Source: a virus
Virus genome (UHGV): UHGV-0183130
Direction: 5' to 3' (one strand)
DNA: 40,647 nucleotides
Numbering within the stretch: position 1 is the stretch's first letter; every line of letters begins with the position of its first letter. This document shows positions 1 through 40,647 of the stretch, one piece after another. The position numbers and the translations under genes are program-made. The notes under the pieces are model-generated. The model was given only the letters and a program-made list of their open reading frames with translations. It searched no databases and was not told the DNA's origin.

Positions 1-3000
1 AAATGCAAACTGGCCACTGTCAGCGTAAAATTTGCCATGTAATTCAGCGTTTCCATTTTTATCAATGCGCCAGCCTGTTGAACCCGCTACGAAGTTATTC
101 GACTGGATAAAATCACCAATTTTGGCATTGGTGATACTGCCATTCTGAATAAACGCATCGCTGATAAACACCTGACCATTAACAACAGCAAAGGGTGAAT
201 ATTGCGTATCACCGCTGCCACTCATCAGGACGAACTGATTGGCGTTAAATCCGACACGAGTGACTACCGGCTTACCCGCCTCCGCCAGCACCGCAATCGA
301 CATTCCGGCGTTATACATCACACCGTTAATCCGGACCCCAGTTTTGAGGGTGTAAATCGCAGAGGCTCCGGTAGCATCAACCACGGCAGTAAGCTTGTCC
401 TCCAGTGCGGCAGTTACATTATTGAACTGCGCCTTCACCTGCGTCGACATTTCAGCCATGGCCTTATCGACCTGCGCAATGGTCGTTTTAACCACCAGAA
501 TATCCGCGCGTACCTCGCCGTACTGCGCCCACTGATGTTCCACGGTTGCATGGTTGGCCAGCGCGTTCTGCCATGCGGCTTCGAGGTTGGTATCAATGTC
601 GCCTGTCAGGCGGTCACCGTCTGCAGACGTCAGGAAGTCATCAGCAATATCGCCCAGGTAGTCGTCAGCATTCGCGTTGGATACACCACGAACCCAGTCG
701 GTCCAGCCTGATTCATTACCCGTTCTGTCAACCAGCTGCGCGCGGTACCAGAACTCCTGTCCCGCCTTCAGTCCCAGTTGGGTGTATTCGGCTGACGGAT
801 AAGGCACATCCGACAGCAATAGAGGATTAGAGAAATCACTGTTCGCGGTGTACTGAATTTCCGTTTTCAGCGTATCCCCGGTGTTAGCCGGGAATCCCCA
901 GTTCAGGCGAATCCCCCAGTTGATCGGCGTTGTCGCAAAGCCGACAGGTTTCGGTGGATTTCCCACCTTGCCCGTCAGCGTTTTCTCTTCGGAGTAGCCC
1001 CAGCCAGAGGAAATTTCAGCGGCATTAATGGCACGCACACGCACGAGGTAGCGCCCGGCATAAATACCCGATACATCAAATGAGGTGGTGGAGCTGCGCG
1101 GCACGTTTACCCAGTTACCATCATTGCGGCGCCACTGTGCCTCGTAGGCGATAGCATTCTGCGCCTGGTCCCAGCTCACACGCATGGTTTCGACGCTGAT
1201 ATTCTGCTGCACCACTGAAAACGAGCTGATCACAATGTTAGCCGGCGGCGACTGGTTACCAGGCGGGATTACACTCACGGGCCGCTGGTCAATGATGGCT
1301 CCGGTATCGATACGGGCATATTTATCCGGGTCATGCCATGCGCCGGTAATAGAGAAAGTGCCATCATCATTATCGGAGACGCTGACAACTCGATACTGCT
1401 GGGCGTAGAGTTCATCTGACTCAACCACCCATACAGCTTCGGCCTGTGGTGTCTCACTGTATGCCGTGGTGACTGTGACTGATTCCCCATTAATCGCCTG
1501 AATAGTCCTGCTCTGTGACGCACCGGAGGGAAGATTGATAATAAGGCGATCGCCTGCTGCTGCATCAACTACGCGGTCAAGTTTTATCACGCGACCGTTA
1601 ACAGCACTGATGCGGCCACCCATAACTTTGCCGGACAGAAGCTCGTCTGACACGGCGATGATGTATCCCGGCTGCGGAATGTTTCCGTCCAGGCCAACAT
1701 CAAACGAAACAACACGATCCTTATTGTTGGTGAGAATACCCCAGCGCCCCTTTCGGTTCGCTTCTGATTGACGGGTACAACCGATGGCTGTCATTTCCAG
1801 CTGATTAAATCCGTACCGGGCCACCAGAGGCTGCTCAAATACTGGCTCCATCGCATCCGCATAAGCGTTACCCGGATCAGACCAGGAAACCAGCGCGGTG
1901 GTATACCGCGTTTTTGTCGTGCTGCTGGAATAGGTAAAGCGTCCGTCGATAACGTTAGCGCGGGTGTAAGCGTAATCCACATCTCTCGGCATATCGGCAA
2001 GCGCAACAATCTGATCACCGCCCCAGTACGTCATACCCCGGAATATAGCCGCAAAGTCACGCAGCACAGTGTAAGCGTCATTCCTGTCCTGAACATAGAC
2101 GTTACAGGTATAGCGTGGCTCTGTCCCGCTTCCACCCTTTCCATCCGGTACCGGCTGATCGCAATACTGCGATACCTGGTACAACGTCCATTTATCGATG
2201 TTGGCTGCACTCAGGCGATTACCCAGACCAAAGCGATCGGTAATAACCAGATCGTAAAATATCCACGCCGGGTTATCGGTCCAGGCCCACTTAAACGCGC
2301 CCTGCCATGTACCACTATAAGTCCGCGTATCGGGGTCATAGTTATCAGGCACTCGGATCACCCGGCCACGTGGTTCACAGGATATCTGTGGAATCGAACC
2401 ATTGAACTGACTTGAGTCGAATTCGATGTACAGCAGCGCGGTGTTCGGATAGCGCAACTTGGCATCAATCACCTCCGTGAAGCTTTGCAGCGTCATCGTG
2501 TCGCCGATCTTGGCGCTGTTTGCGTCAGCGTTAATCTTACGCAGTCGGATTGTCCAGGTGCTGCCAGCCTGCGGTAAATCAATACGGTGGCTGCGCTCAT
2601 AACCAGACGTCGTTTTGCCGGTTACGCTGGTATTAAGAACGGTTTGCCAGGTCCCACCATCAGTTTGCAGGTCTATTGCATAATTGATGGAATACCCTAC
2701 CAGATCGCCGTTGTCCTCCTGCTTAAACAGAGAAGGCCATTTCAGTCGCAGGCGAACGGCTGATAGTTGGGTGTTGGTGAAAGTACGCGTCCAGGCTGTT
2801 GCGCTTGATACTTCAGTTCCAACGTTGATTTCGTTTTCGGTACCGGGAATGCCCTGAATGTAATTTTGTGCCTGAGTTCCCGCGCGAAATTCCCACGTCA
2901 CGCCGCTAAAGTTTTTGGTGCCATCGGAGTTTTCCAACGCCGTGCCGTCCAGGTAGATATTTTTTCCGGTTAATTGCCCTGCAAATTCCCCTTCCCCAAG

Positions 3001-3114
3001 CGCAACGAGGATTTTGGCCTTCGCTACAGATTGCAGATCATCAGGCTGTTCGGTAGGGGTTCGTGAACTGGAACTGCCGCCCTTGCGGCCTTTAATCGGG
3101 ATTGCTGTAGCCAT
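1..3114 (-). CDS. J: Tail tip / host specificity protein J (central tail fibre), partial: C-terminal part lies beyond window start
   Basis: Hand translation of minus strand from ATG at 3114 gives an open frame to position 1 (about 1038 codons, no stop), beginning MATAIPIKGRKGGSSSSRTPTEQ and containing blocks resembling lambda gpJ (e.g. YPNTALLYIEFDSSQFNG, TCNVYVQDR). Not in ORF track because it has no in-window stop. Follows I as in lambda. Confidence 0.85.
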   Translation of the reverse strand, partial: MATAIPIKGRKGGSSSSRTPTEQPDDLQSVAKAKILVALGEGEFAGQLTGKNIYLDGTALENSDGTKNFSGVTWEFRAGTQAQNYIQGIPGTENEINVGTEVSSATAWTRTFTNTQLSAVRLRLKWPSLFKQEDNGDLVGYSINYAIDLQTDGGTWQTVLNTSVTGKTTSGYERSHRIDLPQAGSTWTIRLRKINADANSAKIGDTMTLQSFTEVIDAKLRYPNTALLYIEFDSSQFNGSIPQISCEPRGRVIRVPDNYDPDTRTYSGTWQGAFKWAWTDNPAWIFYDLVITDRFGLGNRLSAANIDKWTLYQVSQYCDQPVPDGKGGSGTEPRYTCNVYVQDRNDAYTVLRDFAAIFRGMTYWGGDQIVALADMPRDVDYAYTRANVIDGRFTYSSSTTKTRYTTALVSWSDPGNAYADAMEPVFEQPLVARYGFNQLEMTAIGCTRQSEANRKGRWGILTNNKDRVVSFDVGLDGNIPQPGYIIAVSDELLSGKVMGGRISAVNGRVIKLDRVVDAAAGDRLIINLPSGASQSRTIQAINGESVTVTTAYSETPQAEAVWVVESDELYAQQYRVVSVSDNDDGTFSITGAWHDPDKYARIDTGAIIDQRPVSVIPPGNQSPPANIVISSFSVVQQNISVETMRVSWDQAQNAIAYEAQWRRNDGNWVNVPRSSTTSFDVSGIYAGRYLVRVRAINAAEISSGWGYSEEKTLTGKVGNPPKPVGFATTPINWGIRLNWGFPANTGDTLKTEIQYTANSDFSNPLLLSDVPYPSAEYTQLGLKAGQEFWYRAQLVDRTGNESGWTDWVRGVSNANADDYLGDIADDFLTSADGDRLTGDIDTNLEAAWQNALANHATVEHQWAQYGEVRADILVVKTTIAQVDKAMAEMSTQVKAQFNNVTAALEDKLTAVVDATGASAIYTLKTGVRINGVMYNAGMSIAVLAEAGKPVVTRVGFNANQFVLMSGSGDTQYSPFAVVNGQVFISDAFIQNGSITNAKIGDFIQSNNFVAGSTGWRIDKNGNAELHGKFYADSGQFAF

Positions 3115-3168
3115 ATTGCGCCCATAAAAAAAGCCACCATAAGGTAGCCTGAAAGGAAGATTATTTTG

Positions 3169-3759
3169 TTATTGCTGGTCTTCGACGTATATACCAGCAG
3201 AGATGATCGCCCCGCCAATACGCCTGCGTCCGTATAGAAGCGGAACTGGATTACCCTGAGCAGCAGTGTTAGTTACACCACCGAATGCATACGAAGCCCG
3301 ATTTTCGGCATCCTGTTTGCTGGCAAGTCCTGCTGGCTGTGGCGAAAGCATTTGGATTACGCCTCCAGCCATTAATGCAACACCGGGTGCGACCAATGCC
3401 ATACTTGCACCGCCAGTAAAACCTGACAAAGCGTAGCCAGCTACAACAAGGACGGCACCTAATATGGTTTGTAACAGGCCAGCTTTTTTACTACCAATAA
3501 CTACTGGCACGATCCGGATCACTTCACCTGTCGCCGGAAAGCCTAAATCATCTTCCCCAATATTTTTCTTTCCTCGAAAAACTGCATATGTCAGACCGCG
3601 CTGTTTACTTGAATTCATGAAGGCCTCAAACCCTTTCACTGTTGCAGCTAGCGCTCGACAGGCTTCTCGGGTTGAGCTAATTAAACGATGATGCGTCTTA
3701 CCAAAGGTTTTGCCAAGAATCCCGCTCAGTTCAATTTGGGTCATAACTTCTTGCTGCAT
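3169..3759 (-). CDS. I: Tail assembly protein I
   Basis: C-terminal region (LLQTILGAVLVVAGYALSGFTGG...NPVPLLYGRRRIGGAIISAGIYVEDQQ) matches lambda gpI pattern. Start moved to ATG at 3759 (MQQEVMTQ) preceded by GGAGAAGAG SD. Confidence 0.8.
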   Translation of the reverse strand: MQQEVMTQIELSGILGKTFGKTHHRLISSTREACRALAATVKGFEAFMNSSKQRGLTYAVFRGKKNIGEDDLGFPATGEVIRIVPVVIGSKKAGLLQTILGAVLVVAGYALSGFTGGASMALVAPGVALMAGGVIQMLSPQPAGLASKQDAENRASYAFGGVTNTAAQGNPVPLLYGRRRIGGAIISAGIYVEDQQ

Positions 3760-3770
3760 ACTCTTCTCCA

Positions 3771-3796
3771 ATAAAAAAGCCACCCGGAGGTGGCCA
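3771..3796 (-). terminator. Rho-independent terminator after the lipoprotein gene
   Basis: On minus strand: GCCACC-UCCG-GGUGGC hairpin followed by UUUUUUAU; sits between lipoprotein stop (3815) and I start. Confidence 0.55.
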
Positions 3797-3814
3797 TTTA
3801 TAAAATGACTCGAA

Positions 3815-4240
3815 CTATATGGTTGATGCTCTGATATCAAGTCCGGAATTAGTATCTCCGGTGATGCGGAATTTTTGATGTTCACGAGCATTGATCTGCG
3901 TGGCAGTCTCTTTGAGTGGTTGTCCGACCTGCATTCCACATAATCCTTTACCTTTTGAATCGCCAGATATTCCTAGAATATGTCGGCCGGATGTAACATT
4001 GATATCGATCGTTTCTCCCGTATCAATTCTTGCATAGGATTTTCCATCAATAGTTACTTCTACAAAGCATCCACCACCAGCAAACCATCCTTGATCTCGT
4101 GTAATTGTTATCACCGAGTCACCAGCCCCCTTCAGCAATACACGTTCAGATGGTACTTGTTTTGCAACGGTAGAATTCACCGCCGTGGTTGAACACCCAG
4201 CAACGCTAAGCGCAATTAGAAGCAGCAAAGTCTTTTTCAT
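3815..4240 (-). CDS. Predicted lipoprotein (accessory/moron gene)
   Basis: Start at ATG 4240 gives MKKTLLLLIALSVAGCSTTAV: signal peptide with lipobox VAGC; SD-like GGTGA upstream; own terminator downstream. Confidence 0.6.
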   Translation of the reverse strand: MKKTLLLLIALSVAGCSTTAVNSTVAKQVPSERVLLKGAGDSVITITRDQGWFAGGGCFVEVTIDGKSYARIDTGETIDINVTSGRHILGISGDSKGKGLCGMQVGQPLKETATQINAREHQKFRITGDTNSGLDIRASTI

Positions 4241-4350
4241 ATCCCTATCACCTTTGATTAATTTGCCAAAAGAGTAGCAGGGATCCGGTAACGACAAAAC
4301 CCGCAGTTAAGCGGGTTGGGATAGCAAAAACATTTTAACTGCTTTGAAAT

Positions 4351-5094
4351 TTATGCCACATCAGCACCATGAATCAGATGGCGCAACGCATCAATTCCGT
4401 TAGTGTTGTACCGGAACGCTTCAACCTGTTTACTTGAGTAGGCCGACTTGTCCAGAAAGAACTTGCCATGCGCTTCTGTCTTCAGCTTGTGTGTGTTAGC
4501 AACGCGTCCAATTTTCTGAGCAGAAACCCCCAGCATCTCCCCCACCTCACTCGCAGTGTGGTAATGCTCCTCGATAACAGGTAACGGGATGGCGTCATAA
4601 CCAATAAGCGGATTAATCAACGATGCCGTGAGCACCTGATGTGCCATCGGATCCAATCTAGGAAGCAGAGTAATGATTTCCCGCGCGCTCGCGATATTCT
4701 TCTCCAATGCCTGGGCTTTCAACTGTTCTGCCTTAGCCAATCGGTACTCAGTGATACCTGTGTTGCTTTTTGGCATCGCTGGTAATACCTGCATATCTTC
4801 CAGCTTATCAACCAGAGAACGTCGAACGGCTTTCGATTCACGAGCGGCTACTCGGAGGGCTTGCTTGATAGACATTGTAATTACTTCAATGTCTTGACCA
4901 TTTTTACGACCTACACTTTTTGTGTAGGTCTCCCCTTCAAGCTCATCAACAACCTTCTCAATGAACTTGTTATTTCGGACAGCCGGCTCACCGCATTGCT
5001 TTCGCGCAGCATTCACCATCTCCAGCAAGTACTGGCTATCAATGGTTTTCTCGGTGACATTAGCGCTATTTACTGCTAAATTTAATGAAGTCAT
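4351..5094 (-). CDS. Phage antirepressor-like protein (ANT/KilA-C type C-terminal domain)
   Basis: 247 aa ORF; C-terminal segment HYHTASEVGEMLGVSAQKIGRVANTHKLKTEAHGKF resembles the conserved C-terminal domain of phage antirepressors; adjacent to Arc/Mnt-like regulators. Confidence 0.5.
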   Translation of the reverse strand: MTSLNLAVNSANVTEKTIDSQYLLEMVNAARKQCGEPAVRNNKFIEKVVDELEGETYTKSVGRKNGQDIEVITMSIKQALRVAARESKAVRRSLVDKLEDMQVLPAMPKSNTGITEYRLAKAEQLKAQALEKNIASAREIITLLPRLDPMAHQVLTASLINPLIGYDAIPLPVIEEHYHTASEVGEMLGVSAQKIGRVANTHKLKTEAHGKFFLDKSAYSSKQVEAFRYNTNGIDALRHLIHGADVA

Positions 5095-5171
5095 TGGTTG
5101 GACCCTTATGACAGATTTATGGATAGCCGATAGCCCTAACTATCGGCTTTTCTATTTGCAGCATTGCAAAT

Positions 5172-5840
5172 TCAGTAGATTCTTGGCCTTTCTCCTTCCT
5201 GAAGCTGTAGTTCAGCATGAGTCTTAATCATGTACATAAACGCGGCCCCATCATTGAAACGATCGTGAAGACGGCCTGCGAGCGGAGACTCAATCGCCCT
5301 CAACGCTGGCTCTATCTGGTTAAACCATGCTTCACACATAATCTCGAAATAATCGAACATTGCGTTTGCATTGTGGGCGTGGACTTCTCGATCGCTGAGC
5401 ATCTTCGGTACTGGAAAGTTAATAGATACCTCACGGTCCAGAATGTCTAACACCCAGTGTCGGAATTCTTTAGCAACCGGAGTTCTGGCAAACATAGCGA
5501 CCATGTGTGCGCCACGTAGAGAAAAAACCCTAGTTTCCTGATGCCCACCAGGGGTGGTCAACTTGACCACCCTTGTCATTTTTTCTGTAAACTCATCAAT
5601 ATGACGAGCAAAAATTCGCTGAACAGCTTTATCGTCTGCATATTGAAGCGCGTAACCAATCTGATTAGCGGTCAGCCAGATGCCATCGATATCAGGAGCC
5701 GGCTGCAGAGAAATGCCATGGAAGTTCAGCTCTTCTTTCGTTACACTGTTCATGTCGATATTTCCTGCCAAGGATTTCTTCGATAAGAAACCCAGGGTGT
5801 TCGCGCACTCCTGGGTTTCACTGTTTTTATGCTTGTTCAC
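5172..5840 (-). CDS. Phage antirepressor-like protein (AntA/Bro-N-like N-terminal region)
   Basis: 222 aa ORF (track start is GTG at 5840 with GGGGGGAAG SD; alternative ATG at 5753). Segment ELNFHGISLQPAPDIDGIWLTANQIGYALQY resembles antirepressor N-domains. Directly downstream of the Arc-like gene, as ant follows arc in P22 immI. Confidence 0.5.
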   Translation of the reverse strand: MNKHKNSETQECANTLGFLSKKSLAGNIDMNSVTKEELNFHGISLQPAPDIDGIWLTANQIGYALQYADDKAVQRIFARHIDEFTEKMTRVVKLTTPGGHQETRVFSLRGAHMVAMFARTPVAKEFRHWVLDILDREVSINFPVPKMLSDREVHAHNANAMFDYFEIMCEAWFNQIEPALRAIESPLAGRLHDRFNDGAAFMYMIKTHAELQLQEGERPRIY

Positions 5841-5994
5841 TCTTCCCCCCTTCTAATCCGTACGCTTTCCTCAACTGATAGATGAGCTCAGTATTGAACT
5901 GACGGCACTCATCTTCCCCATTTCTCTCTATCGCCAACCGGACATCTTCAGGAAATCGAACCTTACGCTGGTACATATCTTTAGCTTTTTCCAT
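5827..5994 (-). CDS. Arc-like ribbon-helix-helix repressor
   Basis: Start at ATG 5994 (SD GGAGGGG) gives 55 aa MEKAKDMYQRKVRFPEDVRLAIERNGE..., size and pattern like P22 Arc. The longer track ORF would read through the operator palindromes. Confidence 0.6.
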   Translation of the reverse strand: MEKAKDMYQRKVRFPEDVRLAIERNGEDECRQFNTELIYQLRKAYGLEGGKSEQA

Positions 5995-6007
5995 AACCCC
6001 TCCAATT

Positions 6008-6075
6008 ATGCCCCACGGTGGGACACATAAAGTGTCACACCGTGCGTCATTGATGTCAACCCCACCGTGGGGCAT
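6008..6075. promoter_or_regulatory. Operator region between divergent Arc-like and Mnt-like genes
   Basis: Perfect 15-bp inverted repeat ATGCCCCACGGTGGG (6008-6022) / CCCACCGTGGGGCAT (6061-6075), each holding an 11-bp palindrome (CCCACGGTGGG, CCCACCGTGGG), flanking a central near-palindrome GACACATAAAGTGTC. Confidence 0.5.
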
Positions 6076-6113
6076 AATTTACATAATGTGAACTTTTTGA
6101 GTGAGGCAACCAA

Positions 6114-6557
6114 ATGAGCAGAGAAGATCCTCAACTAAGAATAAGATTACCAATTGAATTAAAAGAAAAAATTGAAGATGCAGCAAAATCCAATAACCGC
6201 TCTATGAATGCTGAAATAGTTCAACGTCTCGACAACAGCTTCCTTAGCGAATTACGTGAAGATGAAGTAATTTCTGCTCAAGATGCAATTCAACTTGTTG
6301 AAAAAGCGAGGGATGAACTCTCTGAAATAATATTCAAAAGGACTTTTTCAGAGATCAACAAAAAGGTACGGATTGGTCATTCCACATTCCATATTCATCT
6401 CAGCGATCTTGAGTTGGACGGACTTAGTGACGATGATTTCAACACTGTTTTCAAAAAAACTTTTAGTCGCCTAAAAGAGTTAGGTTACGAAGTCTGGGAA
6501 AAGACTTGGGATGCGGATGGTTTTGGGGTGGAAATTCCAGGGGAACAGTCCACCTAA
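6114..6557 (+). CDS. Mnt-like ribbon-helix-helix repressor with C-terminal extension
   Basis: N-terminus MSREDPQLRIRLPIELKEKIEDAAKSNNRSMNAEIVQRLDNSF parallels P22 Mnt; 147 aa, AT-rich; divergent from the Arc-like gene. Confidence 0.6.
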   Translation: MSREDPQLRIRLPIELKEKIEDAAKSNNRSMNAEIVQRLDNSFLSELREDEVISAQDAIQLVEKARDELSEIIFKRTFSEINKKVRIGHSTFHIHLSDLELDGLSDDDFNTVFKKTFSRLKELGYEVWEKTWDADGFGVEIPGEQST

Positions 6558-6563
6558 ATGGGC

Positions 6564-7274
6564 TTAAGCTAGAGTCTTATAGCGAAGTACCTTCATTGTT
6601 CTTTCTTGCCAGTAGCCGCCGTATGGCACACGTTGGCTGAGGTGCCCATACAGGTGATGCAACAGCATGTTACCTTCCAGTAGAATTCCCGCGTGATTCC
6701 ACTTATTGGCCTGGACCTGCATGATAACCATATCACCTGGCTGCGGTACGCCACTGAATTCACGGAATCCGCATTCATACCAGCAATCGTGGTAGAAGTT
6801 TTCGGGATAACTGTCTTCCCACCAGGGATAATCCACGCGGTAATCCGTCAGCTCAATGCCATGCGTTTGCCGGAAATAGCTCATCACCAGCCCCCAGCAA
6901 TCGAAATGACCGAGCACAAATGGGCGCTCAAGTAGCGGCAACTCGCCCCGCGGCTGAATGGTACGCAGATCCCCCTCCGGCCAGCTGAGGATATGCCACG
7001 GAAGTAACGTAGCGTCACACTGTGCCTTATCCAGTTCGCTCGGCTGTGTCGTTGCGTCCGGGTGACTGTGGACAATGGCAATCACTGTTCCCCAGTCTTC
7101 GGCAGCGGCATAATCTTCCGGCGACAGGTGGAAATGCTCTGTCGGATCGGTTGCCAGATTACGGCAAGGAATGTACCGCTGCACCCTGCTTTTTTGCACC
7201 ACTACGCCGCAGCATTCGCGGGGATATTCAGAAGCGGCATGCGCCATAATGGCGTCGATAATTTTCTGACGCAT
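6564..7274 (-). CDS. K: Tail assembly protein K
   Basis: 236 aa; lambda position between L and I; strong resemblance to gpK including the HSHP motif region (AIVHSHPDATTQPSELD). Confidence 0.85.
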   Translation of the reverse strand: MRQKIIDAIMAHAASEYPRECCGVVVQKSRVQRYIPCRNLATDPTEHFHLSPEDYAAAEDWGTVIAIVHSHPDATTQPSELDKAQCDATLLPWHILSWPEGDLRTIQPRGELPLLERPFVLGHFDCWGLVMSYFRQTHGIELTDYRVDYPWWEDSYPENFYHDCWYECGFREFSGVPQPGDMVIMQVQANKWNHAGILLEGNMLLHHLYGHLSQRVPYGGYWQERTMKVLRYKTLA

Positions 7275-7275
7275 A

Positions 7276-8031
7276 TCAACTCCTGATCAGGGATGTGCCA
7301 GGGAAACCACCGAACGGCAACTCGTTCCCCTCGCCATGCCTCAATTTGCACGCGGTGAGCGTGCCGTTACATTCATCGCGCGAAGGATCGGTAACAGGAT
7401 TATTAAGTTTGTCGAAATAGCGAGTTCCGGCGTAGTCACAACCATCACCGGAGCGGTATTTGTTACGGATGCACCAGGTACAAAGCGAATGTAACTGGCG
7501 CGTCGGGATCATCAGCCCCTGCAGGTCCATCGGACTGGACAACGTAAACGCCACCACCTCGTTGGTTTCAGTGCTCTTGGCGTCTATGTAAAACACCTTC
7601 AGCTTTTCCTGCTGAGGATCCCCAGACGGGTTGCCCTCCGGATAGTTTTTCGCATCCAGATACTGCGCCAGTGTGTCATGAATGGTGACCTTTGCCTGCA
7701 GCAGGTCATCATAAGCAAGACACAGCGCCGTAATGGAACTATCCAGGTTAGCGACCGAGAGCGTTGGCTGCGCACTGGTCCCGTCGGTCGCAGTCTCAAT
7801 TCCCTCTATCTGGCAGGGCCAGGCTTTATATTCCTGCCCCTGCCACCAGATCGATTTCGCCGGTAGCTTATTTTCATCTCCACCAGCAGCGGCAATTTCA
7901 TCGGGAGTGTGGGCAATATTGTGGGCGTGGAAGCGGAGAACGTCGGAAACACCAAATGCGGTGCCATCGACATCAAAAAGCCGGACAACATTGCCCGGCT
8001 CAAGTTTCTGATAATCACTGTTTAAGCTCAT
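7276..8031 (-). CDS. L: Minor tail protein L
   Basis: 251 aa; C-terminal cysteine cluster (CTWCIRNKYRSGDGCDYAG...CNGTLTACKLRHG) like lambda gpL; position between M and K. Confidence 0.85.
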   Translation of the reverse strand: MSLNSDYQKLEPGNVVRLFDVDGTAFGVSDVLRFHAHNIAHTPDEIAAAGGDENKLPAKSIWWQGQEYKAWPCQIEGIETATDGTSAQPTLSVANLDSSITALCLAYDDLLQAKVTIHDTLAQYLDAKNYPEGNPSGDPQQEKLKVFYIDAKSTETNEVVAFTLSSPMDLQGLMIPTRQLHSLCTWCIRNKYRSGDGCDYAGTRYFDKLNNPVTDPSRDECNGTLTACKLRHGEGNELPFGGFPGTSLIRS

Positions 8032-8375
8032 GGTGCAAACGCCTGTTCAAAGGTGGCTGATACGGTTTCCACTGTTTTACTTTTGGTGACGCGCTGCAGG
8101 CTTTCTGCCTCAACGCGCCACAGCGCAAGATCACCGCCTGGCGGGGTAAACGAAAATGATTTCGTCTTATGGCGCCGCAGGAAAGCATAAATATCCCGGA
8201 CGGTTTGCGGTTCGCCGGTAAATGAAAACTCATAACTTAGCGTTTCATCATTCAGCCCGGCACCTGAAACCTGCTTATAGCCATCACCAAACTGCGCCGT
8301 ACGGACGGTATCCTTACTTTTCAGGGTCGGCTGGCTGGATGCTTTAATCCGCCACGCAAAATGCTCGATCGCCAT
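8028..8375 (-). CDS. M: Minor tail protein M
   Basis: 115 aa, lambda gpM size and position immediately after the tape measure gene. Confidence 0.8.
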   Translation of the reverse strand: MAIEHFAWRIKASSQPTLKSKDTVRTAQFGDGYKQVSGAGLNDETLSYEFSFTGEPQTVRDIYAFLRRHKTKSFSFTPPGGDLALWRVEAESLQRVTKSKTVETVSATFEQAFAP

Positions 8376-8378
8376 TGC

Positions 8379-10895
8379 TTACCTCTGTTTTGTTGCATTC
8401 CAGATAATGCCTCCGGGTCGGACCTCTCTGGTGATACCTTCCCTGATGGAACTGTTGATCACCTGCTGATAGGCTTTCCCCAGCGCATCGCCGTTTCCTT
8501 TCTGCTGACCGGAATCCCCCTGGCCTGTTGTAACCGAAACCGGTGCATACACGCTGACACCAAAAGGAGAAGCAACGCCAGCGCCACTCCCCCCGACCAG
8601 GCCACCAGTCGCATAACCACGCATCATGCGATAAAGGTTGCCGACACCGATTCGGTTGGTGGCTTCCTGCGTAAAGACAAACTCTCCACGGTGCACCACA
8701 CCTGCAGGCTCATACTTACCGCCGGTCCCGGTAAAACCACCGCCAGCAAAACCCAGCGCAGAAGTGGCAGAACTGACCAGGCCAGCCATGGCCTGCTTCA
8801 TCAGGATCTGCGTCAGCATCGACAACGTGGAACGGGTGAAATCTGCCCAGTTTGCTTTCCCAGTCGTCAGCATATCGGCCATATTCTGGCTGATACCATC
8901 GAATGTGGCTGAAGCAGCGGACTTCATCGAACCATAGGCATCAGCTGCTGAATCGGCATAGTCAGCCCACGCTGATTTCGCCCCGGCCTGCCAGTTGCCA
9001 CGTAGCTCGTCCTGCGCGGCATAATATTTCTTCAGTGCATCCAGTTCGTTCTGATAACCCTGATCGGTGTCCGTACCGCCGGCATTCATCCAGCCCTGCC
9101 GCAGCTGTGCCTCTTCGTTTTGCCGCTGCGCGCCGCGACTGCTCATGCTGCCCCCGGCCACAAGCGCTCGTGTTTTCTCCCCAATCTGGGTAACGTACTT
9201 CTGCGAGCTGTCCTGCAGGCGGTTTAACCGTTCCTGGGCAACAATCTGATCGCCCAACCGGGCATTCACTTCGGCCCGCGCCAGTACCTCGTCTTTGTTC
9301 GCCAGCACCGATTTTTCATCGGCGGTCAGCGCGCGCTTTTTGGCGGCCTCTTCCAGCACCGAAAAGCGGGATTGCTGTTTCCACAATTCCAGCCGCTGCT
9401 GGCTGATGGTATCCGTGATGCTCTTATGCTCCTGCAGAGTGCGTAACTGCGCCTCCAGCTCCAGCGTCTGTGCGCTGGCAGTATCGACACTTTTTACACC
9501 TGCAGGTGTTTTTACCGCTGAAGGGGCTTTGGGTTTCTTCAGCGAGTCGTCGTATTCTTTTTTCGCAGCTTCCAGATTGATGTTGTAGTCAGCCTGGAGG
9601 ATCCGTCCGTCTTTCAGCGCCTTGTTCAGTTCATTCTGACGGGCCGTGTACTTCTCCAGCGCAGTCTGCGTCTTTGCATAATTCGACTGCGCCTGCGCGG
9701 CATACTTCTGGCGGTCAGATTCAATCACTGCCTCGCGGGCGGCGTTATCCTCAGTGGCCTTTGCCACACTGGCCTGCTGCTGAGCCATTTCCAGTGCAAG
9801 GCGGGCAGACTCCCGATCGTTCCAGTAGCTGGCGCGCGCATCATCATTGACATAAGAATCACCTTTACGCAGATTCCAGATTTCATCCGCCCGCTTAAAG
9901 GCCGCTTCCGCTTTGGCAACCATCTCCTGCGTGGTGTCAGGCCGCCCAATATCGAGCGCCGCATCCCACATCGATTTAAAGGCACGCTTCAGGCTGTCGG
10001 CAGCAGTCTCAATCGACCCCATATTGTCGCGCAGGCTCTTTGTCTGTTCGCGAAAACCGTTCGTCGCCGCATCATTAGCTGCCTGTAGAGCCCCGGCCTC
10101 ATCCCCGGCACGCTGCAGTTGCGCCACATAAGCAATCTGTTCCGCGGTAACGTTGTGGAACTGTTGCGCCATAGCAATAAGGCCTGAAGTCGGATCATTC
10201 GTCAGTTTGCCAAATGCCGCTGCCACCTTGTCGACCGGCACGCCCGACGCATCGGTGAACTTCGCTACCGCCTGACTCATCTCATCGAACCGGGCACCGG
10301 CACGCACTCCGGCGTTGACCAGCTCCGTCAGCGCGCTGCTGGTCTGGTTAAACGTGAGTCCCGCCTGCTCGCCGGATTTCGCCAGCACCAGCATGCGGTT
10401 TGAGGTCAGCCCGGCAGTGTTACCGGACAGGACCAGCGTTTTGTTGAAATCAGACAGCGTGGACGAGCCCTGATACCAGGCGTAAACCACCGCTCCAGTG
10501 GCGGCAGCCAGCGCGCCAACACCTACCATCACCGGCGATATGGTGCCCAGCAACGCCCGAAAGGTCGGAATAATACCGCCGAAGGAGTCTTTCACCTGAC
10601 CGCCCTGCTGCAGCAGGATAAGCCACGGACTCTGCCCACCGGCCAGCTGGGTGGCAATATCCGTAAACTGCGCAGGCAGCATACGCATCGCCGCGTTGTA
10701 CTGTCCTACAGAAATGCCGGCCTTCTTCGCGGCGCTCTCCTGGCGGGTAAATGACTGCTGCACCTTCAGCGCCGAGTCATTCGCTGCGTCACCCGTCTGC
10801 TTAAACTGCCTTTTTACGTACTCCATCTGCTCGTTGAACTTTGACGAATTAACGTCAAGGTTAACGACCAGGTCACCCACTGCCGTCTGGGCCAT
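8379..10895 (-). CDS. H: Tail length tape measure protein H
   Basis: About 838 aa; start moved to ATG 10895 (MAQTAVGDLVV, SD AGGAGG), paralleling lambda gpH MAEPVGDLVV; many conserved blocks (AGISVGQY..AAMRMLPAQFTD..QSPWLILLQQGGQVKDSFGG). Confidence 0.9.
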   Translation of the reverse strand: MAQTAVGDLVVNLDVNSSKFNEQMEYVKRQFKQTGDAANDSALKVQQSFTRQESAAKKAGISVGQYNAAMRMLPAQFTDIATQLAGGQSPWLILLQQGGQVKDSFGGIIPTFRALLGTISPVMVGVGALAAATGAVVYAWYQGSSTLSDFNKTLVLSGNTAGLTSNRMLVLAKSGEQAGLTFNQTSSALTELVNAGVRAGARFDEMSQAVAKFTDASGVPVDKVAAAFGKLTNDPTSGLIAMAQQFHNVTAEQIAYVAQLQRAGDEAGALQAANDAATNGFREQTKSLRDNMGSIETAADSLKRAFKSMWDAALDIGRPDTTQEMVAKAEAAFKRADEIWNLRKGDSYVNDDARASYWNDRESARLALEMAQQQASVAKATEDNAAREAVIESDRQKYAAQAQSNYAKTQTALEKYTARQNELNKALKDGRILQADYNINLEAAKKEYDDSLKKPKAPSAVKTPAGVKSVDTASAQTLELEAQLRTLQEHKSITDTISQQRLELWKQQSRFSVLEEAAKKRALTADEKSVLANKDEVLARAEVNARLGDQIVAQERLNRLQDSSQKYVTQIGEKTRALVAGGSMSSRGAQRQNEEAQLRQGWMNAGGTDTDQGYQNELDALKKYYAAQDELRGNWQAGAKSAWADYADSAADAYGSMKSAASATFDGISQNMADMLTTGKANWADFTRSTLSMLTQILMKQAMAGLVSSATSALGFAGGGFTGTGGKYEPAGVVHRGEFVFTQEATNRIGVGNLYRMMRGYATGGLVGGSGAGVASPFGVSVYAPVSVTTGQGDSGQQKGNGDALGKAYQQVINSSIREGITREVRPGGIIWNATKQR

Positions 10896-11238
10896 AGCGA
10901 ACACCTCCTGAAATGCCCTCGGCCTTTGCCATCAGCACAGCGTCACCAGGTTCATCATCGGCAATATCCTCCGCAGAAGGTGAAAGCAGGCTGAAGCTGG
11001 CAGGGGTTGATGTGGTTTTGGGGTCAAGCGCGGTAATGACGATATGCATCAGCGAGGAAAAATGTGCATCCAGTTGCGCATCATTAAAAAAATTGTCCTG
11101 GTAGAACGTTCGCCAGTCGGCGTATTCCGTTGACGACATACCAGCAAGCATGGCGCGCCAGTCCGGGCGGCGAAATTCACGCGCCAGTTTCAGGACGAAT
11201 GTCAGCTCGCTGGCGAGGACTTTTCCAGACTGACCGGC
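10873..11238 (-). CDS. T: T segment of tail assembly chaperone GT, reached from G by programmed -1 frameshift
   Basis: The -1 frame relative to G is open from 11238 to the stop at 10873 and overlaps the last 12 codons of G; candidate slip site GGAAAAG at 11220-11226. G/GT frameshifting is conserved in lambda-like tails. Confidence 0.7.
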   Translation of the reverse strand, partial: AGQSGKVLASELTFVLKLAREFRRPDWRAMLAGMSSTEYADWRTFYQDNFFNDAQLDAHFSSLMHIVITALDPKTTSTPASFSLLSPSAEDIADDEPGDAVLMAKAEGISGGVRYGPDGSG

Positions 11239-11609
11239 TCAGTCACAGCGATATCCTCTGGATCATTCGCTTCCTGCAGCGGCACCATGCCGGATAACAG
11301 CTTCACGCTGTACTCTGCAGCGGAAACAATCTCCAGCGGCCAGGTCATCAGCACTTCATTCTGGATCTGCTCAACGTCTTCTTTCGGTGTTTTGTGCGTC
11401 CCTTTCAGGGGATGTCCATGCCATAAAGACATGGCCACCAGCAGTGCGCCGGATTTAATCGTCATATCCATCGCCGCCTGCATGTCGGCATCGGTGATAC
11501 TTTCCAGCGTCTTCAGGTGTTCAAGATGCTCAATACGCTGCAGCGCCGACAGTTCGTAGAGCGTGACGGTCTTGCCGTTGCGTTCGAACGGCTCACTTTT
11601 TAAAAACAT
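11202..11609 (-). CDS. G: Tail assembly chaperone G
   Basis: 135 aa MFLKSEPFERNGKTVTLYELSALQRIEHL... closely parallels lambda gpG. Confidence 0.85.
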   Translation of the reverse strand: MFLKSEPFERNGKTVTLYELSALQRIEHLEHLKTLESITDADMQAAMDMTIKSGALLVAMSLWHGHPLKGTHKTPKEDVEQIQNEVLMTWPLEIVSAAEYSVKLLSGMVPLQEANDPEDIAVTEPVSLEKSSPAS

Positions 11610-11645
11610 GGGTTACTCCGGAAAGCGGGGCCACAGCCCCGGAAG

Positions 11646-12383
11646 TCAGGAAACGGTGACTTTACAGGTCGCGACAAAAAGCCCGTCGTTGGTCATCACG
11701 ATAATGTCGGCGGTTCCGGCGGCAATGCCGGTTACTGTCAGAACCGTACCGGCGACAGTCACTGTGGCTTTACCTGCATCCGTGGTGGTGGCCCGGAAAG
11801 ATGGATCGCTTGCGCTGGCTGGCGCCACGGTGACATTCAGCGTGGTGGTGGCAGCAACCGCAACGGTGGTGGTCGATTTATCCAGGCTGACGCCGGTTAC
11901 GGCAATCGCTGCAGCAGCGCTGTCTTCAGCAAGACCTGGTTTGCCGTTGTTGCTGATCTTGACAGAACGGGTAATGGTGTCTTTTGCCGTCACCGTTTTA
12001 CCCAGGCTGCTTACCCAGCCACGGAACACATCGATGGCGCCATTCGGGTATTTGATTTTGTACGCCAGCACGGTACCGTCATCAAACCAGCGAACCAGAT
12101 CCTGCTGCCCGCTCTCGGCAGGTTTCCAGGCCAGCGTAAAACTGGCCTCCCCCGCCGATTTCTGCCCCTGCGCGGTAGCAGTCCAGTCGGCATCTTCGTC
12201 GTCCAGATAGGTGTCGTCGTTTGATTCGGCAGTCAGTTCACCGGGCTGCAGGTCTTTAATCTTTGCCAGGCGCGTCCAGTCAACATCCGATAATGGGTTG
12301 GCGAAGGGGTTACCCGATCCGGAATAAATCCAGAGCGTGGTGGTGGCACCCTTTACCGGCGCCAGTGGGTTTGGTGTAGTCAT
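11646..12383 (-). CDS. V: Major tail protein V
   Basis: 245 aa; N-terminus MTTPNPLAPVKGATTTLWIYSGSGNPFANPLSDVDWTRLAK parallels lambda gpV; C-terminal Ig-like region. Confidence 0.9.
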   Translation of the reverse strand: MTTPNPLAPVKGATTTLWIYSGSGNPFANPLSDVDWTRLAKIKDLQPGELTAESNDDTYLDDEDADWTATAQGQKSAGEASFTLAWKPAESGQQDLVRWFDDGTVLAYKIKYPNGAIDVFRGWVSSLGKTVTAKDTITRSVKISNNGKPGLAEDSAAAAIAVTGVSLDKSTTTVAVAATTTLNVTVAPASASDPSFRATTTDAGKATVTVAGTVLTVTGIAAGTADIIVMTNDGLFVATCKVTVS

Positions 12384-12390
12384 TACGTCC

Positions 12391-12789
12391 TCACATTTCG
12401 TAAGTAATGGAATATTTCAGATCAGCCGAACTCCAGAGCCCAAGATCGTCATCGCGCTGGTAGTCATATCCCTGCTGCACCATGTTATTGATCAGGAGGG
12501 AAAGTCCTGGCACATTGCCAAGCACCGGATAAATACGTGACTCCATCCAGTCATCGAGCTCGGAATCGGGTACCTGCGCCGGTAAAAAGATTTCGATATG
12601 CAGCGTGGCCTGCCAGATATCAGCATCCAGTTCTTCGCCGGTATACCCGGCATCCGTCAGGAAGACAGCGACCGCCGGAAAATCCCCCTCCTCCAGTACC
12701 GCTGGACGTCCGTCAAAATAGAGTGCGTCTTTACCAATATGGCTCTCCAGCGCATCAATAATCGCCTTTCTAATATCAGTGTGTTTCAT
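12391..12789 (-). CDS. U: Tail terminator protein U
   Basis: 132 aa; MKHTDIRKAIIDALE...FDGRPAV...FPAVAV parallels lambda gpU almost throughout. Confidence 0.85.
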   Translation of the reverse strand: MKHTDIRKAIIDALESHIGKDALYFDGRPAVLEEGDFPAVAVFLTDAGYTGEELDADIWQATLHIEIFLPAQVPDSELDDWMESRIYPVLGNVPGLSLLINNMVQQGYDYQRDDDLGLWSSADLKYSITYEM

Positions 12790-13340
12790 CGTTTCAGAAT
12801 CAGCCTGAGTTGGTTTTTAAGGGATGCCCGAAGTTCTTTAGGCATATCCGATTCCATGAGCTTCGGCAGCTCATCTTTAAATGCGGTCGTCAGTGGCGCT
12901 GCCAGTGGAATGCTGACCACTTCGATCGGATAGCGGGGTCTGGATGTCCGTCGCATCACATGCCAGCGACCATTTTCCAGTTGTTGAATAAAGGCCCCGG
13001 GGAAACGAAAAGGGCCAATACGCAACACACTATTGGCCCCGTTTTTGTCCCGTTTTCTGCGGGATAACCGTACGCTGGCGGTACCGAGCTTTATCGCGGG
13101 CAGGTTGCCCCGGTTCACGCGGATCATTGCCATCGGCTTTTTCGCCGTGGCGCGTTTTATCCTCGCGCGTTGTTTTACCAGCTTGCGTGGCACCCGCGTA
13201 TCTTTCGAGACAACGGCAACGCTTCGGCTGACTGCCCGGGTGGCGACACGGTTAACAGCCTGCGCCGAGGCCCGCGGAACCGCCGTATTGCTGATGCTGT
13301 TCAGGTTTGCTATAGCCTGTTCAAGCCCTTTTAAAGACAT
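12786..13340 (-). CDS. Z: Tail completion protein Z
   Basis: 184 aa; MSLKGLEQAIANLNSI...AVPRASAQAVNRVA parallels lambda gpZ. Confidence 0.85.
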   Translation of the reverse strand: MSLKGLEQAIANLNSISNTAVPRASAQAVNRVATRAVSRSVAVVSKDTRVPRKLVKQRARIKRATAKKPMAMIRVNRGNLPAIKLGTASVRLSRRKRDKNGANSVLRIGPFRFPGAFIQQLENGRWHVMRRTSRPRYPIEVVSIPLAAPLTTAFKDELPKLMESDMPKELRASLKNQLRLILKR

Positions 13341-13349
13341 AGTTTTCCC

Positions 13350-13703
13350 TTAACGGCGCCGGGTCGCTGCGGGAGGAGAACCCGTACCAAGCCAGATATG
13401 GCAGGAGCCACAGTCATCAGGACCAATACGATCAACCCAGAAAGGTTTTCCGTTAATATCCAGCGTGTCCAGCCGCGCCAGCTGCCCAATCGTTGCTGAT
13501 TTCACAAACAACGACGGGCTGGTCCCCTCGACACGGATGCCGGGTGTGGCGTAACCGATATTTTCCGGATCATCGAAAACACCACTCAACGTGACGCCAG
13601 AAATCGCGCCGGACGTTACCGTTGCAGAAGTCCCCATAACCTGCCGAATAGTGTCATCGGCCTGTGTTATTGCAGCATCAAAAAGGTTATCGAAATCAGC
13701 CAC
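13350..13703 (-). CDS. FII: Head-tail joining protein FII
   Basis: 117 aa; MADFDNLFDAAI...PDDCGSCHIWLG parallels lambda gpFII; apparent GTG start with AGGGGG SD. Confidence 0.85.
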   Translation of the reverse strand: MADFDNLFDAAITQADDTIRQVMGTSATVTSGAISGVTLSGVFDDPENIGYATPGIRVEGTSPSLFVKSATIGQLARLDTLDINGKPFWVDRIGPDDCGSCHIWLGTGSPPAATRRR

Positions 13704-13714
13704 ACAGCCCCCTG

Positions 13715-14119
13715 CTAGTACTCGCGGACCAGTCCGAGTGCAACCAGGCTGTCCGCATCCGCTTGTGTCACGCGGATCACGGTCCCCGCTTCCACAATAG
13801 ATACCCGTTCATCGCGGGTCGCGTGCAGCGCCTCAATGTGCAGCGTGGCCAGCGTTTCGACGGCCATCAGCGCGCTATCTGTTCTGCCGCTTAACACAGT
13901 ATCCACTGGCGGCACGGGTTCTGCGGCGCCGGTGGATGCACTACCATCACTTACGCCACCATTTTCAACACTATCGGTATCAGTGCCGTCATTCAGTTCT
14001 TCCTCCAGCTCTGCAATGCGCATAGAGAGCTCCTGAATGGTGCCACTGGTATTCACTTCCCGACCAAGCTGCGCGCCAAGCTCATTAAGCCGCGCAATCA
14101 ACTTTTCTTTTTCTGTCAT
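13715..14119 (-). CDS. FI: DNA packaging / head assembly protein FI
   Basis: 134 aa; MTEKEKLIARLNELGAQL... and C-terminal LHIEALHATRDE resemble lambda gpFI. Confidence 0.8.
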   Translation of the reverse strand: MTEKEKLIARLNELGAQLGREVNTSGTIQELSMRIAELEEELNDGTDTDSVENGGVSDGSASTGAAEPVPPVDTVLSGRTDSALMAVETLATLHIEALHATRDERVSIVEAGTVIRVTQADADSLVALGLVREY

Positions 14120-14164
14120 AAGAACAACTCCGGAACAGGGCCCCGCAGGGCCACAGAATGGACA

Positions 14165-15190
14165 TCAGGCGAGTTTGACAGACACGAACGCATCCGGGTC
14201 AGCCAGCAGCATCAGTGGTGCAGACTGGATCATGGTGAACTCACGCGCCGGATCGCCTGTCTGTACCCAGTTTTTCGGATAACGCGTGGAAGCGTTAATG
14301 CCTTCACGCTGGGCATCAACATCCTGAATGCAGCCGTAGGTGCGCAAACCGCGCGCCTGGGTATTACCCAGCACCATGCTCAAATCCGGCAGGTAGTTCT
14401 TTTTGGTGTCGTCTTCAATGTATTGCCCGGAGTAAACGACAATGGCCACATCGCCATACATTCCCTTATAGGAGACCGCTTCACCCAGATCCTTCAGCGC
14501 CGTTTCCAGTTCAGAGTTAGAACCGCGACGGGTGTCGAGCTTCTCTTTTACCGCTTTGAATGAACGGAACAACGCCCAGCCCTTCGGATCAAAGACGATA
14601 ATATTGACCACGCCGCTGGCGTTCAGCGCATAGGTTTCAATATCGTCAGTGGGATCATAGGTTTCTTTGTCGCGGGTGCTCCATGCCGCAGCACCTGCCT
14701 GGATGATGTTGTTTCCGGCACTGCGTCCCATATCCACCTCAACCGGTTCAAACGCTTCGCCGGTCATGGTGTATTTACCGTTGAGAACAGCAGCCACAGC
14801 CTGTTTCTCTTCCACCTGAGCAATCGCCAGTTCTTCATCCTTCATGTTCTGCAGGATAATGCGACGGCGGCGGTAGGCCGGGTCAGCCAGATTTTGCGGG
14901 TCTTCATCCGGCAGGCGGCGCAGCGTCATCTGCGGGTTTACCTCGTGCTTGGGCTTGACGTAACCCGGCGTAAACTCTGACGTTGCGCCGCCGCGGGAGC
15001 GGATAACCTTGCCGGAAATAACAGGCGAGACGTACAGCGCCATGTTGACCATGCCCGGAATTTGCGACAGATACACCTTCTCAGTGCTGAAAGGGTAGCT
15101 TTCACGGAAGAAGATACGCAGGAAAAGCGGATCGAACTTGAATTTCTTCTCATTGACCGCCAGCAGTTGGGCCGTTGTGTAAATTGACAT
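14165..15190 (-). CDS. E: Major capsid protein E
   Basis: Start moved to ATG 15190 (MSIYTTAQLLAVNEKKFKFDPLFLR, SD AGGAAAC), 341 aa, near-colinear with lambda gpE; the longer track ORF start is upstream of the SD. Confidence 0.9.
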   Translation of the reverse strand: MSIYTTAQLLAVNEKKFKFDPLFLRIFFRESYPFSTEKVYLSQIPGMVNMALYVSPVISGKVIRSRGGATSEFTPGYVKPKHEVNPQMTLRRLPDEDPQNLADPAYRRRRIILQNMKDEELAIAQVEEKQAVAAVLNGKYTMTGEAFEPVEVDMGRSAGNNIIQAGAAAWSTRDKETYDPTDDIETYALNASGVVNIIVFDPKGWALFRSFKAVKEKLDTRRGSNSELETALKDLGEAVSYKGMYGDVAIVVYSGQYIEDDTKKNYLPDLSMVLGNTQARGLRTYGCIQDVDAQREGINASTRYPKNWVQTGDPAREFTMIQSAPLMLLADPDAFVSVKLA

Positions 15191-15202
15191 AGATGTTTCC
15201 TG

Positions 15203-15226
15203 TAAAAAAAGCCGCGATGGCGGCTT
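15203..15226 (-). terminator. Terminator-like hairpin plus U-tract between D and E
   Basis: On minus strand AGCCGC-CAUC-GCGGCU followed by UUUUUUU, immediately upstream of the E ribosome-binding site. Confidence 0.4.
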
Positions 15227-15257
15227 CTGTGGATGATGGTTAGTATTAAGTCGGATG

Positions 15258-15590
15258 TCAGACGATACTGATGGCTGTACCTGCGAATGCGTTGCGTTTG
15301 ATGTGTTCATCCGTCACCGCATCCGGCCAGAGCACATCTTCAATACGGAAAGAGCCGGACTTATAGAATGCCAGCTCAGTGCTGCTCTGGTCGGCAGACA
15401 CCGCCAGAACGCCACAGGCAGCCCCAGCATGCTGGCCATCCCAGACGGTCAGCTTGCCGGAAGTGGCATCCAGCATCAGAGGCGTCATCGCCGGTACTGC
15501 TTTCGTCAGTTCACCAGGTGCAAAACCGGTATGCGCCGGATCACTGTTCCCGAGGGGCTGATTGTGCGTAAATTGTTCAGTGTTAGACAT
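15258..15590 (-). CDS. D: Head decoration protein D
   Basis: 110 aa; ...GNSDPAHTG...AMTPLMLD...FAGTAISIV parallels lambda gpD. Confidence 0.9.
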
Positions 15591-15599
15591 ATTGACCTC

Positions 15600-16937
15600 T
15601 TAAACAGGCGTATTTAACAAATCGTCACCCGCTTCGGCAGAAGCGCTACCTGCCGTTACGGTGCCGGGTGCGGTTTCCATCAGACGATCCAGCGCGGTAT
15701 CCGTACGCGCCTGGGCACTCTGAGGAGCCGCGGCAAGGATGCGCTGGGCACTTTCCACCGTCATCCCTGGCGTTTCCGCCAGCGCGCGCGCCTGTGATTC
15801 ACGCCCTTTCGCCTCTTCACAGTTCAGGATCCCCATAATGCGACCGTTTTCGGCTGCGACCGCCGCTGCCAGCTGGCTGCTGATATCAACAGTTGCACCC
15901 GCTGCAGGGTCAGTAACGACCGCAGCAGGCACGTCAACGGTGGTCACGGTCTGGTCAGCAGATGCTGCTGGTTGAGTGGTATCTGCGGATGCAGTAGTAC
16001 CTTTCATGCTTCCTCCTCGGGAAATCATCGTTCGTTTGTTAATTGCATCGCGCATAACGTTCAGCGCATCCATGTTGTTGACCAGCTGCTCCGCCAGGCC
16101 GTTGTCTACTGATTCCTGGCCTGAAAACACAGCGGCTTCAGTATCAAGAACGGCCTGAACCGACATGCCGGTATAACCCGCCACCTTTTCAGCGAACATC
16201 TGCCGGGTAGCGTCGATACGCGCCTGAAAATCTGCACGTACCTCTTTGGGTAATTTCTCGTAGGGGTTCCCGTCCACCTTGTGATCGCCGCTGTAAATCA
16301 ACGTGACCTCAACGCCGCTGGTTTTAAGGGCGGCGCCGTAATTGCTGTGGGCCATCATGACCCCGATGGATCCAGTTCTGGCCGTCTGCGTCACAAGCCG
16401 ACGCGATGCCGCACTGGCAATCAGCTGGCCAGCGCTGCAGTTCATATCGTTGGCTAACGCCCATATGGGTTTGATATCCCGCATGCGGGCGATGATGTCC
16501 GCACAGTCAAAGGCACCCGCCACCATTCCACCTGGCGTATCCATATCCAGAAGAATGCCGTCTACACCCGGGTCACTGATGGCCTGCTGGAGGCGCGCGA
16601 TGATGCCGTTGTACCCCGTCATCCCCGAATACGGCTGGAGTGAGCGGGTTTTACTGACCAGCGTCCCGGAAACAGGCAGCACTGCGATACCATCAGTGAT
16701 CTGGTAGCTTCGCGCCGGCTTTGGCCCCATTTCCTCATCATCACCAAAGAGTGCCAGCGGTTCAGCCATCTGCTCTGCGCCAAGCGTAACGCCCGACACG
16801 GTGTCGGTCAGACGGGTGATACCTAACTGGCCAGCGAGCGCGCAAAAGAAAACCCGCGCATAGGCGGGTTCAAGTAAAAGCGGCTCATTGAAAGCCATAC
16901 TGGCAATGTGCGGGAGATTACGCAGCTCTGGCGTCAT
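15600..16937 (-). CDS. C: Head maturation protease C (S49 family) with nested scaffold (Nu3-equivalent) C-terminal region
   Basis: Start moved to ATG 16937 ([30 protein letters not shown]); long conserved core (LLDMDTPGGMVAGAFDCADIIARMRDIKPIWALANDMNCSAGQL) parallels lambda gpC; C-terminus ENGRIMGILNCEEAKGRE matches the Nu3 region. Confidence 0.9.
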   Translation of the reverse strand: MTPELRNLPHIASMAFNEPLLLEPAYARVFFCALAGQLGITRLTDTVSGVTLGAEQMAEPLALFGDDEEMGPKPARSYQITDGIAVLPVSGTLVSKTRSLQPYSGMTGYNGIIARLQQAISDPGVDGILLDMDTPGGMVAGAFDCADIIARMRDIKPIWALANDMNCSAGQLIASAASRRLVTQTARTGSIGVMMAHSNYGAALKTSGVEVTLIYSGDHKVDGNPYEKLPKEVRADFQARIDATRQMFAEKVAGYTGMSVQAVLDTEAAVFSGQESVDNGLAEQLVNNMDALNVMRDAINKRTMISRGGSMKGTTASADTTQPAASADQTVTTVDVPAAVVTDPAAGATVDISSQLAAAVAAENGRIMGILNCEEAKGRESQARALAETPGMTVESAQRILAAAPQSAQARTDTALDRLMETAPGTVTAGSASAEAGDDLLNTPV

Positions 16938-18510
16938 CGGTCCCCTCCTCATTCGATTTTTTCAGTCCAGACTCAAAGGCCGAAGCCGCCCACGCTGGCG
17001 GTTTAAGTCCCGCAGCGCGGCGCTCCATCGTTTCACGAACCTGCTGGGCAAAGATTTCCTGATAGTCTTCCCCGCGTTTGGCGCATTCCTTCTCATAGGT
17101 GCTCAGCCCCGCCTCAATGAGCATGACGGCCTCCTGCACCTCCTTCAGTCCGTCAATGGCCATTCGCCCGGAGCCGATCCAGTCAGCATTTCCCCAGGCG
17201 CTTCTCGCCTCCTGAAAACTGAACCGGGCTTTAGACGGTAATGTCACTACCCGGCGAACAATGGCCTCTTCCAGCCAGCATAAAAACATCTGACAGGCCT
17301 GGCGGGAGGCAACAAATTTGCGACGCCCCATAAAGTACGCCCAGGACTCGTTAGCACTGGCGCGGGCGGTGGAATAACTCATCTGCGAATAGTTGCGAGA
17401 GAGTTGCTCATATGACACACCCAGCCCTGCAGCAATGTAGCGCAGCAATGATTGTTCAAACGTCGAATAGCCGTTATCAGTATCCTGCGCTGACTGAAGA
17501 TTCAGGGAGTCGCCCGGCATCAGATGCGGCACCTTCGCGCCGCCGAGACGAACCGGCGCCGCGGTATAGTACGAGGCCATCTCCCCCAGCCAGCCGGTCA
17601 TCTTGCTTTGCTGCTCTTTACTGTCTGAGCCAAGAATAAAGTCCATCGCGGTTTGCGTATCCAGCTCACTTTCAATCGTGGCGGCATACATCGCCTTGAC
17701 AATCGCGCTCTGGAGCTGCGTATTCTGCAGCGTATCGAGCATTTTCATTTGCTCCATGACGCTGTAAAACACGTTGGCACCGCGTGTCTGCCCATCTTCC
17801 AGGGGTTCAAATACGTGGATAAAGGAAGGCCGCCCGCCGGGCAGTTCACGCGGAATATAGGTCCACTTCTGCGCCATCCACCCCGGATAGCCATCCTCGC
17901 TGACGTAATATCCCAGCGCGGCGCCACTGTCATTTGTTCTGACACCTGCCCGACAGTTTCGCGTGTCTCCGGCGTTATTGGGGTTGCTGATGCGTTTTGG
18001 GCTCACCATTTTGAACTGTGTGCGGAAAAGACGCGTGGAATCACTGTCCCAGGTGGCCTGTGCACATAACTCACCGTTAAACGCATGCATGGAAACACCT
18101 TCACGGATCATCATGGTGAATGTACGCTTACGTTCCGCATCAATGCAGCAGCAATCGTCCTCCGCAAATTCTTTCCAGGCCGCCTCAACTTCACGGGAGA
18201 ACGCCCGGGCCTCTTCCTCCCCAATGCCCAGAAAACGCCAGCTGGGCCGATAACTGAGTCGGAAAAACGACCCGACAATGTGATCCTGGTGGAGCTGTAC
18301 CGCGTTTGCCGCATAGCCGTTATTGCGGACCAGATCGTCAGCGCGCGCGTTACCACGGGAAAAATTAGGCAATAACGCAGCATCTGCGCTTTCACTCGGT
18401 GGGTTCCAGGCGCGGAGCTGACCGCCAAAGCCACCAGCACCGCCATGATATCCGGCATAATCCCGCAGAGCGGTTTTACCGTCCGGTCCTAACAAAGCAG
18501 GTGTTTTCAT
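16918..18510 (-). CDS. B: Portal protein B
   Basis: 530 aa, lambda gpB size and position, overlapping the C start. Confidence 0.9.
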
Positions 18511-18713
18511 GCGTAAAATCCTGCCGGTCCCCGGCGTCGTGGAGTGGTGCCAACCTGTGACTCAAGTTCGGCAATGTATTTCTTCAGGTCACTGACTGAA
18601 GTCGCAGTGAACTCAACCCGCCGGCCGTCTTTCTGCACCGTTGCCACCCGCTTTCCCATCATGAGGTCATGCAACGCAGCGCGGGCGGCATCCAGATCAG
18701 TCTGTGTCGCCAT
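18507..18713 (-). CDS. W: Head-tail joining protein W
   Basis: 68 aa; [43 protein letters not shown] is near-identical to remembered lambda gpW. Confidence 0.85.
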
Positions 18714-20635
18714 TATTCATCTCCAGATAATGCCCGGGCATAATCAGCCAGGGTTTTGTTATTGGTCCGGCTCCCCTCTTCCTCCTGCAGGCTCGCGAGC
18801 AGTGAATCAAGATTCAGTTGCCATCGCGAAATACTGATCCGCAGGGCCGCCAGCGCATAAACGAAGCAGTCCAGCGCTTCATTTCGTCGCTTTTTGCTGT
18901 CCCAGACGATTTTCTTACGCCCGTCCACCCATTTTTCAACCTGCTCCTCAGCAGTCAGTTGCTGAGCCTCAGCCAGATCGTAAATTTCGGGGTTATTGGG
19001 AAAATGCACGGCTCCGGCAAGAGGTTCACTCCCTTCCGGCTGAAGTGTGAAGCGGTTATAAATCTGCTCCTTTGCGGTATCAGTCCCCACTTCCGTCAGA
19101 TAAACGCCGTTCTTGTTGCGTTTACGCGGCATATTCGCGACGGGCTTACCGTAAACGGAAGCCCCTTTAATCGGGATCACGCGAAACAGGCCATGCTTTT
19201 TTGAGCGATTGTAGACAATGGTCGGGTCAATACCGCCGATATCCCAGCAGATACGGGATACCGACATTTCCACGCCATTCTTTCGGGAGTAGGTTTTGTT
19301 AATCGCCTCGTCCACCCTGACGAGGGTCGCTTCATCATCATGACGGCCCATAATGATTTGCCGGTCAATCAGCCAGCTTTCCTCTCCGGGTCCCCATCCC
19401 CAGACGCGCATTTCATATCGATCCAGCTGGGAGTCAATCCCGGCTGTCAGATAAGCAACACGATCCGGTACGGATGCCCCGAAAAACTCTTTGCGTTCGG
19501 CCATGAGCTCCGCGTCAGGCCGTTCACCAATTTTAGGCTCCCATGTTTCGCCCAGCGTAGTGTTCACGAAGGTTTTACGCTTTCCGGTATCCCCTTTCGT
19601 TTTTAGCCAGTCTTTGACGATCTGTACCCAGGTGGTAAATGGGCTGTATGCCGTCCAGATGTGAAACGTCACGCTGTCCGGCGGGTCGATTTCTGTGCCT
19701 GTTGATGAAAACCAGGATAAACCATCGCGCGTCCAGATCCCGGTGGTGTCGCAGATGTAACGAGCTTCAGTGAAATCCAGCTCCTGCTGCTTAATGACGC
19801 AGGCATTATGTTCACACAGGTAAAAGACGCTGGAGGGTTCGCCCGGTGTCCATTTGAACCCGAACGGGGTTTCTTTGTCGCCGAACTTAAGGTACTGCTC
19901 TTCACCACAGTGCGGACAGGCAACATGAAAGCGCATGAAATGCCCGGACTCGCTGGCAGCACGCTCAATCTGGCAGGTCCCCTTTGTTTTTGGCGTTGAG
20001 CCACGAATAGATTTAGGCCAGACAGAGCCCTCAATACGTTTATCACCCAGAAACGTCGGGGAACCCTCTTTCTCAATATCCTCATCAAAAGCAGCGAGTT
20101 CGTCATAGCCGGCAACATCCACTGACTTTTCGCGATAGTTTTTCGCCGCCTTACCCCCCAGACACCAGAACCCGCGACCGTTGGAGAAGCGTTTCATACT
20201 GAGCGTATTGTCCCGGTGCTTTTTGCCATACCAGGGGGCCAGCGCCAGAAGTGACGGAATATCACGGATCGTGGGTTCAACATGCGACTTCATGAAGTTT
20301 TCGGCGTCACCATCCGTGGGCAGCCAGATAAGGGAATTTCGCTGCTTGTGCTGTATAAAATACGCATAAACACCCAGCAACATTTTTGAATAGCCAACAC
20401 GGGCAGACTTAACAACGTTAACTTCACGAATGTAGTCGTTACCCATCGCATTCATGATCGCGCGCTGAAATGGCAATGTTTCCCAGCGCCCTTCCTGGTA
20501 GGCCGACTCTTTGGGGAGATAGTAATTATCGTCTGCCCATTCAACCGCCGTTTGCGGCTCAGGTCGGTACAGCGAAAGTAGACCCGCGCGCGCAGAGTGC
20601 TGCAGCCCCTTAACCTGACTGTTCGATATATTCAC
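18713..20635 (-). CDS. A: Terminase large subunit A
   Basis: 640 aa starting MNISNSQV (GTG start overlapping Nu1, as in lambda); extensive near-identity to lambda gpA blocks. Confidence 0.9.
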
Positions 20636-21155
20636 TCAGCAACCCCGGTATTATTTCATCCAGCGCAGCTGCTTTGTTCATGGCTTTAATGATGTCCTTC
20701 TTGAGGAAATCAATATGTCGGTTTTCCAGCTCCGGGAAGCGCCGCTGAACAGACAGAGCAACTCCATCAAGAATGCTGGCTACTTCTCCGGCCATCCGCG
20801 ACAGCACGAACGTGCAGAATGCGGTTTCCACCACCTCAGCGGAATCTTTTGCATTTTTTAGTTCCTGGGCGTCAGCCTGTGCCCGGGTGAGGCGATGACG
20901 CTCATAGTCAATCGTACCAGGCTGAAGGTCGGATTCCGATGCAAGACGAAGGTCTTCCACCTCCTTCCGTAATTTCTCATTCTCAATCGCCGCGTCGCGT
21001 GCGGAATACCATTCAATAGCCGCGGAAGATTCATAGAGGACCTCATTACCTTTTCCGCCGCCACGTGCTACAGGCATTCCCTGATCCTGCCAGTTCTGAA
21101 TGGTTCGCACGCTGACCCCAAATATTTCAGAAAGACGCTTTTTGTTGACCTCCAT
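20610..21155 (-). CDS. Nu1: Terminase small subunit Nu1
   Basis: 181 aa MEVNKKRLSEIFGVSVRTIQNWQDQGMPV..., close to lambda Nu1 along its length. Confidence 0.9.
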   Translation of the reverse strand: MEVNKKRLSEIFGVSVRTIQNWQDQGMPVARGGGKGNEVLYESSAAIEWYSARDAAIENEKLRKEVEDLRLASESDLQPGTIDYERHRLTRAQADAQELKNAKDSAEVVETAFCTFVLSRMAGEVASILDGVALSVQRRFPELENRHIDFLKKDIIKAMNKAAALDEIIPGLLSEYIEQSG

Positions 21156-21159
21156 AGCT

Positions 21160-21400
21160 CACTCCATGCACAAAAACAGAGAAAGGAAACGCCCTCTGGC
21201 TATTTAGCCGTTTTTAAGGCTTATCATTTCCTTTCTTTTCAGGGGGTGTTTACAGTTAAAACAATGAATTAGCGAGAAGAAGAACGGAAACGGCAAATGC
21301 CTGAAAATTTTCATAAATAGCGAGAATCTGCGCGGTCGCCGCCCCGTAACGGAGCGGATCGCTGGAAAGGACCCGCAAACGATAATAAATATCAATTTCA
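21160..21400. other. cos site (cosB - cosN - cosQ), lambda type
   Basis: Reverse complement of 21300-21344 reads GGGCGGCGACCGCGCAGATTCTCGCTATTTATGAAAATTTTCAG, close to the lambda left end; 12-nt cohesive-end equivalent at 21333-21344; cosB-like sequence toward Nu1 and cosQ-like GCGGGTCCTTTCC...GTTACG on the other side. Confidence 0.8.
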
Positions 21401-21496
21401 CAATTCGATTTATAAGCTATCCCTATAATGATTCTCTTAGCGTATGCACAATTAAATGGGCACATCACATTTAGTGCCCTTAGGTTTTCTTCTAGA

Positions 21497-22000
21497 TTAC
21501 TTTGCTTTAAGAACGCTTTTTGATTCTTTAACTAAATCTTCCAGAAGTTTATTTGTCAACGATAAGAGATGTTCTTCAGCATCATCTGTATCTAACCCCT
21601 GAAAATTAACTTCATAGTCAACCTTATCTTCTCGTTTCAAATAATCAGTTAGAAGTTTTGATACTGATTCAGTAACCAGCAAGGGGCCGATATTGCTATA
21701 TTTTACTATTAAATCTTTTGCCTCAGCAGCTGAGATTTGTAATTTACTAAGTTTCTCAGCACTCAATTTGATAAAGTTTGGATATTCATCTGGACCTAAT
21801 CGTTGATACTCTTTCAAATCAGAATAATAATCTTGTAGAACCTTTACCTGATAAATTGCATTAGTTAATTCAATAAGGGCCCCTGCTCTCTTCTCCCACC
21901 ACTTTTCACTATAAAAACGTTTTAAAGCAAATAACATTGCAATCCATGCACCAAGTCCACCCGCTACTACAGAGATCACTAATTGGTAAATATAATTCAT
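21497..22000 (-). CDS. Hypothetical membrane-anchored protein, AT-rich cargo gene
   Basis: 167 aa, N-terminal hydrophobic helix IYQLVISVVAGGLGAWIAMLFAL then a charged helical region; SD GAGG before ATG; local GC roughly 35-38 percent versus about 52 percent in phage core. Confidence 0.5.
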   Translation of the reverse strand: MNYIYQLVISVVAGGLGAWIAMLFALKRFYSEKWWEKRAGALIELTNAIYQVKVLQDYYSDLKEYQRLGPDEYPNFIKLSAEKLSKLQISAAEAKDLIVKYSNIGPLLVTESVSKLLTDYLKREDKVDYEVNFQGLDTDDAEEHLLSLTNKLLEDLVKESKSVLKAK

Positions 22001-22420
22001 GATAGCCTCGCATATTTATACTGTGACTATTCTGCATGATTTTGACTAATCAGTACATATCAACCATTCTTTCCGGATGACCGCGCTAATGATATCGAGA
22101 CAATCCCTACAGATTAGTCTGCTCCCTATGGAATTTTTCTCTTCCACATTTCCTTCAGTACAGGGGGAGTTATTGTGCATTATCTCAGGCGCTCAGTGAA
22201 TGCCTCTGTAATGGCAGCCTGTGTAACAAACAACCTACCGTTCAATGGCTGAGCGACCTGCTATCACGATGGCAGTCATCATGGAAAAACCCCATATTTT
22301 CTATAATTAATAAGAAAATCATGACATAAGTCATTGAAATACTGATTGCTCATTGTAACTTGGATTTATCTCCCCACTTCCCTATTGCGCTATTGTTGGC
22401 GTAATTAGGAGAAGCTATAA

Positions 22421-22846
22421 ATGACTGGTAAAACAATTAATCTGCAATTTGATGGGTATTGGCGTGAAGCCAATAAGAGTGGCGTTCCAGATCAGTCAGG
22501 AATCTACTGCGTATACGCATGCAAAGCTGTTACTAATGGCTCCAAGACAACACTCGAAATTCGTAAGTTGATTTATATCGGCGAATCATCGAACGTCCGA
22601 TCCCGTGTGGCCACGCACGACAGGCTGGGTGACTGGAATGAACATTTAATGGTCGGTGAGACTCTCTGCTATTCCGTCGCTACTATTACTGGAAAAGATG
22701 ATCGGGTGCGCGCAGAAGCTGCATTGATTAACAAAATGACTCCCCCTGCAAATAGCGAGTATACGGGTGAATTCCCTTACAACGAAACCACTGTTAACTG
22801 CTCTGGGGAAACTTCGCATTTGCTTTCCACATTAACCGTTGGTTAA
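22421..22846 (+). CDS. Putative GIY-YIG-like nuclease domain protein
   Basis: 141 aa; SGIYCVY ... KLIYIGESSNVRSRVATH ... RVRAEAALINKMTPPAN fits GIY / YIG / Arg / Glu / Asn motif order, though the GIY-YIG spacing is longer than canonical. Opposite strand to flanking late genes. Confidence 0.45.
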   Translation: MTGKTINLQFDGYWREANKSGVPDQSGIYCVYACKAVTNGSKTTLEIRKLIYIGESSNVRSRVATHDRLGDWNEHLMVGETLCYSVATITGKDDRVRAEAALINKMTPPANSEYTGEFPYNETTVNCSGETSHLLSTLTVG

Positions 22847-22880
22847 CTCTTTAAAATGGCTGGCTAAGTCTAGCGGCCAT

Positions 22881-23042
22881 TCACTTCAAACATTGCTGCC
22901 TGATGTAATCCTGTAAGTAACTCACTTGCCCGGTGATGGTGCTGATTCGCTCTCTGAGGGTGAAATAATCCCGTTTAGCGGCGTCAGTAAGTCGGGGGCT
23001 ATTGCCATCATCCTTACCGATGATATTGTCTGTTTCACTCAC
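22881..23042 (-). pseudogene. Remnant of an Rz (i-spanin) 3' end
   Basis: In-frame minus translation [43 protein letters not shown] matches the Rz C-terminus; about 54 bp at 22945-22998 is a near-repeat of 24061-24114 inside the intact Rz; no N-terminal part. Confidence 0.55.
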
Positions 23043-23165
23043 TCAGTAGTTAGTATGGTTCTGCATTGTCCCTTCACTAATGTCGTGCTGCGATGTAATT
23101 TCACGGAGGGCCATCACTCCGGCACAGTACGCCGCCCCGATGACCTCCCAGTCCGGCTTGCTCAT
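23043..23165 (-). CDS. Small ORF (40 aa) with HTH-like sequence resembling terminase small-subunit N-termini; possibly a gene remnant
   Basis: MSKPDWEVIGAAYCAGVMALREITSQHDISEGTMQNHTNY; AGGA-type SD upstream; ends with stop directly followed in frame by the Rz remnant. Confidence 0.3.
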   Translation of the reverse strand: MSKPDWEVIGAAYCAGVMALREITSQHDISEGTMQNHTNY

Positions 23166-23251
23166 GCTTCTTTCCTATTAAAGTAATCCCATTGATGACC
23201 TATGGTAAGACGGAAGTAAACCTGTCATCTATGCTACCGAGGAGATTCTCG

Positions 23252-23440
23252 ATGGACGAAACAATTACTGAAAATGCTATTAAGCAAGCATATAGCGTTA
23301 CCATCATGCAGCTTTTTAATGTCTATCTAAATTCAGCAAACGATCCCAACGCATCAGCAAGATTTCAGGAAGGGCTTCGTCTTGCGATACAAGTCCGAGA
23401 TGCCTGCTTGCAAATCGCCTCCCAAAACCATGCGCCATGA
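23252..23440 (+). CDS. Hypothetical small protein (AT-rich cargo)
   Basis: ATG with GAGGAG SD; 62 aa; first of three tandem same-strand small ORFs; 4-nt overlap with next ORF. Confidence 0.3.
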   Translation: MDETITENAIKQAYSVTIMQLFNVYLNSANDPNASARFQEGLRLAIQVRDACLQIASQNHAP

Positions 23441-23685
23441 ATTCATTAGCGGCCTATTCAAAAACTACCATTACGATGGGTCTGCCCATGGTTATGGCAA
23501 CGCAGAAAGGTAATAGAATAAGAGTTAATCCCCTGACCTTACCAAACCAGCGGCCCACCCTAATTAGCTCGATTACTTTGAATACAACTTTTGTGTTTAG
23601 GCAACCTCAAAAATCATACAAACATATCACCCACGCTGATAAAAAAACAATCCAAAATAAAATCTCATTTACATCACTGGAGTAA
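23437..23685 (+). CDS. Hypothetical small protein (AT-rich cargo)
   Basis: 82 aa ORF overlapping the previous stop (ATGA); no recognisable family. Confidence 0.25.
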   Translation: MNSLAAYSKTTITMGLPMVMATQKGNRIRVNPLTLPNQRPTLISSITLNTTFVFRQPQKSYKHITHADKKTIQNKISFTSLE

Positions 23686-23690
23686 CAACC

Positions 23691-23936
23691 ATGCCTAACT
23701 GTGAACTTTTAACCGAAACCGGCGTTGATAACTTTGCCATTGTTATCAAATTTCTATCAGAAAACAACCTTATAGATGAAGCAGTTAATTATTTAAAAAA
23801 CAATGGCCATACAAATATTAGAGTCAGCATCGAAGCTGTTGAAGACATACAGAAATTCTTATCCGAAAAATATCCATCATCCTCATCAAGCAAAGCTGAT
23901 GCCATAATTAATTGCAGTCATAGCCATTGCAGTTAA
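23691..23936 (+). CDS. Hypothetical small protein (AT-rich cargo)
   Basis: 81 aa ORF with GGAG SD; acidic, Ser-rich C-terminus; no recognisable family. Confidence 0.3.
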   Translation: MPNCELLTETGVDNFAIVIKFLSENNLIDEAVNYLKNNGHTNIRVSIEAVEDIQKFLSEKYPSSSSSKADAIINCSHSHCS

Positions 23937-23996
23937 TTACTAACGCTATGCCAACTAATATTGAATAACTAATCAGACAGCGAAATAGGTGACAAG

Positions 23997-24461
23997 TCAT
24001 TTTAAATTCTGCGCACTGACATATTCTTGTAATCCGGCAAGTTGCTTGGTGACAGTTTCTATTCGCTCTCTGAGAGTGAAATAATCCCGTTGAGCGGTGT
24101 CAGTAAGTCTGGGGCCGGTTGCATCATCCATGCTGGCGGTGTCGGTGGTTTGACGCACTTTATTGCAGGCGGCTGCAACGCGCAGCTGCTTGCGCCCAGA
24201 CTCAACATCGCCACGTAGACCGCTAATGGTGTTTTTCGCATCAGCTAACTCCTTCGTATATTTGGCATCCAGTGCAGCGACATCGCGCTGGCGGGTTTGC
24301 ATGTCGGTGATAGTAACGTTAGCTAGGCTGAGCTTTTCAGTTGCTTTGTTGCGTTGGTCTTTGTAGGTGATCGCGTTGTCGCGGTAGTGGTTAACGGCCC
24401 AGCCTAGAGATAAGATTATGCAGATGATCACAGTAATGATGATGTTTGTTAGTCGACTCAC
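23997..24461 (-). CDS. Rz: Spanin inner-membrane subunit Rz
   Basis: 154 aa; [16 protein letters not shown]...[20 protein letters not shown] parallels lambda Rz; GTG start overlapping endolysin stop. Confidence 0.85.
24059..24241 (-). CDS. Rz1: Spanin outer-membrane lipoprotein Rz1, embedded in Rz in +1 frame
   Basis: 60 aa with signal peptide and lipobox (LGASSC), proline-rich [17 protein letters not shown] and C-terminal TPLNGIIS, as in lambda Rz1. Confidence 0.75.
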
Positions 24462-25006
24462 CGGTCAATCCCCCAGCACGTCAGCGCACTTTCTTGATCG
24501 CGCCGCTCGACCTGCCCATAGCACCCATTTTTCTGGCCTTTGGTCAGACGACAGTCGCGGCCGCCGTCTTTAATCCACCAGCGGATCGCTTCACAGGCGC
24601 CTTTACGGTCACCAGCGTTAATGCGCTTATAGAACGTAGAAGGGAAACATTTTCCGGGGCCGATGTTGTAAGGACAAAATGACGCAATACCCGCTTTCTG
24701 TGGTTCGGTCAGTGGTACTTTGATATTTCGCTCAACCCACGCCAGCGCCTTGTCGCGTTCTATGGCGTTCACCTTGGCGCATTTCTCAGCAGACAGCTTC
24801 ATGCCCTGAACTACTGGCTTACCATCAACCATCGTGGCGCCACGGCAAATAGTCCAGATTCCGCCGCCGTCGCGATATGCTGTCAGGCTGTTACCCTCTT
24901 TCTCATCCAGAAACTGATCGAGAATCACGGGCGCGGAAGCCCCCGCAAGAATCAAACCAACGACCGCTGCGCTCAGTTTATTCTTCAGCTTTGGTGGCAT
25001 AGCCAT
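24458..25006 (-). CDS. Endolysin, T4-lysozyme family (GH24) with N-terminal signal-anchor-release-like segment
   Basis: Gly/Ala-rich weakly hydrophobic N-terminus [19 protein letters not shown] then E-x8-D-x5-T catalytic spacing ([16 protein letters not shown]); resembles phage 21-type SAR endolysins. Confidence 0.8.
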
Positions 25007-25256
25007 TGCGCCGATCCTCCCGTTCTTTCCAGCGGAAATACCAGTTCACTGCACAAGTGATAACTGTGCATGCGATACCGACAATAATTGCCCAGTCGCT
25101 CAGGCTTAACCCTGCAATTCTGTCGGCCAGCATCCAGGACACCTCTTTTGCTGTTTTAGCTGTTTCGGCATATGCCTTCGCTGATACACCGCAGCCGGCA
25201 AGCGTGGTTCCTGATCCATATGAAAGTCTGCTGTAAATGGTGCTCATTCTGGTCAT
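24978..25256 (-). CDS. Holin, pinholin-like, possible dual start (MTRM)
   Basis: 92 aa with two hydrophobic segments, the first Gly/Ser/Ala-rich; C-terminus [15 protein letters not shown] resembles the phage 21 pinholin tail; SD GGAGG; overlaps endolysin start. Confidence 0.7.
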   Translation of the reverse strand: MTRMSTIYSRLSYGSGTTLAGCGVSAKAYAETAKTAKEVSWMLADRIAGLSLSDWAIIVGIACTVITCAVNWYFRWKEREDRRNGYATKAEE

Positions 25257-25360
25257 AGCCCTACCTCCGATTATTCGGATGGCGCTGTGTGATGAAAGGG
25301 TCAGGCTTCACGGGCTGGATTTATCAACAATATGTATCGTGGATGATTCCCGTGAGCCTG

Positions 25361-25390
25361 AAATAAAAAAGCCCCGGCGAATGCCAGGGC
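25361..25390 (-). terminator. Rho-independent terminator upstream of the lysis cassette (tR'-like)
   Basis: On minus strand GCCCUGGC-AUUC-GCCGGGGC (8-bp stem with one G-U) followed by UUUUUUAUUU. Confidence 0.6.
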
Positions 25391-25915
25391 TGGTAAATCT
25401 CAAATTTAAATATCAAAGGGATTTCGTTTTAGCTCCAGAGCTTCCTGTTGTCGCCAATGCAACCAGGTTGGTTTTAATGACTTAGCCTTCTCTGATGATG
25501 AGCAAGTTTTTTGGTATAGGTATTCAGTCATACTTATACCAACCTTGGTATCTGGAAATACCCCATGGTATGTGCCGTCAGGATCCTGATGATTGGATAC
25601 GAATAACAATTGCACAAAAGTATTCATACCTTCATTAGACAAATAACAAGAATGAATAAAACGTAGGGTATGAAAATGGTGACTATCTAAATTAACCATG
25701 ATGCTCTCCATGTGGAGTTTATAGCACTCATGTGCACATCACCCGGCGGGTGAAGGGCAAATTTTAACCTTTCCCCTCAGTTTCATCCAACAACAATAAT
25801 AAAACCCGCTCATCGGCGGGTTTATAAAATTTTGGCAACATATCAAATATGCTTAAAATATGGCTTATTTTGTTGCATTTTGCAAGCGCGTTTGAAGGAG
25901 ATAGTGAAATTTACT

Positions 25916-26605
25916 TCACATTTCTGCCACTTTGAGGGCTTCTTCTTCCTCATAGTATTCAAGAGCCATTGCCAACGCAGATTCATCAAGCTGGGTAAAA
26001 GCGGCCTTTAACCCAGCCCAGTGCCATGAATAGACACGCAACCATGTCGAACGGTCAACGCTAACCATGCGGGCCAACGCTGCACCAGCATAGTCTTTAT
26101 AGGTTTCATTATTTCTGTTTGCGGCAATTTCCTGCCCTGCCAGCCATACCAGACCTATCAGTTTCTTTACTACACGCTCCTGAAGCGAGTTTTCACCCAG
26201 GCATTTCTGATAAGTTTTCCAGACGTATTCACACATCATCACCTGGTGCTTATAGCTAAGGTCAAAACCGTAGCAGTACCGCAACCAGGCCTGCTGGTAT
26301 CCACTAAGCGCGGACACTGCCCTACGCCACGGCGCGGACTCAAATTCCGCATCTTTTATCGGCGGCATTGGCCTGCGGCGGCTGCGTGTTTCCAGCACAT
26401 ACAGTGGCGCGGAAAGCGAGTTAACAAAGCGTGGCCCCTTCTCTCCTTCGAGTTCGACGAGATGAATTCCACGGCGCGGGGTGGCATTTTTGTCTGCTGG
26501 TGGGTGTTCACTGAAAGCCTCAAGCTGCCCTTTTGTTCCCCCAGAGAGGTCAGGTAGCGCGCGGCGCAATTCTATTCTTACAAAATTCAGGTCTTGTTGA
26601 TTCAT
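25916..26605 (-). CDS. Putative late-gene antiterminator (Q-like, QuuQ-type), assigned mainly by position
   Basis: About 229 aa from ATG 26605; sits between the DUF968-like gene and the lysis cassette, matching the ydfU - quuQ - holin order recalled from E. coli Qin prophage; not similar to lambda Q itself. Confidence 0.45.
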   Translation of the reverse strand: MNQQDLNFVRIELRRALPDLSGGTKGQLEAFSEHPPADKNATPRRGIHLVELEGEKGPRFVNSLSAPLYVLETRSRRRPMPPIKDAEFESAPWRRAVSALSGYQQAWLRYCYGFDLSYKHQVMMCEYVWKTYQKCLGENSLQERVVKKLIGLVWLAGQEIAANRNNETYKDYAGAALARMVSVDRSTWLRVYSWHWAGLKAAFTQLDESALAMALEYYEEEEALKVAEM

Positions 26606-26626
26606 GCTTCTTTGCGCTCCATACAC

Positions 26627-27622
26627 TTAAGCTTTCGCAATTACGCCGATCGCCAGCGCCCGATCCATAAAACGCAGTAGCAGCTCAAGCTGCGTACCAT
26701 GCTTCTGCTCGAATGCTGGTACATCGGCGTGTAACTCGTCGTGGCACTCTCTGCACAGAGGGATCACGAAGAGGTCATGGGCTTTTGTTGCTGTACCACC
26801 CATACCGTGCCCTACGATATGGTGCGGATCATCTGCTGGCCGTCGGCAACACTCACAGGGTTGTGTTTTAACCCAGCGGGTGTACGTCTCATTTATCCAG
26901 CGGCGTCGCTTTGGCCTGAGCATGAAAGATTCTGGAGACTCCGGATCAACAGAGAGCGTGAGGATCTTCTTCGCCTTCTCCTGCACGAGGCTGGTTGCAG
27001 ACGCTGAAGGCACAATGTCGCTTTCCCTCATGACAGAGCGGATGTTCTCATCCGGGAGGCGCAGCCCTTTGTGCGCAACGCTTTCCGGAATAACATCAGC
27101 CAGGTCGTTTCTGACCATCCACCAGCACAGTTCCGGAAGCGTCAGGATATGCGACTCGGGAAAACCAGAATCACGCCGAATGACTTCCAGAATCCAGGAT
27201 ACCAGGTTTCCTGCCGCTATACCTGCAAGCTGTTCGGTATGCTGCCCCGACAAAGTGTGATCGCAATGCCAGCACAGGCGAATGCTTCCTGGTGGGTGCC
27301 GCATTGTTGTGAAGTTCTTGTCGTGCCACGATGAATGTGGCCACTGGCATTCAAACCGAGAACTCAGCCACTGCTCAAGGGAAGGAAGCCCACCGGCACG
27401 CTGAATAACCCGCTCATTCCCGAAGACCTGCCGCATTACCGGATCATCAGCCAGCGGCTGAATGGCTGCCGGAACAGCCCCGGTACTGAATGACGCCATT
27501 TCTTCTGGTTCAGGTTCGAGCAGAACGCGACCACGCATGAAGAGGTGCATCAGTTCCGCGCCGGGACGAAACAACACAATCCCCATACGATGGGCTACTT
27601 CAGGAGTTAACAAAGCCCTCAC
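26627..27622 (-). CDS. DUF968-family phage protein (YdfU-like) with C-terminal Cys/His cluster
   Basis: 331 aa; C-terminus CECCRRPADDPHHIVGHGMGGTATKAHDLFVIPLCRECHDELH looks like an HNH/zinc-finger type motif; GTG start overlapping Rha stop (GTGA). Confidence 0.5.
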   Translation of the reverse strand: MRALLTPEVAHRMGIVLFRPGAELMHLFMRGRVLLEPEPEEMASFSTGAVPAAIQPLADDPVMRQVFGNERVIQRAGGLPSLEQWLSSRFECQWPHSSWHDKNFTTMRHPPGSIRLCWHCDHTLSGQHTEQLAGIAAGNLVSWILEVIRRDSGFPESHILTLPELCWWMVRNDLADVIPESVAHKGLRLPDENIRSVMRESDIVPSASATSLVQEKAKKILTLSVDPESPESFMLRPKRRRWINETYTRWVKTQPCECCRRPADDPHHIVGHGMGGTATKAHDLFVIPLCRECHDELHADVPAFEQKHGTQLELLLRFMDRALAIGVIAKA

Positions 27623-28305
27623 GCCGCCTGCCCCCCTGCAATATGTTCAGCCCACAAACCACCAATCCAGCGTACTCCCTTGGCAGTGAAACGCGTCTGG
27701 CTAAATGCGTGATTGGATGTGTTCGATGTTCCCGTCTTAACTTCAAATCTTCCTGCGGAAATGTGCTGCGCCATAGGGGTAAGTGTGCCGCCGAGGCGAT
27801 ACAGGATATTGCGTTCAATAAGGAACAGGCGGAACTCAGTTTCTTTTGCGTTGAGCAATTTGGCTACCTGCCGGAATGACATGGAGCCTTTTGCAGAGCA
27901 ATAACGATCAACAAACTCCACTTTTGGCGCCGCAGCTGCCAGCTGGATGGTCAGTTGCTCTTTCTGCTCGGCTAAATCAGCAGCCAGGCGAAGCGCTTCC
28001 GGCAATGAGCGGGGAACACTGACACTCTGCCCTTCTTCCAGTTCCTGCCACCGATCAACAACCGCAGCGGTAAATTCTGGTGACAGTCTGGCAACAATCA
28101 CCAGAGAGTCGCGTTTGTTAAAACGATACTCCTGGTAAACATTGCCGTTATGCTCAAAATCGAACTGCGCCAACGGCGCGGTTAAAATTCCCGCAGCAAC
28201 AAGACGCTCAGCCGAGCGTTTCACGTCACTGTGTTTACTCTGAACCAGATCCGCAATATCACGGCTGGACATTGTTACTACACCATTCACGATTAACTGG
28301 CTCAT
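27619..28305 (-). CDS. Rha-family phage regulatory protein / antirepressor
   Basis: Start at ATG 28305 (SD GGAG); N-terminus LIVNGVVTMSSRDIADLVQSKHSDVKRSAERL fits Rha N-domains; C-terminal half resembles antirepressor C-domains. Confidence 0.6.
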   Translation of the reverse strand: MSQLIVNGVVTMSSRDIADLVQSKHSDVKRSAERLVAAGILTAPLAQFDFEHNGNVYQEYRFNKRDSLVIVARLSPEFTAAVVDRWQELEEGQSVSVPRSLPEALRLAADLAEQKEQLTIQLAAAAPKVEFVDRYCSAKGSMSFRQVAKLLNAKETEFRLFLIERNILYRLGGTLTPMAQHISAGRFEVKTGTSNTSNHAFSQTRFTAKGVRWIGGLWAEHIAGGQAA

Positions 28306-28318
28306 ACTTTTCTCCATA

Positions 28319-28705
28319 TCAGGCGGCTGCACCCGCCGGTTCATATCTGCTGATCGTTATCTCTACCCGACCTTTCGGCACTACGGGTCCCCATTCCACC
28401 AGCATGCGCTTAATCTGGCTGTCGTCTTCCCAGACACCCGCATGCGTCAGCGCGTCAAACAGGGCTTTGTTGTAATTATCGATATCCCGGCGGCGCGCAT
28501 CCGGCGGGTACAGAGTGATTTCTACCGCTGCCAGTTCAGTCGATGGCTTCGGGAGACGTCGTAATTGCTCAATGATCGCCACGCAGGCAGCGCTCTGGTA
28601 TTTACGGCCATCAGCGCTAATGAGGTGACGACCGGCCAGCGGCCCCTTGTTAGGGGCGCGCCAGTAGGTGTTCACGCTCGGAGGGAACGGGAGCACAAGT
28701 TTCAT
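28319..28705 (-). CDS. rusA: Holliday junction resolvase RusA
   Basis: Start at ATG 28705 (SD AGGAGG): MKLVLPFPPSVNTYWR ... DARRRDIDNYNKALFDALTHAGVWEDDSQI parallels E. coli RusA. Confidence 0.75.
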   Translation of the reverse strand: MKLVLPFPPSVNTYWRAPNKGPLAGRHLISADGRKYQSAACVAIIEQLRRLPKPSTELAAVEITLYPPDARRRDIDNYNKALFDALTHAGVWEDDSQIKRMLVEWGPVVPKGRVEITISRYEPAGAAA

Positions 28706-30591
28706 GCCACCTCCTGATGTTGCACTGCACACAGTTCCGGAAGATTTGCCTCCACCAGCGCCCTGGCGAATGGTGGTGGTACCGCATTACCACAGCGGGC
28801 TACCTGCTTATCTTTTGCATAGCGATTTCCACGGTAGTCCTGATCAATAACGTATCCATCCGGGAAGCCCTGCGCTTTGTAGAGTTCATGCGGCTGCAAC
28901 ATGCGCATTCCGATATCAACGATCTGGTATTTAACCCCATCGATCGTTACCAGCCATTCATCGTCACTTTCCCCGCAATACGTCTCGAGAAATGTGCGTA
29001 CCTCACCCACGTGTTGGCCACCAGAGGTGATTGTTGGCATGGGCACATCAAGACGTTGCCCGTCGCGGCATGTTCCACGCAGTTTCACCAAATGAGAGGC
29101 AACAACCGCATGATGATCGACAGTGGTCACTGAGTGTGCGGGTTCATCCATACTGACACCCGGTCCCGTATAGTTACCGCCGTAGTGTTTAGCCAGAAAC
29201 GCGCCCACCAATTGTGATTTACCTCCACCACCAGCTGTAATTGTGGCGCTCGGTTCGTCTGCCCGGTGGCCGACGCTGGCCCCAAACTGGCGGGCTATCA
29301 CTGGCGCAACAAGACAGGCGCGGGATTGCTTCATAATGGTATGAGCAGGTTTATCCAGCGGGCGCGGTTTAGCCTGGTATTCACTACCACCATTACCCGC
29401 CAGGAATGGCGTCAGTGCAGCCTCAACAATCCCGAGTGCATGCCCATTCCCACCCGGGCGTTTTGACGTGCCAGCGGTTACCGTCGGGACAGGTTCGGTA
29501 ACGGGCTGCCCGGTTGCCCCAGTGCGGAATTTTGTCAGGTGTGGAACAGCTAACGCGTAACCGTGGGTTTTAGTAATAGTTTGCAAAGGCTCGTCCAGCT
29601 TCTGACCACGGAAACAGTCGTAACTCGTTTTGGTGCTGGTGTGATTGCACTTCACGATAAACGGCGACGCACTTTCGATAACAAAGCGCTGTATGCCGCG
29701 CGCGATCCGCTTCAGCGTGTTCTCCGCCAGCGTTTTTTTGCGGTCGAAGATGGACAGGGCCGGAACATTCCAGTCGATACATTCCGCAGCGGTACGCCAT
29801 GGCATCAGCCTGCCGCTCTGCACCTCCAGAGACTTAGGATCCCCATGGGTAACTGCAGGCCACTGGATTGGGCAGCCATCGCAGCGCATAACCATGAAGA
29901 AGCGTTTGCGGATCGTCGGCGCGCCGTAATCACACGCGCGTAGTTCGCGATAATCAACATCATATCCAAGCCCATCCACCAGCTTTTGCGCCTGCTCGCT
30001 ACCTCTTTCGATAGACAGAAACTCACAAACCTCAGCCAGTGCCGGGTGATCAGCAGGAATACCAGTGGATAGCATGCCGACAAATGCCTCAAATGTTTCA
30101 CCAGCTCGTGCCGGATCCGGACGCTGCGCATCATAAGGCGGTATAACTGGGCCAACAAATGCAGCCAAATCATCCCCCACCAGATTGGGATTTTGTGGCT
30201 CAGCTGGTAATAGCGGTCCCCACGTTTTGAACTCTTCCACGTTCTCCAGCATCATCACGCGCGGTCGCTTTGCCAGTGCCCAACGCAGAACAATCCAGGC
30301 CAGACCGCGTATCTCTTTTTTCACAGGCTTGGCGCCTTTTGCCTTCGAGAAGTGTCGGCAGTCCGGGCTAAACCATGCCAGGCCGACAGGATTACCTCCG
30401 GTGGCGGCTACCGGATCCACGTCAAATACGGATTCGCAGTAATGCAGTGTTTCCGGGTGATTCGTCTTGTGCATCGCAATGGCGTTTTCGTCGTGGTTGA
30501 TCGCAATATCCACGCTGCGTCCGATCGCCAGTTCAATACCCGTTGATGCGCCACCGCCACCAGCAAAGTTATCAACGATAATCTCACGCAT
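28702..30591 (-). CDS. DNA (cytosine-5)-methyltransferase, orphan, with large extra region
   Basis: 629 aa; motif I-like DNFAGGGGASTG, PC-motif-like SPDCRHFSKAKG, ENV motif (MLENVEEF); no adjacent restriction endonuclease candidate. Confidence 0.7.
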   Translation of the reverse strand: MREIIVDNFAGGGGASTGIELAIGRSVDIAINHDENAIAMHKTNHPETLHYCESVFDVDPVAATGGNPVGLAWFSPDCRHFSKAKGAKPVKKEIRGLAWIVLRWALAKRPRVMMLENVEEFKTWGPLLPAEPQNPNLVGDDLAAFVGPVIPPYDAQRPDPARAGETFEAFVGMLSTGIPADHPALAEVCEFLSIERGSEQAQKLVDGLGYDVDYRELRACDYGAPTIRKRFFMVMRCDGCPIQWPAVTHGDPKSLEVQSGRLMPWRTAAECIDWNVPALSIFDRKKTLAENTLKRIARGIQRFVIESASPFIVKCNHTSTKTSYDCFRGQKLDEPLQTITKTHGYALAVPHLTKFRTGATGQPVTEPVPTVTAGTSKRPGGNGHALGIVEAALTPFLAGNGGSEYQAKPRPLDKPAHTIMKQSRACLVAPVIARQFGASVGHRADEPSATITAGGGGKSQLVGAFLAKHYGGNYTGPGVSMDEPAHSVTTVDHHAVVASHLVKLRGTCRDGQRLDVPMPTITSGGQHVGEVRTFLETYCGESDDEWLVTIDGVKYQIVDIGMRMLQPHELYKAQGFPDGYVIDQDYRGNRYAKDKQVARCGNAVPPPFARALVEANLPELCAVQHQEVA

Positions 30592-31465
30592 GGGTTACCC
30601 CCTGCATGCTGCCGACAAGACCACGCGCAATTGTGATAATTTCGCTGGTGGCCGTTCGTTCCAGCCAGAGTTGATTGATGTTGGCTTTCAGCTTGTTCTG
30701 CTGAGCCTCACTCAATACGTCAACGCCTTCCACCTGGTTAAACACCAGACCAACCTCGAGAGGCCAGATACGTGACTCAGTTTCCGATGGTATGACTGGC
30801 TCCTGGGGTGCTCGCATTGCAATTGTCGGCTCTTTGCCAACAGCGAATTGAGCCAGCGCCATAAATGCCCGACCTTTTGCCTCCAGTTCTGTGCGGTTGA
30901 TATAGCTGAACCGCTCACCACGCCATGACTTATCGAATACAGCTATGGCACCGGCAAAAAACGCGCTGGTGGGCTTCTGTTTTTCGTCAGCAGGTACAAA
31001 CCACACTGGCAGATCGAACCCAATGCGCCCGCGAATGAATACAATGTGATCGGCATCTTCCGGCCACCACGTTTCACTTGGCGCGGCTTTTATCAGGAAT
31101 ACATAGCGACCGCCCTTCTCGCACTGGGCTGCTGCGTACTTCATGATGTGCGTCATACCAGTGATCGCCTGTTTCTCGTGGTACTGCGAACGGCTATACG
31201 GTGGGTTGCCATAACCTGCGCCACCCAGTTCTGCCAGACGTTCAGACCAGTCCTGGGTCAGCGCGTTATCTTCGGCGGTGTACCATGCCGGGCATTTCGC
31301 GTTGTCGTCGTCAGCAAACAAATCCAGAACTAATGGACCAAATAGCGCGTTGATCCCCCAAAACAGCAGATCCGGTGTTCGCCACTGATCGCCAACTTCT
31401 TTCAATTCGTGAGCTGGTTTACTGCGCAGTTCTGCCAGCGACTGGCAATATTTATTTGGCATCAT
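30584..31465 (-). CDS. Phage-type DNA N6-adenine methyltransferase (Dam-like), orphan
   Basis: 293 aa; catalytic NPPY motif (GYGNPPYSRSQ); overlaps downstream MTase start by 8 nt. Confidence 0.65.
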   Translation of the reverse strand: MMPNKYCQSLAELRSKPAHELKEVGDQWRTPDLLFWGINALFGPLVLDLFADDDNAKCPAWYTAEDNALTQDWSERLAELGGAGYGNPPYSRSQYHEKQAITGMTHIMKYAAAQCEKGGRYVFLIKAAPSETWWPEDADHIVFIRGRIGFDLPVWFVPADEKQKPTSAFFAGAIAVFDKSWRGERFSYINRTELEAKGRAFMALAQFAVGKEPTIAMRAPQEPVIPSETESRIWPLEVGLVFNQVEGVDVLSEAQQNKLKANINQLWLERTATSEIITIARGLVGSMQGVTHA

Positions 31466-32328
31466 GAGCGGAACCCCGAATGTTCTGGAAGTGAGTAGTC
31501 AACATTTTGGAAGCTTGCGCGGCTGGCTGAGTTAGCCGTCCATTTACCGTTAACGCGCTCAGGTCGCCCAGCGGCAGACCATTTGGTCGCGCTTTGCAGG
31601 TAACCAGGGAAGTTTTTTGGAATAAACAGAGTTGCCGGACGGAGATATTGAGCCTGCTCGCTATCACGCCAATCAGCGTTTTTGTAATCCACCACAAGGC
31701 ACAGATCATCAACAGTGAACCGTTCCCGCAGACGGGCACGAATGTTCTCCAGCGACGTGCTGCATACCTGATAGCGTGAACCAGTTGTCTGGTTCAGGTA
31801 AGACAAAACCTGTCTGGCCTGATCAGTAATCACAATCTCAGGGTCGGGTTGCGCCGCAACCGGACAAGAGGGTTTTGAAGTTACTTGTGGATCTTGTGTT
31901 GATTTTACTGACGGATCCCCGCCAGATTCTGACGGGTCAAAACCGCCGTTTTTGCCAGATTTCGACGGGTCAGTTTTTGAGGCGTCAAATTTTGATGCGT
32001 CAGATTTTGACGTGTCAGAATCTGACAGTTGAGAAAATGCGGCAGCCTGAAGTTTCGCCACATTCAGGCGGTACACGTTCGAAGCATTACGGTTACCATT
32101 ACGGCGCTGTGTGCGCGTGAGCCAGCCATCTTTTTCAAGCTTTGCGATTGCCGTTCTGATAGTGCTCGGCCCTGCGCCAAGCTGGCGAGCAATAGTTTCA
32201 ATGGACGGCCAGCACACACCTTCATCGCTGCTGAAATCAGCAAGGCGAGCCATGATCGCGACACTAGACAACTTCATGCCCGACGCTGCGCAACCATCCC
32301 ATACGTAGCCGGTTAATTTAGTGCTCAT
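31462..32328 (-). CDS. Replication initiation protein (lambda O-like), iterons inside its coding sequence
   Basis: 288 aa; N-terminal winged-HTH-like region, repetitive linker (SDSDTSKSDASKFDASKTDPSKSG) encoded by DNA iterons, conserved-looking C-terminal domain. Confidence 0.65.
   Translation of the reverse strand: MSTKLTGYVWDGCAASGMKLSSVAIMARLADFSSDEGVCWPSIETIARQLGAGPSTIRTAIAKLEKDGWLTRTQRRNGNRNASNVYRLNVAKLQAAAFSQLSDSDTSKSDASKFDASKTDPSKSGKNGGFDPSESGGDPSVKSTQDPQVTSKPSCPVAAQPDPEIVITDQARQVLSYLNQTTGSRYQVCSTSLENIRARLRERFTVDDLCLVVDYKNADWRDSEQAQYLRPATLFIPKNFPGYLQSATKWSAAGRPERVNGKWTANSASRASFQNVDYSLPEHSGFRS
31900..32030. repeat. Origin iterons (putative ori) within the O-like gene
   Basis: Six to seven tandem copies of a roughly 15-17 bp unit related to AGATTTTGACGNGTC (e.g. 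ccagattctgacgggtc, ccagatttcgacgggtc, aaattttgatgcgtc, agattttgacgtgtc, agaatctgacag). Confidence 0.6.
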
Positions 32329-32337
32329 GATCGTCCG

Positions 32338-32664
32338 TTATCTCCCTGAACTTTTGCCTGAAATGCTCAAGTGGGCTGAAGCATTCGTGCGGGTAGCCAT
32401 CACGCAGATAGATAACGCGCTGTGTTTCTGGCTCCCAGCGGATAACACGGACTGGCACTCCGCGGTTGTCTTTGAACCTTCGATTAAGTTCGCGCACAGG
32501 CGTTTTGCCCTCCGGTTGTAGACCCCCACAATTGAAACCGCCCTACTGTGGTTACACGGAACCCAGCGGTTTGATAATCTGCGTTCATACCGAAACAACG
32601 GAGTACCCGAAACCGGGATCATCCTGAGTTGCGGTAGACGGTCAAAAGCCGTTAAACTGCTCAT
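32338..32664 (-). CDS. Hypothetical ORF between the CII-position gene and the O-like gene (uncertain)
   Basis: 108-codon minus ORF from ATG 32664, 6 nt after the upstream stop, ending 10 nt before the O-like ATG; atypical Ser/Arg-rich composition, weak SD; competing plus-strand ORF 32321-32521. Confidence 0.25.
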   Translation of the reverse strand: MSSLTAFDRLPQLRMIPVSGTPLFRYERRLSNRWVPCNHSRAVSIVGVYNRRAKRLCANLIEGSKTTAECQSVLSAGSQKHSALSICVMATRTNASAHLSISGKSSGR

Positions 32665-32669
32665 GCGGA

Positions 32670-33221
32670 TTATTTCTCCATACTCGAAGAGTTGTTCGCC
32701 AAGGCGCCCGGAGCTGCACACTCGCGGGCGTCACTCTTTTCAGCGACACAAAAAACTCGATACAGAAGCGTTACGTGCTCCTGGAACTTAGCGATAACCT
32801 GATAGCTGTTTTCCTCAATCTGACCACGCTCATCTGCGTCAATTACCCCATCAGCCGTGGCTTTACGTACAAAATTCGAATGACGGCCTATCCATTCGAT
32901 GGACTCCATCAGGCGCTGATTTATATCGGCGTTATCCAGATCATCAACATCTGCCAGTGGTACAAATACGCCCTGAGAATGGCGCGCAACGGCATCAGCG
33001 ATATGAGTTGAACCACCAGCACGTTGTAAAACCATTGCCCAGCCCAGTGGGAAGATCTGGTCGCCGTCAACACGAAGGCGGTTAAACAATGCGTTCTCTG
33101 TCACGCCCAACCATTCCGCCGCCTCGGCATAACCACCAGGTAGATCGGTGATCGTTTTTTTTATCGCCGCTACCAGCCAGGCTGGCTGACGTTCGACTTT
33201 CCAAATAGGTTCGTTACCCAC
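32670..33221 (-). CDS. CII-position HTH regulatory protein (YdaT/CII-like), function uncertain
   Basis: 183 aa immediately after cro; GTG start with AAGGAG SD; HTH-like segment GGYAEAAEWLGVTENALFNRLR. Confidence 0.4.
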   Translation of the reverse strand: MGNEPIWKVERQPAWLVAAIKKTITDLPGGYAEAAEWLGVTENALFNRLRVDGDQIFPLGWAMVLQRAGGSTHIADAVARHSQGVFVPLADVDDLDNADINQRLMESIEWIGRHSNFVRKATADGVIDADERGQIEENSYQVIAKFQEHVTLLYRVFCVAEKSDARECAAPGALANNSSSMEK

Positions 33222-33243
33222 GGCTTACTCCTTTTTCCTGTGG

Positions 33244-33447
33244 TTACTGGTTAGCAGATACGCCTGTAACCTTGTGATATAGGGATGCGTCATACTTAAG
33301 TTTCCCATTAGTAATTCTCTCTATTACGAAGGCTTGCTTCTCAGGGATGACCTTTCCCCAACGACATACGGCAGGGTGTGAGATATTCAAAGCAACAGCG
33401 GTTTTAGAGATACCGCCAAAATGCTTTACGACTTCGGACTTATACAT
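33244..33447 (-). CDS. cro: Cro-like HTH repressor
   Basis: 67 aa, divergent from cI across the operator region; HTH-like SKTAVALNISHPAVCRWGK; SD GGAGG. Confidence 0.65.
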   Translation of the reverse strand: MYKSEVVKHFGGISKTAVALNISHPAVCRWGKVIPEKQAFVIERITNGKLKYDASLYHKVTGVSANQ

Positions 33448-33539
33448 AGTTCCTCCGGTGTGATGAATGAACCAAAGGTAACAAAAGGTACATTAAATAG
33501 CAAACAACAGTTACAAGCAAAGGGTGTAACATTGGTTAC
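33448..33539. promoter_or_regulatory. Right operator / divergent promoter region (OR, pR and pRM candidates)
   Basis: Contains AAAGGTAACAAAAGGTACATT (33474-33494), a motif repeated twice downstream of cI, and perfect palindrome GTAACATTGGTTAC (33526-33539) abutting the cI ATG (short-leader cI message possible). Confidence 0.55.
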
Positions 33540-34199
33540 ATGAAAACAGAGATGAAAGACCGCATCAGATCCAGACGAATCCAGCTGGATATAACCCAAT
33601 TAGCACTGGCTAAAAAGCTTGGTGTAAGCCGTGTATCGGTTACAAAATGGGAAAACGGCACGACAAAGCCTGATGGTGAGAACCTTCACCAGTTGGCTCA
33701 GGCTCTATCAACAACACCAGAGTGGATACTCTATGGAAGCGGTGATGAGGCCATTGACGACACGCGCGTCGTGCCTTTTTTGAAACCCCCTGTAGCTGTA
33801 CCGATCATATCGGCAGTTCAAGCCGGTTTATGGACGGATAGCTATGCCTGCTCAAGACTTACAGACGTGATTTCCTGGACTCAAACAACTGCAAATGTAT
33901 CGGATGAAGCGTTTGGGTTAGTAGTCCGCGGTGAGTCGATGACTAACCCGCAAGGACTTCCATCTATACCAGAAGGTTCTATTGTTATAGTCGAGCCCCA
34001 TTATGGGCAGCTTGATGATCTATATGGGAAAATAGTCGTTGCTATATTGGATGGGACATCAGAAGCAACGGTTAAAAAATTAGTTTGGGATAGCCCCTAC
34101 TCATACCTAATGCCACTGAATCCGTTATTTAAGCCAATCCAAATTGATGGTAACTGTCGCATTGTCGGAAAAGTTGTACAAATCACTCAAAACATTTAA
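33540..34199 (+). CDS. cI: CI-like repressor (HTH_XRE N-domain plus LexA/S24 autopeptidase C-domain)
   Basis: 219 aa; N-terminal HTH (ITQLALAKKLGVSRVSVTKWENG), C-terminal S24 features (VRGESM serine region, KK pair); divergent from cro. Confidence 0.85.
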   Translation: MKTEMKDRIRSRRIQLDITQLALAKKLGVSRVSVTKWENGTTKPDGENLHQLAQALSTTPEWILYGSGDEAIDDTRVVPFLKPPVAVPIISAVQAGLWTDSYACSRLTDVISWTQTTANVSDEAFGLVVRGESMTNPQGLPSIPEGSIVIVEPHYGQLDDLYGKIVVAILDGTSEATVKKLVWDSPYSYLMPLNPLFKPIQIDGNCRIVGKVVQITQNI

Positions 34200-34213
34200 T
34201 CCCTTCAAAATTA

Positions 34214-34240
34214 AGAGCCGAGCATAGCCTCGGCTTTTTT
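34214..34240 (+). terminator. Rho-independent terminator after cI
   Basis: AGAGCCGAG-CAUAGC-CUCGGCU hairpin (7-bp stem) followed by UUUUUU, 15 nt after the cI stop. Confidence 0.65.
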
Positions 34241-34244
34241 ACAT

Positions 34245-34340
34245 TCCCAAAGGTAACATAAAGTACATTACTCGCTTGACCGCAAAGGTAACTAAAGGTA
34301 CATTTAAATCATCAAACGTAATCATTGGTACGTTTGGTGA
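34245..34340. promoter_or_regulatory. Left operator region (OL) with candidate pL
   Basis: Two further copies of the OR motif (AAAGGTAACATAAAGTACATT 34249-34269; AAAGGTAACTAAAGGTACATT 34284-34304) plus GTAATCATTGGTAC; candidate -35 TTGACC (34276-34281) and -10 TACATT (34299-34304) with 17-bp spacer. Confidence 0.5.
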
Positions 34341-34367
34341 GGATAACAAATGCCTTGTACCACTATT

Positions 34368-34415
34368 CTGGCGGCCCGGTGTTTTCCCACTTGTCCGGTA
34401 ACCGCCAGCCTTTTT
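34368..34415 (+). promoter_or_regulatory. Structured leader hairpin with U-tract just downstream of candidate pL
   Basis: CTGGCGG (34368-34374) pairs with CCGCCAG (34402-34408) around an inner CCGG/CCGG stem, followed by CCTTTTTC; lies inside a doubtful 77-aa ORF (34350-34583). Confidence 0.4.
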
Positions 34416-34579
34416 CAAGGCACAACAGAAAAGGGCATCACCGGGCGACGGGCTCATAACCCAATCCACCCGGGCAAAAAGAAAGCGGTCTCTGCAAGCC
34501 GCCGACCAATGCAGGTGCCCTTCTCTGTTGTGTATGGAGAAAGTTCGGCGGTTGCAGCCGCCTTAACGAGGGTAAAACC

Positions 34580-34951
34580 ATGAGTAATGACCGCATGACC
34601 GTAGTGCCAGATTTTCTTGGCGAACTGGATGCCGGCGTGTTCATGAACAAAATCGCGGCAGCACTTAATACTACCGCGCTTGGCGTTCTGAACAACGGCA
34701 ACAAAGGCAAAGTAGTCCTCACATTTGATTTTGAGCGTATGGGTAATTCCGTTGAAGAGAAGCGCGTGAAGATCAAGCACAAGCTGAACTACAGCACCCC
34801 GACACCGCGTGGTAAAGCCTCCGAAGAGGACACAACCGAAACCCCGATGTGGGTCAACAAAGGCGGGAAGCTAACCATCCTGCAGGAAGATCAGGGTCAG
34901 CTGTTCGGGATCACTGGCGCGGTGGATGGAAAGCTTAAAGCGGCACAGTGA
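34580..34951 (+). CDS. Hypothetical early protein (YfdP-like by size and position)
   Basis: 123 aa, SD GAGGG; first convincing gene of the early-left operon; no N-like arginine-rich motif recognised. Confidence 0.5.
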   Translation: MSNDRMTVVPDFLGELDAGVFMNKIAAALNTTALGVLNNGNKGKVVLTFDFERMGNSVEEKRVKIKHKLNYSTPTPRGKASEEDTTETPMWVNKGGKLTILQEDQGQLFGITGAVDGKLKAAQ

Positions 34952-35007
34952 TCCGCAACAACAAACTCACTGATACCACTTTGATCATCAGTTAATAAGG
35001 AATTTTT

Positions 35008-35835
35008 ATGTCTCAGTTAGACAGCGGTACCTTCAAGCAGGTCAAAGACCTGGTTCTTTCAGGTTATCACCTGAATGATATTCATGGCCTGGCTTGCCCG
35101 ACCGCATTGCTGCCAGATGGTACTGGCGTTGAAAGCCTTGAGCGCTTTTCTCTGGAGCGTTTCCGCTTTCGTGGCGCAATGACCACAACCAGTATTGACG
35201 ACTTCGCACGTTATTCTAAAGGTTACGCCAGCGACAGTGAGCCAGCTCGTTGCTTCATTGACGCTGACAATATGACCGCCCGTTCAGTGTTCAACATCGG
35301 CACCCTGGATAATCCCGGTCACGCCGATAACGTTGCTTCAATCACCCTGAAGAAAACCGCCCCGTTCCGCGCGTTACTGCAGATCGATGGTCAACGTCTG
35401 AAGCAAAAGCAAATTGCTGAATGGCTGGAAGACTGGAGTGATTACCTGCTGGCGTTTGATGCCGATGGTAATACGATGCAGATTTCCCAGGCGGCTCAGG
35501 CAGTGCGTCGTATCACCATTCAACAAGCAACCCAGCAGGACCATGAAACTAGTGATTTCGCTGGTAAAAAATCCCTGATGCAAAGCGTTGAAGCAAGCAG
35601 CAAAGACGTAATGCCTGTGGCATTCGAGTTCAAATGTGTGCCGTATGAAGGTCTGGGCGAACGCCGCTTTAGCTTGCGTAACAGCCTGCTGACCAGCGAT
35701 GAACCCTGCTTTGTTCTGCGCATCATCCAACTTGAAGCCCAGGAAGAAGAGATCGCCAACGAATTCCGCGATTTGCTGATCAGCAAGTTCGACGGTGAAT
35801 CAGTGGAAACTTTCATCGGTAACTTTAAAGCCTAA
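35008..35835 (+). CDS. DUF2303-family protein (YfdQ-like)
   Basis: 275 aa with AAGGA SD; size and neighbourhood (before an HD-domain YfdR-like gene) match the yfdQ-yfdR pair recalled from E. coli prophage CPS-53. Confidence 0.5.
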   Translation: MSQLDSGTFKQVKDLVLSGYHLNDIHGLACPTALLPDGTGVESLERFSLERFRFRGAMTTTSIDDFARYSKGYASDSEPARCFIDADNMTARSVFNIGTLDNPGHADNVASITLKKTAPFRALLQIDGQRLKQKQIAEWLEDWSDYLLAFDADGNTMQISQAAQAVRRITIQQATQQDHETSDFAGKKSLMQSVEASSKDVMPVAFEFKCVPYEGLGERRFSLRNSLLTSDEPCFVLRIIQLEAQEEEIANEFRDLLISKFDGESVETFIGNFKA

Positions 35836-35847
35836 TTGCTCTGCATT

Positions 35848-35871
35848 AAATCCCCGGCGCCGCGGGGATTT
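35848..35871 (+). terminator. Strong hairpin (possible terminator/attenuator) after the YfdQ-like gene
   Basis: AAAUCCCCGG-CGCC-GCGGGGAUUU, 10-bp stem, followed by AUUG; weak U-tract, so termination efficiency is uncertain. Confidence 0.45.
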
Positions 35872-35963
35872 ATTGAAGCGTAATTCCATTAATTATCGCC
35901 AACCGGCGAGGGATTCGTGCAACCAAAATCTGCGCGGTGCAGCGCGCCAATATGGAGAAAACC

Positions 35964-36503
35964 ATGAGCTACATTCAGACATTATCCGGCAAACATTTTA
36001 ATTACCTCGATATCCAACAGGACGATATCGTGATCGAAGATATCGCTACCGCGTTGTCTCATATCTGCCGCTTTGCTGGGCATCTTCCTGAGTTTTACAG
36101 CGTCGGCCAGCATAGCGTTTTAACCAGCCATCTCGTTCCGCAGGAGTTTGCATTAGAAGCACTGCTTCATGATGCCGCCGAAGCATACCTGCAGGATATC
36201 CCCTCACCGCTTAAGCGCCTGTTACCGGATTACCAGGTGATCGAAGCTCGCGTAGACGCTGCTATTCGCCAGAAATTTGGCCTTCCTATGGAGCAACACC
36301 CAACCGTGAAATATGCCGATCTGGTGATGCTCGCCAGCGAACGCCGCGATTTTGAAATTGACGAAGGTTCCGTGTGGCCATGCCTCAATGGCGTTGTCCC
36401 GACGGACCTATTCATCATCAACCCAGTTCGTCCAGGCCAGTCATACGGCATGTTCATAAATCGCTTTAATGAGTTGATGGAGCAGCGCCAATGTGCCGCA
36501 TGA
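35964..36503 (+). CDS. HD-domain phosphohydrolase (YfdR-like 5'-deoxynucleotidase)
   Basis: Start at ATG 35964 (SD GGAG): MSYIQTLSGKHFNYLD...ICRFAGH...LLHDAAEAY fits HD-domain metal-binding His/Asp pattern and remembered YfdR. Confidence 0.6.
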   Translation: MSYIQTLSGKHFNYLDIQQDDIVIEDIATALSHICRFAGHLPEFYSVGQHSVLTSHLVPQEFALEALLHDAAEAYLQDIPSPLKRLLPDYQVIEARVDAAIRQKFGLPMEQHPTVKYADLVMLASERRDFEIDEGSVWPCLNGVVPTDLFIINPVRPGQSYGMFINRFNELMEQRQCAA

Positions 36504-36667
36504 AGGTAAAAGAACTCGTAGCGGAGGCTTTTGCCTCCGTTGCTGAATTGCCACCAAAGCATGCACCGCTTATGCGCGAAGTCGCCACCAGACTGGACAC
36601 TACGTTCGCAGCATTAAAAGAGTCTCTGGTGCAACTGGAACAGGAACGTAAAGGTAAAACGCCATGA
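36500..36667 (+). CDS. Small ORF (55 aa), translationally coupled on both sides
   Basis: ATG overlaps the YfdR-like stop (ATGA) and its stop overlaps the next ATG (ATGA); MKVKELVAEAF...; below the ORF-track length cut-off. Confidence 0.3.
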   Translation: MKVKELVAEAFASVAELPPKHAPLMREVATRLDTTFAALKESLVQLEQERKGKTP

Positions 36668-36918
36668 CCGTATTTGAATATCTCCAGGCTCATCCGAATA
36701 CCACCAGCGGTGAAATCGCCAAAGGTATGAACAAAACTACGCCAGCGGTCGCCGGAGCATTATCGCAACTCTATGGCACAGGCCGGATCGTGAAGTCTGG
36801 TGTTCGCAAGGGCATTCCAACATACCGTGTTAACGATATGCCGTTTGGGTGTAGTAACAGCCTAACCATGATGTTTAACCAGCTATTGAATAGAGCCAGA
36901 CAGGGAAGCGCGCTATGA
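36664..36918 (+). CDS. Small winged-helix DNA-binding protein (MarR-like wHTH)
   Basis: 84 aa; FEYLQAHPNTTSGEIAKGMNKTTPAVAGALSQLYGTGRIV is a typical wHTH recognition-helix/wing layout; coupled (ATGA) to flanking ORFs. Confidence 0.45.
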   Translation: MTVFEYLQAHPNTTSGEIAKGMNKTTPAVAGALSQLYGTGRIVKSGVRKGIPTYRVNDMPFGCSNSLTMMFNQLLNRARQGSAL

Positions 36919-37991
36919 GCAAATCGAGTATGGAGTATTACTTCGAGTTCCCTGCCTCTCGCGGCTTGCAGGGGGATACGCTTATTCTTTTGATGAACGT
37001 TCCAGGACGAACCCTATCCCGCGTACTGGCATCTGATAATTACGGACACACGCTTGAGCGTTCTCAGCGTGAACTCAATAAATCACGCGTAAAAAATTTT
37101 TACGAATACCTAGTGGCAGCTGCTGAAAATAAGGAGCCTTTCATCATCCCACCACTGGTTGGTAACTGTGCTTCACATGTGGAGTTTGAAGAGTTCGGCA
37201 ATACAAACGTAGGCGTTGTTCGGTTCCCAATGGACGCAGAAATTAAACTTTTTGATGGGCAACATCGTGGTGCAGGTATAACCATGTTCTGCAGAGAATA
37301 CGATACACCCCTGTTTGTACCTTTGATGATGACTCTGCAACTACCACTGAAGACACGCCAGCAATTTTTCTCTGATATCAATAACAACGTATCTAAGCCT
37401 TCTGCAGCAATAAATATGGCTTATAACGGCAGGGATCAGGTTGCCCAGACAATGGTGTCATTCCTCTCCACTCACTCAGTGTTCTCCGAGATCACCGATT
37501 TTGAACACAGCGTGGTTCCGGCAAAAAGTGACCTCTGGATTAGTTTTAAGGCCGTTGGTGATGCAACTGCTAAATTCGCGGGTAACGGGGACGATGCGCT
37601 GTCTACTGGCGATATTTATGACCTTTGGGAAGCGTGGCTGAAGCTGACGGCTATTGATGGTATCCGACACGGTGTATCACCAGCTGAATACAAGCGAGAT
37701 TACATCCAATTCCATGCGGTGATGATCAATGCGTTTGGCTATGCAGTCCAGGAACTACTGAGGCGTCGCCCTGCGCATATCATCGTGCAGATGATCGAAG
37801 AACTGGTAACAAAAGCCACAATGACCGAGCTGGAAGACTTCTTCCTTATCTCTTCATGGGATGGTGTTTGTGCTGATGCCAGCAAAGAAAGAGCCACGGT
37901 AATTGCCAGCGTTCCGGCACAGAAAGCTGCAGCACAAAGGCTTGCAATGGCTATCACAGCAGGGACATTCGCAATGGAGGCAGCCCAATGA
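36915..37991 (+). CDS. DGQHR-domain protein (DndB-like / ParB-like fold)
   Basis: 358 aa with the signature FDGQHRGAGI; coupled by ATGA overlaps to the wHTH gene upstream and the Ea22-like gene downstream. Confidence 0.6.
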   Translation: MSKSSMEYYFEFPASRGLQGDTLILLMNVPGRTLSRVLASDNYGHTLERSQRELNKSRVKNFYEYLVAAAENKEPFIIPPLVGNCASHVEFEEFGNTNVGVVRFPMDAEIKLFDGQHRGAGITMFCREYDTPLFVPLMMTLQLPLKTRQQFFSDINNNVSKPSAAINMAYNGRDQVAQTMVSFLSTHSVFSEITDFEHSVVPAKSDLWISFKAVGDATAKFAGNGDDALSTGDIYDLWEAWLKLTAIDGIRHGVSPAEYKRDYIQFHAVMINAFGYAVQELLRRRPAHIIVQMIEELVTKATMTELEDFFLISSWDGVCADASKERATVIASVPAQKAAAQRLAMAITAGTFAMEAAQ

Positions 37992-38458
37992 CAGCACTCA
38001 ACAAACAGGCGCTGCGCCAAACAGCAGAGAAAGCCACCCAGGGCGAATGGTGGTCCGATGTTGTCGAAACTGACGGTGAATACGGCGAGGGTGAAGACAG
38101 AGCGTCTGGATACCACTCATACGCGGTTTACGTCGGTAGCGAGTCATTGCTCGACATGACCAATTCCACAGCAGCGTGCATTCACGAAGAGTTGGATCAC
38201 GATTACCACATGGCTTGGGATGAGACAGCCAAACGCAACGCAGAATTCATCGCCGCCGCTAACCCTGCCACTGTGCTGGCGCTGCTGGATGAGCTGGAAA
38301 TTGCAGAGAAGCGCATAGCAGAACTGGTGGCGCGGACCGTGACGCTGCCGACGCCGTACCCGAAAGGTTACGGGCTAGTTTCTGATAAATATAACTTTGC
38401 ACTGGAAGAATGTGCCGACGCAATCCGCGCCGCTGGCATTGGCGTGAAGGGGGAATGA
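37988..38458 (+). CDS. Ead/Ea22-like protein
   Basis: 156 aa; C-terminal AANPATVLALLDELEIAEKRIAEL resembles the conserved motif of Ea22-family phage proteins. Confidence 0.45.
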   Translation: MTALNKQALRQTAEKATQGEWWSDVVETDGEYGEGEDRASGYHSYAVYVGSESLLDMTNSTAACIHEELDHDYHMAWDETAKRNAEFIAAANPATVLALLDELEIAEKRIAELVARTVTLPTPYPKGYGLVSDKYNFALEECADAIRAAGIGVKGE

Positions 38459-38931
38459 TGGCAGAGCAAATAATTTTGGATGTGTGTTGTGGCTCCCGCA
38501 TGTTCTGGTTCAACAAGCAGGACACCCGCGCCGTGTTCACTGATATCCGCGCCGAAGAGCACGAACTGTGCGACGGTCGCCGCCTGGTTATCAGTCCAGA
38601 CCTGATTGCCGACTTTCGTTCATTGCCGTTCGCTGATTCTTCTTTTCCGGTTGTGGTGTTTGACCCGCCGCACCTGGAACGCGTGGGCCAGTCTGCCTGG
38701 ATGGGTAAAAAGTACGGGCGATTGAACAAAAAAACGTGGCGTTCTGATTTGCGCGCCGGTTTCAAAGAAGCGTTTCGGGTGCTGTGGCCACGCGGCGTGC
38801 TTATTTTCAAATGGAACGAAACACAAATCCCAGTTAGCCAGATTCTGGCTCTTACAGATGTGAAACCTGCAATTGGTCAGCGTACCGGGAAGAACGACAA
38901 AACCCACTGGATTATCTTTGTGAAGGACTAA
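38455..38931 (+). CDS. Small amino-methyltransferase-like protein (DPPH motif), putative DNA methyltransferase (YfdM-like)
   Basis: SAM-binding-like ILDVCCGSRMF and catalytic-type VVVFDPPH motif; ATG overlaps upstream stop (ATGA). Confidence 0.55.
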   Translation: MMAEQIILDVCCGSRMFWFNKQDTRAVFTDIRAEEHELCDGRRLVISPDLIADFRSLPFADSSFPVVVFDPPHLERVGQSAWMGKKYGRLNKKTWRSDLRAGFKEAFRVLWPRGVLIFKWNETQIPVSQILALTDVKPAIGQRTGKNDKTHWIIFVKD

Positions 38932-38934
38932 CCC

Positions 38935-39237
38935 ATGACAACTAACAACCACCCGGCGCACGGTCCTGTATCACTCGATCGCCTGCACCAGATACACGAA
39001 ATACTCAGCAAAGCAGTAGCACAAAGCGACGGCGGTAATCTCGGCTACGCAATGGCTGATGCTGTGAAGGTGATTGATGGGGCTATTGCGGCGTTTGATG
39101 CTGAGCCTGTGGCTGACGTCGTGGCATGGTCATCGCCGAACGAGGAAAGAACCTGCGATATCCGATGGCGTCATCACGATGTTGCGCCTGGTCCGCTCTA
39201 TGCTGTCCCACTTATGCCAACCAGCAGTAAATTATAA
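38935..39237 (+). CDS. Hypothetical protein
   Basis: 100 aa ORF with GAAGGA SD between the methyltransferase-like gene and xis; no recognisable motif. Confidence 0.4.
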   Translation: MTTNNHPAHGPVSLDRLHQIHEILSKAVAQSDGGNLGYAMADAVKVIDGAIAAFDAEPVADVVAWSSPNEERTCDIRWRHHDVAPGPLYAVPLMPTSSKL

Positions 39238-39278
39238 TTTTGTAAGCCCGGGTGCAGCCGGGTTGTATGGAGAAAATA

Positions 39279-39515
39279 ATGTCGCGAATGATCCCTTTAC
39301 TTGACTGGGCAAAAGAGGAATTTGGAGAGCAAGCACCAAGTGAACGCATATTGAAAAAATATGCAAAGGGAAAAATGATGGCTCCTCCAGCAATTAAGGT
39401 TGGTCGCTGCTGGATGGTTGATCGTAATGCCCGATTTGTAGGAATGCTTGCAGAACCGAAAATTCCGACTTCGGCCAGCCCAAGATTACAACGGATAATT
39501 GCTGATGGCTGCTAG
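39279..39515 (+). CDS. xis: Excisionase-like protein
   Basis: About 78 aa from ATG 39279 (SD GGAG); immediately upstream of and overlapping int; KVGRCWMVDRNARFVG fits small excisionase DNA-binding proteins. Confidence 0.5.
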   Translation: MSRMIPLLDWAKEEFGEQAPSERILKKYAKGKMMAPPAIKVGRCWMVDRNARFVGMLAEPKIPTSASPRLQRIIADGC

Positions 39516-40647
39516 ACCACGCACTCACAAAATACCAATCCCTAACCTGTACTGCAAATTGGATAAGCGCACCGGTAAGGTATATTGGCAATATAAACAT
39601 CCTATTTCAGGTCGTTTTCACAGCCTTGGAACCGATGAATCCGAGGCTAAACAAGTCGCCACAGAAGCTAACATAATCATAGCTGAACAGCGAACTAGGC
39701 AGATCTTGAGCGTGAATGATCGCCTGGCACGGATGAAAGGCAGGCGCACTGATATTACGGTTACTGAGTGGCTCGATAAATACATAGGCATTCAGGAGGA
39801 AAGGCTTAAAAATAACGAGCTTAAACCAAACTCCTTTCTTCAAAAAGGTAAGCCTGTCCGTTTATTCAGAGAACACTGCGGCCTGCAGCATCTAAAGGAT
39901 ATTTCAGCTCTCGATATTGCAGAAATAACTGATGCCATTAAAGCCGAAGGCCACAATCGCATGGCTCAGGTAGTTAGAATGGTGCTCATCGATGTTTTTA
40001 AAGAGGCGCAACATGCCGGACACGTTGCCCCCGGATACAATCCGGCGCAAGCCACTAAGCAACCGAGAAATAGAATAACAAGGCAGCGTCTTTCCTTTGA
40101 TGAATGGAGTGTTATTTATAAGACGGCGGAACAGCAGCAGCCTTATCTTCAGTGTGGCATGTTATTAGCCCTAATCACTGGTCAGCGTCTTGGTGATATA
40201 TGCAATATGAAATTCACCGATGTATGGGATGACATGCTCCATATCGAGCAGGAAAAAACAGGTTCTCGTCTGGCTATTCCGTTAGATCTTAGATGCGAGG
40301 TGCTGGGCCTCACTCTCAGGGATGTTATTTCAAAATGTCGGGATGCGGTTGTCAGTAAATATCTTGTCCATTTCAGGCACACCACATCCCAGGCCAATAG
40401 AGGTGATCGAGTGTCGAGCAGCTGCCTGACATCCACTTTTAAAAAAGCCAGAGACAAAAGCGGCCTAGAGTGGAAAAACGGTACGCCCCCAACTTTCCAT
40501 GAACAGCGTTCTTTATCGGAGCGACTGTATCGTGAACAGGGTCTGGATACTCAGAAACTGCTGGGGCACAAGTCCAGAAAAATGACGGATAAGTATAACG
40601 ACGATCGAGGGAAAGACTGGGTCGTTGTTGGGGTAAAAACGGGGTAA
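39505..40647 (+). CDS. int: Tyrosine integrase, lambda Int family
   Basis: C-terminal catalytic region parallels lambda Int (ITGQRLGDICNMKFTDV, PPTFHEQRSLSERLY, LLGHKS, DKYNDDRGKDW); track ORF begins at TTG 39499, first ATG at 39505; stop codon is the last three bases of the window. Confidence 0.85.
   Translation: MAARPRTHKIPIPNLYCKLDKRTGKVYWQYKHPISGRFHSLGTDESEAKQVATEANIIIAEQRTRQILSVNDRLARMKGRRTDITVTEWLDKYIGIQEERLKNNELKPNSFLQKGKPVRLFREHCGLQHLKDISALDIAEITDAIKAEGHNRMAQVVRMVLIDVFKEAQHAGHVAPGYNPAQATKQPRNRITRQRLSFDEWSVIYKTAEQQQPYLQCGMLLALITGQRLGDICNMKFTDVWDDMLHIEQEKTGSRLAIPLDLRCEVLGLTLRDVISKCRDAVVSKYLVHFRHTTSQANRGDRVSSSCLTSTFKKARDKSGLEWKNGTPPTFHEQRSLSERLYREQGLDTQKLLGHKSRKMTDKYNDDRGKDWVVVGVKTG

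Follow-up and report, generated by a model that had tools for sequence, protein, structure and literature searches.

DndB (DptB), encoded by the gene that heads the autoregulated dndBCDE operon (TIGR03233; S. enterica Cerro 87), is an ATP-modulated, sequence-specific repressor that binds promoter palindromes (PMC4507180). DpdB of the 7-deazaguanine Dpd system, which carries a DGQQR motif of the DUF262 type, is a homodimeric ATPase stimulated by DNA (PMC10164549). A ParB-fold NTPase domain with DGQ(Q/H)R, a QR pair and FxxxN is also found in the type IV restriction enzymes GmrSD, SspE, BrxU and DndI, in which DUF262 is combined with a DUF1524 HNH domain. On mobile elements, HerB (YfjB) of plasmid F and KorB of RK2 are orphan ParB-like, NTP-gated DNA clamps that have the canonical ParB HTH and bind CTP; HerB/YfjB, a leading-region protein, binds the host chromosome and reprograms transcription (PMC13370423). 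Phages and plasmids also encode fusions of a ParB domain with a DNA methyltransferase (MTase), which bind ATP, and the ParB domain of one of these, B. cereus Bce_0392, has been reported to nick DNA.

The window analysed here, a single stretch of 40,647 nt, is a lambdoid prophage, and the DGQHR protein that it encodes is most like DndB and DpdB in build and most like HerB and KorB in lifestyle. Like DndB, it has PF14072 and a DGQHR domain with the QR, DGQHR and FxxxN motifs; the two are comparable in length (~355 aa), and DndB, with its ATP-modulated binding to DNA, is the closest functional model. Unlike DndB proper, however, it scored 111.3 bits against the TIGR03233 DndB equivalog profile, under the 328-bit cutoff, has no dndC, dndD or dndE neighbours, and has its gene within an early operon of a phage, whereas dndB heads an autoregulated one. 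It differs from DpdB in having DGQHR in place of DGQQR and in the lack of a dpdA/TGT partner, and the MTases as an alternative partner failed the reverse test described below. In contrast to HerB and KorB, it has no recognisable HTH, and ATP or GTP rather than CTP would be expected as its ligand by homology; in comparison with canonical ParB (the partition or CTP clamp) it is without HTH, ParA and parS. No DUF1524 HNH domain or EHxxP motif of the kind found in GmrSD, SspE and DndI is present, and the sequence E197-H198-x3-P202 is not spaced as that motif requires and is part of a loop. The likeness to the ParB/MTase fusions consists of a ParB fold together with DNA methylation on mobile elements, but in the window the two are separate genes, just 32% of loci have them side by side, and hardly any of the MTases has a DGQHR gene with it.

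Profile searches placed the protein in the DGQHR/DndB family with scores far above chance: 191.6 bits against the TIGR03187 DGQHR profile (curated cutoff 58.85), 161 bits against Pfam DndB PF14072, 133 bits against the PADLOC DndB profile and 670 bits, over its full length, against phrog_7901, a phage family of unknown function. The TIGR03187 match covered the whole model (profile positions 1-276 of 276) and lay on aa 14-282 of the protein. These matches bear out an earlier note, made from the letters alone, which had picked out the FDGQHR signature (F113-D-G-Q-H-R118), had assigned the protein to the DGQHR, DndB or ParB-like families and had suggested such a profile search. The protein has all four features that define the DGQHR domain family and is a bona fide member of it; it is a stand-alone DndB-family protein of a known kind, already catalogued in RefSeq as a 'DGQHR domain-containing protein' and in a PHROG of its own. 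No Pfam match to HTH_ParB or ParBc was obtained, unlike for two clusters of proteins encoded next to it in related loci; profile searches revealed no recognisable HTH or other DNA-binding domain in the protein, and no ParA was present among the early-region genes scanned.

An AlphaFold2 model computed from an alignment of homologs (mean pLDDT 92.4, pTM 0.86) consists of an alpha+beta N-terminal domain, with the alpha+beta fold of ParB and sulfiredoxin (Srx), followed by a mostly helical half. Conservation was assessed in an alignment of 79 homologs with identities down to 29%, in which P13, Q19, R49-S-Q-R52, Y65, D114-G-Q116, R148, F152, D154 and N156 were invariant, as were K161-P162, Y170, D195, E197, K212, D216 and W238. 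These positions include the QR pair and the FxxxN motif as defined for the DGQHR domain (PMC4619093). Both halves of a putative nucleotide pocket have counterparts in a DndB-like protein that binds ATP and GTP (PMC12704722): the loop E74-V82 resembles its EFFLPTS loop (supplement of that paper), with the preceding helix 56-71 as the counterpart of the Box I helix and with P79 and G83 conserved in at least 90% of the homolog alignment, and D114-G-Q-H-R118 is the counterpart of its GQHRVEA. By this homology, the phage protein probably binds nucleotide as well. The D and E of the D195-F-E-H loop are retained even in phage homologs from Vibrio and Pseudoalteromonas, and the residue at position 199 is N in 76 of the 79 family members but S in the window protein.

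The earlier note had regarded a C-terminal region of about 230 aa as lacking any recognisable motif, a view that had to be abandoned. The residues that follow DGQHR belong to the same curated domain as far as aa 282 and include FxxxN at 152-156, and the last ~75 aa are conserved within the family (W315, G317, C319 and Q336). When 1.84 billion representative proteins were searched with the profile, 1,904 clusters came out at E<=1e-3, most of whose best matches span profile positions 3 to about 350, and distant homologs align over positions 3-352. Thus the whole protein is a single known module. At E<=10, the C-terminal half was matched by the DndB profile only, and by no HEPN, HNH or other nuclease profile. 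No relative of solved structure was found by sequence at E<=1, a Foldseek search of the model against the PDB gave no match below 1e-3, and the structure matches in BFVD were only to other ParB/DndB/GmrS-like viral proteins, with low TM-scores.

The minus strand of the window carries the structural, lysis, Q-antiterminator, antirepressor and replication genes. On the plus strand, the order of cI-like repressor, pL-like promoter, DGQHR operon, xis and int (Table 1) agrees with the prophage early operon that had been proposed from the letters, and the DGQHR gene lies inside a pL-type early-left operon. The candidate promoter is the only sigma-70-like site on the plus strand between the repressor gene and position 39351. 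A 58-aa ORF sits between the YfdR-like and winged-helix genes and a 100-aa ORF between the small MTase and Xis, and the stop of the winged-helix gene overlaps the start of the DGQHR gene as ATGA. Because it is internal to a pL-type operon, the DGQHR gene should, by analogy with lambdoid biology, be switched on early, at infection or induction, and stay off in the lysogen. Three MTases are encoded by the prophage in total. Profile scans of the 40.6-kb window revealed no dnd, ssp or dpd genes, so that the gene was rightly called an orphan; no TGT-like gene, tRNA or Rfam match was found in the window either.

Table 1. Positions in the window of the DGQHR gene, the parts of its product and the other genes and sites of the prophage mentioned in the text.
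Feature	Position	Strand	Remarks
C-5 MTase	28702-30591		629 aa
Phage Dam MTase	30584-31465
cI-like repressor	33540..34199	+	HTH_3 + Peptidase_S24 (Pfam)
pL-like promoter candidate	34276..34304	+	sigma-70-like consensus match only
ORF without assigned family	34580-34951	+
DUF2303 gene	35008-35835	+
YfdR-like dNMP phosphatase	35937-36503	+
Winged-helix protein	36664..36918	+	84 aa; phrog_1687, MarR-like
DGQHR-domain (DndB-family) gene	36915..37991	+	358 aa; ATG at 36915, stop ends 37991
N-terminal ParB/sulfiredoxin-fold NTP-binding domain (predicted)	36939..37394	+	about aa 9-160
'QR pair' motif R49-S-Q-R-E53	37059..37073	+	R49, S50, Q51, R52 invariant; E53 in 75/79
Box I (C-motif) loop equivalent E74-P-F-I-I-P-P-L-V82	37134..37160	+	match in position and composition
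Signature D114-G-Q-H-R118 (Box II, GxxR phosphate-binding motif)	37254..37268	+	D114, G115, Q116 invariant; H117 in 75/79; R118 in 78/79
FxxxN motif F152-S-D-I-N156	37368..37382	+	F152, D154, N156 invariant in 79
Helical C-terminal half	37407..37964	+	about aa 165-350; part of the same DndB-family module
Conserved loop D195-F-E-H-S-V-V-P202	37497..37520	+	D195, E197 invariant; H198 in 76/79
Ead/Ea22-like protein	37988..38458	+	PF13935, 68 bits; start overlaps DGQHR stop
Small orphan DNA MTase	38455..38931	+	158 aa from MMAEQ start; PADLOC MTase_II 236.7 bits, phrog_954 285 bits
Excisionase and lambda-type integrase	39252..40647	+	PF07825, PF09003, PF00589; int reaches window end

Proteins 98-99% identical to that of the window occur in Citrobacter and Salmonella, and at 56-92% identity the family extends over at least a dozen genera of the Enterobacterales. 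The sequenced temperate phages with a copy comprise Salmonella phages SPN1S, SPN9TCW and SPC32H (69% identity), Klebsiella phages (71%) and, at 32-34%, phages of Vibrio and Pseudoalteromonas. When the ORFs surrounding 103 DGQHR loci were clustered, the flanking genes proved to be mosaic. In 71 loci an integrase gene lay downstream, the median distance being 1.9 kb, as against only 3 with one upstream. No dnd gene was recognised among the annotated recurrent neighbour clusters. Canonical ParB-HTH genes were found directly upstream of the DGQHR gene in about a quarter of the loci, and in the reverse direction the DGQHR gene came after 24 of 77 (31%) and 19 of 74 (26%) ParB-HTH genes. An obligate pair was rejected, as the same slot is otherwise occupied by Ea22-like, small membrane, DUF550 or winged-helix genes; the slot downstream of ParB-HTH genes is a cargo hot spot, with no fixed pair. 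A two-gene module with the overlapping winged-helix gene was also rejected: this partner is missing from 98 of 104 DGQHR-seeded loci and stands alone in 25 loci, the two genes occurring independently. Most close relatives of the phages carrying the DGQHR gene are without it and have DUF1317, PerC-like or ASCH-like genes in the slot. Since the flanks are mosaic, the winged-helix gene is independent and the links to ParB-HTH and MTase genes are not fixed, the DGQHR gene is an autonomous, optional single-gene cassette of the integrase-proximal part of the early-left operon.

The MTase link at first looked functional. In 33 of the 103 loci an MTase gene on the same strand begins no more than 1.5 kb downstream, and the enzymes represent six unrelated families (MT-A70, phage Dam PF05869, D12, N6_N4, C-5 and a small gamma-type); 28 same-strand MTases were found in the first kb downstream and none in the 5 kb upstream. 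Together with the three MTases of the prophage itself, the existence of ATP-binding ParB/MTase fusions and the precedent of DpdB, this striking adjacency is what would be expected of a helper of phage DNA MTases, which would load on or remodel DNA as DpdB does for DpdA, so that the orphan MTases of the phage could modify it efficiently and guard it from restriction. In the reverse test, however, only 2 of the 80 viral MTases closest to the SPN1S-type MT-A70 enzyme had a DGQHR gene nearby, and none of 80 close relatives of the small MTase of the window type did; the helper model was demoted on this result. The majority of the loci (70 of 103) have no adjacent MTase, the copy on an IncL/M plasmid has none in the 19-kb stretch examined, and the filling of the slot by unrelated small genes in DGQHR-less relatives also speaks against a helper. 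The adjacency is best attributed to both genes being cargo of the integrase-proximal accessory zone, and we regard an MTase helper as improbable.

Outside of phages, tblastn identified homologs on 1,070 PLSDB plasmids, 885 of them conjugative. The commonest group has about 41% identity over 88% of the DGQHR protein, and the carriers are mostly plasmids of 60-90 kb from Klebsiella, Enterobacter and E. coli. On an IncL/M plasmid, a 427-aa homolog is located in the leading region, in the order JAB-domain gene, HTH, DGQHR, DUF4942, Hha, DUF1380, antirestriction gene, ssb, mobA/traI; all of these leading-region genes point to oriT and so are oriented to be transcribed from the strand that enters the recipient. 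A Pseudomonas MOBP plasmid carries a 535-aa homolog between ssb/Abi/umuDC and ardR, near mobA/traI and oriT, downstream of the homolog on an Enterobacter MOBF plasmid come a PAPS-reductase-family gene (669 aa) and an N6 MTase, and in a conjugative element of V. cholerae the homolog is beside an S24 repressor, SSB and ArdC-N. Among 40 evenly spaced plasmid entries listed, IS1B splits the DGQHR gene in 17. The split copies are mostly on plasmids of 59-72 kb, many of exactly 63,589 bp, which we take from their size to be of the pOXA-48 type; because these copies are split, the plasmids do not need the gene to spread in those hosts.

A chromosomal copy is present in 321 of 5426 complete E. coli genomes (5.9%). 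The common variant lies in a decayed e14-like prophage at icd, in the order bet'-exo-DUF1317-DGQHR-traR-DUF4222-xis-int, and an intact DGQHR copy has been kept in this decayed prophage in about 300 E. coli genomes, which could instead mean that it has a role beneficial to the host. Across phages, a conjugative element and plasmids, the gene recurs in the regions expressed first. Anti-defence genes are over-represented in leading regions (PMC11541004), and the one pertinent entry in a 2024 leading-region supplement in Nature is a 'DGQHR domain-containing' family of 7 members, on which no comment is made. In the literature we found no paper characterising an orphan DGQHR protein of a phage or plasmid.

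On this evidence we propose, with confidence that is evenly balanced, that the DGQHR protein is a nucleotide-gated DNA-binding switch which aids the element in its first minutes; most of the uncertainty concerns what the protein would do on DNA. It would be made right after infection or induction and, to judge from the DndB-like binder, would hold ATP or GTP in the pocket made up of Box I and Box II. Nucleotide binding and hydrolysis would control when the protein, probably dimeric, associates with DNA, an expectation drawn from DndB and DpdB; HerB, the leading-region ParB-like clamp, also works in this manner. On DNA, it may alter the transcription of host or element genes, or it may blunt a DNA-targeting defence, and the net effect would be to help a newly active element to establish. 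A role in establishment or counter-defence is suggested by the gene's context and by the example of HerB/YfjB; a position in an accessory hot spot is weak evidence, since many unrelated cargo genes are found in such places.

It is possible that the ParB/Srx pocket works on free nucleotides instead, depleting ATP and GTP or destroying defence signalling nucleotides without binding DNA. The ParB/Srx fold includes true enzymes such as sulfiredoxin and SerK, DndB has been proposed to deplete NTPs (PMC10853773), the protein has many invariant residues, as in an enzyme, and neighbouring cargo often acts on nucleotides, as do the YfdR-like dNMP phosphatase and a dATP/dGTP pyrophosphohydrolase. The characterised members DndB and DpdB, however, act on or with DNA, and the sequence gives no substrate, and for these reasons we consider a free-nucleotide hydrolase unlikely.

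Equally doubtful is a prophage defence or Abi effector directed at superinfecting phages, in which a ParB-fold sensor would be coupled to a nuclease or HEPN RNase in the manner of AIPR/AbiU1 or of GmrSD/SspE-like proteins. A HEPN RNase has been claimed for DndB (PMC3632139), and the DGQHR protein has a [K/R]260-[R/K]261...H267 pattern that was compared with HEPN Rx4-6H. Phage homologs of 32-34% identity lack this pattern, R is replaced by K-K in 10 of 32 close homologs, and a HEPN RNase in the C-terminal half was not supported in view of this loss and of the negative profile searches above, which also argue against any other nuclease there. An HNH or PD-(D/E)xK nuclease at D195-F-E-H was rejected as well, since this segment is a loop in the model and gave no nuclease profile match. 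The gene, moreover, lacks a promoter of its own, in an operon that is expected to be repressed in the lysogen, and the plasmid homologs examined occupy leading regions, the place of counter-defence rather than of defence, with the IncL/M copy oriented for expression on entry into the recipient.

Weakest is an anti-Dnd, anti-Ssp or anti-Dpd factor, a DndB mimic that would bind a host dnd promoter or modified DNA and so upset modification-dependent defence, which we think very improbable in spite of the homology to DndB, the repressor of dndBCDE, and of the sensing of phosphorothioate DNA by the ParB-fold domains of SspE and DndI, because the protein scores far under the DndB equivalog cutoff, none of the loci inspected had a dnd, ssp or dpd gene in sight, and dndBCDE is reported in 1.82% of bacterial genomes (PMC8569181) as against a DGQHR family found in 5.9% of complete E. 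coli genomes and on 1,070 plasmids from many genera, so that most hosts that it meets should lack the dnd target. The earlier note had suggested that the protein could bind modified DNA or interfere with modification-dependent defence of the host; the broad idea of a role in conflict fits the early-left operon and the leading-region context with its ssb and antirestriction neighbours, but the specifics of modified DNA and host modification found no support in the tests run, given the 111 versus 328 bits and the 1.82% of genomes with dndBCDE.

A wider and more tentative suggestion can be made, which we hold to be possible but rather less likely than the nucleotide-gated switch itself. Orphan DndB-family proteins might form a widespread 'first-wave' class of temperate phages, integrative/conjugative elements and conjugative plasmids, including the epidemic pOXA-48 (IncL/M) family, in which ATP/GTP-gated ParB-fold DNA clamps without a classical HTH would load onto DNA of the host or the element immediately after entry and either reprogram transcription or shield DNA from defence nucleases. 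They would then be a second, independent ParB-fold solution besides HerB/YfjB.

New here are the correction of the supposedly novel C-terminus, a confident ParB-fold model, the evidence for an autonomous early-operon cassette, the negative outcome for the MTase link, and the presence of the same family in leading regions of conjugative plasmids, including those presumed to be of the pOXA-48 type. Should the protein be a dispensable regulator instead, it would be an ordinary annotated gene. If a role in establishment or counter-defence is true, the family would be a common early tool of phages and clinical resistance plasmids, with 1,070 plasmid records and some 6% of complete E. coli genomes carrying it, and orphan nucleotide switches of the ParB fold would extend past CTP and past proteins that bear an HTH.

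Three DNA methyltransferases are encoded by the window prophage (28702-31465 and 38455-38931; Table). The smallest, of the gamma type, has the likely start MMAEQ, which is preceded by GGAGGG and overlaps the stop of the Ead/Ea22-like gene.

In many related lambdoid prophages, the core genes of the early-left operon include canonical ParB-like proteins of 262-287 aa (ORF clusters 13 and 25), with no ParA found near these genes. The DGQHR gene directly follows 26-31% of the ParB-like genes in these clusters, and where it does so two different ParB-fold genes stand in tandem.

In the window prophage, a cargo block of low GC (0.39-0.44; 21200-23990) separates the lysis cassette from the small terminase. 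It contains the 167-aa, GIY-YIG-like and 81-82-aa ORFs of the Table together with a duplicated Rz fragment, and resembles the scar that a moron insertion would leave.

Table. Features of the window prophage and of retrieved loci (locus coordinates are internal to each locus)
Feature	Location	Strand	Remarks
C-5 cytosine methyltransferase, 629 aa	28702-30591	-	
Phage Dam	30584-31465	-	PF05869
Gamma-type methyltransferase, 158 aa	38455-38931	+	DPPH motif; without evident target-recognition domain
167-aa protein	21497-22000	-	Without family match
GIY-YIG-like 141-aa protein, weak	22421-22846	+	Pfam E=0.0019, below cutoff
Rz C-terminal fragment, duplicated	22881-23042	-	Phage_lysis E=1.6e-14
Three ORFs, 81-82 aa	23192-23936	+	In low-GC cargo block
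Intact Rz	23997-24461		Beside duplicated Rz C-terminal fragment
Canonical ParB-like genes	L076:7201-7989, L001:4953-5816 and relatives		VDGRQR or IDGHHR motif and ParB HTH domain
Apparent e14-like remnant (L431)	NZ_CP048010.1 2708340-2723148		E. coli RUT3575
IS1B-split DGQHR homolog, example	NZ_CP068313.1 30200-31935		Plasmid
Intact DGQHR homolog, 427 aa	L426:8986-10269		Related IncL/M plasmids

Other architectures were seen around DndB-like genes. On an Enterobacter plasmid (L428:6959-12332) such a gene is accompanied by a 669-aa PAPS-reductase-family gene and a DNA methyltransferase, and in Pseudoalteromonas phage KB12-38 (L005:1-7553) by several PAPS-reductase-family genes and DNA methyltransferases. 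These neighbours suggest another kind of module, possibly a DNA-modifying one, with the same ParB-fold protein at its centre. In the E. coli IncF plasmid pS802-CTX-M (L429:6518-9588) the gene for a DndB-like protein of 539 aa precedes those for a hypothetical protein of 165 aa and an 'STM4504/CBY_0614 family' protein, a three-gene arrangement that differs from both the phage and the IncL/M contexts. The homolog of Vibrio phage Va_PF430-3_p42 (L004:5998-9193) is also 539 aa long; its C-terminal extension of approximately 190 aa gave no Pfam match, and the gene is directly followed by a 500-aa C-5 methyltransferase and then an integrase.

An intact DGQHR gene is kept in approximately 300 complete E. 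coli genomes, where it appears to sit in a decayed e14-like prophage at icd. This remnant carries a truncated Bet, a truncated replication gene and an IS1 insertion, and is adjoined by a McrBC-like pair (AAA ATPase and McrC).

In many plasmids of 59-72 kb (homologs H52-H68 of the tblastn listing), the leading-region DGQHR homolog is cut in two by IS1B. Many of these plasmids are exactly 63,589 bp in length, which we take to be the size of pOXA-48. Since related IncL/M plasmids carry the homolog intact, the split and intact alleles form a natural pair for gauging the effect of the DGQHR gene on plasmid establishment.
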